A stretch of DNA of 64,000 nt from Oxobacter pfennigii (GTDB lineage Bacteria > Bacillota > Clostridia > Clostridiales > Oxobacteraceae): assembly GCF_001317355.1 (NCBI RefSeq), contig NZ_LKET01000039.1, forward strand, positions 350,574 through 414,573, written 5' to 3'. This document shows positions 1-64,000 of the stretch, piece by piece. A model generated the notes under the pieces. The model searched no databases. It was not told where the DNA came from and worked only from the letters and a program-made list of their open reading frames with translations. Numbering within the stretch: position 1 is the first letter of the stretch; each line of letters begins with the position of its first letter. The translations under genes were made by a program, and so were the position numbers.

Positions 1-743
1 CTACATTGGAAGTATTCATGCCTGACGGCAGGCAGGTTAAAGCAGCTTATGTGGGCGGTGACTGGAGAACCGACCTTGCTGTTATTAAAGTGGATTTAAA
101 GGATCTTCCCGTAGCCGAACTTGGGGATTCTTCCGCTCTCGAAGTTGGTGAGCAGGCAGTAGCAATTGGCAATCCATTAGGTATGGAATTTGCCGGTTCT
201 GTCACCGCCGGAGTTATAAGTGCCTTAAACAGAAAGGTTGAAATGGAAGATAAAACCCTGAATCTCATCCAGACGGATGCAGCCATAAATCCCGGAAACA
301 GCGGCGGCGCTCTTGTAAATTCCAAGGGGCAGGTAATAGGTATTAATACAGTTAAAATATCCGTAACCGGCGTTGAAGGACTTGGTTTTGCAATACCAAT
401 GAATGATGCCAAACCAATCATTGAACAATTAAAGATGTTCGGTTATGTAAAAGGAAGACCCTTCATAGGTATATCCGGTGAAGAAGTAACAGAAGTTATA
501 TCTAAGCAGTATGGCCTGCCGGTTGGCGTCTATGTGCTTGGGGTAACCGCCGGAAGCGGAGCACAGAGTGCCGGAATACAAAAAGGCGATATAATCGTCA
601 GCTTAGGCGGCAAGGAAGTTAAAACCATGAAGGATATTGACAACATCAAAAAGAGCTATAAAGCCGGTGATACCGTTGACGCTGTAATCGTCAGAAACAA
701 TGTAAACATGAATATAAAAATAACTTTCACAGAAGAGAAATAG
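1..743 (+). CDS. HtrA/DegP-family serine protease, C-terminal portion (5-prime end lies outside the window)
   Basis: Reading frame is open to the window edge. It carries the GNSGGAL catalytic-serine motif followed by a PDZ-like domain (GISGEEVTEV...GDIIVSLGG). Confidence 0.8.
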   Translation, partial: TLEVFMPDGRQVKAAYVGGDWRTDLAVIKVDLKDLPVAELGDSSALEVGEQAVAIGNPLGMEFAGSVTAGVISALNRKVEMEDKTLNLIQTDAAINPGNSGGALVNSKGQVIGINTVKISVTGVEGLGFAIPMNDAKPIIEQLKMFGYVKGRPFIGISGEEVTEVISKQYGLPVGVYVLGVTAGSGAQSAGIQKGDIIVSLGGKEVKTMKDIDNIKKSYKAGDTVDAVIVRNNVNMNIKITFTEEK

Positions 744-789
744 AAATTTTCCTTCACACAAGAGGGGACGCAACTCAGAATGCAGAACG

Positions 790-813
790 GGGACACAACT
801 TTAGTTGTGTCCC
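790..813. repeat. REP-like perfect palindrome GGGACACAAC-TTTA-GTTGTGTCCC, copy 1, 47 nt after the htrA stop
   Basis: 10-11 bp perfect inverted repeat. The same sequence recurs at 53183-53207 and 63973-64000. A half-site-like GGGGACGCAACT sits at 763-774. Confidence 0.7.
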
Positions 814-844
814 TCTCCTCTTTTCCCCTTTCCTTTTGTAATCA

Positions 845-1030
845 GTTACCACTTAGCACTATCATATTTAATATGATTCTATTCACTGCTACTCGACTTA
901 GAAGCTGTAAACTCGGCTTCGGGCTGCACCATAAATGTTATTGCTCAAACAATGGCGCAGCTATTCTACGCCTCGTTAACAGCTTTTCTACAGCCACTTC
1001 GCAATGTTCCTTTCATCATATCAAATATCA
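845..1030 (-). repeat. Dispersed intergenic element family A, copy in minus orientation
   Basis: The reverse complement (GATATGATGAAAGGAACATTGCGAAGTGGCTGTAGAAAAGCTGTTAACGAGGC...GAGTTTACAGCTTCTAAGT) aligns to the copies at 18895, 53738 and 58214. Confidence 0.55.
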
Positions 1031-1143
1031 TTACTTTATGAATTGTTATGCATATTTGGTAACTGATTACAAAGAAGTTTATAATCCTTGTACCACTCTT
1101 GTATAATCTTTGGCCGTATTTCATAATAGTATTAGAGTTATAA

Positions 1144-2652
<1,509 letters not shown>

Positions 2653-2730
2653 GTTTATACGATATTGATAGCGAGGAAGCGGCAAGGGAGGTATTTACTA
2701 TCAATATTGAAATGTAAGGAGGAAGATAGT

Positions 2731-3846
2731 ATGGCAGAAGAAAAAGTTTACTGGGTGGACTTTGACATCATGGAGAAGTTTATGACTGACGTATTCAAGG
2801 GAGTGGGAGTACCGTCGGAGGATGCAAAAATCTGCGCCGACATACTCATAACTTCCGATAAAAGGGGTATAGATTCTCATGGCGTCGGAAGATTAAAGCC
2901 CATATATTATGACAGAATAAGACTGGGAGTACAAAATCCCGTTACCAATTTTGAAGTGGTGAGAGAAGGGTTGACTACGGCAGTTGTAGACGGACATCAC
3001 GGAATGGGACATGTAATAGGCAAAAAAGCAATGGCAATGGCTATTGAAAAGGCAAAAAAATACGGAATGGGGATGGTGGTTGTCAGAAATTCCACTCATT
3101 ACGGTATCGCCGGCTACTATGGGATAATGGCTGCCAATGAAGATATGATAGGCATAACCGGAACTAATGCCAGGCCGTCAATTGCTCCTACCTTTGGAGT
3201 GGAAAACATGCTGGGCACAAACCCCTTAACCTTTGGTATGCCTACAGACGAGGAATTCCCTTTTGTGCTTGATTGCGCAACTTCAATTACTCAGAGAGGG
3301 AAGATTGAAGTTTACGACAGGGAAGGCAAGGAAATTCCTGCCGGATGGGTAATAGATGCCGGCGGCAATACCAGAACAGATACCCATGAGATATTAAAGG
3401 ATTTGGTTAAAGGCACGGCAGCGCTTACTCCTTTAGGCGGAATCGGGGAAAAAACAGCAGGATATAAAGGATATGGATATGCAACAGTTGTTGAAATTTT
3501 ATCCTCCGCACTTCAGGCCGGGTCGTTTTTAAAAGGGCTTACCGGCTTTGATGATAAGGGTAAGCCTACTACATACAACCTGGGGCACTTTTTTATTGCA
3601 ATTGATATAAACGCCTTTATCCAACCCGAAAATTTCAAGAAGGCAGCAGGAAATATTTTAAGAGAATTAAGAGCTTCTAAAAAAGCTCCGGGTAATGAAC
3701 GGATATATACAGCCGGTGAAAAGGAATATTTATCCTGGTTAGATAGAAAAGACAGGGGAGTTCCCATAAATGAAGCGCTTCAAAAGGATATCGCTGATTT
3801 AAAAAGGGAACTTAACCTTACATGGTATAAATTTCCCTTTGAATAA
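2731..3846 (+). CDS. Ldh_2-family (malate/L-lactate/sulfolactate-type) NAD(P)-dependent dehydrogenase
   Basis: N-terminus and internal motifs (SHGVGRL, GHHGMGHV, VVRNSTHYGIAGYY) are typical of Ldh_2/YbiC-like proteins. AGGAGG RBS precedes ATG 2731; the upstream in-frame extension from 2665 has no RBS. Confidence 0.8.
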   Translation: MAEEKVYWVDFDIMEKFMTDVFKGVGVPSEDAKICADILITSDKRGIDSHGVGRLKPIYYDRIRLGVQNPVTNFEVVREGLTTAVVDGHHGMGHVIGKKAMAMAIEKAKKYGMGMVVVRNSTHYGIAGYYGIMAANEDMIGITGTNARPSIAPTFGVENMLGTNPLTFGMPTDEEFPFVLDCATSITQRGKIEVYDREGKEIPAGWVIDAGGNTRTDTHEILKDLVKGTAALTPLGGIGEKTAGYKGYGYATVVEILSSALQAGSFLKGLTGFDDKGKPTTYNLGHFFIAIDINAFIQPENFKKAAGNILRELRASKKAPGNERIYTAGEKEYLSWLDRKDRGVPINEALQKDIADLKRELNLTWYKFPFE

Positions 3847-3957
3847 TAGGCAATAAAATAATGTATCTTTTTAAGAAGGAGTACAAATAATATTATCATG
3901 GAATTTGTTCAAGACTATAAAGAAAAAATATTACAGTGAATATTGAGAGGTGATATT

Positions 3958-4233
3958 ATGGATTTTGACAATTTTAAAACCCTCGGAGAATGGGATAAGT
4001 GGAAAGGAGCCCTGGCAAAAGCAGTAGACCTTGGCGAAGCAATAGGATTTAACGAAAACACAGTTGATAAAATGGCTTATAGAATAGGGAATTTTTTATC
4101 TTCCACAGTAGACCCTGAAAACAGGGAGGAAAGGGTTCTGCAGGAACTCTGGAAAGTAGCTGATGAAAGTGACAAAAAAGTTCTGGCAAAGCTCATTGTC
4201 AGGATGGTGGAAAAAGACAGCCGGTTACATTAA
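3958..4233 (+). CDS. small hypothetical protein (DUF3243/YmfJ-like pattern)
   Basis: 92-aa ORF with a GAGAGGTG RBS. The W..WK...DP.N.EE.VL..LW pattern resembles the Bacillus YmfJ family; this is recalled from memory, not verified. Confidence 0.5.
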   Translation: MDFDNFKTLGEWDKWKGALAKAVDLGEAIGFNENTVDKMAYRIGNFLSSTVDPENREERVLQELWKVADESDKKVLAKLIVRMVEKDSRLH

Positions 4234-4351
4234 CTACTGGCAATGCTTTATATAAGGCCTGATTAAGCATAGAAGCAATGGCTGTTATAGTAAGCGTTAA
4301 AATTATATAAAAAAGCTATGGAAATTTCTGATTAATAATATTTGAAATTAG

Positions 4352-4367
4352 ATATCACTGGTGATAA
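4352..4367. promoter_or_regulatory. near-palindrome ATATCACTGGTGATAA overlapping the padR-like translation initiation region; candidate autoregulatory operator
   Basis: 6 of 7 bp inverted arms with a 2-bp centre, directly upstream of the PadR-family gene. Confidence 0.3.
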
Positions 4368-4386
4368 TATCATAAGGGGTGATATC

Positions 4387-4836
4387 ATGAATGATAAGGA
4401 CAAAGTACCTATAAATTGGGTGGAAGAACAAAAGAAGCTAGAAGAAGAATATAAAAGAAAGCTGGCTGAACTTAAAAAACTTCGCCAAGATAATGAAATG
4501 ATAGGTAAAATACTGACAAGGGGTATACTTCCTACCCTTGTTTTAAACATTGTATTTCAGCAGCCTTCAAATGGCAATGAAATATCAACAAGGATAGGGG
4601 ATATTACCGATGGCTCATGGCAGCCGAGCACAGGAGGCATTTATCCTATACTCAAGCGATATGAGAACCAGGGACTGATTACAGGAAAGTGGGATGATCC
4701 TGATAAAAGAGTTAAAAAAATCTACACCATAACGGATAAAGGCTTAAAAGAACTCACTTATCAAAAACAGGCACTTATTAACAGTCTGAATAAAACTGTG
4801 GATGTGTTTAATAATATAATAAAGAATTTAAAATAG
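4387..4836 (+). CDS. PadR-family transcriptional regulator
   Basis: Winged-helix PadR signature (ISTRIGDITDGSWQPSTGGIYPILKRYENQGLITGKWDDPDKRVKKIYTITDKG). AAGGGGTG RBS precedes ATG 4387. Confidence 0.75.
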   Translation: MNDKDKVPINWVEEQKKLEEEYKRKLAELKKLRQDNEMIGKILTRGILPTLVLNIVFQQPSNGNEISTRIGDITDGSWQPSTGGIYPILKRYENQGLITGKWDDPDKRVKKIYTITDKGLKELTYQKQALINSLNKTVDVFNNIIKNLK

Positions 4837-4931
4837 GAGCATATAATTTATGCTCTTTAATATTGTTTTATATTATCAATAGTGATAATATAAAAATAAA
4901 CGTTATCGCTGGTGATAAGGTGGTGGTTATT

Positions 4932-5609
4932 TTGTTCAATAAGATAGTATGTATAGGTGATAGTATTACCAAAGGTAAGGTATGGAAAGAAAATGAGCGA
5001 AAGCCTTATATTACTGAAATGTCTTATCCGAGTATACTGCAAAAATTATTATGTGTTGATGTGAAAAACTATGGCATATGTGATATTACAAGCCGGCAAA
5101 TCCTTGAAAATATACCGGGTATTAGGGACTTTAACAGGGAAAGTGCTGTAATACTTGAAATTGGCGGAAACGATTGCAACCTGAACTGGAAAAATATTAA
5201 GAGAAATCCTCATGGAAGTCATGAGGCGGCAATACCTTTGGAGGGATTTAAAAATAATCTTCAAAAAATTGTTGATACTGTGAAAAACTTTGAGTGTGCC
5301 CCGCTTATTTGCACACTTCCGCCCCTTGACCCCGACAGGTATTATAATCTGCTAAAAAGAGTTTTTGGAGAGAGTATAAAGCTATGGATAGATAAAAACG
5401 GAGGAATATTTAACTGGCAGGAGAGATACAGCAATGCAGTTAAAGAAATTGCCAAAAAGACCGGTGCATATCTTATAGACATAAGGGAAGCATTCCTAAA
5501 TACAGTGGACTACAGAAAATACATAAGTATTGACGGAATACACCCTAATGAAGACGGTTACCATTTAATAGCACGGACATGCCTTGATGCATTGAAGTCT
5601 ATATTTTAA
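4932..5609 (+). CDS. SGNH/GDSL-family hydrolase
   Basis: GDS-block (CIGDSITKG), GGNDC block and the DGIHPNEDGYH catalytic His block. The start is uncertain: TTG 4932 follows AAGGTGGTGG, with alternative upstream starts at 4863-4920. Confidence 0.7.
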   Translation: MFNKIVCIGDSITKGKVWKENERKPYITEMSYPSILQKLLCVDVKNYGICDITSRQILENIPGIRDFNRESAVILEIGGNDCNLNWKNIKRNPHGSHEAAIPLEGFKNNLQKIVDTVKNFECAPLICTLPPLDPDRYYNLLKRVFGESIKLWIDKNGGIFNWQERYSNAVKEIAKKTGAYLIDIREAFLNTVDYRKYISIDGIHPNEDGYHLIARTCLDALKSIF

Positions 5610-5753
5610 TTTAACCCTTTATACTTATTTGTAAAACAGCATAATCGGATACTTTACAAATAAGTACAACCGGTTAAATTATTGCTGTGCTTATACCCGA
5701 ATGCTTACCCGAAATAATGACAAAATAATATGTAAGAAGCATATATTGGGGGC

Positions 5754-7106
5754 ATGCAGATGAAAAATGAGAGCTATTTTAGAATATTCAGAGAAGCTGT
5801 CAGGCTTCAAAAAGAAGGAAGGCTCATTGATGGAATAGAAAACATATCTATTGAAGATATGGATGAAGGCTTGCTGAGAGGATATATAGCTTCAGCCCTT
5901 GGACAGGAGCCGGAGGAAGGTATAAGCTTAACAGAACTTGCAAAAAAAGCCTTAAGAGAATATGAGATGAATAAGCCTATTTTGACTGTGACGGGTGAGT
6001 GCGAGGACGACTGCAGGGAAGCTGGAGTGCATAAATGTGTAAAGTCCTGCCCTTTTGAATCTATATTTTATGATAGAAAGGCATCAAGGATAAAGATATC
6101 CAAGGAAGATTGCACAGGGTGTTCCGAGTGTATCGATGCCTGTCATAAGAAAAAAATAATTGATAAGATACAGTACTTCCCTATAGCAAATATTATAAGG
6201 GATCATAAGGCTCCTGTATATGCAGCCATAGCTCCTGCATTTGCAGGCCAGTTCGGCGAGGGGATAACTGCCGGCAAATTAAGAACTGCCTTTAAAATGC
6301 TGGGGTTTGATGATATGGTGGAAGTAGCAATATTTGCAGATATATTGAGCATAAGAGAAGCAGTGGAATTTGACAGGCTGGTGAAGGAAGTCGGTGATTT
6401 TATGATAACCAGCTGCTGCTGCCCTATATGGATGGCTATGTTAAAAAAGCATTACAGAGCTCTGGTTGAACATGTAACTCCTTCGGTATCTCCCATGATA
6501 GCTGCAGGCCGAGTATTGAAAAAGCTTGTGTCTGAAGCAAAGGTAGTGTTTATCGGGCCCTGTGTTGCTAAGAAAGCCGAAGCAAAGGAGCCGGACGTTG
6601 CAGGAGCAATAGATTATGTCATGACCTTTGATGAATTAAATGAGGTTTTTAAAGTATCTGAAATAAATATATCCGAATTGAAGGAAGACATAAGTGACTG
6701 TTCTTCAAAGGGAGGCAGAATATATGCGCGTACGGGCGGAGTAAGCCAGTGTATTGAGGAAACCTTGGAAAAAATATCTCCAAAGCGCATGATCAAACTA
6801 AAAGCTGTCCAGGGCAATGGTGTAAAAGAATGCAAGGAACTTTTGGATAAAGCTATAAAAGGTGAAATTGATGCTAACTTTTTAGAGGGAATGGGATGTA
6901 TAGGCGGATGCGTAGGCGGACCAAAGGTAGTAATAGATAAGGAAACTGGCAGAGTTAAAGTCAATGAATACGGGGAACAAGCCGAATATAAGACCCCTGT
7001 TGACAGCCTCTGTGTATTAAAGGTCCTTGGAGGTATAGGCTTTGAAATAATTGATGAACTTAAAGAAGAAAATGAAAAAACCCGCATATTCCGCAGAAAG
7101 CTCTAG
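5754..7106 (+). CDS. [FeFe]-hydrogenase-like protein (H-cluster domain with an N-terminal ferredoxin-like region and a 90-aa extension of unknown function)
   Basis: H-cluster motifs L1 TSCCCPIW, L2 GPCVAKKAE and L3 EGMGCIGGCVGGP, plus CTGCSECIDAC and C..C..SCP 4Fe-4S motifs. Only 450 aa in total. Confidence 0.7.
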   Translation: MQMKNESYFRIFREAVRLQKEGRLIDGIENISIEDMDEGLLRGYIASALGQEPEEGISLTELAKKALREYEMNKPILTVTGECEDDCREAGVHKCVKSCPFESIFYDRKASRIKISKEDCTGCSECIDACHKKKIIDKIQYFPIANIIRDHKAPVYAAIAPAFAGQFGEGITAGKLRTAFKMLGFDDMVEVAIFADILSIREAVEFDRLVKEVGDFMITSCCCPIWMAMLKKHYRALVEHVTPSVSPMIAAGRVLKKLVSEAKVVFIGPCVAKKAEAKEPDVAGAIDYVMTFDELNEVFKVSEINISELKEDISDCSSKGGRIYARTGGVSQCIEETLEKISPKRMIKLKAVQGNGVKECKELLDKAIKGEIDANFLEGMGCIGGCVGGPKVVIDKETGRVKVNEYGEQAEYKTPVDSLCVLKVLGGIGFEIIDELKEENEKTRIFRRKL

Positions 7107-7127
7107 TTGATCAAATAATATGAAGGG

Positions 7128-7595
7128 TCAGGGTTTATGCCGGCTTATTCCATTTCCATCAGTACCGGTATCTATCTTGGTAACCTTAGGCAATTTTAAA
7201 ACAAGCAGCCCATTATTATAAGATGAAATAATTTTATCTACAGATATTTTATCAATCATAAAGGATCTGTTATATATATTTGACATGTAGCTTAAGCTCT
7301 GGGCATAATTATTTGAAAATATGTTCTGAGTTTTTTTATATGCGGACACGGTAAGTATATTTCCTTTATATTCTATACGTACATCATCTCTTTCAAAGCC
7401 CGAAAGCTTCACGAAAACTGTATAATCACAGTCCTGTTCCACCATCCAGGCATCAAAATAAAGCCTTGGGGAAGCAGGATATGAAATATTAGAAATAGCA
7501 TTTAAAAGGAGGCCGAACCCATCTAATATATCGCCTGGCGAAGTTTTATTATGCTTGCTTGCAGCTGTATGCTTATGCCGGTTATGTCTGGACAT
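7128..7595 (-). CDS. Hsp20/alpha-crystallin family small heat-shock protein
   Basis: Alpha-crystallin domain (DWMVEQDCDYTVFVKLSGFERDDVRIEYKGNILTVSA...LLVLKLPK). GAGGTGA RBS precedes the ATG at 7595. The longer ORF extending to 7898 has no support. Confidence 0.8.
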   Translation of the reverse strand: MSRHNRHKHTAASKHNKTSPGDILDGFGLLLNAISNISYPASPRLYFDAWMVEQDCDYTVFVKLSGFERDDVRIEYKGNILTVSAYKKTQNIFSNNYAQSLSYMSNIYNRSFMIDKISVDKIISSYNNGLLVLKLPKVTKIDTGTDGNGISRHKP

Positions 7596-7952
7596 TTGAA
7601 TCACCTCTGGTACCATCATATTACCAATATATGCAAAATAAATCATTTTGATAAAATTACAGAAGACTCTAAAAAATATAAGGTTGAATGAAAAGTAAGT
7701 GTAAAATGGAGAAATAACAAATACATTGGTAAATGCAGTGATACTGCAGGATTTAAGGCATTTTTCTTGTGCGTTAGGTGGGAAATTGATATAGTTGCGG
7801 TATAAAAGATAGGTTGAAAGCGAAAGAAAGGCACACCCAAAAGGCCTATTGTGGAATCTGTGTGAGACTAACTGCAACTTCGACCCCGATAATTGCATTT
7901 AACTTTTCATTTGAGGTTAAAAAATATAATTTACAGAGTTTTGGTAAAGGTA

Positions 7953-7982
7953 TTGACAAATAGTTTATAATGCTAATATAAT
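7953..7982 (+). promoter_or_regulatory. sigma-A-type promoter for the trp leader (TTGACA, about 18 nt spacer, TATAAT)
   Basis: TTGACA at 7953-7958 and TATAAT at 7977-7982, about 50 nt upstream of the T-box leader. Confidence 0.45.
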
Positions 7983-8029
7983 ATATAACAATAATAAACT
8001 AACATCAGTGATCAGGAAGAGTAGATACA

Positions 8030-8332
8030 TTAACTGAGTCCCAGCGATTCCGGGGCAGTGAAAGCCGGATACTTAAGCGTGTATTGAATGGACCTGTAAG
8101 ATGGCGTGCGAAAGTTATGGTAGCATAGCCCGGGAGTCAGCCGTTACAATGAACAGGGTATCGAGGAATCCGTACCTTAGAAGAGCGTTTTATATTTTGG
8201 TGGCATAGCGAAATTCAGCATTTCGTCCTTAATGGATGAAATGCTTTTTTAATATAAAACAAAAATGGGTGGCACCACGAGTCACTTCGTCCCATATTCA
8301 GACGAAGTGGCTCTTTTTATTTGGTCCAGATT
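8030..8332 (+). promoter_or_regulatory. T-box riboswitch leader (probably Trp-specific) with intrinsic terminator
   Basis: T-box motif AAAUGGGUGGCACCACGAG at 8271-8291. Terminator CACTTCGTC/GACGAAGTG plus a U-tract at 8293-8332. Candidate specifier GAAUGGA at about 8113. It sits upstream of trpEGDCFBA. Confidence 0.7.
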
Positions 8333-8464
8333 TTTGAACTCAGGAACACTAGTGTAACTGTAATATGTGCTTGGCTGCAAGGCAGAAGAATATTCAGAGG
8401 GTAGTACTAATGTACCGATGGTCATTTGACTGCAAAGAAGCGACAAGCGAGCTTTTAAGGAAAG

Positions 8465-8660
8465 GAGCTGTTGCATTTGAAACAACGTAAATGAGCATTG
8501 TGAGAGTTCTCTCTAAAGTTCTTGGTGACTCTGCCAAAGATATTACTTAGAATTTTAGATTGTTTGAGCGAATGAAGTTTAAAAATTCTTGTATTTTCAA
8601 GGCAGGAAACCTTAGAACTTGCGGAAGTCGAACACAGCGAATTGAGTGTTCAAAATGCAA
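8465..8660 (+). repeat. Dispersed element family B, copy 1 (inverted relative to the copy at 53228-53420)
   Basis: About 85-90 percent nucleotide identity to the reverse complement of 53228-53420. It lies between the T-box terminator and trpE. Confidence 0.55.
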
Positions 8661-8823
8661 CAGCCCCAATTTATGGCGGGGGCGGCCGTTAAAATCAGGA
8701 AGATTTTCGACCGGAAAGCTTTTTGCAATCAGATGACAGAGAAAAGGTACTAAGCCCCGGAGCAGTTCGTTTGCCTGCAGCAAACACAAAATAAATATTG
8801 AAATTTTATGGAGGTGAGTGTTT

Positions 8824-10254
8824 ATGGTAAATATCAATGAGACGGAATTTAAAGAGCTAAAGGGGCAGAAAGCTGCCTTTCCGGTGGTACTGGAGGTCAA
8901 CTGTGATGAACTGACGCCGATAAGCATTTTTTACTGCCTGGAAGGGGAAAACAAATTTCTGCTTGAAAGTGCACAAAGAGGAGTGGAATGGGGAAGGTAT
9001 TCCTTTATGGGGGCAAACCCTTACATGCATGTAAAAAGCTATGGACAGGATATAAGCATTGAAAAAGAAGGCAAGGTGGAAAATACCCAGGGTATGATAC
9101 TGGAATATATGGAGGACATAATGAAGAGCCCCTACAGGCAAAATGGAAGGGAGCTGCCCTTTACCGGAGGTGCAGTAGGATATGCCGGCTATGACATTGT
9201 GAGGCAGTATGAGAGTTTGCCGGATAAAAATGAGGATGAGATAAATATCCCCGAGGCATATTTCATGTTTTATAAAATCATCTATTGCTACGATCATTTA
9301 AGGCACACATTGTCTGCCATATATAATGTTTTCCCCCTTGATGAGGCTTCCTATGATGAAGTAACAAAACAGCTTGAAATGGCAATAGAAAAGGTCAATA
9401 TACAGGGTGAGGTCCATCATATGGCAGCAGAGAGCGAGAAAAAGGAGGTAAAATCCAATTTCACCGAAGAAGAATTCTGCTCTATCGTAAAAAAAGCAAA
9501 GGAGCACATCGTGAAGGGAGATATATTCCAGGCGGTATTATCCCAAAGGCTGACGGCAAAAAGCCATTCCCATCCCTTTGATGTATATAGAAGGTTAAGG
9601 TCAAAAAATCCTTCTCCCTATCTTTTTTATATAGACTTTACAGAATTCCAGGTGGTGGGTTCTTCACCTGAGAGTCTTGTCAGCGTAAAGGGAGACACCG
9701 TTACCACAAACCCAATAGCAGGAACCCGGCCAAGAGGCAAAACGGCTCAGGAGGATATGAAATTAAAAGAGGAACTCCTAAGGGACGAAAAGGAGAGAGC
9801 AGAGCACCTGATGCTTGTGGATTTAGGCAGGAACGACATTGGAAAGGTCAGCACTTTAGGTTCAGTCAGGCTTGATAAGTTCATGGATGTTGATTTATAT
9901 TCCCACGTCATGCATATAGTCACCAAGGTTTCAGGAGAGCTTCATGATAACATGTCCTGCTTTGATGCCCTGAAGGCCTGCCTTCCTGCCGGTACGGTAT
10001 CGGGGGCACCGAAGGTGAGAGCAATGGAGATTATAGATGACCTTGAAAACATAAGGCGGGGGCTTTACGCAGGAGCGGTAGGCTACTTCTCTTATGACGG
10101 GAATATGGATATGTGCATAGCCATCCGTACCATAATTTTCAAAGAAGATACGGCCTATCTTCAGGCAGGAGCCGGAATAGTATATGATTCGGACCCGTCA
10201 TATGAATATGTTGAGACTTTAAATAAAGTGATGATTTTAAAGGAGGCGCTGTAA
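8824..10254 (+). CDS. trpE: anthranilate synthase component I
   Basis: Full-length TrpE similarity (chorismate-binding C-terminus LMLVDLGRNDIGKVS...GAPKVRAMEII). GGAGGTGA RBS lies 9 nt before ATG 8824. Confidence 0.9.
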   Translation: MVNINETEFKELKGQKAAFPVVLEVNCDELTPISIFYCLEGENKFLLESAQRGVEWGRYSFMGANPYMHVKSYGQDISIEKEGKVENTQGMILEYMEDIMKSPYRQNGRELPFTGGAVGYAGYDIVRQYESLPDKNEDEINIPEAYFMFYKIIYCYDHLRHTLSAIYNVFPLDEASYDEVTKQLEMAIEKVNIQGEVHHMAAESEKKEVKSNFTEEEFCSIVKKAKEHIVKGDIFQAVLSQRLTAKSHSHPFDVYRRLRSKNPSPYLFYIDFTEFQVVGSSPESLVSVKGDTVTTNPIAGTRPRGKTAQEDMKLKEELLRDEKERAEHLMLVDLGRNDIGKVSTLGSVRLDKFMDVDLYSHVMHIVTKVSGELHDNMSCFDALKACLPAGTVSGAPKVRAMEIIDDLENIRRGLYAGAVGYFSYDGNMDMCIAIRTIIFKEDTAYLQAGAGIVYDSDPSYEYVETLNKVMILKEAL

Positions 10255-10842
10255 ATGCTCGTTATGATAGATAATTATGATTCCTTTACCTATAACCTCT
10301 ATCAGTATATTGGAGAGATATACAGCAATATAAAAGTCATAAGAAATGATAAAACAACCGTTGATGAAATATGGGATTTAAAGCCAAAGGGAATTGTTCT
10401 GTCTCCCGGGCCCGGAAGGCCGGAAGATGCAGGCATATGCGCAGGTGTAATAAAAGAACTTGGAAAGGAAATTCCCATACTGGGAATTTGCTTGGGACAT
10501 CAGGCCATAGGCCATGCATACGGCGGCAAGGTAGTGGGTGCAGAGGTTATAATGCACGGAAAGACTTCGATTATAAGTCACGATAGTGATGGACTGTTCA
10601 AAGGAATTTCGCAGCCGCTAAATGTCATGAGATACCACTCACTGGTTGTTGATAAAGAGGATTTCCCCGATGAGCTCAACGTAACAGCTCAAACGAAGGA
10701 CGGAGTCATAATGGGAGTGAGGCATAAGAAATACCATGTGTACGGACTGCAGTTCCATCCCGAGTCCATAATGACGGAGCAGGGAAAGGATATATTGAAG
10801 AATTTTGTGGAGGTGATAAACAATGCTTCAGCAAGCAATTAA
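10255..10842 (+). CDS. trpG: anthranilate synthase component II (glutamine amidotransferase)
   Basis: Class-I GATase motifs (GICLGHQ with catalytic Cys, HPES). Start is coupled to the trpE stop. Confidence 0.9.
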
Positions 10843-11842
10843 AAAAATCGTTATGAATGAAAATCTTACGGAAGTTGAAGCACAGGCTGCCATGGAACAA
10901 ATAATGGGAGGCAATACCACAACATCTCAGATGGGAGGCTTTTTAATAGGCCTCCGGATGAAAGGGGAAACCATCGAAGAAATAACCGGCTTTGCCAAAG
11001 CAATGCGTTGCTGTGCAAAGCGTGTGAATTTAAAATCAAATTATGCCATAGATACCTGTGGCACAGGAGGAGATAATAGCGGCACCTTCAACATTTCAAC
11101 GGCCGTAGCCATAATTGCGGCTGCTGCGGGAATTAAGGTGGCAAAGCACGGAAACAGGGCGGCTTCCAGCCTTTGCGGCAGCGCCGATGTTTTGTCAGAA
11201 CTGGGCTTTAATATAGAATTGGAGCCGGAAGAAGCCGGAAGAAGCGTGGATGAATCAGGTATGGGTTTTTTATTCGCCCCCAGATTCCATACAGCCATGA
11301 AAAACGTGGCTCCCGTCAGAAAAGAGCTGGGCACAAGGACCATATTCAATGTATTAGGTCCCCTTACAAACCCCGCCTATGTCAAAGGCCAGGTAATGGG
11401 CGTATATGATAAGAGCCTTACAAGAAAGATGGCAGAGGTGCTGATGCGTTTAGGAGTGGAGCGGGCTATGGTTGTCCATGGAGATGACGGGTTGGACGAG
11501 ATAACATCAACAGCATCAACTACTGTAAGCGAAGTGAGGAACGGAGAGGTAATTGATTACAAATTGGATCCGGCGGAATTCGGAATAAAAAGGGCATCGG
11601 GTAAAGACATAAAAGGGGGTACTGCTAAGGATAATGCCCGTATAATATTTGATGTTCTGGAAGGTAAAGTTGGGCCTAAAAGGGATATTACGGTATTAAA
11701 CAGTGCTGCCGCCCTATATGTAGGAGGTGCGGTATCAGGCATGAACGAAGGACAGAAGATGGCTGAAAACATCATCGATTCGGGGGCTGCCCTGTCAAAG
11801 CTCGAAGAATTGCTGGAATACAACAGGAGGGTGAGCCTGTGA
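10823..11842 (+). CDS. trpD: anthranilate phosphoribosyltransferase
   Basis: TrpD signature ([18 protein letters not shown]...KHGNRA). Overlaps the trpG end by 20 nt. Confidence 0.9.
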
Positions 11843-12627
11843 TTTTAGACGATATAGTGGCTAAAAAAAGAGTGAGAGTGGAGGAGAGAAAAAGGGAAAT
11901 CACATTAAACAAGCTCATAAAGCAATGTGAGAGGGCTAATGGGAACTATTTTAAAAGCGCATTACAAAAGCAAGGCATATCAATAATTGCCGAAATAAAA
12001 AAAGCTTCCCCTTCAAAAGGGGTAATCTTAAAAGACTTTGATCCCTTAAAAATTGCGGGAATTTACGGGGAGATAAATATAGATGCCATATCGGTACTAA
12101 CAGAAGAGGATTTTTTTCAAGGCAGGGATGAGTATTTGACCCTGGCAAAGGATAAGTCAAAAAAGCCGGTACTAAGAAAGGATTTTATAATTGATGAATA
12201 TCAGATTTTTGAATCCCGTACCTTAGGTGCGGATGCCATTTTATTAATTGTATCAATCCTTCAAAAGAAAACAAAAAATTTCTATAAGGCGGCATCTGCT
12301 CTAGGTCTTGATTGCCTGGTGGAGGTTCACGACCAAGATGAGCTCGATATAGCGCTGAAGGCCGGATGCGAAATTATCGGCATTAACAACAGGGATTTAA
12401 AAATCTTCAGCGTTGATTTAAAGACAACGGAAAAGCTTTTAAAGTACATTCCAAAGGGCAAGGTCATAGTATCCGAAAGCGGAATAAACAAGCCTTCGGA
12501 AATTCAACACTTACGAAGTTTGGGAGTGGATGCTGTTCTTATAGGTGAGACCTTTATGAGAAGTATCGATGATTTGAATTCCATGAAAATATTTATAAAC
12601 CAGGCAAAGGATGACTCTGATGGTTAA
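11839..12627 (+). CDS. trpC: indole-3-glycerol phosphate synthase
   Basis: IGPS motifs ([24 protein letters not shown]). GTG start overlaps the trpD stop. Confidence 0.9.
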
Positions 12628-13219
12628 GGTTAAGATATGCGGCTTGAAAAGAAGTGAGGATATAAAATATGTAAATGCTTTAAAACCTGATTATGCAGGC
12701 TTTGTATTTGCAAAAAGCAAAAGGCAGGTAACGTTAAGTGAGGCAGGAGAATTAATAGCTAATCTTAATAAGGGAATTAAAAAAGTCGGGGTCTTTGTAG
12801 ATGAGGATATAGAAAAGGTTAAGGATGCATCTTTTGCCTTAAAGCTTGATATCATACAGCTTCATGGAAATGAGCCCAATGAGTACATCAAAAAACTCAA
12901 CGGATATGAGGTATGGAAGGCAGTCAGCATAAAATCACATGAAGGCATTAAAAGGCTTAAGCAATACAATGCTGATGCCATCTTGCTGGACCAAGGAGGG
13001 GGCGGTACAGGAATTAGCTTTGATTGGGATATTATTAAAGGTATTTCAGTAAATACTCCCATAATACTTGCCGGAGGCTTAAATTCTCAGAATGTTGAGG
13101 ATGCCATAAAGACTGTAAAACCCTATGCTGTCGATGTTTCAAGCGGAGTAGAAACAGATGGCTTCAAGGACTGTTCAAAGATATATGATTTTATTAAGAA
13201 AGCGAGGAGTTTATATTGA
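12620..13219 (+). CDS. trpF: phosphoribosylanthranilate isomerase
   Basis: Starts MVKVKICGL, with C-terminal PILAGGL. ATG 12620 is preferred over the 12611 ORF start. Confidence 0.85.
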
Positions 13220-14391
13220 GCGGAAGATTCGGTAAATTCGGCGGTCAATACGTGCCTGAAACAGTAATGAATGCATTGATTGAATTGGAAGAAGAGTTTA
13301 ATAAAGCGGTAAATGATCCAAATTTCATGGAGGAATACAGGTATTATTTAAGAGAATACTGCGGCAGGCCCACATCATTGTATTATGCCGAAAACCTCAC
13401 AAAAAAGCTTAATGGAGCAAAAATTTATTTAAAGAGGGAGGATTTAAACCATACGGGAGCTCACAAAATCAACAACGTAATGGGGCAGATTCTTTTAGCC
13501 AAAAGGATGGGCAAAAAAAGAGTAGTTGCAGAAACGGGAGCCGGTCAGCACGGCGTGGCAACGGCTACGGGGGCGGCTATGTTCGGCATGGAATGTGAGG
13601 TTTTTATGGGCGAAGAGGATATAAGAAGGCAGTCACTAAATGTTTTTAAGATGAAAATTTTAGGTGCAAAGGTTACAGCTGTAACATCGGGCACAGCTAC
13701 ATTAAAGGATGCCGTAAACGAAGCGTTGCGCCACTGGGTGGCCAATATAGGGGATACATTCTATGTAATGGGCTCCGTTGTTGGCCCCCATCCTTATCCT
13801 ATAATGGTAAGGGATTTTCAAAGGGTCATAGGCGATGAAGCAAAGGAGCAGGTATTAAAAAAGGAAGGAAGACTTCCTGATTGTGTAATTGCCTGCGTAG
13901 GAGGCGGAAGCAATTCCATGGGAATATTCTATCCCTTTATAAATGATGAAACAGTTGAGCTCATAGGAGTTGAGGCGGCGGGCTTGGGGGTTGACACAGA
14001 CATGCATGCGGCTTCCATGGCAAAGGGATCTGTCGGCGTGATCCACGGCATGATGACCTATGTGCTGCAGGATGATGAAGGCCAGGTAATGCCGGTGTAT
14101 TCCATATCCGCAGGTTTAGATTATCCGGGTGTAGGTCCGGAGCACTCATACTTAAAGGATACCGGCAGGGCGAAATATGTTCCGGCGACAGATGCTGAAG
14201 CGCTTGATGCCTTTAAAGAGCTGTGCGGAACCGAAGGGATAATACCCGCCCTCGAGAGCTCCCATGCCATTGCTTATGCCATAAAGCTGGCACCGGGGCT
14301 TGACAAGGATAAAATCATAATCGTTAATCTTTCAGGCAGGGGAGATAAGGATATTAACACAATTGCGGATATTATGGGGGTGGGAATATGA
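13216..14391 (+). CDS. trpB: tryptophan synthase beta chain
   Basis: PLP motifs ([17 protein letters not shown]). TTG start follows GAGGAG. Confidence 0.9.
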
Positions 14392-15176
14392 ACAGAATAG
14401 ACCTTGCATTTAAAAAACTTGAAGCTCAAGGCAAAAAAGCACTTATACCTTATATTACAGCCGGTGACCGAGGCATTGAAACCACCGTGAAACTGGTGTA
14501 TGAAATGGAAGAGGCCGGCGCGGATATAGTTGAGCTTGGAATACCCTATTCCGACCCCTTGGCCGACGGGCCTGTAATACAGGCATCATCAGCAAGGGCT
14601 TTAAGCAAAGGCATAAAAATACCCCATATAAATGACGCAGTTAAGACCATAAGGCAAAAAAGCGGCATTCCGATTGTTTATTTGGTCTATTACAATTCTG
14701 TATTTAAATACGGAACTCAAAAATTTATACAGGATGCAGCTGATGCCGGTATAGACGGCCTTATAATTCCCGACTTGCCTCTTGAGGAAAGAGGCGAAAC
14801 TGCTGAAGTTTTAGACAGCTTTGGCATTCATTTAATTCCCCTTGTGGCGCCCACTTCTAAAGAGCGCATTAAAAAAATTACAGAAAATGCCAGGGGCTTT
14901 GTATACTGCGTATCTGTGGCAGGCGTCACCGGAGTGCGGCAGGACATTGAAACCGATATTAAAGAATACATGGAGGAAATATCAAAGCACACCTCCCTTC
15001 CCAAAGCCTTGGGCTTTGGTATATCGGGACCTTCCATGGCACAAAAGTTCAAATCCTACTGCGATGGCATAATTGTCGGCAGCGCCTATGTAAGCCGTGT
15101 CGGCCAGGCTCTGTCACCGGGAGACGCCGTAGCTTCAGTAAAGGAATTCACCGAGGAGCTCAGGAAGGTACTCTAG
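14388..15176 (+). CDS. trpA: tryptophan synthase alpha chain
   Basis: TrpA motifs ([19 protein letters not shown]). Start is coupled to the trpB stop. Confidence 0.9.
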
Positions 15177-15255
15177 CTTTTAAAACCCTTGGATTTGGTG
15201 TAAACTATGGATAGTACCAAAAGTAAAAGGAGGCATTTCATAACGATATTGTTGG

Positions 15256-15359
15256 CCTGTTGGTAAGTCGGGAGGACATTGCGTAAAGACCGTGTAATTA
15301 TCAGTTACAAAATATACAAGCACTAGGTCTTGAAATGGTTCGAGAGGCTTACCAATCAG
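15256..15359 (+). repeat. Family A short copy: stem CCTGTTGGTAAGTC ... GGCTTACCAATCAG enclosing the ACATTGCGTAAAGACCGTG core
   Basis: Copy-specific flanking inverted repeat around the conserved core. The 3-prime GCACTAGGTCTTGAA resembles the ACTAGGA ends of other copies. Confidence 0.5.
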
Positions 15360-15363
15360 ACAA

Positions 15364-16131
15364 ATGAATGAAATGCCACCTGATAGTAGGGGTGATAGAG
15401 TGGCTGAAACACAAAGGCTGGACAAATTGCTGGGCAATTTGGGTTACGGTACAAGGAAGGAAGTAAAAAAACTTATAAAGGATAAGGCCATAGAGGTAGA
15501 CGGAAAAAGGGTAGATGATCCGGGTATGCATGTGGATCCCGCTAAACAAGGAATTGAAGTTTTCGGAGAGAAAGTTAATTACAGAAAATACATCTATATA
15601 ATAATGAACAAACCCCAGGGAGTCATTTCGGCTACGGAAGATACAAGGGAAGAAACGGTTATTGACATATTGCCGGAGGAATATCTGCCTTTTAGTCCGG
15701 CACCCGTGGGAAGGCTGGATAAAGACACGGTGGGTTTGCTGCTTCTGACCAACGACGGACAGCTTGCCCACATGCTGCTGTCTCCTAAAAAACATGTCCC
15801 AAAGGTTTATTACGCAAGAATTGCCGGGAAAGTCACCCAAAATGATGTTGAGGCTTTTAAAGAGGGAGTAATTTTAGATGACGGTTACAAAACCCTTCCG
15901 GCTAAGCTTGAAATAATAGAGAGTGATGTAAATTCCATAATTGAAGTTGAAATATATGAAGGAAAATACCATCAGGTAAAGAGGATGTTCGAAGCCGTAG
16001 GCAAAAAAGTAACCTTCCTCATGCGAAAGTCCATGGGCCCCCTTAAATTGTCTGAAGACCTTAAACCAGGCCAATCCAGAGAGTTAACAAACGAAGAACT
16101 TAATGCTCTTCTCGAAAAGGATAATATATAA
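15364..16131 (+). CDS. RsuA/RluB-family rRNA pseudouridine synthase
   Basis: S4 domain (RLDKLLGNLGYGTRKEVKKLIKD) and catalytic GRLDKDTVGLLLLTNDG. The start may be GTG 15400 rather than 15364. Confidence 0.75.
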   Translation: MNEMPPDSRGDRVAETQRLDKLLGNLGYGTRKEVKKLIKDKAIEVDGKRVDDPGMHVDPAKQGIEVFGEKVNYRKYIYIIMNKPQGVISATEDTREETVIDILPEEYLPFSPAPVGRLDKDTVGLLLLTNDGQLAHMLLSPKKHVPKVYYARIAGKVTQNDVEAFKEGVILDDGYKTLPAKLEIIESDVNSIIEVEIYEGKYHQVKRMFEAVGKKVTFLMRKSMGPLKLSEDLKPGQSRELTNEELNALLEKDNI

Positions 16132-16333
16132 CATTATCCTTTTTTTCAATCCGATCAGATAATTTAACAGTCACTTTCTGTGAATTTTCTCTTTCGGCCA
16201 GTCTTTTCAGAAATTCCGCCCATACTTCTTCAAAAGGCGGTACTTCTATTTTACCATATATTTCTTGTAAAGCTTCTTTAATTAACTTGTCTAAATAATA
16301 ATCCCAATAATCAATAATCATCGTCATCATACC
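16100..16333 (-). CDS. small hypothetical protein
   Basis: 78-aa ORF with GAGATGGGG upstream. No recognisable domain. It overlaps the 3-prime end of the pseudouridine synthase gene. Confidence 0.35.
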   Translation of the reverse strand, partial: GMMTMIIDYWDYYLDKLIKEALQEIYGKIEVPPFEEVWAEFLKRLAERENSQKVTVKLSDRIEKKDNVIYYPFREEH

Positions 16334-16630
16334 CCATCTCAATTAATATACTTGCCATTTGTAAATTTTTACTCTATTATATAAGACTGTGAAAATGCGT
16401 CTGCGTTTTAAAAAAATCAAAAAAATATTTAAAAAAATTTCGACAAAAATATCTGCGTCATGAGATTGGCCCGTGACATTACTGAATATATGTATTTATT
16501 TGGTGAATAATGATATCATTAGTTATGTATGTAATGCTATTCAGCTATTGGCTTAAGATATATTTTATCTTTAATTATATAGTGTAAGCATTTTGGTTAG
16601 CTATTTTGCATTGGATAATGAAATGTAAGT

Positions 16631-16756
16631 GTGATAGTTGATAGGCATAAGAACATTGCGTAAAGATCGTGTACTTGTCAGTTGAAATAGGTGTATGCAT
16701 ATGCAAAAGTTACAGGTACTAGGTCTTGAAGCAGTCCAATGCCTTAGAACTATCAC
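16631..16756 (+). repeat. Family A short copy: stem GTGATAGTTGATAGGCAT ... ATGCCTTAGAACTATCAC enclosing the AACATTGCGTAAAGATCGTG core
   Basis: Same core as 15256-15359, with a different but again complementary flanking stem. Confidence 0.5.
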
Positions 16757-16786
16757 AGGTTAAATGACACAAACTATGGAGGAGAC

Positions 16787-17674
16787 ATGTTTGGATATAT
16801 ATTTCCCGATAAGCCGGAATTGAAAGTGAAGGAGTTCGAACTTTTCAGGGCATACTACTGCGGATTATGCAAGGCCTTAGGAGAAAACTGCGGCTTGACG
16901 GCAAGATTTGTGCTGAATTACGACAGCGCTTTTTTAGGTATGCTGCTTTCATCCTTTAATGAGGCTTCTGAAAACATAGCCTTTGAAAAATGCATAGCAA
17001 ATCCCATAAAGAAAAAGCCGGTAATAAAAGAAAGCAGCATTTTAAAATATGCTTCAGACATAAATATAATATTGGCGTATTATAAGCTGAAGGATGATTA
17101 TGAGGATGACAGATCTCCAAAAGCTCTTGCGATGATGGGAGTGTTAAAATCCGCATTTAACAAGAGTATAAAAAGAAACATGAAAAAGGGGAGCGTAATA
17201 AAGAATAAATTAGAGGAGCTTTCAAAAATAGAAAAGGCCGGCTGCAAATCCATCGATGAGGCGGCAGAGCCCTTTGCCAAGCTGACGGAAGAAATATTTG
17301 CATATAAGCCTGTATGCGATACGGAAAATAAAGAGCAGTTATTAAGATGGTTTGGGTATAATATAGGTAAATGGATATACATCATTGATGCTTATGATGA
17401 CTTGGAAAAGGATATAGCCGCTAAAAGTTTTAATCCAATACTTGGCCAGTTCTGTTATAATAATGAGAAAGCAGAAGATTTTAAAAACAGGATAAAAGAT
17501 AATGTTAATTTTACACTCACATATACATTAAGTGAAGCAGGCAAGGCCTACGAGCTTCTGGAACTCAAGAAGAATGCATCCATAATTGAAAATATAGTAT
17601 TCGGAGGCATGTATAACAAGACACTTCAAATCATTAACAAAAGGAGCTGTAAGAATAATGAAAAACCCTTATGA
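16787..17674 (+). CDS. hypothetical protein (DUF5685-like, conserved Cys pair [14 protein letters not shown])
   Basis: 295-aa ORF with an RBS, followed by a coupled J-domain gene. The family assignment is from memory. Confidence 0.55.
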
Positions 17675-18287
17675 GGTCCTGGGGATAAATCAGGGAGCAT
17701 CAGAGGATGAAATAAAGAGAGCATATAGAGAGCTTGTTAAGAAATATCATCCCGATCAATACAGGGACAACCCCTTGTCCAAGCTGGCTGAAGAAAAACT
17801 TAAAGAAATAAATGAAGCCTATGATTACCTTATAAAAAATAAAGGGACTTTCCATGAAAGCCATGATAATAATAGTACTAACGGCGGATACAGCAATACT
17901 AACAGCACTAACGGCGAATTTGCAAGAATAAGGATTCTCATAAATTCAGGAAATATAGTTGAAGCGGAAAAATTACTGGATGCTTCATCGCTTAAAAATG
18001 CCGAATGGCATTATCTTAAAGGGGTCATAAATGTAAAGAAAGGATGGTACAGTGAAGGCTATACCTACCTTCAGACGGCAGTCAGCATGGACCCCAACAA
18101 TTTTGAATACCGGGCGGCATTGAATAATTTAAACCGTTCCACCCGCACCTACACATCAAGGCCTTACAGCGGGACTCAAAGGGGCGGTTATAACGACGGG
18201 CCGGATATGTGCACTATTTGCCAGTGGCTTTACTGTGCTGATTGCTGCTGCGAGTGCATGGGCGGAGACTTCATAAACTGTTGCTAA
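17658..18287 (+). CDS. J-domain (DnaJ-like) protein with a Cys-rich C-terminal tail
   Basis: J domain ([30 protein letters not shown]) with a TPR-like middle. The C-terminus is [25 protein letters not shown]. Confidence 0.7.
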
Positions 18288-18299
18288 GGAGTTGATTTT

Positions 18300-18806
18300 A
18301 TGGTATCGGGAACCAAGAAAATTGCTTTAGGTGGAATGCTTTGCGTGTTGTGTATATTTTCCCTGTACCTTGCCGTACATTTACCCACCAACAGAATATT
18401 TTTTTATGGGTTAAGTTCGGTTTTTGCTTCAATAATAATGATAGAAGGCGGAACTAAATGGGCTTTCATCTTTTATGGCGCTACCTCCATTTTAGGCATG
18501 CTTTTAATTCCAAACAAACTGGGTGTAGTTCCCTATGGTTTGTTTTTCGGATTATATGGCATCGTGAAATATTATATCGAAGGAATAGCAAATATCATAT
18601 TGCAGCTTCTTTTAAAGGGCGGATTTTTTATCTTAGGTATGGGCGGCACGGCAATACTGTTGCAAGAGCTATTTATGACTGAAGTCACTTCCAGGCTATC
18701 AATATGGGCTCTGACTGTTATCGGCCTCGCCATATTTTATTTATATGACTATGTATACACCAGGTTTGTACACTATTATGAAACTGTGTTGAGAAAGAAA
18801 TTATAA
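18300..18806 (+). CDS. polytopic membrane protein, hypothetical
   Basis: 4-5 predicted TM helices, 11 nt downstream of the J-domain gene. Confidence 0.5.
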   Translation: MVSGTKKIALGGMLCVLCIFSLYLAVHLPTNRIFFYGLSSVFASIIMIEGGTKWAFIFYGATSILGMLLIPNKLGVVPYGLFFGLYGIVKYYIEGIANIILQLLLKGGFFILGMGGTAILLQELFMTEVTSRLSIWALTVIGLAIFYLYDYVYTRFVHYYETVLRKKL

Positions 18807-18894
18807 CTATAAAATTAAGTATTTAACTGGATGATACAGAGACAGGTCAGGAGAAGGTTTTTACATTTCAATTGATATGCATTTTGATATACAA

Positions 18895-19082
18895 GATTGA
18901 TATGATGACTAAACATTGCGAAAGGACTGTAGAAGCTGTTAATGAAGCAAGGATAGCTGCTCCGTTGTTTGGGCGTAAGTGAGTTATGGCGATAAGTTGG
19001 AGACATTCCTCAACAAAGAAGGAGTGCCCCCATTCCTTGAACAGCCGAATCTACAGATTCTAAGTACTGTAGACGTGAATGG
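18895..19082 (+). repeat. Dispersed element family A, long copy
   Basis: GATTGATATGATGACTAAACATTGCGAAAGGACTGTAGAAGCTGTTAATGAAGC ... GAGACATTCCTCAACAAAGAAGGAGTGCCCCC ... CTAAGTACTGTAG. Confidence 0.55.
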
Positions 19083-19118
19083 AGTTATATCAAACCTGCA
19101 AATAAAAGGGGTGATTAT

Positions 19119-19598
19119 ATGAAAGGTATGATGAGAAGAAAAGACAGGGAAATGCAAAGGGATGAGGCGTTGGAGTTTTTGAGGGAATGCCATGTCGGTA
19201 GGCTGGGCACGGCATCACCTGAGGGAGTTCCTTATGTGACGCCGGTGAACTATGTATTCTTTGACGAAGACATATATTTTCACTGTGCGCTTTCCGGGCA
19301 TAAGCTTGAAAATATAAAAGAAAATGAAAATGTTTGTTTTGAAGTTGACGAACTTATAAGTATAGTTGAGGATGAAAACCCATGTGAGATAAGCACTAAA
19401 TATAAAAGTGTGGTGGCCTTCGGAAAGGCAAGCATTGTGGAAGATGATGAAGTACGCCTTGAAGCCTTGAAGAAACTCGTCGATAAGTATGTATCTGAAA
19501 ATAATGTCAGCTCTAAGCTTACTATTGACAAAATGACTAAAACCCGTGTTGTAAAAATTAAACCTGAAATAATTACCGGAAAAGCATCGATAAAGTAG
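19119..19598 (+). CDS. pyridoxamine 5-prime-phosphate oxidase-family FMN-binding protein
   Basis: PNPOx split-barrel pattern (HVGRLGTASPEGVPYVTPVNYVFFDEDIYFH). Confidence 0.7.
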   Translation: MKGMMRRKDREMQRDEALEFLRECHVGRLGTASPEGVPYVTPVNYVFFDEDIYFHCALSGHKLENIKENENVCFEVDELISIVEDENPCEISTKYKSVVAFGKASIVEDDEVRLEALKKLVDKYVSENNVSSKLTIDKMTKTRVVKIKPEIITGKASIK

Positions 19599-19666
19599 AA
19601 AATTTTGATATAATTATAACAAGGGATTAATATCAAAATTACTTTATTGTGCAAGGAGTGGTTTAT

Positions 19667-20218
19667 TTGGAAAAAGTAAACAATGTAAAAAAACTGACCA
19701 GAGCCAGTATGCTGTTGTTGTTTGCACTTATAATTACTTTTACCGGGGCAAGATTCGGAGGAGCTACATTCAATTCCTTTTTTGTGGGACCGCTTATCAA
19801 TGCTGTTATACTGACAGCTGTACTGGTTACCGACATTAAGTTTGGGGTACTCGTTGCGGCTGCGACTCCCGTTTTGGCTGCTTTGACAGGACAGCTGGCC
19901 GCACCTATGGTACCATTTGCTCCTTTTGTAATGGCGGCAAATATTATATGTGCTGTCGCCTTTGGCATCTGCATAAAAATAAATGAAGCTTACGGAAAAT
20001 ATATAGGAATTGCAGCAGGCGCCATTCTCAAGACTGCCTTTTTGATGATAGCCGTAAAATATCTTATAAGCGCTTTTTCACTAAATATGCCTCAGCCGGT
20101 AATGACAAAGCTTATATCCGTTATGTCCTATCCACAATTTTTTACTGCAGTGGCAGGGGGTATCATAGCCCTGATTTTTTCACCTTTATTAAATAAAGCC
20201 AATAAGTCTGTGTTATAA
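19667..20218 (+). CDS. small polytopic membrane protein (ECF-transporter S-component-like)
   Basis: Hydrophobic 180-aa protein. AAGGAG RBS lies 8 nt before TTG 19667. Confidence 0.5.
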   Translation: MEKVNNVKKLTRASMLLLFALIITFTGARFGGATFNSFFVGPLINAVILTAVLVTDIKFGVLVAAATPVLAALTGQLAAPMVPFAPFVMAANIICAVAFGICIKINEAYGKYIGIAAGAILKTAFLMIAVKYLISAFSLNMPQPVMTKLISVMSYPQFFTAVAGGIIALIFSPLLNKANKSVL

Positions 20219-20399
20219 TACATTGTGCCGGATTAATGTGGTATAATGATTTGAAATGGCGCAGCCATTTGAAATCATTGCGATATGAATTTTACGCAGT
20301 AAAATTCATGACATGATGATTCCTAATAGCGATACCGTTAGGAATCATTTTAATTTAAGCAGGTATTATATAGAGAAATAAGGAAGAGAGGGATTTGTC

Positions 20400-21578
20400 A
20401 TGAAGTATGATTTTGATAAGGTAATCCAAAGGCAGGGCACCAGCTCACTAAAATGGGATTATGCCGGAGAGCGTTTTGGGAATAAGGACTTGCTTCCATT
20501 GTGGGTGGCAGATATGGATTTTGAATCCCCTGAGCCCGTTGTGGATGCAGTTAAAAAAAGAGCAAGTCATGGTATATACGGATACACCGGGAGATCAATG
20601 TCCTGCCATGAATCCATTATAAACTGGATGAAAAAGCGCCATGGATGGGGCATAAAAATGGATTGGCTTACATATACTCCGGGAGTTGTTCCGGCCCTCA
20701 GCATAGCAATATTGGCATTTACAAATCCGGGAGATAAAATAATCGTTCAGACTCCCGTATATTACCCTTTTTTCTCGGTAATAAAAAACAACGGTCGTCA
20801 GATTTTAGATAATGAGCTAAAATTGGTGGATGGAAAATACACTATGGATTTTGATGACCTGGAGGAAAAAATCGATTCCAGTGTAAAAATGCTCATACTT
20901 TGCAGCCCTCACAATCCCGTAGGAAGAGTGTGGAGTAAGGAAGAGCTTAAAAGATTAGCAAAAATATGTGTTGAGAAGGATATAATCATAATTTCCGATG
21001 AAATCCATTCAGATATAATATTCAAAGGCAGCAGGCATATACCGATAGCAGCGCTGTCAGAGGAAATTGCAGACAGGACCATAACCTGCATAGCTCCCAG
21101 CAAGACCTTTAATATAGCAGGATTATCCGCATCCGTTGCCATCATCTCAAATAAAGGGCTTAAAAAGAACTTTGATAATATCGTAGAAGGTTTAGGAATT
21201 GCATCCGGCAACGTTTTCGGAATTACTGCAATGGAAGCTGCCTATACCCATGGTGAGGAGTGGCTTTCGGAGCTGCTTAATTACCTGGAAGATAATATGA
21301 ATTATGTAAAAGAATATATTGATGAAAATATACCTGAAATCAAAGTTGATAAGGTCGAAGGCACTTACCTTTTATGGCTTAATTGCAAAGGCCTCAACTT
21401 AAGCCAGGATGAGCTTAAAAAATTCATGTACGGCACTGCAGGTGTAGCCCTAAACGACGGAACAACCTTCGGTAAAAGCGGTGAAGGCTATATGAGAATG
21501 AACATAGGCTGTCCCCGTGTTTATTTGGTAGAAGGTTTAAAGAGAATAGAAACGGCTGTAAGGGGTGTCAGAAAGTAA
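20400..21578 (+). CDS. MalY/PatB-type PLP-dependent C-S lyase (aminotransferase class I/II)
   Basis: N-terminal FDKVIQRQGTSSLKWD and PLP-lysine region SKTFNIAGL. 392 aa. Confidence 0.8.
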   Translation: MKYDFDKVIQRQGTSSLKWDYAGERFGNKDLLPLWVADMDFESPEPVVDAVKKRASHGIYGYTGRSMSCHESIINWMKKRHGWGIKMDWLTYTPGVVPALSIAILAFTNPGDKIIVQTPVYYPFFSVIKNNGRQILDNELKLVDGKYTMDFDDLEEKIDSSVKMLILCSPHNPVGRVWSKEELKRLAKICVEKDIIIISDEIHSDIIFKGSRHIPIAALSEEIADRTITCIAPSKTFNIAGLSASVAIISNKGLKKNFDNIVEGLGIASGNVFGITAMEAAYTHGEEWLSELLNYLEDNMNYVKEYIDENIPEIKVDKVEGTYLLWLNCKGLNLSQDELKKFMYGTAGVALNDGTTFGKSGEGYMRMNIGCPRVYLVEGLKRIETAVRGVRK

Positions 21579-21597
21579 AAATTATGGGAGTATATAG

Positions 21598-21858
21598 ATG
21601 AAGGATGAAAAGGTTATCTTACAGTTTAAAAAGGCAAGAATGTATAAAAATATAGGGTTTATTATAATGTTATTATCAATTATTCCAAGTGTAATATGGA
21701 GAACCATATTTGGATTTGTATTGACAGCAATTATAATTGGCATAGGAATTTATTTTGAACGCCTGTATAAATGCCCGGTATGTGGTTTTATATTTGACAC
21801 CAGAGTAAAATCTGATGAAATAAGGTATTGTTCCAGCTGCAGCGCAAAACTTCAATAA
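21598..21858 (+). CDS. small membrane protein with C-terminal zinc ribbon (CPVCG...CSSC)
   Basis: 86-aa ORF, 2 TM helices and a CxxC...CxxC motif. Confidence 0.4.
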   Translation: MKDEKVILQFKKARMYKNIGFIIMLLSIIPSVIWRTIFGFVLTAIIIGIGIYFERLYKCPVCGFIFDTRVKSDEIRYCSSCSAKLQ

Positions 21859-22054
21859 GTATAATACTTAATAGTTTTTATTAGAATAACTATAGAAAGT
21901 CTGCACATTATCGTGCAGGCTTTTATAAAAAATGTAAAATTATATTCATATTCTTAACAGATTAATAACTTAATGTATTTGTAACATGCAACAACTGCAA
22001 TCTAGAAGAATAGTATAATACATGAGTCTTTGATTGTATTATTGTGAGGGTTGT

Positions 22055-22630
22055 ATGGATAAGAAATCTGGATATAAAAATTTAGCGGAGAAATTTAACA
22101 TAGATTTAAGGGAATGTAAGTTCTTAGGTGAAGGCCATAACGGAATCGTGTATTTGCTTCCAGACGGCAAGATAATTAAAATTTTTAAGAAGATAAAAAA
22201 TTGCGAAAGCGAATATTCCATATTGGAGGCCGTCAGAGGCAGTAAATATTTTCCTAAAGTCTATGGTTCCATGGGAAATTACATCATAAGAGATTATGTA
22301 GGCGGAGAATGCTTGAAGGACTACATAAAAAGGAACGGCCTTGATAAAAAGGTAGCTAAGAACCTGATAAATCTAATTGAAGAGTTTAAGAAATTGAATT
22401 TTAAAAAGCTTGATATAAGATGCAAGGATATTTACGTACAAAAAGATAAGTCCCTGATGGTTATAGACCCTAAATACTCATTCACCAGAGAAAAGAGCTT
22501 TCCCAAGCACTTATCAAAAGGCTTGAGCAAACTGGGCGTGCTGGGTGATTTTTTGGAGGTTGTCAGAATTGAGAAACCTCAAGTTTATGAGGAATGGACA
22601 GGGAAACTCATAGAATCAGGAATTTTATAG
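22055..22630 (+). CDS. small protein-kinase-like fold protein
   Basis: Gly-rich loop LGEGHNGIVY and a following Lys (KIFKK). About 190 aa. ATG 22055 is preferred over TTG 22034. Confidence 0.5.
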   Translation: MDKKSGYKNLAEKFNIDLRECKFLGEGHNGIVYLLPDGKIIKIFKKIKNCESEYSILEAVRGSKYFPKVYGSMGNYIIRDYVGGECLKDYIKRNGLDKKVAKNLINLIEEFKKLNFKKLDIRCKDIYVQKDKSLMVIDPKYSFTREKSFPKHLSKGLSKLGVLGDFLEVVRIEKPQVYEEWTGKLIESGIL

Positions 22631-22734
22631 CTGAAATTATAAAAATACAATCTATACTTGTAAGAGACACCATTTAATAATATAATTATATATAGAATGG
22701 AATTGAGTTCTCATAAAAATAAATAAAATTGTCA

Positions 22735-22972
22735 GGTACATGCATGTATAATAGGGAAAGCGGTGAAAATCCGCTGCAGCCCCCGCTACTGTATACGGCG
22801 ACGAAACCTAATTCCACTGGCGTTATCGCTGGGAAGGAAGGTGGAGAAAGACCCGTTAGCCAGGAGACCTGCCTGAGATTAAAAGTCCTTCGGAGGGAAG
22901 GTAACACCTATGCTATTTTTTGGCACATGGATTTTATTACTAAGCCCTCGCTTGAAGTGAGGGCTTTTAATT
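22735..22972 (+). promoter_or_regulatory. cobalamin (AdoCbl) riboswitch with intrinsic terminator
   Basis: GGTGAAAATCCGCTGCAGCCCCCGCTACTGTA ... GTTAGCCAGGAGACCTGCC conserved blocks. Terminator AAGCCCTCGCTTGAAGTGAGGGCTTTT at 22942-22968. Confidence 0.8.
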
Positions 22973-23157
22973 GCATAAAATTATACATATATCCCTGACA
23001 TTAAAGTGCCAGGGATTGTTTTTTGCATAAGTTTTGGAAACTTCTCTGACTGCTTGAATGAAGACAGGGACACTTTTAAAGGATGTCCCAACTAAGAATA
23101 TCCTAAAAGAAGAAGAGTGCATATAAAATCATAAAAAAGTAAAAAAGGAGAGGTAAT

Positions 23158-23526
23158 ATGAAAGGAATAGTGGTAATAGGACATGGAAGCAGATCAAAAG
23201 AGGCCTGCGATATTTTTTTTAAGACTGTGGGCGCAATAAGAGCAAAAATGGGTACGGAGGTTGAAGGATGTTTTATGGAAATATCCGAGCCTGATATACC
23301 TACTATAATAAGAGGCTTTTATGAAAAAGGAATTAAGGACATAACTGTATTGCCTTATTTTCTTTACAACGGAATACATATCAAAGAAGATGTGCCTCAA
23401 ATTTTGAATGAATTAAAAAAAGAGCTTGATGGCTTAACAATATCCATGGCGGAGCCTATCGGTTTCCACGATCTTCTTGTGGATATACTCATAGACCGGG
23501 CAGAAGGAATAACAAGCTTAGTATAG
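23158..23526 (+). CDS. cbiX: sirohydrochlorin cobaltochelatase, short form
   Basis: CbiX-small fold (IVVIGHGSRSKEA...VLPYFLYNGIHIKEDVP). 122 aa. Confidence 0.75.
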   Translation: MKGIVVIGHGSRSKEACDIFFKTVGAIRAKMGTEVEGCFMEISEPDIPTIIRGFYEKGIKDITVLPYFLYNGIHIKEDVPQILNELKKELDGLTISMAEPIGFHDLLVDILIDRAEGITSLV

Positions 23527-23552
23527 TAATGGTTTATAAATTCTCGCATTTT

Positions 23553-23613
23553 GCCAGCTTGATATGATGAAATGAACATTGCGGAGCTGTGAATGAAATC
23601 ATATCAAGCTGGC
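23553..23613 (+). repeat. Family A minimal copy: 16-bp stem GCCAGCTTGATATGAT/ATCATATCAAGCTGGC enclosing the AACATTGCGGAGCTGTG core
   Basis: Perfect 16-bp inverted repeat around the family core. It lies between cbiX and hemA. Confidence 0.5.
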
Positions 23614-23641
23614 ATGGCGGTGAACGTTGGAGATGATTGAT

Positions 23642-24835
23642 ATGATTCAGCTTATTGGAGTTAATGATGAGGATGTGTGTATACGCGAAAAACTTTCGAT
23701 AATACCGAAGCATCTGGAGGATGCATTGAAAAAAGCTGCCGAGCTGTGCGGGGAGGCGGCCATAATAAGTACCTGCAACAGGACCGAAGTGTATTTTAAT
23801 TCTACGAGAACTGGGGACGGCATCATAGAATGCATTTTTAACTGTTTAGGCTGGGATAAGGAATTGATAAAGTACACTATCTACAAATGCGGAGATGAGG
23901 CAGTGCGTCATTTGATAGAAGTAACCTGCGGAGTGCATTCAAGGATATTGGGAGAAGAGCAGATATTAGGCCAGGTAAAGGACGCCTATGATTTGGCACT
24001 TAAAAATAAAACCATAAAAGGGGAACTTGACAGGCTTTTTCATACTGCAATAACCTGCGGCAAGGAATTTCGCCATAAATCAGAGCTTGATAAAATTCCG
24101 GTATCATCAGCTTCCATGGTAATACGCGAGGCAAGGAAAAGAAGCTTAAAAAGATTCATGGTCTTAGGCTATGGCGAAGTAGGAAGTTTGGCCTGTAAAT
24201 ATATTTTAGAAGAACCCTTTGATGTTTTATACATAGCCGTCAGAGATACAAGTGTTGTGGATATTAAGGATAGAAGAGTAAAAGTCATCCCTTTTAGAGA
24301 AAGAAAAGAATATTATCCAGATGTGGAATGCATAATATCCTGTACTTCGGCTCCTCATACAGTAATAAATTCAAATGAGCTTCCAAACAGAAAGCTCATG
24401 ATATTTGATATGGCGGTTCCTAGGGATGTGGATTGGGATGTCAACGGTATTAACGGTAACGAAGTTTACGATATAGATATGATAAGCGCATTGTTTGATG
24501 AGAGTCTTGAAAAGAGAAGGAAAATCCTTGAAAATTTCAGACATCTTATTGAGAAGCACATACAGGAATTTGAAAAATGGCAGAATTTAAAAAAGCTTTC
24601 ACCCTATATAAAAAGGATGAAGGAAAACGGAGAACAGATTTATAAACAAAGAAGCACTGCCTTTAGGAATAAAAGGCATACAAAAGATAATGAGAACCTT
24701 GCAGACATTCTTATAAAAAGTACGGCAGATGTATATGTAAACAGGGCTATAGAAGTGCTGAAGGAAGAATATTTAGAAGGCAGGGGAGAAGAATGCCTCA
24801 AGATAATAGAAAAGATATTTCTGATAAAATGCTAG
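23642..24835 (+). CDS. hemA: glutamyl-tRNA reductase
   Basis: HemA N-terminus (IQLIGVN...STCNRTEVY). About 400 aa. Confidence 0.85.
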   Translation: MIQLIGVNDEDVCIREKLSIIPKHLEDALKKAAELCGEAAIISTCNRTEVYFNSTRTGDGIIECIFNCLGWDKELIKYTIYKCGDEAVRHLIEVTCGVHSRILGEEQILGQVKDAYDLALKNKTIKGELDRLFHTAITCGKEFRHKSELDKIPVSSASMVIREARKRSLKRFMVLGYGEVGSLACKYILEEPFDVLYIAVRDTSVVDIKDRRVKVIPFRERKEYYPDVECIISCTSAPHTVINSNELPNRKLMIFDMAVPRDVDWDVNGINGNEVYDIDMISALFDESLEKRRKILENFRHLIEKHIQEFEKWQNLKKLSPYIKRMKENGEQIYKQRSTAFRNKRHTKDNENLADILIKSTADVYVNRAIEVLKEEYLEGRGEECLKIIEKIFLIKC

Positions 24836-24840
24836 AATTC

Positions 24841-25452
24841 ATGATGGTTTCTCTCATATCTCACAAGGTGAATATTCTTATCGTAGGCGCAGGGCGGGCA
24901 GGGCTTATTAAGGCAAAGGCATTTTTAAACAACGGATGCAGAGTTTTCGTATTGTCAAAAGAATTCAGCCCTGAATTTTTTCAAGTTGAAAATGATGACA
25001 GGCTCATCTTGATTAAAGATGAATATAAAAAGGAAATTATTTTGGATAAGCATATAGTCGCAATTGCAACGGATGATTATGAATTGAATGAAAAAGTAAA
25101 AGCGGATTGCGAGAGCCTTTGTAAGATATATCTGAACTGCCGTGATTTCAGAGAAGGGATGCTTACAATTCCGACTCAAAGGAAAACGGAAAACCTTCAC
25201 TTTGCTCTCCATACAAGGAAGGGAAGCCCAAAGACCTCGGTTTTTTTGGCTGAAAAAATGAAATGTAAGATGGAGGAATATGAAGCTTTTGTTTTATTTG
25301 CTTCCTCATTGCGTCAAAAGCTAAAAGGAAGAGAGCATTTTGAAGAAATCATGAATTTTGTAAACACGGATTTTTTTTATCAAGCTTATAAAAAGGGCAA
25401 TGGGATTATTTTATTAAAAATGTATTATGGTGGTGGCGAATTTGAATTTTAA
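24841..25452 (+). CDS. sirC: precorrin-2 dehydrogenase / sirohydrochlorin ferrochelatase (SirC/CysG N-domain-like)
   Basis: Rossmann [12 protein letters not shown]. The start is uncertain (24829-24844). Confidence 0.65.
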
Positions 25453-26314
25453 AATTGCAACAAGGCGCAGTAAACTGGCACAGGTACAAGCCGATATGGT
25501 AGGTAGCATGTTAAAGAGCAAATATAATGCGGAATATGAAAAGATACTTATTGAGACAACAGGAGATAAGATTTTGGATAAGCCCTTGGAGGATATAGGC
25601 GGAAAGGGCCTTTTTATAAAGGATATTGAAATATCCATGATGGAAGGCAACGGAGATCTGGCTGTCCATAGCATGAAGGATGTGCCCTATGATTTGCCGG
25701 AAGGCTTTGAAATTGTTGCGGTGCCTCAAAGGGAGGATGCACGGGATGTCTTCGTATCTTTATCAGGAGTGGACTTTAATTTACTGCCAAAGGGTGCTAA
25801 GGTGGGCACCAGCAGTAACAGGCGAACAAGCCAGATAAAGCAATTAAGGCCGGATATAGAGATTGTTCCAATAAGGGGCAATGTACAAACCCGCATTGAA
25901 AAAATAAAAAGGGATAACCTTGATGGGATGATTCTGGCAGCCGCAGGCTTAAAGAGACTTGACTTAGAATCCATAATAATGAATTATTTTGATCCTAATG
26001 ATTTTGTACCGGCAGTTGGACAGGGTGCCTTAGGTATAGAAGCAAAGTGCGACAGCCCCTATATGGAATACTTCAAAGGCCTTAATCATTACGAGAGCCG
26101 CATATGCGTTGAAGCTGAGAGGAGTTTCATGAGAAAGCTGAATGGAGATTGCCACACCATAGTTGGTGCTTATGCAACCTTGGAGGGAAGTTACATGCAC
26201 ATAGTTGGTATATTCAATGTGGAGGGTAAGCTTGTGAAAAAAGATATAGAAGGCAAGAGTGAAAATTACATGGAGCTTGGATTAAAGCTTGCAGAAAAAA
26301 TAATGGAAGTTTAG
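25427..26314 (+). CDS. hemC: hydroxymethylbilane synthase (porphobilinogen deaminase)
   Basis: [13 protein letters not shown]-terminus and cofactor region [11 protein letters not shown]. Confidence 0.85.
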
Positions 26315-26324
26315 GGGTGGTTAT

Positions 26325-27809
26325 ATGGGAAAAGTTTATCTTCTAGGTGCAGGTCCAGGAGATGAGGGGCTTATAAGCGTAAAAGCCGTCAAGGCTTTAG
26401 AAAAATGTACGGCCGTAATGTACGACAGGCTGGCCGGAAATTTCACCCTCTCATATTTAAATAAGGATTGTAAGGTATTTTATTGCGGCAAGGAGCCAGG
26501 CAGCCATTACAAAACCCAGGATGAAATAAACGATATGCTGGTAGCCCTTGCAAAGGAAGGACATATTGTTGGAAGGATAAAGGGCGGAGACCCTTATGTT
26601 TTTGGCCGGGGAAGCGAAGAAGCTCTGAGGCTTTATAACGAAGGTATTGATTTTGAAGTAATTCCCGGAATAACCTCGGCAATATCCGTTTTAAACTATG
26701 CCGGAATACCAGCTACCCACAGAAAAATAGCACAAAGCTTTCATGTATTTACAGGAAAGAGCGCTAAAGTATTAAATATAAACTGGAATGCGGCGGCAAA
26801 TTTAAAGGGTACACTTATATTTTTAATGGGATTAGAGAGTATTGATGAAATTATAAGTAATTTGATAAGCAACGGGATGAGCAAGGATACACCCTGTGCC
26901 GTAATAAGAGAAGGCACAACCTCCAAGCAGAAAAAAGTGACGGGGACGGTTTCAGATATAAGTGAAAAGGTGAAAAAAGCAGGCTTTAAATCTCCCTGTA
27001 TAATTGTAATGGGGGAAGTAGTGGGCTTTAATGAAAAGCTCAATTGGTTCGAAAAAAAGCCATTGTCCGGCTTAAATATTTGCGTAACACGTTCAAAGGA
27101 ACAGGCAGTTAAAACTAGAGAACGATTATATGATCTGGGAGCTGAAGTTACAGAGATTAATTCTATTGAAGTTGTGGATACATCCTGGAATTTACAGAGC
27201 TATATTGATAAACTGGAAGAGTATGATTACATAGTATTCACAAGCGTAAACGGTGTAAGCACATTCTTTGAAAGACTAAAAAAATTGGAAGTTGATATAA
27301 GAAAAATAAAGGCCTCCTTTGCAGCCATTGGTCCTGCGACAGCAGAGGCTATAGTGGACAGAGGGATAATCCCTTTGATTGTGGCTGAGGAATTTGTGGC
27401 CGAAGCCTTGTTTGAAAAAATGAAGGAATATATTAAAAGAGGAGATAGGATACTTCTGCCTCGTTCCAAGGCGTCCAGGTCATATTTGCATGATGCATTA
27501 AAGGAATACGGATGTATTGTGGATGAAGCTCATATATATGATATTATTGAAGGTAATAAGCCTGTTGAAGAGACTTTTGAGCGGGTAGATATAGTATTAT
27601 TCACCAGTCCCTCAACGGTAAAAAACATGATATCCATGGTAGGATTGGATGATATAAAGAAAAAGACCTGCATAGCAATAGGCCCCATAACATCAGCGGA
27701 GCTTGAGAAAAATGGCATCAATCATCATGTTTGCAAGGAGTATACCATCGATGGGGTTATAGATAAAATACTTGAGCTAAAGGAGGTAGTTAAATGTTTG
27801 CAAGGATAA
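26325..27809 (+). CDS. cobA/hemD: bifunctional uroporphyrinogen-III C-methyltransferase / uroporphyrinogen-III synthase
   Basis: N-terminal SUMT ([28 protein letters not shown]) and C-terminal HemD-like half. 494 aa. Confidence 0.85.
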
Positions 27810-28771
27810 GAAGGTTGAGGGGGAATAGAGCAATAAGGGAAATGGTGAGGGAAACCATACTTCACCCTTGGGACTTCATATTTCCTGTATTTGTAATGGA
27901 AGGGACAAACATTAAGGAAGAAATTGAAGCCATGCCGGGAAATTATCATTACACATTGGACAGGCTCCATGAAGTCATGGAAGAGGTGGTAAATTCAGGA
28001 GTGAAAGGTGTGCTTCTCTTTGGACTGCCCGGTCAAAAGGATGAAATTGCATCGTCAGCCTTTGATGGTAACGGAATTGTGCAAAGAGCCATAAAAAAGA
28101 TAAAGGAAATAGCTCCGGAATTATATGTCATTACGGATGTTTGCATGTGCCAGTACACCAGTCACGGCCACTGCGGAATACTTAAGGGTGATGAAGTTGA
28201 TAATGATTTGACGCTGCCTTATATTGCAAGGATTGCATTATCCCACGCACAGGCAGGTGCGGACATGGTGGCTCCGTCGGATATGATGGACGGAAGAATA
28301 AGTGCCATAAGAGAGGCCTTGGATGAAAACGGATTTTCAAACATACCGATAATGTCATACAGCATGAAGTATTCATCGGCATTTTACGGGCCCTTCAGGG
28401 AAGCAGCACATTCGGCGCCCAGCTTTGGAGACAGAAAGACTTATCAGATGGATCCTGCTAATGCAAGGCAGGCTATGATGGAAGCCGAGGCTGATATAGA
28501 TGAAGGGGCGGATATACTGATGGTAAAGCCGGCCTTATCTTACCTTGATATAATAAGGATGTCTAAGGACAGGTTCGATGTGCCCATAGCAGCCTACAAT
28601 GTAAGCGGCGAGTTTTCCATGATAAAGGCAGCGGCAAAAATGGGATGGATTAACGAAAGAGAAGTAGTTTTAGAAATGCTGACGTCCATAAAAAGGGCGG
28701 GAGCGGATATTATAATCACCTATTCTGCACTGGATGCCTGTAAATGGCTAAAGGAGGAAAACCATGAATAA
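27794..28771 (+). CDS. hemB: porphobilinogen synthase (delta-aminolevulinate dehydratase)
   Basis: Metal-binding [12 protein letters not shown] and active-site region VKPALSYLD. Confidence 0.9.
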
Positions 28772-30050
28772 TCTTGAGATTATAAAGGAGTCCCAAAAAT
28801 ATATGCCGGGAGGAGTTAACAGTCCGGTAAGGGCTTTTAAGGATGTAACTATAAACCCGGCGGTTATTAAAAGGGGACAGGGCGCCTATGTGTTCGATGA
28901 AGAGGGCAATCAATATACCGATTATGTATGTGCCTGGGGACCTATGATTTTGGGCCATTGCGACGAGGATATTGTGGCAGCTATAAAGGATACGAGTGAA
29001 AATGCCATCGCCTTTGGAGCGCCTACATATTTGGAATTAAAGCTAGCCGAGCATATGTGCAGCACCTTGGATGGCGTGGATATGCTAAGGATGGTCAACT
29101 CGGGCACAGAAGCCACCATGAGTGCTATTAAACTGGCAAGAGGCTATACGGGAAGAGACAGGATTATAAAATTTGCAGGGTGCTATCATGGTCATTTTGA
29201 CGGATTTTTGGTCAGTGCAGGCTCAGGGGTTATGACTGAAGGCATTCCGGGAAGCGCAGGAGTTCCTGAGCTAAGTATAAAGAACACTTTGATAGCTTCA
29301 TATAATGATATAGAAAGCGTCAAATTGCTGTTCGAAAATTACAGTGATGAAATTGCGGCTATTATTATTGAGCCGGTAGCCGGGAATATGGGTGTAGTGG
29401 CGGCAGATAAGGAATTTTTATCAGGTGTAAGGGATCTTTGCGATAAATACGGGAGCCTTTTGATATTTGACGAGGTAATGTCGGGATTCAGGGTGGCATA
29501 TAAAGGAGCTATGAGTTTATACGGCATTAAGCCTGATTTAGTCACCTTTGCTAAAATAATGGGCGGCGGTCTTCCCTGCGGTGCATATGGCGGCAGAAGA
29601 GACATAATGGAGAAACTATCCCCTCTTGGGCCGGTGTATCAGGCAGGCACCATGTCAGGAAACCCAATCGTCATGGCGGCAGGATATGCAACTTTGACCA
29701 AGCTATATAACAACCTTGATTATTATAGTCACCTGGAAAGTTTGGGTGCAAGGCTGGAGACGGGCATAAGAGAAGCGGCAGCAGAAATGGGACTTCCTGT
29801 GGTAATCAACCGTGTTGGGGCAATGATGACAATATTTTTTACCGAGCTTAATGAAGTTAAAAATTATGAGGATGCCAAGACCTGTGATACAAAACTTTAT
29901 GCCAAATACTTTGAGCACATGTTCAAAAACGGCATCAACATACCACCCTCCCAATTCGAAGCCTTGTTTATATCAGTAAAACACACTGGAGAGGACATCG
30001 ACTACTTCATCAAAACCTTCAAAAAGCTGGGGGACAGTTCATTCCGTTGA
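28764..30050 (+). CDS. hemL: glutamate-1-semialdehyde 2,1-aminomutase
   Basis: Class-III aminotransferase with the HemL N-terminus. 428 aa. Confidence 0.9.
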
Positions 30051-30162
30051 TTCTTTTTCACAAGTTCATAAGGGGACGGTTCAACCTGTTATATCATATA
30101 GTATAATAATGCCACTTTTGGTTAAACTAACAATACAATAGTAACTAAAGGTGGTGTTTTCT

Positions 30163-31077
30163 ATGCCAAGATGTGCCAGAGAAAAAAGTTTGGACAGCGT
30201 ATATCACGTAATGGTCCGCAGTATTGCCGAAATTAATTTGTTTACAGACCACGCTGACAAAGACGTATATATGAGGCTTTTAAAAAGATATAAGGATATT
30301 TATCTGTTTAAGGTTTATGGCTTTTGTCTCATGGAAACTCACGGACATATAATAATCGACGTACAGGGTGCTGACATATCAAGGATAATGCACGGAGTGA
30401 ATCAAAGCTATGCCTGGTATTACAACCATAGGCACAAACGTCATGGTCACTTGTTTCAGGACAGGTTCAAAAGCAAAATCGTATCAGATGACAGGTACCT
30501 TATAACTTTATCAGCATACATACATAATAATACTCAAGATATTGAAGGTTACGAAAACCAGGTAGAAAAATATGAATACTCAAGCTTAGGAATATATTTA
30601 GGCAGCATGGAAAATAAATATGGCCTGGTGGACAAAGAGTTTATATTAAGCCAGATAAGCTATAATACTGCTATTGCAAAGAAGCAGTACCTTGAATTGG
30701 TATATAGAGATAACCCGGATATAATTCCCGATGATGCAGAGTTTAAAAATGAAAAGGCACAATACAGATCCGAGAGAAAAGTAATCGTAAGAAGCTTCAG
30801 ACCGGATGAAGTGGTGAGCTTTGTTGAAAACTATATAAAGCAGTATAATACAAACATCAGTATAAAGTATACCAAGAAAAATATTGAGGCTAAGGCATTA
30901 TCAGTATTGCTTTTACGAGGGATATGTGATATGAAGCAGAAGGATATATGTGCCTTTATGGGAAACATAACCCAGTCTCACTCGGCAAAGCTGTGTGCCA
31001 GGGGTATAGATTTGTTGCAGCGGAAAAAGGAGTATATGAATATAGCCAAGGATTTCATACGAAGAAAAGCCGGATAA
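30163..31077 (+). CDS. RAYT/IS200-like HUH Y1 transposase-domain protein with a DnaA-C-like HTH C-terminus (probably domesticated)
   Basis: N-terminus MPRCAREKSLDSVYHVMVR, HuH motif METHGHIIID and catalytic Tyr block SAYIHNN. The C-terminal 70 aa resemble DnaA domain IV. AAAGGTGGTG RBS. Confidence 0.7.
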   Translation: MPRCAREKSLDSVYHVMVRSIAEINLFTDHADKDVYMRLLKRYKDIYLFKVYGFCLMETHGHIIIDVQGADISRIMHGVNQSYAWYYNHRHKRHGHLFQDRFKSKIVSDDRYLITLSAYIHNNTQDIEGYENQVEKYEYSSLGIYLGSMENKYGLVDKEFILSQISYNTAIAKKQYLELVYRDNPDIIPDDAEFKNEKAQYRSERKVIVRSFRPDEVVSFVENYIKQYNTNISIKYTKKNIEAKALSVLLLRGICDMKQKDICAFMGNITQSHSAKLCARGIDLLQRKKEYMNIAKDFIRRKAG

Positions 31078-31240
31078 CCTTGAAAGTATAGTATTTTAAG
31101 TATAATTTGGAGAAAAAGTTATTATATCTTTATAATTTTTTTAAAATGGTACAAGCCTTTAAAATTGCTTGTTTTGCAGTAGATTTTATATTTTTAAGTA
31201 CAGAAGCATCAAAAATATCCAGAAAAACCAGAAAAACCAT

Positions 31241-31297
31241 AGGGACGGTTCATGCCAAACTGTTGTTCTAAAACTCAAATTATGATGAACCGTCCCT
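31241..31297. repeat. 13-bp-stem hairpin AGGGACGGTTCAT...ATGAACCGTCCCT between convergent RAYT-like and floT genes (REP-like / bidirectional terminator)
   Basis: Perfect 13-bp inverted repeat. It shares the GGGACGGTTCA motif with 30073-30083 and with the 33571-33745 array. Confidence 0.6.
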
Positions 31298-31306
31298 AAG
31301 CCTTTA

Positions 31307-32695
31307 CTACCCTTCAGTTCCTATGGAATCCTCGGGGATTTCTTTTTTTGTCCCTGTAAGATAGTTTGGAAGCTCCAACCCCGCCATTTTGAAGACATCT
31401 TCATACGGAGGAATGGATTTCAGCATTCCCGACAGAAAATTAGCTGTGGATGGAGTGCCGCTGCCCCCCGACATGGAATCCCATACGGTGATCTTATCAA
31501 TCTTGATGTTCTTGATGGCTTCCACCTGAATTTTTGCAAGCTGTTCCATCTTATCAGCGATCATAAGGGCAACCGCATTCTTTGGATCGTTTCCTGCTGC
31601 CGCCACTATCTTTTCAAAACCCTCTGCCTGTTTGCTCAGTACTTCCATTACTCCTGTTGCTTCTGCCTGCATTTTAAACAAAATGGCGTCGGCTTCACCC
31701 TTTGCCCGGCGGCGGAGGGTTTCGGCCTGGGCTTCGGCATCTATTTCGGCTTTTTGTTTTTCAATTTCGGCGTGGATTATGACGTCTGCCGTCTTTGTGG
31801 CCCTTTCCCTTTCGGCACGGGCCATTTCCGCACTTTGCTCTGCGGAATATGCTTCTTCCAGGGCCTTTGCAGACTGTACCTTCTCAGCTGCAACCGCTCT
31901 CCTGTTGGCTTCAGCTTCCTTTTCCCTTTTTTCTGCCTCGGAATTTGCAATGGTTATCCTGGCCAGGTTTTCACCCTCAACAGCTTTGGAGTTTGCCTCC
32001 GATACCTGTATTCTCTGGTCCATTTGGGCATTTGCCTCACCTATGGAACCGTCGCGGTCTTTTTCAGCAACGCTCTTTTTGGCATCGTTAATAGCCTTGG
32101 ATGCGGCTTCTTTACCCAGGGCTTCAATATAACCGGATTCATCCTTTATGTCTGTAACGTTAACGTTTATAAGCTTTAAACCAATCTTTTTAAGTTCAGC
32201 CTCCACGTTTTTGGATACATTGGCTAAAAATTTATCTCTGTCTGAATTTATTTCCTCAATATCCATGGTGGCAATTACAAGCCTTAGCTGGCCAAATATA
32301 ATATCCTTTGCCAGTTCCTGTATATCCTTAAGCTGCAGCCCCAAGATTCTTTCCGCCGCATTTGGCATAACCTCGGGTTCCGTGGAAATACCTACGGTAA
32401 ATCTGGAAGGTACATCCACCCTTATGTTCTGTTTGCTCAATGCCTTGGTCAAATTTACTTCGATCGAAATCGGAGTCAAATCTAAAAATTCATAATTCTG
32501 TATAACAGGCCATACAAAGGCAGCTCCTCCATGGATGCATTTTGCAGACCTTGCCGTGCCGTCTCCGCTTCTTCCTATCTTACCATAAACAACGAGTACC
32601 TTATCGGACGGACATCTTTTAAATCTTAAAAACAGCATAATAACGGTTGATAGTATTGCCACTGCTATGACAGTGTATAAAATTATCTCATACAT
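31307..32695 (-). CDS. floT: flotillin-like SPFH/band-7 protein
   Basis: N-terminal TM, SPFH domain and a long Ala/Glu-rich flotillin repeat region. 462 aa. Confidence 0.85.
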   Translation of the reverse strand: MYEIILYTVIAVAILSTVIMLFLRFKRCPSDKVLVVYGKIGRSGDGTARSAKCIHGGAAFVWPVIQNYEFLDLTPISIEVNLTKALSKQNIRVDVPSRFTVGISTEPEVMPNAAERILGLQLKDIQELAKDIIFGQLRLVIATMDIEEINSDRDKFLANVSKNVEAELKKIGLKLINVNVTDIKDESGYIEALGKEAASKAINDAKKSVAEKDRDGSIGEANAQMDQRIQVSEANSKAVEGENLARITIANSEAEKREKEAEANRRAVAAEKVQSAKALEEAYSAEQSAEMARAERERATKTADVIIHAEIEKQKAEIDAEAQAETLRRRAKGEADAILFKMQAEATGVMEVLSKQAEGFEKIVAAAGNDPKNAVALMIADKMEQLAKIQVEAIKNIKIDKITVWDSMSGGSGTPSTANFLSGMLKSIPPYEDVFKMAGLELPNYLTGTKKEIPEDSIGTEG

Positions 32696-32713
32696 AAACT
32701 GACCCCCTTTTAA

Positions 32714-33349
32714 TTAATCGATATGATCTTCAACCAAATTTTCAACCAATAAAATTTGATTGTCGATTACGCCTATAACCTTAACTCTTTCTCCAGTAGG
32801 AATAGTTTTCCCATTGGTCATTGCATCTAATTCCCGGGATGTACCCTGCACTATCACCGTAACCTTTCCCACGCCATCCTTTGCCCCTGGAATGGTGAGA
32901 TACACTTCTCCCTTTGCATTTATTGCATTTTTAAGGTCCATTCCGCCGTATTCCGTCAAATTGGCGATGAAATAAAACAGGCTGCTTATAATCAGGCTGA
33001 CTATAAAACCTGCGCCACAGGAAAGCAGGACTTCAAGTATTTTATTCATATTAAATTTGTCAAGTACAATGCCGGTCCATGAAAATACGGTAAAGAAAAC
33101 AATGAAATTTCGCATGGTGAGAAGTCTAAAGGGAGAAGAGACATCATCGAAGGTATAGTCCTGGAAGCCGTCTGAATCCAGATATTCATGGATATCTCCC
33201 AAATTCTCATTTGAATCGCCAAAATCTCCGTGGTCACCAAGTCCTAAAAATGGCAGGAGGGTTTGAATTATAAAGAGAGTAGTAAAAGGAATCCCTATAT
33301 ACCAATATACTCTTTGATCACCCGGTATACTATTCCACCATTCAACCAT
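32714..33349 (-). CDS. nfeD: NfeD-like membrane protein (flotillin partner, YuaF-like)
   Basis: Membrane N-terminus plus C-terminal OB-fold (GERVKVIGVIDNQILLVE). Lies upstream of and coupled to floT. Confidence 0.75.
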   Translation of the reverse strand: MVEWWNSIPGDQRVYWYIGIPFTTLFIIQTLLPFLGLGDHGDFGDSNENLGDIHEYLDSDGFQDYTFDDVSSPFRLLTMRNFIVFFTVFSWTGIVLDKFNMNKILEVLLSCGAGFIVSLIISSLFYFIANLTEYGGMDLKNAINAKGEVYLTIPGAKDGVGKVTVIVQGTSRELDAMTNGKTIPTGERVKVIGVIDNQILLVENLVEDHID

Positions 33350-33570
33350 AATATCCCCCCTTAAAAGAAGCAGCTAATTTATTATGCTAAGAAAGCGAAC
33401 ATATTTATTATGATAGAAGGTATTAAAGAAAATGATCTTAAATATGGTTTTGTGCAGGCCCCTATTTAATTATAATCATAAAAGGTGAGTCCAGTCCACA
33501 AAATCAGCACAATTTAAAAGCAGATTTGCCCACGTCTACTTGATATAAATATTTTAAAGAGAAAGTAGGA

Positions 33571-33745
33571 TGAGCCGTCCCGTATTTTGTCAAAGAAAAA
33601 ATAGAATGAACCGTCCCTGTTGTTATGAACCGTATTTTGTCAAAGAAAAAATAGAATGAACCGTCCCTGTTGTTATGAACCGTCCCTGTTGTTACTGCTG
33701 TTGTTAAAAGAAAAAGTGGAGTGAACCGTCCCCTATTGTTATAAT
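33571..33745. repeat. tandem direct repeats (about 50-bp unit x 2.5, then a degenerate copy) containing 5 copies of the (A/G)TGAACCGTCCC / ATGAACCGT motif
   Basis: Unit GAACCGTATTTTGTCAAAGAAAAAATAGAATGAACCGTCCCTGTTGTTAT repeated. It lies in the divergent intergenic region of nfeD-floT and the NUDIX gene. Confidence 0.7.
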
Positions 33746-33766
33746 AGTGTAGAAGGGGGGAAGGGA

Positions 33767-34429
33767 ATGGACAAAAAAGGGCTGGATGATATGATAAAGA
33801 ATCTTACTGAAATTCCGGGCATACTGGATAAAGAGCTGTACCATAATTCCGTTGTATTGATACCTTTGGTTTTTATAGGTGGGGAATATCATCTATTATT
33901 TCAGATGAGAAATTTTAATATAAGACAGGGCGGCGAGGTGTCCTTTCCGGGGGGAATGTACGACCCGACAGAGGATGAAAGCCTTGAAGCAACAGCTATA
34001 CGCGAAACCTATGAGGAGATGGGCATTCCCAAGGATAAGATAAAGATAATTGGACGCCTTGATACAATGGTTGCTCCTATGGGCATTACCATTGATTCTT
34101 TTGTGAGTCTAGTGGACATAGGGGGCACTGATGAATTAATAATCAACAAAAATGAGGTGGAGTACGCATTTACCGTTCCTGTATCCCATTTTGAAAACAG
34201 CCAGCCGGAGAAATATAATACCCGCGTTATGATAGAATCTTCCTACATGGATGAGGAAGGCAGAAAAGTGACTCTTCTTCCGGCAGAAGAATTAGGCCTG
34301 CCGGAGCTTTACTACAAGTCCTGGGGCAGAAGAAATTACGAAATCCTCATATATAGATACAAAAATGAAATGATATGGGGAATGACCGCAAGGCTTGTAT
34401 ATGAAGTTGTAAAAAAGCTGAAGCGATAG
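33767..34429 (+). CDS. NUDIX hydrolase
   Basis: Nudix box GGMYDPTEDESLEATAIRETYEEMGI. Confidence 0.75.
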   Translation: MDKKGLDDMIKNLTEIPGILDKELYHNSVVLIPLVFIGGEYHLLFQMRNFNIRQGGEVSFPGGMYDPTEDESLEATAIRETYEEMGIPKDKIKIIGRLDTMVAPMGITIDSFVSLVDIGGTDELIINKNEVEYAFTVPVSHFENSQPEKYNTRVMIESSYMDEEGRKVTLLPAEELGLPELYYKSWGRRNYEILIYRYKNEMIWGMTARLVYEVVKKLKR

Positions 34430-34477
34430 TCTAGCAAAGGGAAAAAATATATGCTATAATAATATTCGAACTGAATA

Positions 34478-34690
34478 GCCAATGAATCTTCAGGGCAGGG
34501 TGAGCAATTGAATACTTACGTATTATTTTGCATTTCCCGACCGGCGGTACAGCCCGCGAGCTTTTAATTAAGCAGATCCGGTTTAATTCCGGAGCCGACA
34601 GTAAAGTCTGGATGAAAGAAGGTTGTGTTTACCTTGTATTTTTCTCCTGAAGTTCTTCAGGAGCTTTTTATTTTTCAGGATTTTTTTCTT
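34478..34690 (+). promoter_or_regulatory. FMN riboswitch (RFN element) with intrinsic terminator
   Basis: CTTCAGGGCAGGGTGA...TTCCCGACCGGCGGTA...AGCCCGCGAGC...CCGGAGCCGACAGTAAAGTCTGGATG conserved blocks. Terminator CTCCTGAAGTTCTTCAGGAG plus a U-tract. Confidence 0.8.
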
Positions 34691-34744
34691 ATGACCCACC
34701 GAAGATTAGGGCTAGACAGTAATATTTATTCTGGAGGGTTTATT

Positions 34745-35332
34745 ATGAGAGATCAAAGACTTAATAAGCTGGTAAAAATTTCTGTTTTATCGGCAGCAGC
34801 ATTTATACTTATGCTGATTGAATTTCCGCTTCCCTTTTTCCCCGAATTTTTAAAGGTGGATATAAGCGATTTTCCCGCACTTTTAGGAAGCTTCGCCTTA
34901 GGGCCTTTAGCCGGCGTTATAATCGAAGCAGTAAAGAACATACTTCATGTTCTTCTTAAGAATACTACTGCAGGCATAGGTGAAATTGCAAACTTCGTCG
35001 TAGGTGCTGCCTTTGTATTTGCCGCAGGCATGGTGTATAAGATTAAAAAGGACAGAGCTCACGCATTATACGGACTGATAGCAGGTGTTGTTGCTATGGC
35101 GGCGGTAGCTGCCGTGTGCAATTTGTTTATATTCCTGCCCTTATACGAAAAAGTCTTAGGCTTTCCCATTCCGGCAATAGTTGACGCCGGTGCCAAAATC
35201 AATCCTGCAATAAAAGATTTAAACACCTTTGTCGCATTGAGTATAGTGCCCTTTAATATCTTAAAAGGCATCATAGTTGCACTTCTCGGATTTTTATCAT
35301 ACAAGAGCTTATCCCCCATCCTTCATAGGTAA
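34745..35332 (+). CDS. ribU: ECF-type riboflavin transporter S component
   Basis: RibU/FmnP-like membrane protein. GGAGGG RBS precedes the ATG at 34745; the upstream ORF extension is not supported. Confidence 0.7.
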   Translation: MRDQRLNKLVKISVLSAAAFILMLIEFPLPFFPEFLKVDISDFPALLGSFALGPLAGVIIEAVKNILHVLLKNTTAGIGEIANFVVGAAFVFAAGMVYKIKKDRAHALYGLIAGVVAMAAVAAVCNLFIFLPLYEKVLGFPIPAIVDAGAKINPAIKDLNTFVALSIVPFNILKGIIVALLGFLSYKSLSPILHR

Positions 35333-35587
35333 AGCAAGCCGTCGGCCAAACCGACGGTTATTTCTTGCCCATTTTTACCACTACATATATAATTAGAATG
35401 GAAATTTGGATAAAATATAAGCTGTGGACACTCCTCGGATTAGAAACTAGTATTGCTGATAAGAGCGTAACCTGCACGAGGAGTGTTCTCTAACAGCTTA
35501 CAATTTCATCTGGCATATGCAGATATCTGATTACAAGGAAGCGGCAAGCTTTTTGTAATCAAATACCTTCGAAAGGGTAGTGATAAT

Positions 35588-36061
35588 ATGTTGTTTGAAT
35601 CATATAGCCCCAATGATACCGAAAAAGTTGGGGAATACTTGGGCTCTATAGCCAATAAAGGCTATGTAATCTGCCTGACAGGCGATTTAGGCGCTGGAAA
35701 AACTAAATTCGTCAAAGGCCTTGCAAAGGGGCTTAATATAGATGATTATATAACAAGCCCCACCTTTACTATCGTAAACGAATATAATGGAAGGCTTCCC
35801 TTGTATCATTTCGATGTATACAGAATAAACGACACCGACGAAATGCATGAAATAGGTTTCGATGAATACATATATGGCCAAGGCGTCAGCGTTATAGAAT
35901 GGGCTAATATAATAGAAGAAATTTTGCCAAAGGAAAACATATGGGTAGACATATCAAAAGATATGGAAGTAGGCGAAGACTATCGAAAAATCCAAATCAA
36001 AGTCAACGGCGAGAAATACCAGGGACTTATATGGGAGATGATTGAAAAATGCGAGTTCTAG
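35588..36061 (+). CDS. tsaE: tRNA threonylcarbamoyladenosine biosynthesis ATPase TsaE
   Basis: P-loop GDLGAGKT with the YjeE-family pattern. Confidence 0.85.
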   Translation: MLFESYSPNDTEKVGEYLGSIANKGYVICLTGDLGAGKTKFVKGLAKGLNIDDYITSPTFTIVNEYNGRLPLYHFDVYRINDTDEMHEIGFDEYIYGQGVSVIEWANIIEEILPKENIWVDISKDMEVGEDYRKIQIKVNGEKYQGLIWEMIEKCEF

Positions 36062-36756
36062 CCATAGATACCTCATCCATGGTGGCATCCGTCGCGGTAG
36101 CCGACGAAAATAAACTCATAGGAGAGATAACCTACAATTACAAAAAACAGCATTCCACCATAATAATGCCCATGATAGACGATTTATTAAAATCTATCGA
36201 ATTGGACATAAAAGATATGGATGCAATTGCCTGTGCCTCAGGTCCCGGCTCCTTTACGGGATTGAGAATCGGCGCTGCAACGGTAAAGGGATTATGCCAG
36301 GGTGCAAATAAGCCATTGATCGCCATACCTACTCTCGATGCTCTTGTGTACAATCTTCCCCACTCAAAGGGAATAATATGCCCTATAATGGATGCCCTAA
36401 GGGATAACGTATACACCTGTATCTACAAATGGGAAGGTGATGAATTTAAAAAATTAAGTGACTATATGGCCATACATATGGATGAGCTTTTTTCGATGCT
36501 TAAAGAATACCATGAAAAAATAATATTTTTAGGTGACGGTATCTTTGTGCACAAAGAAAAAATACAACTGGAATTAAGGGAAAAGCCAGTATTTGCTCCC
36601 CCTCACCTTAATATGCAAAAAGCATCCTCCATTGCAGCCCTTGCATTAAAGCGGCTTAATAATAACGATACCGATGATTATATAACTTTTGCCCCCTTTT
36701 ATTTAAGACAATCCCAGGCCGAAAGGGAATATGACAAAGCCAGCAGAGGAGAATAA
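36049..36756 (+). CDS. tsaB: tRNA threonylcarbamoyladenosine biosynthesis protein TsaB
   Basis: YeaZ-like N-terminus MRVLAIDTSS. Confidence 0.85.
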   Translation: MRVLAIDTSSMVASVAVADENKLIGEITYNYKKQHSTIIMPMIDDLLKSIELDIKDMDAIACASGPGSFTGLRIGAATVKGLCQGANKPLIAIPTLDALVYNLPHSKGIICPIMDALRDNVYTCIYKWEGDEFKKLSDYMAIHMDELFSMLKEYHEKIIFLGDGIFVHKEKIQLELREKPVFAPPHLNMQKASSIAALALKRLNNNDTDDYITFAPFYLRQSQAEREYDKASRGE

Positions 36757-36760
36757 AGTC

Positions 36761-37210
36761 ATGGGGGATATAAAATTATGCAGAATGGATATAGATGACA
36801 TACCGGAGATTATGGTGATAGAAAACCTCTCCTTTGCCGTACCCTGGTCGGCTGAATCCTTCATAACTGAAGTGCAAAACAACAGAGCCGCAAGATATGT
36901 AGTGGCAAAGGACACGGATAAAGTAATAGGCTACGGAGGCATGTGGATTATATTGGATGAAAGCCACATAACCAACATAGCAGTACACCCCGATTACAGG
37001 GGTAAAGGAATAGGAAACCTTATCTTAAAGGCAATGATTGAAATGGCAAAACAAGAAAATATCATAGCCATGACATTGGAGGTTAGAAGGACAAATTACA
37101 TAGCCCAAAGGCTTTATGAAAAATACGGCTTTGTATCCGTCGGCATTCGCCCTAAATACTACGAAGACAACAATGAGGACGCCATCATCATGTGGAAAAA
37201 CAATGTGTAA
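36761..37210 (+). CDS. rimI: ribosomal-protein-alanine N-acetyltransferase (GNAT)
   Basis: GNAT motifs (VHPDYRGKGIG). GAGGAG RBS lies 9 nt before the ATG. Confidence 0.8.
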   Translation: MGDIKLCRMDIDDIPEIMVIENLSFAVPWSAESFITEVQNNRAARYVVAKDTDKVIGYGGMWIILDESHITNIAVHPDYRGKGIGNLILKAMIEMAKQENIIAMTLEVRRTNYIAQRLYEKYGFVSVGIRPKYYEDNNEDAIIMWKNNV

Positions 37211-37276
37211 ATTTTTTCAGACATATTCAGAATACTGACGTATATAACAATAGAAGAGTTTGAAAGAAGTGGTGAT

Positions 37277-37834
37277 ATGATAGATGAGGAGGCTTTGCTG
37301 ATTTCCAGGGCACAGGAAGGCGACCTGGACGCCTTCAGCGAACTTATAACAAAACATAAAAAGCTCATATATAACCTGTGCCTTAGGATGCTTTATGACA
37401 GAGGCGAAGCCGAGGATGCCACCCAGGAGGCCTTCATGAAAATATACAGAGGCTTGAAATCTTATAACGGCACAAGCAAATTCTCCACCTGGGCTGTAAA
37501 AATTGCATCCAACATCTGCATAGATATTATAAGAAAGAGGAAAATCACAACACTGCCTATAGAGGATTACGAGCTGAAGGATGACACATCTCCGGAAAAA
37601 AGCTATATAAAATCCGAGTCATACCGGGAAATAGAGCAGGCCATAGAGGCACTTCCTGAAAAATATAAAATAATGATAGTATATTACCACTTTATGAACC
37701 TATCATATGAAGAGATATCAAAAATATTAAAGGAACCAATGACCATAGTTAAAAACAGGCTTTACAGAGCCAGGCTCATGTTAAAGGAAAATCTTAAAGA
37801 AAAGGGGGGCTACAATGGACTGCAGAGCGGCTGA
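37277..37834 (+). CDS. ECF-type RNA polymerase sigma-70 factor
   Basis: Region 2 (FSELITKHKKLIYNLCLRM...DATQEAFMKIY) and region 4 (NLSYEEISKIL). Confidence 0.8.
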   Translation: MIDEEALLISRAQEGDLDAFSELITKHKKLIYNLCLRMLYDRGEAEDATQEAFMKIYRGLKSYNGTSKFSTWAVKIASNICIDIIRKRKITTLPIEDYELKDDTSPEKSYIKSESYREIEQAIEALPEKYKIMIVYYHFMNLSYEEISKILKEPMTIVKNRLYRARLMLKENLKEKGGYNGLQSG

Positions 37835-38384
37835 TAATCTTATGATGAAATATCTGGATGGGGACATTACGCAAAAAGAATATGAAATGCTTAATATGCA
37901 TCTTTCATCCTGTGAGAGCTGCAAAATGGAATTTGAGATTCTTCGCAGTGCCTTTTTTAGCATTGACAATATCAAGATGGAAGAGGCCCCCGAAAACCTT
38001 GAAAGGCTTGTAGTATCAAAGATAAGAAGTGAGAAGCCTGTCAGGGCTAAAAATTCATGGCTTCCCATTGCTGTTAGCTTTCTTGCAGTCATCATGGGAT
38101 GGATAAACATTATACTTGTTTTCAGGTTTACACCGGCGGCAAGCATAATTTCAGACAGCTTCAGTCATCTCAACTTCTTGTTCAATGAGCTCTTTGATTT
38201 ATCCTTAAGCCTGTGGAAAACCATATTTACAGGGTCATTAAAGCTTTTAGCCATGGGGAGAGCCCTTGACATAGCAAGGGGAGTCATCCTGGAAACCTAC
38301 GGCATGGCAATAGCCCTTATGATTTTGATGTCAGCAGTGGTATTGAGGTTATACGGTAATATATACAGAGCCTTTAAACATTAG
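37815..38384 (+). CDS. anti-sigma factor (zf-HC2 N-terminus, single TM)
   Basis: N-terminal C..H...C..C zinc-finger pattern (LSSCESCKMEF). Overlaps the sigma gene end. Confidence 0.65.
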   Translation: MDCRAADNLMMKYLDGDITQKEYEMLNMHLSSCESCKMEFEILRSAFFSIDNIKMEEAPENLERLVVSKIRSEKPVRAKNSWLPIAVSFLAVIMGWINIILVFRFTPAASIISDSFSHLNFLFNELFDLSLSLWKTIFTGSLKLLAMGRALDIARGVILETYGMAIALMILMSAVVLRLYGNIYRAFKH

Positions 38385-38543
38385 TCCGGGATATTCCTCT
38401 GACTCACAAGATAAAAATAAGCTGGGGCATACCTTCGGCTTCCCACAGATTTATTTCCTAAAAGAGAAGGTGTGTACCCTAATCTTGACTAAGAGGAGTG
38501 TCCTTCTAACATTATTTCTAACATTATTTATGGAGGTAATATT

Positions 38544-39524
38544 ATGCGATATGCGAAAAAATTATTATTTGCTGCAGTCATGTTTATTTTGATTTCTTTA
38601 TCCTTTGAAGGATACGTATATGCAAACTCGGCGGGCGACAGACAAGGCGGAATTGTCAAGCTGTCGGGCGATATATATGTAAATGAAGGCAGCAGCATCT
38701 TAGGCGATGCGGTAACACTCAGAGGGGATATTTACGTAAACGGTTCTGTAACGGGAAACGCAGTCACGCTATTCGGAGATATCATAGTTAACGGCACAGT
38801 AATGGGAGATGCAGTAACCGTATCAGGAAAAATAACAGTAGGTGATAAGGGCAGAGTTCTTGGAAATACTGTAGAAGCTATTGACGGCAGCGTAAGTCAA
38901 AGGCTGCCGGGAAGCTACAGGTATGATTTCAATATGCCGGGGAGAAACAGAACATTCTGGGGAAGATTTACAGGGTCTTTATTATCCTTCTCCGGTTATC
39001 TTGTATTGTTCTTGTTCTCAGCTTTGGTTTACCTCATAATGCCTAAAAAAATTCACGAAATGGCGCAATCCATAGAGCAGGACATGGGAAGAAAGGCGGG
39101 CTTGGGAGTATTGACTTTAATAGGCTCTCCTCTGATTATGATAATACTCTCCATATTGCTTGCAATTACCATCCTAGGGATTGTTGTAATACCCTTTGCC
39201 TGGATCGCATATGCCATTGCAATGCTAGTAGGCATGGTGCCGGTATATCTGTACCTTGGAAGGAAAATATCATTAGCCGTTACAAGCAGGCAGTATGAAT
39301 CCTACGGAGCTATTGCAGCAGGTTTGCTCATATTATGGCTTATTAAAGTGGCATCATCCTTCGGAGGCGTATATACAGGCTGGATTAATGTCATAATAAA
39401 TATGGCACTGTATGTTATAGGCATAGGCACGCTGTTTGATTATATAATCACTCACAGAAAGAGGAAGCCGCCAAAATACATTCCACCCGACGGGCAGGGA
39501 GCGGGGCCTGCACCTGTCGAATAG
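38544..39524 (+). CDS. membrane protein with N-terminal secreted beta-helix (bactofilin/DUF-like GD.V.L.GDI.VNG) repeats
   Basis: Signal peptide, 5 tandem GDAVT...GDI.VNG repeats and a C-terminal polytopic TM region. Confidence 0.55.
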   Translation: MRYAKKLLFAAVMFILISLSFEGYVYANSAGDRQGGIVKLSGDIYVNEGSSILGDAVTLRGDIYVNGSVTGNAVTLFGDIIVNGTVMGDAVTVSGKITVGDKGRVLGNTVEAIDGSVSQRLPGSYRYDFNMPGRNRTFWGRFTGSLLSFSGYLVLFLFSALVYLIMPKKIHEMAQSIEQDMGRKAGLGVLTLIGSPLIMIILSILLAITILGIVVIPFAWIAYAIAMLVGMVPVYLYLGRKISLAVTSRQYESYGAIAAGLLILWLIKVASSFGGVYTGWINVIINMALYVIGIGTLFDYIITHRKRKPPKYIPPDGQGAGPAPVE

Positions 39525-39577
39525 TATTAATTTCTATTGCAAAAGAAATAGATTTGTGCTATATTAGTTATTGTCAC

Positions 39578-39653
39578 AGGGGCATGGCTCAATTGGTAGA
39601 GTAGTGGTCTCCAAAACCATTGGTTGTGGGTTCGAGTCCTACTGCCCCTGCCA
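39578..39653 (+). tRNA. trnW: tRNA-Trp (CCA anticodon)
   Basis: AGGGGCATGGCTCAATTGGTAGAGTAGTGGTCTCCAAAACCATTGGTTGTGGGTTCGAGTCCTACTGCCCCTGCCA. Canonical cloverleaf, anticodon loop CUCCAAA. Confidence 0.9.
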
Positions 39654-40516
39654 GAAAAAGCCAGTAAAAAAGATTTATGGCCGAAAAGCCAGAGTCTGCG
39701 CGGTCTGATGAGGGCTTCTACACAAGAAAGTAGAAGCCCTCATTTCTTTAATTTATCAGCTCTCCTGCTTCACTCTGACAGGAGTTGAACGCGCAAGCAG
39801 TCAAAACCAGAATTGACCATGGAAAACGGCAAACAACACGTAAATTAAGTGGCGCCCTTTTTGAAACGGCAGAAATGCCCTTTGAAAAGTGGTGCCCTTT
39901 TTATATAAAAGCCGGAAACCCTTGATATCACAATAGCGCCCTTATTTGAAGCCATAGAATCCCCCATTTTCAGCCGAGGTTAGAAATAAGATCCCGGCTT
40001 TTTTTGCTCCCAAAATTCATCAGAACCGATGCGGTTCTAACTCTTTTCATTCTTCGCATCTTCCTTTATCCTATAGAATTTTGGCGCCGCGGTTTGGCTG
40101 GTATTTGGGTAGCCTTGCGTCAACATTACCACAGGCGGGATGGCAAACTGGGGAGATTGCTGACATTGACCATTTCCTGCTCACTTGACTATAGAATTTT
40201 ATCAAGATTAACAACGCTTGTAAATCCGCAAGCCTGAGGCTGCTGACGAGAAAAAACGTCAAACTGTCGTTTCTTATAGTATTTGCCGCGCAGAATCCGC
40301 GTAAAATTAAAACCCGATATTTGGTGAAAGCTGTTCTTGCATTCGGCGAATAGTTGAAGTATGCTATTATCATTCGATATAAAAGAACAAATTAAACAAA
40401 AATGTAATACATAATTTTCTACAACCCCATCTCTTCGCCTGCTTAGTGCTCTTGGATCGATATTCCTTATACATTTAATATATATGATATATATTTTTTA
40501 AGGAGGATACTGAGCC

Positions 40517-42070
40517 ATGATGATTACCTTGAACATGATCTATGAAAAACTGAAGTCAGACTGTCGATGCGAAAAAAACAGGAGTACTCTCTCCGACAAC
40601 CCGCTCCAAGCTCCTCTCCTCTACACTAACGGACCCCTTTCCCTAGGGTGCGTGTATGTGGCGGACGCTGCCGAGCTTAAAGGGGAGGAACTGGACGGCA
40701 TGGCGGTTGTCTGCGTGGGGACGCCCGCCTTTGATTACCTCCGAGTCTCCTTTGACCTGATTATTGTAGAGAATACTTATGATCTGAAGGCGCTCTTCAA
40801 CCGCATACAGACCATTTTCCTCTCTTTGCTCTACTGGGACGCCCAGCTCAAACATATATCCCGGGATTCCATGGATATGCAGAAGCTGTTGGAGGAGAGT
40901 CGCAGGGAACTGGACTATTCCTTTGTTTTTTTGAACAATTTCTTGAAACCCATCGCTATTTGCGCCGATTCAAGTCTGGACGGCGTACCGGACAAAGTGC
41001 AGAGCGAGCTCGTTGCATCCGTTCTCCAGAACGATGCCGTGGAGGATGTGAGCAAGGCCCCCAACGCCCGCAGATTTGTTACCGCCCACAACAAGAGGGG
41101 ACTCTATTACAACATTTACTATAACAGCGATTACCGGGGAAAGCTGCTGGCCTTATGCGACAGCTGCAGAGAGATCACCCGGGCAGACGAGTGCCTTTTT
41201 GAAAATATATGCCGTCATGCGGAAAAGATGTACGAGCTTTTTTCCAGCTCCTCAATGCGTATGCCCGGCTATGTGATGATGCAGCGGGTGATTCACGCCG
41301 TGCTGAGCGACAACTGCCAGTACGGCAACGCCGAGGTGTCTGAGGCCCTGAAATTTGCCAGATGGGGTGTAAACGACAGCTATGTGGTCTGCTTTATACC
41401 CTTCGGTGAGAACGGCAGCATACCCGTGCGGGCGGAGTATATCGTAACGCTGCTGGAGAACCGCTGGAGCGTCGCCCAGGGCGGCTATGCCTCCGGCATC
41501 GTGCTGGAGGACGGAATCGCGTGGATTGTAAACATCTCCCTGTCCGCGGAAGGGTATTTCGACGAGTTCCTGCCCGAATTCATCGACCTGGTGCGGGGCT
41601 TTAGCTTCCAGGCGGGCATGAGCGCGACGTGCCACGACTTTTTCTCCCTCCGCGCCTATCTTAAGCAGGCCGCCACCGCCATCAGGATCGGCTCCCGGAT
41701 GGAACCCGGCGCGGTCTTCTACAGCTTTAAGAAATACGCGCTGGAACATATGCTCGACAGTGCCGTAGGCACCTTTAATGCGGAGGACGTGATCCATCCC
41801 AGCCTCATCACGCTGATGAACTACGACCGTGAGCACAACACGGAATTTTGCAAGACACTTCGAGTGTTCATTAAGTACAGTTACAACGTGCTTCAGGCCA
41901 GCAGCGAGCTTTTTATCCACCGCTCCACCTTCTCGGTGCGAATCAAGCGCATCGAGTCTCTCTGCCGGATCGATCTGGACGACGAGCGCACCCGGCTGCA
42001 TATCCTCCTTTCCTTTTATATTCAGGAAAAGCTGGGCTGCATTCGGCAGCAATGCGGGGGCGACAGATAG
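40517..42070 (+). CDS. PucR/CdaR-family transcriptional regulator (GC-rich, foreign codon usage)
   Basis: C-terminal PucR HTH (TLRVFIKYSYNVLQASSELFIHRSTFSVRIKRIESL). GC content is far above the window average. Confidence 0.7.
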   Translation: MMITLNMIYEKLKSDCRCEKNRSTLSDNPLQAPLLYTNGPLSLGCVYVADAAELKGEELDGMAVVCVGTPAFDYLRVSFDLIIVENTYDLKALFNRIQTIFLSLLYWDAQLKHISRDSMDMQKLLEESRRELDYSFVFLNNFLKPIAICADSSLDGVPDKVQSELVASVLQNDAVEDVSKAPNARRFVTAHNKRGLYYNIYYNSDYRGKLLALCDSCREITRADECLFENICRHAEKMYELFSSSSMRMPGYVMMQRVIHAVLSDNCQYGNAEVSEALKFARWGVNDSYVVCFIPFGENGSIPVRAEYIVTLLENRWSVAQGGYASGIVLEDGIAWIVNISLSAEGYFDEFLPEFIDLVRGFSFQAGMSATCHDFFSLRAYLKQAATAIRIGSRMEPGAVFYSFKKYALEHMLDSAVGTFNAEDVIHPSLITLMNYDREHNTEFCKTLRVFIKYSYNVLQASSELFIHRSTFSVRIKRIESLCRIDLDDERTRLHILLSFYIQEKLGCIRQQCGGDR

Positions 42071-42182
42071 TTAAGCCTTTATCTGCGCTTATGTATCGTC
42101 CGCATCTTATCCCGTTTTCGCAGGTGCCCTGATCTTTGGAAGGGCGCCGGCACCTGACTGAGGTCTCTTCAGTCATACGCTT

Positions 42183-42232
42183 CCCCCTGTGAGAGACGGC
42201 AGGACATGCCGCCGCCATAGGGGGCGTTTTTT
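42183..42232 (+). terminator. intrinsic terminator after the PucR-like gene
   Basis: CCCCCTGTGAGAGACGGCAGGACATGCCGCCGCCATAGGGGGCG followed by T7. Confidence 0.5.
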
Positions 42233-42589
42233 TACATTTTCTTATTTGTTATTTGGATTTTAGAATTAAATTTCAGTCTAATCATGGTTTTACAGAAAAA
42301 AATAAGTCTGAAACTCTATATACACAACATTTTGATGAAAAGCGGCGTAACACTTCATTCACAATTCGGATTGTTTTTTAAAAAAATTCCAGTTATTATT
42401 GTTAGTTAGTGGTACTTTGTAACAGCATTATTCTTTATCCTAATGGCCTAATGAGAAAAGGAGGAGAAAGTTTAAATCACCTATAACCTTAAGAAACTAA
42501 GGAGTATCGGCGAGTTTCTGAACACAACAGTGCCCTTCACTCACCACATCTACTACTACAATATCTATTAAAATATTCATGATTTTGGG

Positions 42590-43010
42590 CATATCCAAAC
42601 ACTTCATTTTTCATATTTACTAAATGAATATCCCATCACGGTGCCGGAAAATTTCTAAGCGGTTGTAAACAGTGGCAAGCATCTGTGGATACCACCGCCA
42701 ATGATATCGTAAACATCGAATTCCGGGTTAGTACTGATCACATTCCGGAGCATAAGTCTGCGACCTTGGTCCCGCGAAGCCTAGCGAGATAAAAGGGCAT
42801 TTCAGAGCTGTTCGGCCTTTAGCAGGTGTATTCCCTAACGGTTGGCGGTTCTATGGTCAAGTTCGGCATGCCACCATCGACGATGCAAAGAAGTGGTATA
42901 AAAAGATCCGCTTCCCGGACATCGAAGCCATTAACCGGGATTTTATGGCAAAGCTCAAGGCCCTTTTAGGAATGAAACCCGCATTTTAAGATGCTGCTCC
43001 CAGAAAGGCC
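42590..43010 (+). pseudogene. frameshifted remnant of a transposase-like gene
   Basis: Two adjacent frames read ...DTTANDIVNIEFRVSTDHIPEHKSATLVPRSLAR and ...EIKGHFRAVRPLAGVFPNGWRFYGQVRHATIDDAKKWYKKIRFPDIEAINRDFMAKLKALLGMKPAF with no start or RBS. Family not identified. Confidence 0.3.
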
Positions 43011-43206
43011 TGTTCTGGCGTCTGATTTTCTTCATGCACTTTAGCGGACCAGCCATGGCCTATCTATCATGGCAAACACTCACCGTCTCCATCAAACTCA
43101 TTTAAGGCTCTTTACCGTCAGAGCCCTATGGTCGTATGTGCCTTTAATATCCGCCGTTACAGAGGAAAACACTATACTCAAATATTAGATTTTAGGAGGA
43201 TGTAAC

Positions 43207-44631
43207 ATGAATGAAGCACCAAAACTGACGAACCTGCATATTAATACTTATGCGCTGTCCAACAGTTTAAACTCAATGGCCTTCACTGTACCCATGACGT
43301 TTCTGACCTTATTTATGACAGACTACTTAAGAATTAGCCCCGTGGCTATCGGCACCGGTATGCTTATCGCCAAAACTGTTGACTTCTTAGTCGGACTCAT
43401 TGCGGGCATTTTTATTGAGCAGAGCAACATGAAGAAAGGCAAATATCTCTCGTGGATACGTCTTTTAACCATCACACTTTTCTTTGGTAACATTGTTCAG
43501 ATGATAGACACATCTTCTTTTATCAGCAATGCCACCGTACGTTTGGCTATCGTCATGATATTCTATATGATGTTCCACTGCTCCATGAACTTCTATGCCA
43601 CCTCCCGTGCGGCAATGATTCCTAAGATGGCCGGACACAACATGGAGGACCGTAAAAAGATTACCGCCCGTCAGGGCCAGTTTGCAGCCGCAACTGCCAT
43701 TATAACCTCGGCTGTGACCCTTCCCGCTGTTCAGCTTGTTCAGAATATCACCGGCTCAGCATCCCTTGGCTACTTCATAGTTGCTGCTGTATTTTCTGTC
43801 GCCTTCGCCACTGTCAACTTAATCTTTGTCAAGATAGCAGCTCCCTTTGATCCACCCCAGGCGTCCGTTGCTTCTGTGCGCAAGCCTCCAACTGTCGGAC
43901 AGATGGTTACTTCCGTTGTCACCAATAAGCAGATGCTTGTTCTTTTCTTCGGCTTCACTGCCTTCACCATCGGCACACAGCTTTACGCCGGCATCACCGC
44001 TTATTATTTCCGTGTGACCGGTACCTTTGCTTTCATGACCGTGGCAATGACCGCCCGCTCAATATGTGCCCTTCTTGCCAGCCTAGTTGCTCCGGCTCTC
44101 GGCCGCAAGATTGGAAAGAAAGGTTCTCTGATTTTCGGATGGTTCATTTATGCCTTAAGCACCATCTCGATTTGGGCCTTTGGTATTAATTCTGATGGCA
44201 GCGCAAACCTGGTTGTTATGACCGTCGCCATGTGCCTATGCCAGGGTGCAATGTACATCTATACCGTATTCACTGCCAACTACTACCTTGACTGCGGAGA
44301 GTACGGCTACTATGATACCGGCATTGACAACCGTACCATGGCTCTTACCGTCATGAACTGGCCCACTAAAATAGGCTTTGCATTGGGCGGCTCCCTTGTA
44401 GGATACTGTTTAGCATGGTCCGGCTATATTGCCCCCACCGCAACTACTGCAGCTACCTTCACCTACATGAACCGCTTCACGATGTCAATCGGATTAATAC
44501 CCGGTATATGTATGTTAATCGGTGCCACTATCATTCTGGTCGCCTACAAGCTGACTGACACTCAGGCTGCCGAATACGCAAAGCTCAACGCTGAACGTGA
44601 GGCTGGTGCTGCTGCCAAAGCCGCTAATTAA
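43207..44631 (+). CDS. GPH-family (glycoside-pentoside-hexuronide) cation symporter, MFS superfamily
   Basis: 12-TM MelB/XynP-like protein, GC-rich. Confidence 0.75.
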   Translation: MNEAPKLTNLHINTYALSNSLNSMAFTVPMTFLTLFMTDYLRISPVAIGTGMLIAKTVDFLVGLIAGIFIEQSNMKKGKYLSWIRLLTITLFFGNIVQMIDTSSFISNATVRLAIVMIFYMMFHCSMNFYATSRAAMIPKMAGHNMEDRKKITARQGQFAAATAIITSAVTLPAVQLVQNITGSASLGYFIVAAVFSVAFATVNLIFVKIAAPFDPPQASVASVRKPPTVGQMVTSVVTNKQMLVLFFGFTAFTIGTQLYAGITAYYFRVTGTFAFMTVAMTARSICALLASLVAPALGRKIGKKGSLIFGWFIYALSTISIWAFGINSDGSANLVVMTVAMCLCQGAMYIYTVFTANYYLDCGEYGYYDTGIDNRTMALTVMNWPTKIGFALGGSLVGYCLAWSGYIAPTATTAATFTYMNRFTMSIGLIPGICMLIGATIILVAYKLTDTQAAEYAKLNAEREAGAAAKAAN

Positions 44632-45471
44632 GTTTAGCATAGACAATTTTAAATATAATAAAATACCCATCAGTGCTATCCCTGCCGGTACAGCGACAGG
44701 GCAATTAGGCATCGGCTCTCTCACGGGACGCATGTCCGGTGCCATAGCCATCAGAGTGATGGACAATTCCATGTGTTTCTTATAGAGAAGGATTCGGAGC
44801 AATCTAAAAGACAATTATACGAGGATGCCGATTATCACAGGCATCCTCCTTTTGCATGTATTTAAACAGCCTGACCTTGATTCTAACCCGAAATTATTGC
44901 CGCAGCTCAAAGGAGTGGGCCTGATATGGATAAACTTGATTTCCGTATAAACTGCCATAGCTATGCCGGTCGGTGCGACACTATCCGCTCCGACTCCGCA
45001 ACCGCATAAATCTGGTTTGCAGAGTCGGAAAGAAAACCCGGTATTCCGAAGTTTTTGAGCGCAAAGGAGAGTGGCATGTCTTGCCGCTTACTTTTTTGCC
45101 TAACCTGTCCTCGCCTCGTTTATTATGAATGGCAGCAGTCGCAGTAAGAATTCGGCCCCAGCTTCAGCAATTTGATACTTCGTATGGCTTTCATTTAAAA
45201 ACGTAAAAACGCGTTGAAAAGCCGGCGGTATGGGCATGAACGCAGCAATACGCCGGTGCAAATAAAAGTTCAGGCAAATAATCTGGAGGTAACAAGGTCC
45301 CTGGAATACGCTAACAGTCTATGATTGATATTGCAGGAGGGGATCTTATATATTTTTGCATCAGACATGGCATATATGCAGGAAAAACAAAATAAACATC
45401 GAAATAATAATGTGAAAATTCACAGACCATTACAATCTTTCCTATATAATATCAATTTGCGGAGGTAGGTC

Positions 45472-45762
45472 ATGGAAAATAAAGTACTGGATAATGAACA
45501 GCTGGAGATAAAGAATCACATGGAAACTGTGGTGACACAAATGTTTGAAAATATGCTAAAAAGGCTTGACATTTGCAAATGTGAAATGTGCAGAAAAGAC
45601 ATAATCGCATATGCCTTGAATCATCTTCCGCCAAGGTATGCAGTAACTCAAAAGGGGGAGCTCTACTATAGGCTTGCGGAATTTACCCAGCAGTTCGAAA
45701 TTGATGTGCAGGTTATTCTTGCCGAAGCAGTGCAGGTAATTTCTCAAAACCCCAGACATTAA
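45472..45762 (+). CDS. comFB: ComFB-family small protein
   Basis: About 95 aa with CKCEMCRKDIIAYALNHLPPRY, the ComFB Cys cluster and NxLPP motif. Confidence 0.65.
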   Translation: MENKVLDNEQLEIKNHMETVVTQMFENMLKRLDICKCEMCRKDIIAYALNHLPPRYAVTQKGELYYRLAEFTQQFEIDVQVILAEAVQVISQNPRH

Positions 45763-45765
45763 GAG

Positions 45766-45800
45766 AACCGCCGATTTTACCGGCGGTTCTATATTTTCTA
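45766..45800. terminator. bidirectional hairpin between comFB and the M23 peptidase gene
   Basis: GAACCGCCGATTTTACCGGCGGTTC followed by T-rich sequence. Confidence 0.5.
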
Positions 45801-46853
45801 TTTAACTGTATAAGGATCAATGGCTTTTCCTTTATATCTCACTTCAAAGTGGCAGTGGTTTCCGGTAGACCTTCCGGTGCTGCCCATATAAGCTATTATA
45901 TCGCCCCGCTCCACTCTTTGTCCCACTTTTACATTCAGCTTTGAGTTATGGCCGTATAGGCTCTCGTAGCCGTTTCCATGGTTTATTTTTACTAAGATTC
46001 CGTAGCTTCCGTCCCTGCCTGCTATAGTCACAACGCCGTCGGCGGAGGCTCTTATGGCTGTCCCTCTTGAATTTGCTATATCTATACCGTCGTGGAACTC
46101 GTAATTCTTACCGAAGGGATTCTTTCTGTATCCAAAAGTGGAGGTAATCTTTCCTGATACCGGAAGCACTGAAGGCTTGGCTCTCATTTCCTTAAGCTTT
46201 TTTTCGGCCTCTGCTATTACTCTATCTAATTCTTTTATTTCATCATCCACTCTGGTTGCCATTTCATCTATTGTATCGCTTATTTGATCTATACCCTGAA
46301 GGTTGTCCACTAAAACTTCCTCTTCACCCGGGTAAAGGATTCCTCCTCCCCCCATGCCCCTACTGGCTATTTTAAAGGAGGTTAATTCTTCAGAATCATC
46401 TTTATCATCGGCGTTTGACTGGGTGTCTTCACCCTTGGCCTCTATGATATCCCTTAATCTGGTCTCCAAGTCCTGTATAACCTTGATTTTTTCTTTCATT
46501 TCATCTTCGCTGGCCTTGTACTCGCTCAACTGTTTTTCGCTGTAATCCTTCATGGCCTGAAGGGAATCATACTCGGCTTTTTTGCTTTCCAGCCTGGCGC
46601 TCAGCATATGATAAGAAAAGGCGAAGACACATACTATGGAAAACATTATGAAGTTCAATATGACGAAAGAAGATACCAGCCTTCTGGAAAACTTCAATGA
46701 TTTTACATTTTTAATGGGTGTATGGGGAACCACCATGATGGTGAAAAATTCTTTTCTGTTAAACCATCGTTTAAAAGTGTTCTTTATGGATTCCCATATG
46801 TAACTAAAAAATTGTCCGACTCTGCTCATAATCCTATGAAAGAATAAGTTCAT
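45798..46853 (-). CDS. M23-family (LytM/EnvC-like) peptidase with N-terminal TM and coiled coil
   Basis: M23 motifs (HDGIDIA, GSTGRSTGNHCHFE). ATG 46853 carries an RBS, whereas the 46886 ORF start does not. Confidence 0.8.
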   Translation of the reverse strand: MNLFFHRIMSRVGQFFSYIWESIKNTFKRWFNRKEFFTIMVVPHTPIKNVKSLKFSRRLVSSFVILNFIMFSIVCVFAFSYHMLSARLESKKAEYDSLQAMKDYSEKQLSEYKASEDEMKEKIKVIQDLETRLRDIIEAKGEDTQSNADDKDDSEELTSFKIASRGMGGGGILYPGEEEVLVDNLQGIDQISDTIDEMATRVDDEIKELDRVIAEAEKKLKEMRAKPSVLPVSGKITSTFGYRKNPFGKNYEFHDGIDIANSRGTAIRASADGVVTIAGRDGSYGILVKINHGNGYESLYGHNSKLNVKVGQRVERGDIIAYMGSTGRSTGNHCHFEVRYKGKAIDPYTVK

Positions 46854-47146
46854 TCTATCACCTACTCCTAAGGTTAATGGCACCATCCATATAGAACCAA
46901 CTAAAGATATTACATTTAATATACTGCTTTAAAATCCATTTGTGTTTAAGCTGCAACCTTACTTGTATAATAATGTAAAACTTAATTGAAAAAATATATT
47001 ATATGTTTGCACCATTAATATAATACCACAAATTCAGGCAAGACTGAATAAATTTTTCACTTTTTCATAAATTAATTTGTAATGCCGTAAATGCATTAAA
47101 TGTAATATAATATGGGTAGTCTATATAAAAAGCGGGGGAAAGGCTC

Positions 47147-47509
47147 ATGTTTTTCATAGGAATTTTCGGCATTCAAAATAAAGTAAAAGAATTAAAGGAA
47201 TTCACTGATGTCTGCTGTTCCTGCGGCAAATACTCCAGGATGAAATTGCTTTATGAATATAATTGCTTTCATATTTTTTTCTTGCCCTTGTTTAAATGGG
47301 GGAGAAAATATTTTCTTGAAGCCAGATGCTGCAGAAGGGTCTTTGAGGTGCCTGACAATTACATAGACGAACTTTTAGAGGCTGATACTGTGGATTTTAG
47401 CAGGCTCACAGAAATTAACATGCCATACACATTATGTCCAAACTGCAGAAATTACGTGGATTCAGGATATAAATTCTGTCCCAACTGCGGCAGCAAACTG
47501 AAGCTTTAA
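47147..47509 (+). CDS. zinc-ribbon-containing hypothetical protein
   Basis: CCSCGK...CPNCRNY...CPNCGSK ribbons. GGGGGAAAGG RBS. Confidence 0.45.
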   Translation: MFFIGIFGIQNKVKELKEFTDVCCSCGKYSRMKLLYEYNCFHIFFLPLFKWGRKYFLEARCCRRVFEVPDNYIDELLEADTVDFSRLTEINMPYTLCPNCRNYVDSGYKFCPNCGSKLKL

Positions 47510-47617
47510 AACTTGTAAATAAATTATTAAACAAGTATTGATTTTTAATGTCAGTTATTATAGAATAATAACAGCAATAGCAAAGGTGAACGTTTTTAAT
47601 AAAACTGAATATAAAGT

Positions 47618-47790
47618 TCGCCCGTATATACCCGGTAATATGGTCCGGGTGTTTCTACCAGACTGCCGCAAATTGTCTGACTATGGGTGTTTGTAAGCAT
47701 AATGCATAAAATGTTCAGATTTATTTCGTGTTGCTACATACAATATTTGCTTGTAAACTCCCTTATTTTTCATAAGGGAGTTTTATCTTT
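47618..47790 (+). promoter_or_regulatory. purine riboswitch, guanine-specific (C at the specificity position), with intrinsic terminator
   Basis: CCCGUAUAUACCCGGUAAUAUGGUCCGGGUGUUUCUACCAGACUGCCGCAAAUUGUCUGACUAUGGG. Terminator AAACTCCCTTA...TAAGGGAGTTTT at 47755-47790. Confidence 0.8.
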
Positions 47791-47822
47791 TAAAGATAAA
47801 ACAATGTAGAAGGAGACGAACA

Positions 47823-48392
47823 ATGGACTTGCTAAAAGAAAGAATAGTTAAGGAAGGCAGGGTAATTGGCAGCAGCATACTCAAGGTGGATGGCTTTTTA
47901 AATCATCAGATAGACATCCAGCTTTTAAATGAAATAGGCAGGGAATTCAAAAACAGGTTTTCCGATATAAAGGTTGACAAAATACTTACCATAGAATCTT
48001 CAGGAATTGGCCTTGCATGCATTACGGCTCAATACTTTAATGTTCCGGTGGTATTTGCTAAAAAAGCTCTGTCACTTAATCTTGACAAGGATGTATATGT
48101 TGCCGATGTTTTCTCCTATACTAAAAATACAGGATACAACGTATTTGTATCCGCCAAGTATTTAAGCAAAGGCGAAAACGTTCTTATAATCGACGATTTC
48201 TTAGCTAATGGACAAGCGGCTTTAGGCCTTATAAATATCATAGAACAGGCAGGGGCTACTGCCGTGGGAGTAGGAATAGTGATAGAAAAAGGCTTTCAGC
48301 AGGGAAGAAACCACATAGTGGAAAAGGGAATAAGGCTGGAATCCCTGGCTATAATAAAATCCATGGAGGACAACAAGGTTATATTTGAATAA
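47823..48392 (+). CDS. xpt: xanthine phosphoribosyltransferase
   Basis: Strong similarity to the B. subtilis Xpt N-terminus ([12 protein letters not shown]...TIESSGI). 189 aa. Confidence 0.9.
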
Positions 48393-48476
48393 AACTGCGG
48401 GTTTATAAAGCTTAAATAAACTTTGCCTGCAGTTTGAATATAAGTTAAAAGGCTAAATGATGAAGGAGGAAAAAAC

Positions 48477-49598
48477 ATGAAAAAAATAACCGGTATAGTG
48501 TTAAGCCTGGTCCTTTTATTATCTGTTTTATTGACAGGATGCGGCGGTTCACAGCAGGGAGGAACACCTACGGCAACTCCAACACCCACAGAACAGGCAG
48601 CAGAGCCATTGGTGGTAGGGTTCATCTACATAGGACCTGTTAATGACGGTGGATGGACAGAGGCTCACAACAACGGAAGACTTGAAATGGAAACAGCATT
48701 AGGCGACAAAGTTAAAACTCTCATAATGGAAAACGTTCCTGAAAGCGCTGATGTTGAAAAAGCAATGCGTGATATGATAGACCAGGGAGCAAAGGTTATA
48801 TTCGCAACAAGTTTTGGATACCAGGATTATGTTGCAAAGGTTGCAAAAGAGTTTCCTGATGTAACTTTCCTTCACTGCTCAGGCAGCATTGATCTTCCAA
48901 ATGTAGGAACATATTTCGGCAAAATGTATGAAGCAAGATACCTCTCAGGTATAGTTGCAGGTATGAAGACAGAAACTAATAAAATAGGATATGTTGCAGC
49001 AATGCCCATACCCGAAGTTATAAGAATGATAAACGCATTTACTCTTGGCGTACAGTCAGTTAACAAGGATGCAACCGTTGAAGTTACCTGGACAAATACA
49101 TGGTATGATCCGGCTAAAGAAAAGGAAGCTGCAAAAGCGCTTCTTGACAAGGGCTGCGACGTACTTGCACAGCACCAGGATTCAACAGCCACACAGATAG
49201 CTGCTTCAGAAGCAGGAAAATTCTCAATTGGATATGACTTGGATCATCCGGAAAAAGTAAGCGGATACATGACAGCGCCAATCTGGCATTGGGGAAGCTA
49301 CTATATTAAGACTATAAATGAAGTACTTGGCGGAACCTGGAAACCCGGGAGCTATTGGGGACCGATGAGCGATGGCATAGTTGAATTGGCACCGTTGACT
49401 TCCTATGCACCGGAAGGCGCACAGGCTAAGATTGATGAAGCTAAGAAAGCCATAAACGACAGCTCATTAAAGATATTCAAAGGACCGTTAAAGGACAACA
49501 CAGGTATTGAAAGAGTTAAAGAAGGCCAGGTTATGACTGATGACGAAGTTTGGAGCATGGACTGGTTCGTTGAAGGAGTAATAGGTAAGACCAACTAA
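48477..49598 (+). CDS. BMP-family (PnrA/NupN-like) nucleoside-binding ABC transporter lipoprotein
   Basis: Lipobox LTGC, BMP-family fold. Confidence 0.85.
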   Translation: MKKITGIVLSLVLLLSVLLTGCGGSQQGGTPTATPTPTEQAAEPLVVGFIYIGPVNDGGWTEAHNNGRLEMETALGDKVKTLIMENVPESADVEKAMRDMIDQGAKVIFATSFGYQDYVAKVAKEFPDVTFLHCSGSIDLPNVGTYFGKMYEARYLSGIVAGMKTETNKIGYVAAMPIPEVIRMINAFTLGVQSVNKDATVEVTWTNTWYDPAKEKEAAKALLDKGCDVLAQHQDSTATQIAASEAGKFSIGYDLDHPEKVSGYMTAPIWHWGSYYIKTINEVLGGTWKPGSYWGPMSDGIVELAPLTSYAPEGAQAKIDEAKKAINDSSLKIFKGPLKDNTGIERVKEGQVMTDDEVWSMDWFVEGVIGKTN

Positions 49599-49622
49599 TA
49601 CTTAAGAAGGATTGTGGTGAGC

Positions 49623-51143
49623 ATGGATAAACTGAAGGAAGCAATAAGGATGGATAACATATCCAAATCATTCGGGAAGGTGCTGGCCAACAAGAACATC
49701 AATTTTGAAGCCCGAAGCGGCGAAATCCATGCTTTGCTGGGAGAAAACGGAGCAGGAAAAAGTACACTTATGAACATGCTATCAGGGATTTACACCCCTG
49801 ATAGCGGTTCTATTTTTATTTATGGGAAAGAAGTTTCTTTTCATTCTCCCAAAGATTCCATCCGTGCAGGCATAGGAATGATACATCAGCATTTCAAGCT
49901 CATTGATGTTTTGACGGCAAGGGAAAGCATTATCCTGGGGGAAAAGGGCAGCTTTCTTTTAAACCCCAAGGCAGAATATGCAAAGATAAAGGAAGTTTGT
50001 GATACCTTCGGACTGGATATCGACCTGGATAAAAAGATATATGATATGTCCGTCGGTGAAAAGCAAAACGTTGAAATCATAAAGGTTCTCTATAGGGGAG
50101 CCAAGATACTTATAATGGATGAGCCTACGGCAGTTCTTACTCCCCAGGAAATTGAAAAGCTCTTTAAAATAATGGGCAACATGAAGGAGCAAGGCTGCAC
50201 CATAATAATAATAACCCACAAAATGAACGAGGTTATGGCGGTGGCCGACAGGGTAACGGTTTTAAGGAGCGGTGAGACTGTGGGTACTGTTGTTAAAAAT
50301 GAGACCAATCCCAAAGCCTTGACGGAGATGATGGTGGGACGTCCCATGGATTTATCCGTTAAAAGGCTGGAAACAAACATGGGAAAAATCATACTTAAAG
50401 TAAATAACCTGAGTGTATATGGCGAAGATAAGGTAAGGGCGCTTACAAACGTGTCCTTTAATATAGCCGAGGGAGAAATCCTCGGTGTTGCCGGAGTTGC
50501 AGGCAGCGGACAAAAAGAGCTGTGCGAAACAATAGCCGGCCTCTATCCTATTGAATCGGGAGAAATATATTACAAGGATCAAAATATCGTAGGCAAAAGT
50601 CCAAGGGATATTATAAACATGGGTATCAGCATGAGCTTTATTCCCGAAGACAGGTTGGGAATGGGCCTGGTGGCTTCCATGGACATGGTGGATAACCTGA
50701 TACTCAAGGATTATCAGAATAAAAAAGGATTTTTGATAGACAGAAAACCGCCGGCAAAAAAAGCTGGGGAGATAATCGATAAGCTGGGTATTCAGACACC
50801 GGGAATTAATTTCCCCGTAAAAAAACTGTCGGGGGGAAACATCCAAAAAGTGCTCTTGGGCAGGGAACTGGAATCCGATCCCAAGCTTTTAATAACGGCA
50901 TACCCGGTGAGGGGCTTGGATGTGGGAGCAACCTATACAATATACAACCTTTTAAATGATGAAAAGAAAAAGGGCGTAGCCATTTTATATATAGGTGAGG
51001 ACCTGGACGTACTGTTGGAATTATGCGACAGGATAATGGTACTATGTGACGGAAAAGTAACGGGCATAGTGGATGCAAGGACAGCAACCAAGGAAGAAAT
51101 CGGCCTTATGATGGCCGGAGAAATGGAGGGAGCTACTTTATGA
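49623..51143 (+). CDS. ABC transporter ATP-binding protein with duplicated ATPase domains (NupO-like)
   Basis: Two Walker A motifs (GENGAGKST, GVAGSGQ) and two LSGG signatures. Confidence 0.85.
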   Translation: MDKLKEAIRMDNISKSFGKVLANKNINFEARSGEIHALLGENGAGKSTLMNMLSGIYTPDSGSIFIYGKEVSFHSPKDSIRAGIGMIHQHFKLIDVLTARESIILGEKGSFLLNPKAEYAKIKEVCDTFGLDIDLDKKIYDMSVGEKQNVEIIKVLYRGAKILIMDEPTAVLTPQEIEKLFKIMGNMKEQGCTIIIITHKMNEVMAVADRVTVLRSGETVGTVVKNETNPKALTEMMVGRPMDLSVKRLETNMGKIILKVNNLSVYGEDKVRALTNVSFNIAEGEILGVAGVAGSGQKELCETIAGLYPIESGEIYYKDQNIVGKSPRDIINMGISMSFIPEDRLGMGLVASMDMVDNLILKDYQNKKGFLIDRKPPAKKAGEIIDKLGIQTPGINFPVKKLSGGNIQKVLLGRELESDPKLLITAYPVRGLDVGATYTIYNLLNDEKKKGVAILYIGEDLDVLLELCDRIMVLCDGKVTGIVDARTATKEEIGLMMAGEMEGATL

Positions 51144-52237
51144 TAAGATTCGTAAAGAGAGCAGAAATATCAAAATTAAAAAGCACCTTAATACGCTTGT
51201 CAGCCATAATCCTCGCCCTCCTTTTATTTGCAATCTTTATATATTTAATATCGAAGGAAAATCCTTTTGAGGTATACGCATCCATGCTGAAAGGGGCATT
51301 TGGTTCAAGATACAGGTTCAATGAAGTGGTTATAAAGGCAGTTCCCCTTATAATTTCATCCTTAGGGATTGCCATAGCTTTTAAAATGAAGTTCTGGAAT
51401 ATAGGCGCCGAAGGGCAGATAATGATGGGAGCCTTTGCAGCAAGCTTTATAGCCCTTAAATTCCCTGGACTGCCCCAGATAGTAATGCTGACTGCAATGG
51501 TTATAGCAGGCGTATTGATGGGGGGGATATGGGCTCTCATTCCGGCATTCTTCAAGGCCCAGTGGAGAACCAACGAGACTATAGTTACATTGATGCTGAA
51601 TTATGTGGCATTGAAATTTGTGACCTACCTTCAATACGGACCATGGAAGGATCCAAAGGCGACGGGCTTTCCGAAAATACCTAATTTTGTGGATGCAGCC
51701 ATCCTTCCTAAAGTCTTAGGTATTCACATAGGGTGGATAATTGCTATAGTGCTGGCAATTGTCATGTATATAGTTATGACTCACAGCAAATTGGGCTATG
51801 AGGTTTCCGTAATAGGTGAAAGTGAAAGAACCGCACAATATGCAGGTATAGATATAAAAAAGACTATAATAACAGCCGTTTTAATAAGCGGAGGCTTGTG
51901 CGGCCTTACAGGAATGATTCAGGCATCGGCTGTAAGCAACACCTTAAATATTGAAGTTTCGGGGGGGCTGGGCTTCACAGCTATTATAACAACCTGGCTG
52001 TCCGGTCTTTCAGCGCCATTTATAGTTGTAGCTTCTTTTCTTTTTGCAGCGCTTTTACAGGGCGGGTCATACATTCAGACAGCCTTTAACATCCCCGCCT
52101 CCATAGCACTTATGCTGCAGGGAATTATACTGTTTTTCGTTTTAGGCAGCGAGTTTTTTATAAACTTCATGCCGGTTACTCAAAAGCAGCTTAATACTAT
52201 GATAAAATTACAAGCTTCAGGCAAGGAGGGGAAATAA
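51140..52237 (+). CDS. ABC transporter permease (NupP-like)
   Basis: Polytopic, coupled to the ATPase gene. Confidence 0.8.
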   Translation: MIRFVKRAEISKLKSTLIRLSAIILALLLFAIFIYLISKENPFEVYASMLKGAFGSRYRFNEVVIKAVPLIISSLGIAIAFKMKFWNIGAEGQIMMGAFAASFIALKFPGLPQIVMLTAMVIAGVLMGGIWALIPAFFKAQWRTNETIVTLMLNYVALKFVTYLQYGPWKDPKATGFPKIPNFVDAAILPKVLGIHIGWIIAIVLAIVMYIVMTHSKLGYEVSVIGESERTAQYAGIDIKKTIITAVLISGGLCGLTGMIQASAVSNTLNIEVSGGLGFTAIITTWLSGLSAPFIVVASFLFAALLQGGSYIQTAFNIPASIALMLQGIILFFVLGSEFFINFMPVTQKQLNTMIKLQASGKEGK

Positions 52238-52238
52238 C

Positions 52239-53174
52239 ATGGATTATATAGCATCCTTTTTTGCCGCAGCAATTGTGGCAGGCACTCCTCTTTTATTTGC
52301 TACCTTAGGTGAGATAATAACCGAAAAAGCAGGCCTTACTAACTTAGGTGTTGAAGGTATGATGCTCATGGGAGCCGTAGGCGGCTTTCAGGCCGGGCTT
52401 TTAACCCAGAACCCGGTTATCGCAATTTTATCAGGAGCCCTTGGCGGAATGATAGGAGCATTGATATTTGCATTTTTGACCATAGAGCTTCGCGTAAACC
52501 AGATTGTTTGCGGACTGGCGCTCAGTATATTCGGTGAGGGCTTTGCAAGCTACATGGGTAAAATTCTGGGGGGGAAAATGGTACCTCAGGCCCTTAAGGC
52601 ATATTTCATGCCCTATAAAATACCACTTTTAGGTGATATCCCATTCCTGGGAAGAATTTTCTTCAGCCAGGATCCTTACATCTATTTAGGATATATAATA
52701 GCAATACTATTAGGGCTATATCTTTACAAAACCCGGCCCGGCTTAACTTTGCGCTCCATCGGCGAAAACCCCGGAGCAGCCGACGCCGCGGGAATTAATA
52801 TATCAAGATATAAATACATTCACACACTTTTAGGCGGTGCCTTATCAGGGTTAGGCGGTGCTTACCTCTCCTTGGTATACGTTCCTGCATGGCAGGAAGG
52901 CATAACGGCAGGAAGAGGCTGGATAGCCGTAGCCCTGGTTATATTTGCAACCTGGAACCCTTACAAAGCAATTTTAGGCTCTTACCTTTTCGGCGGCTTA
53001 GACATCATAGGCTTCAGATTGCAGGGCACAAAATTTGCAGTATCCCAGTACCTTATCGATATGCTTCCCTACATGGTAACCATATCCGTACTGGTTTTCG
53101 TTTCACTGAAAAAATCAAAGGACAACTCCCCTCCCGCGGCCTTGGGAACCCCTTACTTCCGCGAAGAGAGGTAA
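52239..53174 (+). CDS. ABC transporter permease (NupQ-like)
   Basis: Polytopic, coupled to the upstream permease. Confidence 0.8.
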   Translation: MDYIASFFAAAIVAGTPLLFATLGEIITEKAGLTNLGVEGMMLMGAVGGFQAGLLTQNPVIAILSGALGGMIGALIFAFLTIELRVNQIVCGLALSIFGEGFASYMGKILGGKMVPQALKAYFMPYKIPLLGDIPFLGRIFFSQDPYIYLGYIIAILLGLYLYKTRPGLTLRSIGENPGAADAAGINISRYKYIHTLLGGALSGLGGAYLSLVYVPAWQEGITAGRGWIAVALVIFATWNPYKAILGSYLFGGLDIIGFRLQGTKFAVSQYLIDMLPYMVTISVLVFVSLKKSKDNSPPAALGTPYFREER

Positions 53175-53182
53175 CAAATTTG

Positions 53183-53207
53183 GGGATACAACTTTAGTTG
53201 TGTCTCC
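53183..53207. repeat. REP-like hairpin copy 2 (GGGGATACAACTTTAGTTGTGTCTCC), 9 nt after the permease stop
   Basis: Same palindrome as 790-813. Its two substitutions keep pairing as G-U wobbles only in the + strand transcript. Confidence 0.65.
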
Positions 53208-53227
53208 TTACACTTTTACGCTGAATT

Positions 53228-53420
53228 TTGAACACCCCTCTCGTTGTGTTCCAGTTCTGAAAGTTCTAAGGCTCCCTGCCTTGAAAATGCAAGAATTTTT
53301 AAACTTCCTTCCGCTCAGACAATCTAAAATTCTAAGCAATATCTTTGGCAGCGTCGCCAAGAACTTTCAAAGAACTCTCACAATGCTATGGCGTTGTTCA
53401 AAATTCAGCGTCCTAAAATG
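53228..53420 (-). repeat. Dispersed element family B, copy 2 (inverted relative to 8465-8660)
   Basis: The reverse complement aligns to 8465-8660 at about 85-90 percent identity. Confidence 0.55.
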
Positions 53421-53737
53421 TACATCTACAGCCTCTGACTATATTAACAGCAGTCAGGGGCTATTTACGTTGTATTCCTTTCCATATACAAGTTTGCTAC
53501 TTTGGATATAATTGAATATAATAAATACTGATATCATTTCAAGCTTTTGACTGTATTAATTGCCATCTAAACGGAATTGTGTAGAATCTATATAGAACAA
53601 GCAAATGAAAATTGCTATGATATCAGTAAAGACGGAGTTATAGCGGAATGTTCATGTGGCTGTTAACCTCTATACTTGGGTTAGAGTGTAAATGATGTTT
53701 GTTTATAAATAAAAGAATCTTTAAAGTTGAGATGGCG

Positions 53738-54068
53738 TGATATGATGAATGGACATTGCGAAAGGACTGTAGAAGCTGTTAACGAAGCGGAGGAAAGCTG
53801 GAGTCATTATATGAGTGATAGAGATGTTTATAAGAAAGATTAAAATAATCTGACTTTATAATTTATGTAACTTCTGCCTTCATTTGCAAAGCTGGAAATA
53901 ACAAAGCTGGAAATAATAGCGTAAAGGCCGTGTTTCTGTTAGCGAAGTACATGAAGCATAAGTCATTGTCTGAGCGATAGCGTATAAATTGAGGACATTC
54001 CTCAATAAAAAGAGGAGTGTCCCCTAACCTTAAACATACGAGTTTTACAGACACTAGGAATTAGAGCG
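53738..54068 (+). repeat. Dispersed element family A, long mosaic copy
   Basis: GTGATATGATGAATGGACATTGCGAAAGGACTGTAGAAGCTGTTAACGAAGC ... ATAAGTCATTGTCTGAGCGATAGCG ... GAGGACATTCCTCAATAAAAAGAGGAGTGTCCCC ... GAGTTTTACAGACACTAGGA. It shares 5-prime and 3-prime blocks with 18895 and 58214. Confidence 0.55.
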
Positions 54069-54116
54069 TAATTGACGGCTTAAAAATGAAAACAGAGGGG
54101 TAAGGAGAGAACTAAA

Positions 54117-55139
54117 ATGGAGAGGAAAGATTATGTTGTATTGGGGATAGAGTCAAGCTGCGACGAGACCTCGGCGGCAGTTGTTAAGGGCGGCAGAGAG
54201 CTCCTTTCAAATATAATATCGACACAGATAGAGCTGCATAAAAAGTTCGGAGGAGTAGTGCCGGAGGTAGCGTCAAGGAAACATGTGGAGCTTATAAATG
54301 TGGTTATACAGGAAGCCTTGGATAAAGCGGGAGTGACCCTTAATGATGTGGATATTATAGGAGCGACTTACGGGCCTGGACTGGTAGGAGCCCTTTTGGT
54401 AGGGCTTTCGACGGCAAAGGCACTAAGCTTTGCTGCAAAGAAAAAATTTGTAGGCGTAAACCACATAGAGGGCCATATATGTGCTAATTTTCTGGCACAT
54501 AAAGAGCTGGAGCCTCCTTTTGTGTGTCTGGTGGTGTCAGGAGGCCATACCAATATAGTTTACATCGAAGATTACGGAAAATTTGAAATAATGGGAAGAA
54601 CCAGAGATGACGCTGCAGGAGAAGCCTATGATAAAATTGCCAGGGCATTGGGACTGGGCTATCCGGGAGGTCCGGTAATTGATAAACTGGCGCTTCAGGG
54701 CAACAAGGATGCCGTTAACTTCCCCAGAATAAACCTTGATAAAAGCCTTGATTTCAGCTTCAGCGGATTAAAGACCTCTGTTTTAAATTATATAAATAAG
54801 CTTAATATGGTAGGCACAAAGATAATAGTTGAGGATGTTGCCGCAGCCTTTCAAGAGGCGGTGGTGGACGTTCTTGTGGATAAGACAATAAATGCCGCCA
54901 TTTTGAAAAAAAGCAAAATAATTGGAATTGCCGGCGGAGTTGCGTCAAATTCAAGACTGAGAGAAAAATTCATGGAGAAGGCTAAGATACACGATATACA
55001 AATATTTTTTCCACCTCCCATATTGTGCACCGATAATGCAGCTATGATCGCTTCGGCAGCATATTACGAATATGTAAACGGAAGGGAATCGGATATGAGT
55101 CTTAACGCAAACCCTTCATTAAGGCTGGGTCAGCGGTAA
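54117..55139 (+). CDS. tsaD: tRNA N6-adenosine threonylcarbamoyltransferase
   Basis: Kae1/TsaD N-terminus ([16 protein letters not shown]) and metal-binding H..H. Confidence 0.9.
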
Positions 55140-55237
55140 GGCATATTTTGTATATGCAATTAGTGTATAATCTATAATTTTGTATTATGTAAACAGATTA
55201 TGAGTAAATTTTAAAGAATGGTTGTTAAAAACTCAAT

Positions 55238-55319
55238 TGTGGATAGTGTGAAAATAGTCATAAAATTAGAAAGTTCTAGTGTGGATATCTGTGGATAACT
55301 GTGTGGATAATGTGGATGG
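55238..55319 (-). promoter_or_regulatory. cluster of five DnaA boxes (TTATCCACA on the minus strand)
   Basis: TGTGGATAG at 55238, TGTGGATAT at 55280, TGTGGATAA at 55290, TGTGGATAA at 55302 and TGTGGATGG at 55311, all in one orientation within 82 bp. Confidence 0.6.
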
Positions 55320-55417
55320 ACTGCATTAACATAACAAAAAAAATTTATTTACGACATATTTTATGTGTACCAAAGTATACTGAGAAATTATGCATATGCA
55401 TTAAAAAGAGGTAAAAA

Positions 55418-56755
55418 ATGAAAACCGCACCTTATGATTATATACTTAAAACCATTGATAATACTAATATCTTGCCTGTAACCTCCAAATGCATCACCGG
55501 GTGTATATTCTGCAGTCATAAGAATAATCCTGCGGATATTGTTACATTTTGTATGCCAAATTTGTCGTCAAACCAAATTAAGGATTTATGTGAGTTTTTA
55601 GATAAGAATAAAAGGATCGTAATAGGTGAATCAGCCAGCAGAATAATAGAGGGAGAACCTTTCTTAAGGGAGGATTTATTAGATATACTTTACTATATAA
55701 GAAATAAATTCAAAAACACCCCCATAGTAATAACTACAAGCGGTAACCAGCTGACAAAAGAAAAAATAAGAAAATTAAAGGAATTTGAGCCTATAGAAAT
55801 CAATTTATCTTTAAACAGCTCAACAAAAATCGGCAGAGAACTTCTTTTTAAAGGAAAGCACCATGAAAATGCTGTCATAGCACCAAAGCATTTAAGTGAT
55901 GCAGGTGTAGCTTTTAACGGCAGCCTGGTAGCAATGCCTGACATAGCGGGCTATGAGGATATAGAAGAGACTGTTTCCTTTTTAAGCGAAAGCGGAGCAC
56001 AGACTGTAAGGGTATATGTTCCCGGCTTTTCAAAGTTTAGTGAGTATGATGCGGATTTCTTTGAAATAAGAGAACGCTTAAATATTATAGCAGACAGGGT
56101 CCATGAAAAGTACAGGGTACCTATACTTGTGGAACCCCCGGAAATAAATAATCTTACTCCTGCCATAGCCGGTGTTATTAGAAATTCCCCTGCCCAAATC
56201 TGTGGCATGGAAAAAGGGGACATAGTATTAAAAGTAAATGACTATAAGCCTCAGTCCAGAGTGGATGCCTATAACCGCATATATAAAGATCAAAATCCCA
56301 AAGTAACCATAAAAAGAAAAAATTGTGAATTTAAAGCTACAATAATAAAGGAAGGTGACGCATCGGCAGGCGCAGTATTTTATTACGACCTTCACCCCGA
56401 TACCATAAGAAGCATTGATAAATCCATAAAAAGATGCAATGCTAAAAAACCCGTTATTATAACGTCCCGCCTGGCCTATAAGGCTATTGAATCAGGCATA
56501 AAGAATATGTCCATGTTCGGTGACGGTCATATTAATATTTTGGCTGTGGATAATAAGTACTTCGGCGGCACTATAATGTGCGCAGGGCTTCTAACGGTGG
56601 ATGACATAATTGATAAACTATCAGCTTCCAAAGAAGAGTATGATTTAATAATTCTCCCGGCCGCTCCATTTGATTTGAGTGGCTATGACCTTACAGGCCA
56701 TAACTTTGAAGAAATACAGGATAAGCTAAATATTAGAGCAATAATAGCCGAATAG
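55418..56755 (+). CDS. radical SAM protein with internal PDZ domain (DUF512-type)
   Basis: CITGCIFC (CX3CX2C) at residues 25-32 and a PDZ-like GMEKGDIVLKVNDY segment. 445 aa. Confidence 0.7.
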   Translation: MKTAPYDYILKTIDNTNILPVTSKCITGCIFCSHKNNPADIVTFCMPNLSSNQIKDLCEFLDKNKRIVIGESASRIIEGEPFLREDLLDILYYIRNKFKNTPIVITTSGNQLTKEKIRKLKEFEPIEINLSLNSSTKIGRELLFKGKHHENAVIAPKHLSDAGVAFNGSLVAMPDIAGYEDIEETVSFLSESGAQTVRVYVPGFSKFSEYDADFFEIRERLNIIADRVHEKYRVPILVEPPEINNLTPAIAGVIRNSPAQICGMEKGDIVLKVNDYKPQSRVDAYNRIYKDQNPKVTIKRKNCEFKATIIKEGDASAGAVFYYDLHPDTIRSIDKSIKRCNAKKPVIITSRLAYKAIESGIKNMSMFGDGHINILAVDNKYFGGTIMCAGLLTVDDIIDKLSASKEEYDLIILPAAPFDLSGYDLTGHNFEEIQDKLNIRAIIAE

Positions 56756-56901
56756 CACTAAAAAGCCATTTTACGGCAATTTGTAAATTTATAAACATAA
56801 AAATTTTTATTTTTATAAATTTTTTTATTTAATTATGGAGGAAATAGTAAATTTTTGAAGAATATTACCATAATTATAAAAATTTACAAGGGGAATATGT
56901 C

Positions 56902-58149
56902 ATGGACTTCAATGATGAAAACTCGGCAATAATGTTTGAATTATTAAGCAACATTTTATTTTATCCGGCACCCATTGGAAAGTCAGATGAGATATATACT
57001 ATGCTTTTAAGGCAATTCATAACCGCCTTCAAAGGCGAAATGGGTTTCATGCATTTGTTCAAAAACAGCAGCCTTAAGCTGGACGAGGACCTTATAACAT
57101 ACTACAATGTTCCCCGGGATTACATGGATATATTGATTCGCAACAAGGATAAGGTTTCTATAGAATTGGACAAAGTATTTTCACAGGGTAAATGCTATCT
57201 TTTAGATGAGAACGGTGGAAGTCAATATGAATTAAATGCCATGAGGAAGAAATATAAAATTGTATATTCCGTTACTGTGCCCATGTGGCTGGAAGATAAA
57301 CTGACAGGGATAGTATATATTGCCTCAACAAAGAAAAATTTTGCCTTTGAAGACCGCATAGATTTCATGAAGGATTGCTGCAACAGGGCAGCAGCCGTTC
57401 TTAAAATACGCGCTGAATTTTTTTCCATTTATGACAGCCTTCTTCATGTGGAAAAAATGAATGCCTTAAACGTATTGACCGGCGGTATCGCCCATGAGTT
57501 TAACAATGTGCTGACTCCTATCCTGGGATTTTCACAGATGCTTATTAAAAAGCTGGATGATCCCAATTTAAAAATATATGCCCAAATGATAGAACAAAGT
57601 GCCAGGGACGGGGCTATGATTGTCAAAAGGGTAAATGAATTCACTAGAAAAGAGGCGGCTGGAGAAAAAGAACCCTGTGATATAAACGATTTGATATTAA
57701 AGAGCATTTACATGGTTCATCCCCAGTGGAAGGAAGAAGAATTGACTGCAGGTAAAAAGGTTTCGATATACACCGAATTAAAGGCCAGCGGGTATGTATA
57801 CTGCAACTGCTGTGAAATCAGGGATGTAATAACCAATCTTCTCATAAACGCCTTCGATGCTATTGAAACCACAGGCAAAATAACAGTAAAAAGCTGGGAT
57901 GAGGACGACAACGTATGCTTTGTTATAGAGGACGACGGCATAGGCATGAGCGATGAAGTCTTGGAAAAAATATTCACGCCTTTTTTCACTACTAAAACCA
58001 AGAGAGGCACCGGTCTTGGCCTATCTATCGCCCACAACATAATCGCCGGCTATTTCGGCACTATCAACGCTTACAGCATCCCCGGCTACGGCACCCAAAT
58101 GGTCGTCAAACTCCCCCTTTATAATCCACCGGCACATGATGCAACCTAG
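56902..58149 (+). CDS. cytoplasmic sensor histidine kinase with N-terminal GAF-like domain
   Basis: HisKA H-box (GIAHEFNNVLTPILG) and HATPase_c G-boxes (EDDGIGM, GTGLGLSIA). No TM helices and no adjacent response regulator. Confidence 0.75.
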   Translation: MDFNDENSAIMFELLSNILFYPAPIGKSDEIYTMLLRQFITAFKGEMGFMHLFKNSSLKLDEDLITYYNVPRDYMDILIRNKDKVSIELDKVFSQGKCYLLDENGGSQYELNAMRKKYKIVYSVTVPMWLEDKLTGIVYIASTKKNFAFEDRIDFMKDCCNRAAAVLKIRAEFFSIYDSLLHVEKMNALNVLTGGIAHEFNNVLTPILGFSQMLIKKLDDPNLKIYAQMIEQSARDGAMIVKRVNEFTRKEAAGEKEPCDINDLILKSIYMVHPQWKEEELTAGKKVSIYTELKASGYVYCNCCEIRDVITNLLINAFDAIETTGKITVKSWDEDDNVCFVIEDDGIGMSDEVLEKIFTPFFTTKTKRGTGLGLSIAHNIIAGYFGTINAYSIPGYGTQMVVKLPLYNPPAHDAT

Positions 58150-58213
58150 ACTGCTTAGAAAAAATAAGCTTATCAAACTTAGGGGATTAAGTACAAACTA
58201 ATGTACCAGCAGA

Positions 58214-58437
58214 TATGATGAACAAAACATTGCGCAGTGACTGCAGAGGCTGTTAACGAGGTAATTTTGCATAGTCTATTAGTAACGAAGACTAGTAGAT
58301 GTGATAGTAAGCCAAAAGAGATAGCGGAATGTCCGTGTGCCTGTTAACGAAGGACAGGCAACATAAGTCATTGTTTGAGCGATAGCGAGTTATGACTTAT
58401 GTCCTGGCCGAGTTTTACAGACACTAGGACATGCAGC
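58214..58437 (+). repeat. Dispersed element family A, long copy
   Basis: AGATATGATGAACAAAACATTGCGCAGTGACTGCAGAGGCTGTTAACGAGG ... ATAGCGGAATGTCCGTGTGCCTGTTAAC ... ATAAGTCATTGTTTGAGCGATAGCG ... GAGTTTTACAGACACTAGGA. Confidence 0.55.
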
Positions 58438-58466
58438 GTTCTGAAGGTTTACTATCAATCGCATTG

Positions 58467-60395
58467 TTAAACTAAAGTTTCCCACTGCTCGTATAGGGAA
58501 GAGAGCTTAGATTCTAAATTTTTAAGTTCATCGTTAATCTCCTGGCACTTCACCGGATCCGAGTAAATGGTATCCAGACAGAGGAACTCGTGGAGCTCGG
58601 CAATGCGAGCTTCGCAAGAAGAGATATCCTCTTCAATGGACTTTATGATTTCTTTCTCTTTTTTCTCCCTTTGAGCCTGCTCCTTTAATTTGCGTTTTTC
58701 TTCCTTCATGGCGGTCTTGGTCATGCCGGGCAAAATTTGGGGCTGCTCAATAAACCTGGTGGGCCTGCCTTTTTTCTCAAGATAATATGAGTAGTTTCCA
58801 GGGTATTCCGTCGTGCCTGCCAAGCCTTCAAGATAAACAATGCGGTTTACCACCTTGTTTAAAAAATACCTGTCATGAGAAATTGTGAGTATGGTTCCGT
58901 CATAATTTAAAAGAGCATTCTCCAAGGCTTCCTTCGATATTATATCAAGATGATTTGTAGGTTCATCCAGCAGAAGAAAATTTGCCTGGGACAGCATGAG
59001 CTTAACTAAAGCCACACGGCTTTTTTCTCCTCCGCTAAGCGTGCTTATGCTCTTAAAAGCATCCTCTCCCGGGAAGAGAAAGGCGCCTAAAATTGTGCGA
59101 AGCTTTGTTTGTGTCAGGTCTGGATATGTATCCCATACCTCATCAATAACTGTTTTATTTACATCCAAATCCGACTGTTCCTGATCGTAATATCCTATCT
59201 TAACGTTGCGCCCTAAGTTAATATGGCCGGAATCGGGATTTAAAGCTCCCATAATCATCTTAAACAGCGTAGTCTTTCCCGTTCCGTTAGGGCCGATTAG
59301 CGCCACCCTTTCACCCTTTTTAAGATAAAGGTCTAAATTATTAAAAAGGGTTCTTGTTCCGAAGGATTTGGAGAGATTTTCGGCATCCAATACGTCATTG
59401 CCGCTTTTTATCCTTACCTCAAAGCTCATTTTTGCTGCTTCGGGATCGTTATCCGGCCGGTCAATGCGCTCGATTTTCTCCAATGCCTTTTCACGGCTTT
59501 CAGCCTGCTTGATGCTTTTTTCCCTGTTGTAGGACCTGAAGCGTTCAATTATAGCTTCCTGTCTTGCAATTTCCTTTTGCTGAAGATTATACTGCTTGTA
59601 GAGGTTCTCTTTTCTTACTTCTCTTTCCCGCACATAATATGAATAATTGCCGTTGTATTCATCCAGCCTGTTGTTGCCAAGCTCATAGGTTTTGTTGGTC
59701 ACAATATCAAGAAAGAACCTGTCGTGGGAAATAATAAAAAGGCACCCTCTGTAAGCCTTTAAAAAATCCTCCAGCCATTCCACCGCATCTAAATCCAAAT
59801 GGTTTGTAGGTTCATCAAGCAAGAGAATATCCGGTTTTGTAAGCAGAAGCTTTCCTAAGGCAACTCTGGTTTTTTGACCTCCGCTTAAAATATTTATCCC
59901 TTTATCAAAATCCTCGGCTGTAAAGCCCAGCCCTATAAGCACACCTTTGGAGAAGCTTCCGTAACCATAGCCGTCACGGCGGGTGAATTCATCCTGAAGG
60001 TTTGAGTATTCCGTCATAAGCCTTTCATGATATTCAGTGTCTGCCATGTTCTTTTCGTCGGCTATCATAATTTCAAGCTCTCTTAGACGGGCTTCCATCT
60101 TGACTAAATCATCATACACAGTTAAAACTTCCTCAATGACCGTCCTTGAGGAATCAAGGGACATGTTCTGAGGGAGATATCCAAGAGATATATCTTTAGC
60201 GGTATATTTATCGCCTGAATCGGCAATAATTTCACCGATTATTATTTTAAACAATGTTGATTTTCCGGCGCCGTTTACGCCTACAAGTCCTATTTTATCT
60301 CCTTCCTGCATACTGAAGGAGATATTTTCCAGTATGGTATTTGTACCATAAGCTTTGCAGATATTATTACAAGAGAGGACAATCAAAAATATCAC
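58467..60395 (-). CDS. ABC-F family ATPase (YdiF/Uup-like translation factor, no TM domains)
   Basis: Two ABC cassettes (GVNGAGKST, GPNGTGKTT), an inter-domain linker and a C-terminal coiled coil. 642 aa. Confidence 0.85.
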   Translation of the reverse strand: MIFLIVLSCNNICKAYGTNTILENISFSMQEGDKIGLVGVNGAGKSTLFKIIIGEIIADSGDKYTAKDISLGYLPQNMSLDSSRTVIEEVLTVYDDLVKMEARLRELEIMIADEKNMADTEYHERLMTEYSNLQDEFTRRDGYGYGSFSKGVLIGLGFTAEDFDKGINILSGGQKTRVALGKLLLTKPDILLLDEPTNHLDLDAVEWLEDFLKAYRGCLFIISHDRFFLDIVTNKTYELGNNRLDEYNGNYSYYVREREVRKENLYKQYNLQQKEIARQEAIIERFRSYNREKSIKQAESREKALEKIERIDRPDNDPEAAKMSFEVRIKSGNDVLDAENLSKSFGTRTLFNNLDLYLKKGERVALIGPNGTGKTTLFKMIMGALNPDSGHINLGRNVKIGYYDQEQSDLDVNKTVIDEVWDTYPDLTQTKLRTILGAFLFPGEDAFKSISTLSGGEKSRVALVKLMLSQANFLLLDEPTNHLDIISKEALENALLNYDGTILTISHDRYFLNKVVNRIVYLEGLAGTTEYPGNYSYYLEKKGRPTRFIEQPQILPGMTKTAMKEEKRKLKEQAQREKKEKEIIKSIEEDISSCEARIAELHEFLCLDTIYSDPVKCQEINDELKNLESKLSSLYEQWETLV

Positions 60396-60667
60396 CTCCG
60401 ATAGATATTATAACAAAAATTTAGCTTTTCTAAGGCTCTTTTAACATGTATAATAATTCTATCAAATAATAAATGTAAAATAAATATTTAAAATTATTCT
60501 TAAAAAATGATAAATTAATACTAAAGAGGTCGAAATTTTTGTATTGTAGTGTATAATAATTATTAGTGTATAATATTTATGATGAATGAATCGGAGATTC
60601 ATTTCCTCATGAAATTTTCTATGAGGATTTCATGATATGTAAATAATCCTTAATATATAGGAGGTGG

Positions 60668-61354
60668 ATGAAATTGGGCGATAAAAGACAAATATCCATG
60701 GCAGTAGTCAGGAGGCTCCCCAAGTATCACAGATATTTACTTGAACTTATAAGAAACGATGTGGACAGAATATCATCTAAGGAATTAAGCGACAGAATAG
60801 GTTTCACAGCATCTCAAATAAGGCAGGACCTTAATAATTTCGGAGACTTTGGCCAGCAGGGATATGGTTATAATGTTAAGGACCTTTACAATGAAATAAG
60901 CAATATTTTGGGGCTCCATGCAAACTACAACATGGTTATAGCCGGTGCCGGAAATTTAGGTCAGGCAATTGCCGGTTATTCAAATTTTGAGAAAGAGGGG
61001 TTCAGGGTTAAGGCTTTATTTGACATAAATCCGAAGCTTATTGGACTCAGTATAAGGGATATAGAGATATTTGACATAGATAATCTCAGAAATTATCTTC
61101 ATGACAACAAAGTAGACATAGGTATAATATGTACTCCCCGTGTTCAGGCTCAGAAAGTAGCCGATGTAATGGTTAAAAACGGCATCACTGCCATTTGGAA
61201 CTTTGCCCCTACTGACCTTGATGTACCCAGAGGTGTAATAGTTGAGAACGTACATCTGTTAGACAGCCTTCTTACTCTCACATACAGAGTAAATGAACCT
61301 AAATTGCTTGATTACATTAATAAGGACCCTGAAGAAATAGTAGAAGAAGAGTAA
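60668..61354 (+). CDS. rex: redox-sensing transcriptional repressor Rex
   Basis: Rex N-terminal wHTH (VVRRLPKYHRYL) and Rossmann GAGNLG. The start may be TTG 60674. Confidence 0.85.
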   Translation: MKLGDKRQISMAVVRRLPKYHRYLLELIRNDVDRISSKELSDRIGFTASQIRQDLNNFGDFGQQGYGYNVKDLYNEISNILGLHANYNMVIAGAGNLGQAIAGYSNFEKEGFRVKALFDINPKLIGLSIRDIEIFDIDNLRNYLHDNKVDIGIICTPRVQAQKVADVMVKNGITAIWNFAPTDLDVPRGVIVENVHLLDSLLTLTYRVNEPKLLDYINKDPEEIVEEE

Positions 61355-61374
61355 TGTTTTTAAATTAATAAAAG

Positions 61375-61400
61375 AAGGACTCCGGTTGAGGAGTCCTTTT
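61375..61400 (+). terminator. intrinsic terminator after rex
   Basis: AAGGACTCCGGTTGAGGAGTCCTTTT. Confidence 0.5.
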
Positions 61401-61422
61401 CGTCAGGTCGGAGGTAAGCGCT

Positions 61423-62241
61423 TTGAAGGTTTACGGACTCATAGGAAGAAGCGGAAGCGGAAAAAGCCACAGGGCACAGCAAGTATCCAAAGAATACAAT
61501 ATTGAATATATAATCGATGACGGCCTTTTGATAAACGGCAACAAGGTTATAGCCGGCAAATCGGCAAAAAAAGAAAGCACAAAATTAGGCGCTGTTAAAA
61601 GAGCTGTGTTTAATGATAAGGAACACATGGAAATCATGAAAAAGGCTCTTTTGGAATACAGCCCTGAAAAAGTCCTTATATTAGGAACCTCGGACAGCAT
61701 GGTGGAGAGAATTGCACAAAAACTGGGACTTCCTGAAATAACCCAAAAAATATATATAGAAGATATAGCAACCCAGAGGGAAATTGATATTGCGACCAGA
61801 ATAAGAAAAGAGCAGGGAAAGCATGTCATTCCCGTGCCTACCTTTGCCATAAAAAAGGATTTTTCCGGATATTTTATAGATTCCATAAAAGGCTTAACCA
61901 AAAAAGACAGGGAAACATCCGACGATATGGAAAAGACTGTTGTTCGGCCTACCTTCAGCTATCTTGGCAAATACACCATAGCAAACAGTGTGATAAAATC
62001 CATGGTATCCTGTGGAGCTATGAAAATTCCCGGTGTTCACAAAGTACTTAAAGTAACTGTTGAAAATACCAATGATGAGCTTATCATTTCCATGGACATA
62101 TCTATAGACTACGGAACAATACTTCCACAAATAGCCGCAAGGGTTAAAGAAAGCGTCAAAAATGATATTGAATATATGACTGCCTTTAATATTTCCGAGA
62201 TAAACATATATATAAAATCAATCAATATTGAGACAACTTAA
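61423..62241 (+). CDS. P-loop NTPase domain fused to an Asp23/Gls24-like domain, hypothetical
   Basis: Walker A GRSGSGKS at residues 8-15. The C-terminal 110 aa show the Asp23-like alternating hydrophobic pattern (YGTILPQIAARVKESVKNDIEYMTAFNISEINIYIKSI). TTG start follows GGAGGT. Confidence 0.55.
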   Translation: MKVYGLIGRSGSGKSHRAQQVSKEYNIEYIIDDGLLINGNKVIAGKSAKKESTKLGAVKRAVFNDKEHMEIMKKALLEYSPEKVLILGTSDSMVERIAQKLGLPEITQKIYIEDIATQREIDIATRIRKEQGKHVIPVPTFAIKKDFSGYFIDSIKGLTKKDRETSDDMEKTVVRPTFSYLGKYTIANSVIKSMVSCGAMKIPGVHKVLKVTVENTNDELIISMDISIDYGTILPQIAARVKESVKNDIEYMTAFNISEINIYIKSINIETT

Positions 62242-62255
62242 GAATTTACCAACCA

Positions 62256-62282
62256 AAGACCGATGACCGGTCTTTTTTTATT
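62256..62282 (+). terminator. intrinsic terminator
   Basis: AAGACCGATGACCGGTCTTTTTTT. Confidence 0.5.
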
Positions 62283-62350
62283 TCAAATAAACGAATATTT
62301 AAAGCCTGCGGCTTGTATTATTTTATAGAAATAATTTTGGAGGATGAGCC

Positions 62351-63301
62351 ATGAAAAAAATTAATTCCAGGGTTCCTATAGCAGTACTCATATCAGTAAT
62401 GTTAATATTTTTAAATATTTCCATAATAAGATACGTGAGAGAAATTACAGGAAATAATATAAAAAGTGTAATGGGCGGTACAATAATCAAGGAAGGATTA
62501 TTCGGGCTTGAAGTTTTTGATGGGGCCGACAGTAAAAAGGAAGATGATTACATACAGAGATTCTTTCGGCCGTCAAAGGAAAAAGTAATGGATAAAAAGT
62601 ATTTTTTTAACAAGGAAGGGGCTGAGCTGCCTAAAGTATTTCAGGCATCCAATGATGTAGTCAGGGCATATTTTGATATTATAAGCGATGCAGCCAATAT
62701 GGGAAGCAAAAAAGGAGGCATGGGAAGCATAGGATACGGCACCGCACCTTATCCCGAAGCCTATAAGCTTTTGTCCGAGGATAAAAAGAAAGCCATGACT
62801 TATGAAAGCTTCCTTAAATCCTTTGAAAGTATAGGTCATATCAATCTTTTAAAAATGGCCGAAGGCCCTTCGGTAAAATCAGAAAACAGCATAAGCCCGC
62901 GGTATTTTGTGGAGATTGAGACAATAGAAGGCTCCGACACATTGGGCAAAACCTATTTTGCCTATTATTACGGTTATATAACGCTTAATCAAGACGGCAA
63001 TAACGGCTGGAGGATACATTCCATAGAGCTTATCCCTGAGGATTTCTTATCCCATGCATATCACGGGTGGCATCATGATGCCAATTCTATCGTTAAATTT
63101 ATCTATGGAGATAAGCTTAATATAGTTGACAAAGTCCTTAATATGGAAAATGACGGATATTTCAGCAACATAATTGCAAAGGGCAAGGACGGAAAGCAGT
63201 ACAGGTTCACCTTTATTAGAATCACTAACGGAGCGGATATACCCTTCCGCCAGTTTGTAATGGATGAAGGTAAGTGGAAGGATGTAGAAATTAATTTTTA
63301 A
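62351..63301 (+). CDS. membrane-anchored hypothetical protein
   Basis: N-terminal signal anchor, 316 aa, no recognised domain. An RBS is present. Confidence 0.5.
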   Translation: MKKINSRVPIAVLISVMLIFLNISIIRYVREITGNNIKSVMGGTIIKEGLFGLEVFDGADSKKEDDYIQRFFRPSKEKVMDKKYFFNKEGAELPKVFQASNDVVRAYFDIISDAANMGSKKGGMGSIGYGTAPYPEAYKLLSEDKKKAMTYESFLKSFESIGHINLLKMAEGPSVKSENSISPRYFVEIETIEGSDTLGKTYFAYYYGYITLNQDGNNGWRIHSIELIPEDFLSHAYHGWHHDANSIVKFIYGDKLNIVDKVLNMENDGYFSNIIAKGKDGKQYRFTFIRITNGADIPFRQFVMDEGKWKDVEINF

Positions 63302-63415
63302 ATTTTAATGAAATTTTTTAAAAAAGGTATTGATTTTTTATTCACTATCTATTAAAATAAAAACATCGAACGGATAATTATTATTAATAAAGAAAATATA
63401 TTTGGAGGTATAATT

Positions 63416-63922
63416 ATGAAAAAGTGGAAATGCGGAGTTTGTGGTTATGTTCATACAGGAGCAGCTGCCCCTGATAAATGTCCGGTATGCGGAGTACCCG
63501 GATCAAAATTTGCTGAAATTACAGGTGAAGAGGGTAAATCCTTAAAAGACTATGTAAACGCCCAGATTGAAGGTGAAACCTGGGAAGTAACACATTACTT
63601 AGCAGCAGCCCTTTTGGCCGATAAATTGGGATATGCAAATGTAGCAGAAACTTTCAGGACCATAGCAATGGAAGAAGCATACCATGGAGCAAATTACCTT
63701 TACAGAAGCGGTGAAATCGGAAAGACCAAGGAAGATCTTAAGGAATTCGTGGCCAAAATGATTGAAGCGGAAAAAGGTGCTCATAAGATGAAGACAGAAG
63801 GGTTCTCCCTTGCGTTGTCAGAAGGGCAGGACGAATTGGCAGCATTCTTCAAAATCTCAGCAGAAGATGAAGCAAGACATGCAAGCATGTGGTCCTGGGC
63901 ATATAAAGAACTGGAAAAATAA
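63416..63922 (+). CDS. reverse rubrerythrin (N-terminal rubredoxin-like, C-terminal diiron ferritin-like domain)
   Basis: CGVCGY...CPVCG rubredoxin motif at the N-terminus, then E..H diiron ligands. Confidence 0.85.
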   Translation: MKKWKCGVCGYVHTGAAAPDKCPVCGVPGSKFAEITGEEGKSLKDYVNAQIEGETWEVTHYLAAALLADKLGYANVAETFRTIAMEEAYHGANYLYRSGEIGKTKEDLKEFVAKMIEAEKGAHKMKTEGFSLALSEGQDELAAFFKISAEDEARHASMWSWAYKELEK

Positions 63923-63972
63923 AATATAAAAATAGTGTTTGTTCATCTATACTCTCTCCTTAACTTATAAAC

Positions 63973-64000
63973 CGGGACACAACTTTAGTTGTGTCCCGGT
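63973..64000. repeat. REP-like hairpin copy 3 (CCGGGACACAACTTTAGTTGTGTCCCGG), 50 nt after the rubrerythrin stop, at the window edge
   Basis: 12-bp perfect stem, same core as 790-813. Confidence 0.65.

Follow-up and report, generated by a model that had tools for sequence, protein, structure and literature searches.

Palindromic repeats of Firmicutes have been described mostly from streptococci, enterococci and bacilli, and BIMEs are clusters of alternating REP units. The ERIC, Correia and RUP families are imperfect palindromes of ~100-160 bp that are flanked by TA or another target-site duplication, and several families of this type are known to possess a partner insertion sequence, or sites for IHF, promoters or RNase. 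BOX elements of S. pneumoniae and S. suis are made up of boxA, variable boxB or boxD modules, and boxC. Their lengths lie between 67 and 637 bp, and the stem is made by boxA together with boxC (PMC3049150). The pneumococcal repeat SPRITE resembles a rho-independent terminator and is located just 3' of stop codons (PMC3049150), and REPs are short GC-rich stem-loops (PMC3184786). MITEs have a size of ~50-800 bp, lack a transposase gene, carry terminal inverted repeats of at least 10-15 bp, are flanked by a target-site duplication of 2-10 bp, occur as dispersed copies and have a partner insertion sequence (PMC3184786, PMC11602168). Bacterial palindromes of the MITE type are often co-transcribed with their neighbours and can alter mRNA stability (PMC3184786, PMC10969869).

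The window analysed here, which means the whole 64-kb stretch of DNA, originates from Oxobacter pfennigii, and the TsaD and TrpE proteins encoded in it are 100% identical to proteins of this species. O. pfennigii is a clostridial acetogen, and the draft genome of its strain DSM 3222 comprises 4.49 Mb (PMC4669397). The interval under study comprises the 942 bp from the last permease gene of a nucleoside-type ABC operon (52239-53174, plus strand; Pfam BPD_transp_2, E = 9.8e-33) to the essential gene tsaD (54117-55139, plus strand; Pfam TsaD, E = 6.5e-98). According to Pfam, the operon encodes Pribosyltran, Bmp/PnrA-like and ABC ATPase proteins and two permeases, and a purine riboswitch is located ahead of it at 47602-47703. 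The tsaD start at 54117 fits the 340-aa O. pfennigii protein (100% identity, 100% coverage), and the ribosome-binding region GGGGTAAGGAGAG was read directly from the plus strand at 54097-54109. The interval is probably a normal junction between the ABC operon and tsaD that was inflated by dispersed repeats of three unrelated kinds, each hairpin-forming and restricted to the lineage, which inserted independently of one another. An earlier note on this DNA had described a gene-free mosaic of repeat modules; its observation of repeats is partly confirmed and its interpretation partly supported.

The comparison of orthologous gap lengths, which had been proposed as a check, argues for insertion: the distance from the permease gene to tsaD is 212 bp (L081), 225 bp (L085) and 118 bp (L086) in three syntenic relatives (TsaD 75-78% identical), compared with 942 bp in O. 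pfennigii, in a comparison that covers distant species only (TsaD at most 78% identical). The intergenic DNA of the relatives has only a terminator and promoter core in common with the O. pfennigii interval. A hairpin at 53430-53462 (plus strand) that has an 11-bp stem (-17.3 kcal/mol, z = -3.7) and a T-rich tail behind it is predicted to be the ancestral terminator of the ABC operon; the terminator of a further relative, L082, aligns with it over the 3' half and tail, and that of L085 is similar to it. Two overlapping sigma-70-type promoter-like sites, TATACA-16-TATAAT and TTGCTA-17-TATAAT, are found at 53485-53522 of the plus strand and match the consensus at 10 of 12 positions each. For four of the five relatives the best local alignments of the intergenic DNA fall at 53456-53545 and share TGGnTATAATTGA, and the two sites are predicted to represent the ancestral tsaD promoter. 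By comparison with the relatives, the ancestral terminator and a putative tsaD promoter occupy the centre of the gap, with repeats on both sides. The stretch from ~53423 to 53640, which contains both, is unique, as is 53791-53915, and repeats cover roughly two thirds of the interval, so that the claim that it is built entirely of repeat modules goes too far.

The statement that no gene is present was borne out. The longest ORF of the interval (103 aa, 53200-53511) shows no Pfam match and no homologue among 5.8 billion proteins, and the smaller ORFs match no Pfam family. No gathering-score match to Rfam 15 was obtained for the interval or for two other family A copies tested; the best chance matches were eukaryotic miRNA and snoRNA models with E >= 0.025, and none reached E = 0.01. 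Plasmid and phage searches by blastn with the interval returned no match, and no transposase is encoded within the window. Three kinds of repeats were found, with three copies of a short palindrome, two of a family B and five of a family A per 64 kb. All are intergenic and located at gene or operon borders, in line with the earlier description.

The first repeat downstream of the permease gene is a GC-rich palindrome with a pyrimidine-rich tail (53182-53222, plus strand), a terminator-like module. Its 26-bp stem-loop GGGGATACAACTTTAGTTGTGTCTCC at 53182-53207 matches 789-814, the pair of sites seen before, and additionally 63973-63998; shuffled sequences gave no match. The likeness to the copy at 789 extends to 53222 (80% over 41 nt). 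All three copies are located on the coding strand 8-51 nt past a plus-strand stop codon, the one at 63973-63998 being 51 nt past that of the ORF 63416-63922. The RNA hairpins have predicted energies of -15.7 to -23.8 kcal/mol (z = -4.5 to -8.1). The position just downstream of stop codons is as in SPRITE, and as a short GC-rich stem-loop the palindrome resembles REP/PU. In contrast to SPRITE, its tail is pyrimidine-rich but too T-poor for a simple terminator rule, and a simple terminator scan did not call it. Unlike SPRITE and REP families, it is known from only three copies, in the 64-kb window, and it was absent from the loci of relatives that were searched. It also lacks the alternating clusters of BIMEs: each site carries a single 26-bp palindrome, and the remaining modules are two unrelated long palindromic elements, which speaks against the BIME-like mosaic that had been suggested.

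Family B is a 214-bp imperfect palindrome with the ends GCTGAATTTTGAACA...TGTTCAAAATTCAGC that extends from 53209 to 53422, has no assigned strand and is self-complementary. As RNA it folds with -72.6 kcal/mol (z = -8.7). The core of its homology, 53222-53407, matches the reverse complement of 8472-8659 at 85% identity (E = 1.5e-46), which agrees with the description of this unit as inverted relative to the copy in the trp leader. The latter copy (8458-8672, minus strand; covariance model 226.9 bits) lies in the interval between T-box and trpE, and this distance is 526 nt in O. pfennigii compared with 37-54 nt in two relatives. A third copy was found upstream of tsaD in L001, an uncultured Clostridiaceae bacterium from a fermentation metagenome (TsaD 71% identical). 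In both organisms family B is positioned 50-70 nt ahead of the putative tsaD promoter, and the two tsaD-linked copies are oppositely oriented. Among the three copies, 18 of 64 stem pairs were changed on both sides, compared with at most four in slid controls, and 91% of cells are still paired, figures that rest on three sequences and on a structure derived from these same sequences. The copies differ by 1- and 2-nt indels. A pattern search for family B matched one metagenome contig, which is that of L001, and 0 viral contigs, and the covariance model revealed no additional copy in the 1.1 Mb searched.

Family A is present in the window in five copies of 49, 158, 197, 249 and ~350 nt, which have the termini in common and differ in their internal modules. 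The canonical form is a 158-nt rod hairpin with the ends TTGATATGAT...ATCATATCAA. A left-arm pattern gave exactly four matches, at 973-1022 (minus strand), 18899, 53739 and 58212, and none in shuffled sequences, so that the long family A unit reported for this interval is substantiated; a profile search added a fifth match, a mini copy, at 23550-23594. The shortest full-length copy, which represents the canonical form (868-1025, minus strand, 158 nt; termini TTGATATGAT...ATCATATTAA), adjoins the palindrome at 789-829 and forms a single rod-like hairpin of -63.5 kcal/mol (z = -7.6). The copy of 197 nt (18897-19093, plus strand) contains a module M2 and ends 25 nt ahead of the start codon of a PNPOx-like gene. 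The mini copy (23559-23607, plus strand, 49 nt; profile E = 1.5e-6) consists only of the termini and the inner arm ends and folds into a 17-bp stem that is almost perfect (-35.6 kcal/mol, z = -6.8). The copy of 249 nt (58210-58458, plus strand) contains a module M1 and is flanked by a histidine-kinase gene on one side and a convergent ABC-F gene on the other; at the DUF512/ABC-F junction of L081, L082 and L086 both family A and the histidine-kinase gene are missing. This copy was also considered as a TnpB/omega-RNA guide 3' of a 415-aa ORF, which was rejected as the ORF is the histidine kinase.

The copy in the tsaD leader (53737-54085, plus strand; profile E = 7e-20 and 9e-24) is long and degenerate and the most decayed of the family. 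It consists of the left arm (53737-53790, 89% identical to 18898-18959), a unique AT-rich insert with a 15-bp tandem duplication inside (53791-53915), M1 (53916-53982, 84% identical to 58321-58387), the hairpin module M2 (53989-54036; M2 with the right arm 71% identical to 18980-19081) and the right arm (54039 to about 54085), whose 3' terminus is decayed. The short block that had been reported as shared was found again at 53640-53667 (plus strand), 89% identical to 58321-58348, but with 28 nt only it is marginal alone (E = 0.004). This block matches an internal module of the long family A copies and represents an isolated fragment of M1; compared by eye with 53916-53943 it is about 71% identical.

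In the arms of family A, 79% of cells are paired, compared with ~35% in slid controls. A complex conserved RNA fold was rejected since the simple arm-to-arm hairpin explains the structure (RNAalifold only -6.9 kcal/mol, 16 pairs). A degenerate left-arm pattern gave 0 matches in viral contigs, GTDB species genomes and JGI metagenomes, collections that exclude the rest of the O. pfennigii genome, and the profile HMM gave 0 matches in 1.37 Mb of relatives' loci. In analogy to BOX, conserved terminal modules (~50-55 nt) that pair with each other surround variable internal modules, and the elements are intergenic and predicted to form a stable stem-loop if transcribed. Unlike BOX, family A has internal modules that do not repeat one unit in tandem, and the host is a clostridial acetogen; the likeness is one of architecture, and no sequence relationship is claimed.

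Families A and B are dispersed, palindromic, MITE-like repeats; the families are new and the phenomenon is well known. Sizes of 49 to ~350 bp for family A and 214 bp for family B without a transposase gene correspond to MITEs, as do the terminal inverted repeats of both families, with arms of ~55 nt in family A. The dispersal, with five and two copies in 64 kb, is that of MITEs as well, and the relatives lack the repeats at the tsaD, trp leader and DUF512/ABC-F sites, which again refers to distant species only. The target-site duplications that had been proposed as a check at the module edges were not seen: no consistent direct repeat flanks the five A and two B copies, which are old and have boundaries uncertain by a few bases. 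One family A copy has ATGATA on both flanks. Family B and canonical family A, imperfect palindromes of 158-214 bp with inverted ends that lack an ORF, are dispersed intergenically and would form a long RNA hairpin, also resemble ERIC, Correia and RUP, which differ in their flanking target-site duplications. In family B, the complementarity spans the full length and not the termini alone as in these families. Since no target-site duplications were found and no transposase is present in the window, we infer the mobility of A and B solely from their dispersal and from presence or absence between species.

According to the reading favoured here, the junction of the O. pfennigii lineage would have grown ~four- to eight-fold, from an original length of about 120-225 bp to the present 942 bp. 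The ancestral core would have comprised the terminator hairpin (53430-53462), the promoter (~53485-53522), a short 5' UTR and the ribosome-binding site. The palindrome module of 41 nt and the 214 bp of family B would have entered the stretch from the stop codon to the old terminator, and the decayed family A copy and the A-module fragment that from the promoter-proximal UTR to the ribosome-binding site. Family A, with two ~55-nt mutually pairing arms around variable internal modules, is BOX-like. Both A and B would be non-autonomous mobile elements of the MITE, ERIC or BOX kind, of which only intergenic insertions survived, and the gene for the enzyme that copies them would lie at another place in the genome. 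The palindrome and family B would lengthen the mRNA of the ABC operon at its 3' end, family A would be transcribed inside a tsaD 5' UTR of ~590 nt, and the long RNA hairpins (-63 to -73 kcal/mol) could change mRNA processing, stability or termination. By default A and B are taken as tolerated passengers; no result demonstrates a recruitment for regulation.

It is distinctly unlikely that family A is not mobile and acts as a cis-acting regulatory leader RNA, similar to a riboswitch or attenuator, for tsaD and other genes. Its left arm is very well conserved, it is strongly structured, and two of five copies (18897-19093 and 53737-54085) immediately precede a start codon in the sense direction, with the similarity of those two reaching almost to the ribosome-binding site. 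However, the copy at 868-1025 is antisense between two plus-strand genes, that at 58210-58458 is 3' of a gene and faces a convergent one, and that at 23559-23607 is a 49-nt stub within an operon. The downstream genes (tsaD, the PNPOx-like gene and a gene of a cobalamin operon) are unrelated, the tsaD leaders of relatives are devoid of family A, the consensus fold beyond the arm-to-arm pairing is weak (-6.9 kcal/mol), Rfam offers no match, and it is the tsaD copy that has decayed most. Unlikely, too, is the explanation of family B as a selected hairpin, e.g., an insulator or processing site, that has been kept upstream of tsaD since a common ancestor and is no recent insertion. The position 50-70 nt upstream of the tsaD promoter in O. 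pfennigii and L001, the changed and still paired stem positions, and the fact that B is recognisable where the flanking intergenic DNA is otherwise unalignable would fit with this explanation. On the other hand, the three closer syntenic relatives lack B, the two tsaD-linked copies are oppositely oriented, the L001 copy is at a contig end, as is common for repeats in assemblies, and the covariation comes from a weak sample of three sequences that also defined the structure. Moreover, the copy nearest to the one at tsaD within O. pfennigii is that in the trp leader (85%), which points to intragenomic spread.

It is highly improbable that the 940-bp block as a whole moves or recurs as a unit, be it a single composite non-autonomous element or a BIME-like cluster, as the earlier note had proposed. 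The module order given for 790-1030, a palindrome followed by family A, indeed occurs twice (789-1025 and within 53182-54085), but the A unit at 868-1025 is inverted relative to that at 53737, B is absent from the 789-1025 site, and no site has an alternating array of the short palindrome. A single composite element is unsupported because each module is also found by itself (family A at 18897, 23559 and 58210, family B at 8458 and the palindrome at 63973), the relative orientations vary, and unique DNA with the ancestral terminator and promoter lies between B and A. There is next to no likelihood that the interval hides a small protein gene or a type I toxin-antitoxin-like peptide, such as the frame MM(T/N)xHCERTVEAVNEA that begins in the A left arm. 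Two family A copies share this short frame for 16 codons; in the other three it is frame-shifted or stopped after 3-17 codons, indels shift the ATG-ATG frame between copies, no Shine-Dalgarno sequence precedes the ATG, and the Pfam and homologue searches described above yielded nothing.

For annotation, the preferred reading of independent repeat insertions means that long empty gaps and oversized leaders in O. pfennigii, as at tsaD and the trp operon, are repeat insertions and not missed genes or riboswitches. With this window, the known palindromic repeats gain two clostridial families, of which one is modular and BOX-like, and a repeat that resembles a terminator; the current understanding of palindromic repeats is unchanged. 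Highly structured inserts of 200-500 nt are apparently tolerated in the 5' UTRs of the essential gene tsaD and of a T-box-controlled operon, and such inserts would offer convenient natural tests of hairpin effects on mRNA fate. A role of B, and perhaps of A, as a hairpin under structural selection in clostridial lineages, beyond that of a mere passenger, is doubtful; the compensatory changes between species, the recurrence near the tsaD promoter in two species and the tolerance in the trp leader are what suggest it. If B were selected, it might serve as a transcriptional insulator or an RNase III processing site, or be the substrate of a single-strand DNA transposase that recognises hairpins and creates no target duplication. 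Two observations on family B would not be predicted for a pure passenger, namely its presence ahead of the tsaD promoter in another species as well and the many compensatory changes in its stem.

The 942-bp gap between the last permease gene of a nucleoside-type ABC operon (52239-53174) and tsaD (54117-55139; Pfam TsaD, E = 6.5e-98) is a mosaic, with lineage-specific insertions on both sides of an ancestral terminator-promoter core. The TsaD and TrpE proteins encoded in the window match those listed by NCBI for O. pfennigii at 100% identity along their entire length. The operon on the left starts with a purine riboswitch (47602-47703), followed by genes for a phosphoribosyltransferase, a Bmp/PnrA-like binding protein, an ABC ATPase and two BPD_transp_2 permeases, as assigned by Rfam and Pfam. 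Three metagenomic relatives with TsaD proteins 75-78% identical share the gene order Pribosyltran, Bmp, ABC, permease, permease, tsaD, DUF512 radical-SAM gene and convergent ABC-F gene with the window. The orthologous gap length, which the earlier note proposed to compare in order to date the insertion, is 212 bp in L081, 225 bp in L085 and 118 bp in L086, i.e., 118-225 bp in these syntenic loci compared to 942 bp here. The junction of each relative consists of a terminator hairpin with a T-tract, the promoter TGGnTATAAT and a short UTR. The intergenic DNA of five relatives was aligned locally to the whole interval, and for four of the five the best alignment, individually weak (z <= ~2.3), was found at 53456-53545. 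These alignments land on two overlapping promoter-like sites at 53485-53522 (TATACA-16-TATAAT and TTGCTA-17-TATAAT), and just upstream a hairpin with an 11-bp stem (53430-53462) resembles the terminators of the relatives. As alignments, promoter-like sites and terminator-like hairpin coincide, the ancestral junction survives in the middle of the interval, which is therefore not built entirely of repeat modules as originally described.

Three unrelated families of dispersed, hairpin-forming repeats account for the insertions, and they occur independently of one another and in both orientations. The short palindrome GGGGATACAACTTTAGTTGTGTCTCC at 53182-53207 recurs at 789-814, as the earlier note had claimed, and also at 63973-63998, with zero matches in shuffled sequences. 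Its RNA hairpin is stable in all copies (-15.7 to -23.8 kcal/mol), and the similarity between copies extends into a pyrimidine-rich tail on the 3' side (80% over 41 nt). All three copies are located 8-51 nt past a plus-strand stop codon; a simple terminator rule called no terminator.

Family B (53209-53422) is an imperfect palindrome of 214 bp, the RNA of which folds into one long hairpin (-72.6 kcal/mol, z = -8.7). Its inverted orientation relative to the copy in the trp leader was confirmed, as 53222-53407 aligns to the reverse complement of 8472-8659 at 85% identity (E = 1.5e-46), with 1- and 2-nt indels separating the copies. The trp leader itself is oversized: 526 nt separate the end of its T-box (7999-8297) from the trpE ATG (8824), compared to 37-54 nt in the relatives L088 and L089, and the inverted family B copy (8458-8672) lies inside this extra DNA. 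The tsaD pattern of a gap that is enlarged compared to relatives and holds a repeat copy recurs in the trp leader and around the family A copy at 58210. Besides family B, the extra DNA contains about 300 nt of unexplained sequence.

Outside the O. pfennigii window, pattern, profile and covariance-model searches revealed exactly one more copy of family B, in a 3.9-kb contig (L001, the same as L087) from the fermentation-metagenome MAG of an uncultured Clostridiaceae bacterium, with a TsaD 71% identical. It lies within positions 1-200 at the very edge of the contig, some 50-70 nt ahead of the tsaD promoter, and is inverted relative to the O. pfennigii tsaD copy, although that one also lies upstream of the tsaD promoter. 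The contig break at this copy suggests that family B is repeated in that genome too. Across the three copies, 18 of 64 stem pairs are changed on both sides while 91% of cells remain paired, and slid controls gave at most four such pairs; since the structure was derived from the same three sequences and the sample is tiny, these changes are taken as a lead and no proof of selection.

Family A is a real repeat as well, its left-arm pattern matching four places in the window and none in shuffles, and a profile HMM added a fifth copy. The shortest full copy (868-1025, minus strand) is a 158-nt palindrome with the ends TTGATATGAT...ATCATATTAA that forms a single rod-like hairpin (-63.5 kcal/mol, z = -7.6). 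The fifth, mini copy of 49 nt (23559-23607) keeps only the ends and inner arm edges in a 17-bp stem. Longer copies retain two arms of ~55 nt and differ by internal modules: M1 is common to the tsaD copy and 58210-58458, and the small hairpin M2 to the tsaD copy and 18897-19093. Over four copies, 79% of cells in the arms pair, compared to ~35% with the partner slid. At 53737 to about 54085, the tsaD copy exceeds all others in length and in decay; it carries both modules and 125 bp of unique, AT-rich inserted sequence that includes a 15-bp tandem duplication, and its 3' end can no longer be recognised. The short block listed separately in the earlier note exists (53640-53667 and 58321-58348, 89% over 28 nt), is marginal alone (E = 0.004) and is equivalent to one of the internal modules in the long family A copies. 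The left-arm pattern had no match in viral contigs, 185,579 species (one genome each) and JGI metagenomes, and the profile found none in 1.37 Mb of the relatives' loci.

A perfect 11-nt inverted repeat, 53525-53535 (ACTGATATCAT) and 53614-53624 (ATGATATCAGT), is similar to the family A terminus, from which it differs by one mismatch, and encloses ~78 nt of presumed tsaD 5' UTR. The 10-mer TTGATATGAT occurs exactly five times in the window; four occurrences are family A termini, and the fifth (23637-23646) lies 30 nt past the mini copy, around the start of the next gene, either by a target preference or perhaps by chance. The stretch 56902-58458, which separates the DUF512 radical-SAM gene from the convergent ABC-F gene, holds a 415-aa histidine-kinase gene and the adjoining family A copy at 58210. 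Both are missing at that position in L081, L082 and L086, where the junction holds nothing, and L085 has a 754-aa hybrid kinase there.

A hidden gene in the interval is contradicted: neither the longest ORF (103 aa) nor the smaller ones matched a Pfam family, and the former has no homologue among 5.8 billion proteins. As, in addition, indels shift the ATG-ATG frame in the family A left arm among copies and those of family B are 1 and 2 nt long, the interval is regarded as non-coding, in agreement with the first reading. None of the three repeats has a match in Rfam, and blastn against plasmids and phages gave no match. In size, inverted repeats, copy number (counted in the 64-kb window alone) and hairpin, families A and B are MITE-like and work like MITE, BOX and ERIC repeats; they are putative members of the MITE class, as no consistent target-site duplication was found at the repeat ends, where the earlier note had suggested looking. 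The results support an origin by insertion of elements of a well-known kind, while the families themselves appear to be undescribed and limited to O. pfennigii and, at most, a small number of relatives.

Of the inserted DNA, the short palindrome and family B (~245 bp) entered past the stop codon and ahead of the old terminator, and the family A copy with family A debris (~490 bp) entered downstream of the promoter-proximal UTR and ahead of the ribosome-binding site. A composite element or BIME-like mosaic, as first proposed, is contradicted by the independence of the modules, their occurrence in both orientations and the ancestral core. The supposed repetition of the order palindrome, then family A at 789-1025 holds for the presence of both modules, but family A is inverted there relative to the copy at 53737. 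It is conceivable that family A is a regulatory leader, as two copies directly precede start codons; however, one copy is antisense, one lies 3' of a gene and one is a stub, the downstream genes are unrelated, and family A is missing from the tsaD leaders of relatives. The most interesting alternative, that family B is an ancient functional element at tsaD, is weakened by its absence in three closer relatives, by the opposite orientation of the L001 copy and by the fact that the tsaD copy is more closely related to the one in the trp leader of the same genome.

We therefore favor insertion, with families A and B probably being, or having been, non-autonomous mobile elements whose copying enzyme is encoded elsewhere, and presumably confined to intergenic DNA by selection against gene disruption. 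By co-transcription, family B would extend the ABC operon mRNA at its 3' end, and family A would be part of a long tsaD 5' UTR. RNA hairpins of ERIC, Correia and BOX elements of other bacteria were shown to affect processing or stability (PMC3184786, PMC3049150), and by analogy those of families A and B may do so. The remaining novelty is whether the conserved family B hairpin is selected.

Elsewhere in the window, a cobalamin riboswitch (22717-22890), an FMN riboswitch (34482-34627) and a tRNA gene (39578-39650) reach Rfam gathering scores and are all ordinary. A 50-nt unit is present in four tandem copies, two of them identical, at 33544-33744 upstream of an ORF (33767-34429) and the FMN riboswitch. 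The intergenic self-complementary stretches 5607-5681 (75 nt, 77%), 20242-20352 (111 nt, 67%) and 56785-56822 (38 nt, 95%) may be terminators, or may each represent another palindromic repeat family by a single copy. Finally, 47496-47618, just upstream of and overlapping the purine riboswitch start, shows weak similarity (67% over ~125 nt, E = 6e-4) to 63288-63403 upstream of an ORF (63416-63922), which may represent a common promoter or leader, or another repeat.

What the first reader, a model, noticed from the sequence alone, without database searches (positions are those of the whole stretch)
55238..55319. Five co-oriented DnaA boxes in the tsaD-to-ABC-F interval: candidate DnaA-box cluster (DBC)
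TGTGGATAG, TGTGGATAT, TGTGGATAA, TGTGGATAA and TGTGGATGG lie within 82 bp, far from any dnaA gene.

In Bacillus subtilis one of the non-oriC DnaA-box clusters that titrate DnaA lies between gcp (tsaD) and ydiF (an ABC-F ATPase); the gene names are recalled from memory. Here the cluster lies directly after tsaD and an ABC-F gene sits 3 kb away on the opposite strand, so the arrangement appears conserved.

A radical-SAM/PDZ gene and an orphan histidine kinase have been inserted between the cluster and the ABC-F gene. The cluster may also repress the downstream rSAM gene, because the boxes overlap its promoter region.
Basis: partly seen in the sequence, partly recalled or inferred. Interest (0 to 1): 0.7.

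Follow-up and report, generated by a model that had tools for sequence, protein, structure and literature searches.

The report
Conserved DnaA-box cluster after tsaD
The repeats are real and match, position for position, a DnaA-binding cluster known downstream of tsaD in Bacillus subtilis; finding it in a clostridium with base-exact spacing shows that a non-coding site whose role is still unclear is ancient and under selection.

Summary
A sixth, degenerate box (TGTGAAAAT, 55247-55255) sits at a conserved position. No shuffle of the window reached this density. It is the only such cluster in the window and in about 1.9 Mb of related loci.

One protein is 100% identical to an Oxobacter pfennigii entry (Clostridia). 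Gene order matches the B. subtilis ydi region: tsaE-tsaB-rimI ... tsaD, cluster, ABC-F (opposite strand), rex.

In a B. subtilis-group genome, the DnaA-bound gcp(tsaD)-ydiF cluster lies at the same place, in the same orientation. It has the same core spacing: two abutting boxes, then a box exactly 52 bp on. That spacing recurs in Bacillaceae, Tissierellia and Clostridia, while the 34-nt spacer sequence is unrelated between classes. Box starts at 0, 42, 52, 64 and 73 fall on one face of the helix.

So this is an orthologue of a known non-oriC DnaA-box cluster, most likely assembling an ATP-DnaA oligomer.

The radical-SAM and kinase genes are not a recent insertion. Four related lineages have tsaD-cluster-rSAM, three of them with the kinase. 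Control of the radical-SAM gene by DnaA is untested.

Verdict: new member of a known kind, moderate interest.

The parts
55238..55246 (+). Box 1, TGTGGATAG (1 mismatch); offset 0 and reference point of the array
   Evidence: invariant TGTGGA.A in alignments A1 and A2
55247..55255 (+).
   Evidence: The same abutting second box (TGTG.A.A.) is present in Clostridia, Tissierellia and Bacillaceae relatives
55256..55279 (+). 24-nt spacer. Its length is conserved in the Oxobacter clade and its sequence is not. Box 2 to box 4 is 34 nt in nearly all lineages.
   Evidence: spacer identity between classes is 9-35%
55280..55288 (+). Box 3, TGTGGATAT (1 mismatch), offset +42; specific to the Oxobacter clade
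55290..55298 (+). Box 4, TGTGGATAA (perfect), offset +52; this is the position shared with the B. subtilis group
55302..55310 (+). Box 5, TGTGGATAA (perfect), offset +64
55311..55319 (+). Box 6, TGTGGATGG (2 mismatches), offset +73, abutting box 5
55185..55194 (+). Flank motif TTATGTAAAC at -53, invariant (TTATGT.AAC) in six clade members. It may be a low-affinity DnaA site in the opposite orientation or a site for another factor. Role unknown.
   Evidence: alignment A2
55224..55232 (+). Weak box-like element TGTTAAAAA at -14 (TGTTATTAA or TGTGAGTAA in relatives)
   Evidence: alignment A2; inference
55361..55370 (+). Flank motif TTATGTGTAC at +123 (its TGTG core is at +126, which is 12.0 helical turns). 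It is invariant (TTATGTG.AC) in six clade members whether or not the rSAM gene follows. Role unknown.
   Evidence: alignment A2; phase calculation
54117..55139 (+). tsaD (gcp), the gene to whose 3' end the cluster stays attached in all lineages
   Evidence: Pfam TsaD 6.5e-98; NCBIfam equivalog TIGR03723, 437.6 bits against a cut-off of 296.1
55418..56755 (+). DUF512 / radical-SAM / PDZ gene downstream of the cluster. It is a conserved neighbour of tsaD in related Clostridia.
56902..58149 (+). Histidine kinase with no adjacent response regulator (HisKA + HATPase_c). Longer MEDS-domain kinases occupy the same position in L154 and L157.
58467..60395 (-). ABC-F ATPase, 642 aa, positional counterpart of B. 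subtilis ydiF
60668..61354 (+). rex, which follows the ABC-F gene as in B. subtilis (ydiH)
35588..37210 (+). tsaE-tsaB-rimI. In B. subtilis these are contiguous with tsaD; here they lie 17 kb upstream.

Best explanation
This is the Oxobacter-lineage orthologue of the Bacillus subtilis non-oriC DnaA-box cluster DBC[gcp-ydiF].

Six head-to-tail DnaA boxes start at offsets 0, 9, 42, 52, 64 and 73. All except the degenerate second box fall within about 1 bp of whole helical turns. The inferred mechanism is that DnaA domain IV binds the strong boxes (1, 4, 5). Same-face, same-direction spacing then lets ATP-DnaA fill the weaker neighbours (2, 3, 6) through AAA+ contacts. The result would be one cooperative oligomer spanning two sub-arrays held a fixed five turns apart.

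The site lies outside oriC on the leading strand. By analogy with B. subtilis, it would hold a pool of ATP-DnaA and contribute, with other clusters, to restraining initiation.

A local effect on transcription running from tsaD into the radical-SAM gene is possible but secondary.

What is shown: the sequence, its statistical significance, the orthology, the conserved geometry, and DnaA binding to the B. subtilis counterpart (from the literature). What is inferred: DnaA binding in this organism, oligomer formation, and every physiological role.
For: - Sequence and statistics.
- Synteny with the B. subtilis ydi region: tsaE-tsaB-rimI, tsaD, cluster, convergent 642-aa ABC-F, rex.
- The cluster in a B. 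subtilis-group genome (L082) is a 49-bp core, the same length as in Ishikawa's Table 2. It has the same orientation relative to tsaD and the same 0/9/52 spacing.
- The 0/9/52 spacing also occurs in B. licheniformis, two other Bacillaceae, Tissierellia (Anaeromonas and a metagenome-assembled genome) and six Clostridia relatives. Metabacillus (53) and B. pumilus (51) are off by 1 bp.
- The 34-nt spacer keeps its length, but its sequence is only 9-35% identical between classes.
- In 1.92 Mb of loci plus the window, the composite motif and every cluster of three or more boxes lie only downstream of tsaD, on the tsaD strand.
- The boxes stay nearly invariant while the adjacent rSAM protein has diverged to 50-54% identity.
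- B. subtilis DnaA binds gcp/ydiF in vivo and in vitro, with Kd 0.15 uM for ATP-DnaA and a 16-fold preference for ATP-DnaA at 55 nM (PMC2533591, PMC4447404).
- Clostridial DnaA keeps the base-contacting residues, so the same box is expected (PMC7561715).
- GC skew shows the + strand is the leading strand, as for gcp in B. subtilis.
Against: - There is no binding data for this organism.
- In B. subtilis, deleting DBC[gcp-ydiF] alone left the oriC/terC ratio unchanged (0.99). Re-inserting it at 353 degrees did not rescue the six-fold deletion (1.35 against 1.37) (PMC3245932). A review concludes that no B. subtilis cluster with a significant role in initiation control has been identified (PMC5295017). 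The titration role is therefore weakly supported for this particular cluster.
- Passive titration does not explain why position, orientation and spacing are so strictly conserved.
- The cluster is absent or eroded in Peptostreptococcaceae that keep tsaD/ABC-F/rex, and absent in L159, so it is dispensable in some lineages.
- Only 64 kb of this genome could be scanned.
Confidence: 0.78

Rival explanations
1. The cluster's main job in this clade is transcriptional. DnaA bound between tsaD and the radical-SAM gene would act as a repressor or roadblock. That would couple expression of the rSAM gene, and perhaps the kinase, to replication status, as DnaA does at ywlC, yydA, sda and dnaA in B. subtilis.
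For: - The cluster lies upstream of, and in the same direction as, the rSAM gene in four lineages: the window, L157, L154 and L156.
- No intrinsic terminator is predicted between tsaD and rSAM in the window. In L159 the two genes are 42 bp apart, which suggests co-transcription.
- In L046 the cluster sits about 50 bp upstream of a different co-directional gene.
- DnaA is an established transcription factor at other B. subtilis clusters.
Against: - The same cluster, with the same geometry, is kept where no co-directional gene follows: L084, L001, Tissierellia and Bacillaceae, where it lies between the 3' ends of convergent genes. Ishikawa et al. call that position uncharacteristic for transcriptional regulation.
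- No promoter could be identified. Promoter-like hits are at shuffle level.
- The distance from the last box to the ATG varies between 98 and 177 nt, and the sequence there is not conserved.
- The kinase is 146 bp further on and may have its own promoter.
Confidence: 0.25
2. The repeats act in RNA or bind a protein other than DnaA. Examples would be GGA-containing repeats in a tsaD 3' UTR acting as a CsrA-type sponge, or direct-repeat operators for a response regulator.
For: Each unit contains GGAU. The units are direct repeats with a 9-12 bp period, as many response-regulator sites are. No terminator is predicted after tsaD, so the region is probably transcribed.
Against: - Two units match the 9-bp DnaA consensus 9/9 and two more match 8/9.
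- The B. subtilis counterpart is bound by DnaA.
- The spacings fit double-helix phasing, not an RNA fold.
- The RNA fold is no better than shuffles, z = -0.83.
- Rfam finds nothing here.
- In Bacillaceae an intrinsic terminator hairpin is visible between tsaD and the cluster.
Confidence: 0.03
3. It is an origin-like element: a secondary, cryptic or mobile-element-derived replication origin.
For: It has a dense co-oriented DnaA-box array in an AT-rich (74%) intergenic region.
Against: - There are no DnaA-trio runs ((TAA|TAG)x3 or the complement), and no dnaA or dnaN nearby.
- No mobile-element genes flank it.
- It occupies the same chromosomal position in three classes of Bacillota.
- GC skew does not switch sign here.
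Confidence: 0.02

Closest known systems
Bacillus subtilis DnaA-box cluster DBC[gcp-ydiF] (Ishikawa 2007; Okumura 2012; Smith & Grossman 2015)
   Same: - Located just downstream of tsaD (gcp).
- The ABC-F (ydiF-type) gene is convergent and rex lies beyond it.
- The boxes point the same way relative to tsaD and to replication.
- Both have an abutting box pair followed by a box exactly 52 bp on.
- Both exceed A = 0.3 (0.47 here, 0.38-0.60 for the B. subtilis group with the same script).
   Different: - Here there are three to four more boxes after +52 (at +42, +64, +73).
- There is no strong opposite-orientation box upstream; B. subtilis has TTATCCACA at -89.
- No terminator separates tsaD from the cluster.
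- A radical-SAM gene and a kinase lie between the cluster and the ABC-F gene.
- The host is a member of Clostridia, and DnaA binding is untested.
Escherichia coli datA
   Same: It is a non-oriC cluster of high-affinity DnaA boxes downstream of an RNA-related gene, acting negatively on initiation. A fixed architecture of boxes is needed to build a specific DnaA complex.
   Different: datA needs IHF and promotes DnaA-ATP hydrolysis. There is no sequence or positional homology. No IHF site is defined here, and no hydrolysis activity is known for any Bacillota cluster.
DnaA-regulated promoters of B. subtilis (dnaA, sda, ywlC/tsaC, yydA)
   Same: These are arrays of DnaA boxes in an intergenic region next to a co-directional gene. 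One of them, ywlC, encodes TsaC, another enzyme of the same t6A pathway as TsaD (pathway assignment from my own knowledge).
   Different: At those sites the boxes overlap or adjoin mapped promoters, and DnaA-dependent expression changes were measured. Here no promoter is mapped, and the orthologous clusters mostly lie between convergent 3' ends.
oriC DnaA-box arrays of Bacillota (incA/B/C)
   Same: They share the 9-mer consensus, head-to-tail arrangement and closely spaced boxes that support an ATP-DnaA oligomer.
   Different: There are no DnaA-trios, no defined unwinding element and no dnaA/dnaN context here.

Membership tests
Bacillus-type non-oriC DnaA-box cluster, orthologue of DBC[gcp-ydiF] | Four or more closely clustered DnaA boxes (at most 1 mismatch to TTATNCACA) with an Ishikawa A-value above 0.3 | tested here: met
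   A = 0.47 at 55238-55310. Everything else in the window scores at most 0.05. The criterion comes from PMC2533591.
Bacillus-type non-oriC DnaA-box cluster, orthologue of DBC[gcp-ydiF] | Intergenic position immediately downstream of tsaD (gcp) | tested here: met
   Box 1 starts 99 nt after the last base of the tsaD stop codon.
Bacillus-type non-oriC DnaA-box cluster, orthologue of DBC[gcp-ydiF] | Flanked on the far side by a convergent ydiF-type ABC-F gene, with rex beyond it | tested here: met
   ABC-F lies at 58467-60395 (-) and rex at 60668-61354. The order matches L082. The difference is 3 kb (rSAM and kinase) between the cluster and ABC-F. The relatives L084 and L001 have the direct convergent arrangement.
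Bacillus-type non-oriC DnaA-box cluster, orthologue of DBC[gcp-ydiF] | Box-level correspondence with the B. subtilis cluster in orientation and spacing | tested here: met
   An abutting pair at 0/9 and a box at +52, on the tsaD strand, occur in the window, L081/L082, L151, L083 and L153. The composite motif occurs nowhere else in 1.92 Mb.
Bacillus-type non-oriC DnaA-box cluster, orthologue of DBC[gcp-ydiF] | Stable DnaA binding in vivo or in vitro | not testable with these tools
   Shown only for B. subtilis. Conserved DNA-contact residues in clostridial DnaA make binding likely.
Bacillus-type non-oriC DnaA-box cluster, orthologue of DBC[gcp-ydiF] | Lies outside oriC (not adjacent to dnaA or dnaN) | tested here: met
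   No DnaA signature motif appears in six frames of the 64-kb window. GC skew is uniformly positive. The distance to oriC is unknown.
datA-type DnaA-inactivating locus | An IHF-dependent complex that stimulates DnaA-ATP hydrolysis | not testable with these tools
   There is no biochemical data. This is only an analogy with the fixed-length spacer.
DnaA-regulated promoter | Boxes overlapping or adjoining a functional promoter of the neighbouring gene | tested here: inconclusive
   Promoter-like matches number 6 against 5.4 in shuffles. The only hit inside the boxes matches 9 of 12 positions. No block is conserved between +132 and the ATG.
Chromosomal origin (oriC) module | DnaA-trio repeats and an unwinding element next to the boxes, in a dnaA/dnaN context | tested here: not met
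   No (TAA|TAG)x3 run or its complement occurs in 55140-55417. No dnaA is present.

The most novel reading that the evidence does not exclude
The tsaD-linked cluster may not be a passive DnaA sink. It could be an ancient, geometry-locked nucleoprotein device that predates the split of Bacilli, Clostridia and Tissierellia and has a specific activity.

One possibility is a Bacillota counterpart of datA or DARS that changes the state of DnaA. Another, in the Oxobacter clade, is a replication-coupled gate on transcription running from tsaD into a radical-SAM gene and a kinase that has no adjacent response regulator. If that kinase fed Spo0A, it would be a clostridial analogue of the DnaA-Sda-KinA checkpoint.

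The invariant TTATGT..AC motifs at -53 and +123 would then be sites for a partner factor or low-affinity DnaA sites that delimit the complex.
Probability: 0.15. Interest if true: 0.8.

Novelty: new member of a known kind. Interest (0 to 1): 0.5.

Why it matters
DBC[gcp-ydiF] is one of the strongest DnaA-binding sites in B. subtilis and one of the most selective for ATP-DnaA. Yet deleting it gives no phenotype, and its role has been called unclear since 2007.

The cluster survives in Clostridia and Tissierellia at the same gene boundary, in the same orientation and with base-exact spacing. Meanwhile the spacer sequence and neighbouring genes have diverged or been rearranged. That pattern argues for a selected, structure-dependent function, not incidental titration.

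It also gives concrete, testable features: the 0/9/52 core, the helical phasing and the flank motifs. It supplies natural variants for experiments as well, including lineages that lost the cluster and lineages with or without the downstream radical-SAM gene.

In the library searched, I found no paper reporting the cluster outside Bacillaceae or describing its spacing.

Tried and rejected
- Rfam at gathering thresholds found nothing in the interval.
- The RNA fold of the intergenic region is no better than shuffles, z = -0.83. An RNA element is therefore rejected.
- The promoter and terminator scan was uninformative. It gave 6 promoter-like hits against 5.4 expected, and no terminator between tsaD and rSAM.
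- A Rex operator was considered, because rex is nearby and its half-site TTGTGAA resembles the box. It was rejected on reading: the units are direct repeats with no TTCACAA partner.
- An origin-like element was rejected.
- A metagenome scan with rSAM peptide patterns found no relative.
- Exact look-ups of the window's TsaD and of P0121 were not on record. The organism assignment therefore rests on one protein, 100% identical to an entry named Oxobacter pfennigii.
- I first read the rSAM and kinase genes as a window-specific insertion, because none of 146 TsaD-anchored loci had them. I dropped this once rSAM-anchored loci showed the same arrangement in relatives that the peptide-pattern scans had missed.
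- The perfect boxes inside tsaD (54875) and rSAM (56545) were considered as outlying parts of the cluster. Both read xxT GTG GAT AAx, which encodes Val-Asp, so coding constraints can explain them.

Full report
**Observation**

The five 9-mers are exactly as reported. They lie on the + strand and are the reverse complement of the DnaA box TTATCCACA. They sit in the 278-bp gap between tsaD (54117-55139) and a DUF512/radical-SAM/PDZ gene (55418-56755). tsaD scores 6.5e-98 against Pfam TsaD and 437.6 bits against NCBIfam TIGR03723, whose cut-off is 296.1.

Four of the five are within one mismatch of the consensus. In 300 dinucleotide-preserving shuffles of the window, the densest 100 bp held 1, 2 or, once, 3 such boxes. 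The real sequence holds 4. Perfect 9-mers number 4, against 0.79 expected, all on the + strand within 1.7 kb.

I computed the A-value of Ishikawa et al. (sum of box affinities divided by mean spacing) using start-to-start distances. The site scores 0.47. The threshold that singled out the eight DnaA-bound regions of B. subtilis is 0.3. The rest of the window scores at most 0.05.

**Context**

The rSAM protein is 100% identical to an entry named Oxobacter pfennigii (Clostridia, Clostridiaceae).

The neighbourhood is a stretched version of the B. subtilis ydi region:
- tsaE-tsaB-rimI at 35588-37210;
- 17 kb of other genes;
- tsaD;
- the cluster;
- the rSAM gene;
- a histidine kinase with no adjacent response regulator (56902-58149);
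- a 642-aa ABC-F gene on the opposite strand (58467-60395);
- rex (60668-61354).

GC skew is positive throughout, so the + strand is the leading strand. No DnaA signature motif is encoded in the window.

**Literature**

DnaA forms stable complexes at eight B. subtilis intergenic regions, including gcp-ydiF. [quoted passage not shown]

In vitro it is among the tightest sites. Kd is 0.15 uM for ATP-DnaA, with a 16-fold preference for ATP-DnaA at 55 nM (PMC4447404).

Deleting six clusters together advances initiation. Deleting gcp-ydiF alone, or adding it back, has no measurable effect (PMC3245932). A later review says no cluster with a significant role has been identified (PMC5295017).

Clostridial DnaA retains the base-contacting residues (PMC7561715).

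Four searches found no paper linking a tsaD-adjacent cluster to Clostridia.

**Relatives**

TsaD-anchored scans returned 80 genome loci and 66 metagenome loci. Every cluster of three or more boxes in these loci lies directly downstream of tsaD. Clusters were found in:
- L001/L085 and L084 (TsaD 71-72% identical; ABC-F directly convergent);
- L046, a Clostridia metagenome-assembled genome;
- L047, a Tissierellia metagenome-assembled genome;
- two Anaeromonas species, which belong to Tissierellia.

Peptostreptococcaceae keep tsaD/ABC-F/rex but have lost the cluster. Terrisporobacter retains a vestige, TGTGGACAAnnnTGTGGAGAA.

**The B. subtilis counterpart**

I recalled the B. subtilis Rex sequence and verified it as identical to PDB 2VT2. 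I used it to fetch a B. subtilis-group locus, L082.

After tsaD and a terminator comes one TTATCCACA. Boxes in the opposite direction follow, including the abutting pair TGTGGATAT-TGTGTATAA. A TGTGGATAA lies 52 bp after the start of that pair. Then come the ydiF terminator, ydiF, moaC and rex. The top-scoring core is 49 bp, the same length as in Ishikawa's Table 2.

**Geometry**

Offsets below are measured from the first box of the abutting pair.

| Lineage | Box offsets |
|---|---|
| Window, L157, L154, L084, L001 | 0, 9, 42, 52, 64, 73 |
| L156 | 0, (9), 52, 64, 73 |
| L047, Anaeromonas | 0, 9, 52, 64, 73, 84 |
| B. subtilis group, B. licheniformis | 0, 9, 52 |
| L083, L153 (Bacillaceae) | 0, 9, 52, 71 |
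| Metabacillus | 0, 9, 53 (from its second abutting pair) |
| B. pumilus | 0, 9, 51, 63 |
| L046 | 0, 42, 54, 63 (a 10-bp shifted version) |

The 34-nt spacer keeps its length, but its sequence is only 9-35% identical between classes.

I searched 1.92 Mb (3.84 Mb counting both strands) for a box, an abutting TGTG, and another box 20-100 bp on. All hits lie downstream of tsaD on the tsaD strand. Eleven of 12 loci have the +52 box.

At 10.5 bp per turn, offsets 42, 52, 64, 73, 84 and 126 correspond to 4.0, 4.95, 6.1, 6.95, 8.0 and 12.0 turns. The boxes therefore share one face of the helix.

**The radical-SAM gene and the kinase**

None of the 146 TsaD-anchored loci had these genes, so I first took them for a window-specific insertion. 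A protein search then found rSAM homologues at 44-54% identity. Their contigs changed that reading:
- L157/L158 carry a Bmp-type ABC transporter, tsaD, the cluster, rSAM, a MEDS-domain kinase, ABC-F and rex. This is the same order as the window. TsaD is 78% identical and rSAM 54%.
- L154/L155 have the same core.
- L156 lacks the kinase.
- L159 (TsaD 63% identical) has tsaD and rSAM 42 bp apart and no cluster.

The arrangement is therefore a conserved feature of this clade. The boxes are nearly invariant while the rSAM protein has diverged to about 50% identity.

Alignment of six clade members (A2) also shows invariant TTATGT.AAC at -53 (window 55185-55194) and TTATGTG.AC at +123 (55361-55370). 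Both are present whether or not rSAM follows. Their role is unexplained.

**Mechanism**

Best-supported reading: a phase-locked array that nucleates a cooperative ATP-DnaA oligomer outside oriC, orthologous to DBC[gcp-ydiF]. The sequence, orthology and geometry are shown here. Binding is shown only in B. subtilis. Oligomer formation and any physiological role are inferred.

The titration role is weakly supported even in B. subtilis. It also does not explain the strict conservation, which points to a more specific, still unknown function.

Transcriptional control of rSAM is possible. The genes are co-directional, no terminator is predicted, and the juxtaposition is conserved in four lineages. 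It cannot be the ancestral role, however, because the same element sits between convergent 3' ends elsewhere. No promoter could be identified either.

The other alternatives fail: an RNA element, another transcription factor, and an origin-like element.

**Verdict**

This is a new member of a known kind. The added findings are conservation across three classes of Bacillota and a base-exact core geometry, neither of which I found described in the searched library. Interest is moderate (0.5).

Noticed in passing
window 55418-56755; L154, L156, L157, L159: The DUF512/radical-SAM/PDZ gene is a conserved immediate neighbour of tsaD in several Clostridia lineages. In L159 the gap is only 42 bp. This hints at a functional link with t6A or other tRNA modification. 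The protein reaches no NCBIfam equivalog cut-off.
   Followed up: partly
window 55185-55194 and 55361-55370: Two invariant motifs sharing TTATGT..AC flank the box array at -53 and +123 in six clade members. They are 176 bp apart. They do not meet the usual DnaA-box criteria, and their function is unknown.
   Followed up: partly
window 35588-38384; L159 1-2545: tsaE-tsaB-rimI is separated from tsaD by about 17 kb here. An ECF sigma / anti-sigma pair follows rimI both in the window and in L159, so that interruption of the Bacillus-type operon is itself conserved.
   Followed up: no
window 56902-58149; L154 7410-9260; L157 7458-9722: The kinase after the rSAM gene is 415 aa and apparently soluble. 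Its positional counterparts are 616-754 aa, with MEDS (plus GAF or a receiver) domains, and are 37-46% identical over the shared part. The window's kinase looks like a shortened version.
   Followed up: partly
window 54875-54883 and 56545-56553: The two other perfect TGTGGATAA 9-mers of the window lie inside tsaD (encoding LVDK) and inside the rSAM gene (VDN). Both are on the + strand and in the same reading phase, encoding Val-Asp. The tsaD one is also perfect in L084 and L083. Coding constraints can explain them, but they could add to local DnaA binding.
   Followed up: partly
L025 and L048 (Terrisporobacter), about +103 to +124 after tsaD: A vestigial pair, TGTGGACAAnnnTGTG(G/T)AGAA, keeps the 12-bp box 4-box 5 spacing in a family that has otherwise lost the cluster. 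It looks like an eroding remnant.
   Followed up: no
window 58150-58466: A 317-bp non-coding gap lies between the kinase and the 3' end of ABC-F. No terminator is predicted on the + strand (one weak hit on the minus strand at 58245-58233), but there is an 11-bp inverted repeat: ACATAAGTCAT at 58361-58371 and ATGACTTATGT at 58392-58402.
   Followed up: no
window 7999-8297, 22717-22890, 34482-34627, 47602-47703: Rfam hits above gathering score: a T-box leader, a cobalamin riboswitch, an FMN riboswitch and a purine riboswitch. The purine riboswitch lies upstream of a 189-aa ORF and the Bmp-type ABC transporter that precedes tsaD.
   Followed up: no
window 61423-62241: A 272-aa ORF after rex has a weak P-loop/ABC-like N-terminus and an Asp23-family C-terminus. 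It has no NCBIfam match. This is an unusual combination.
   Followed up: no
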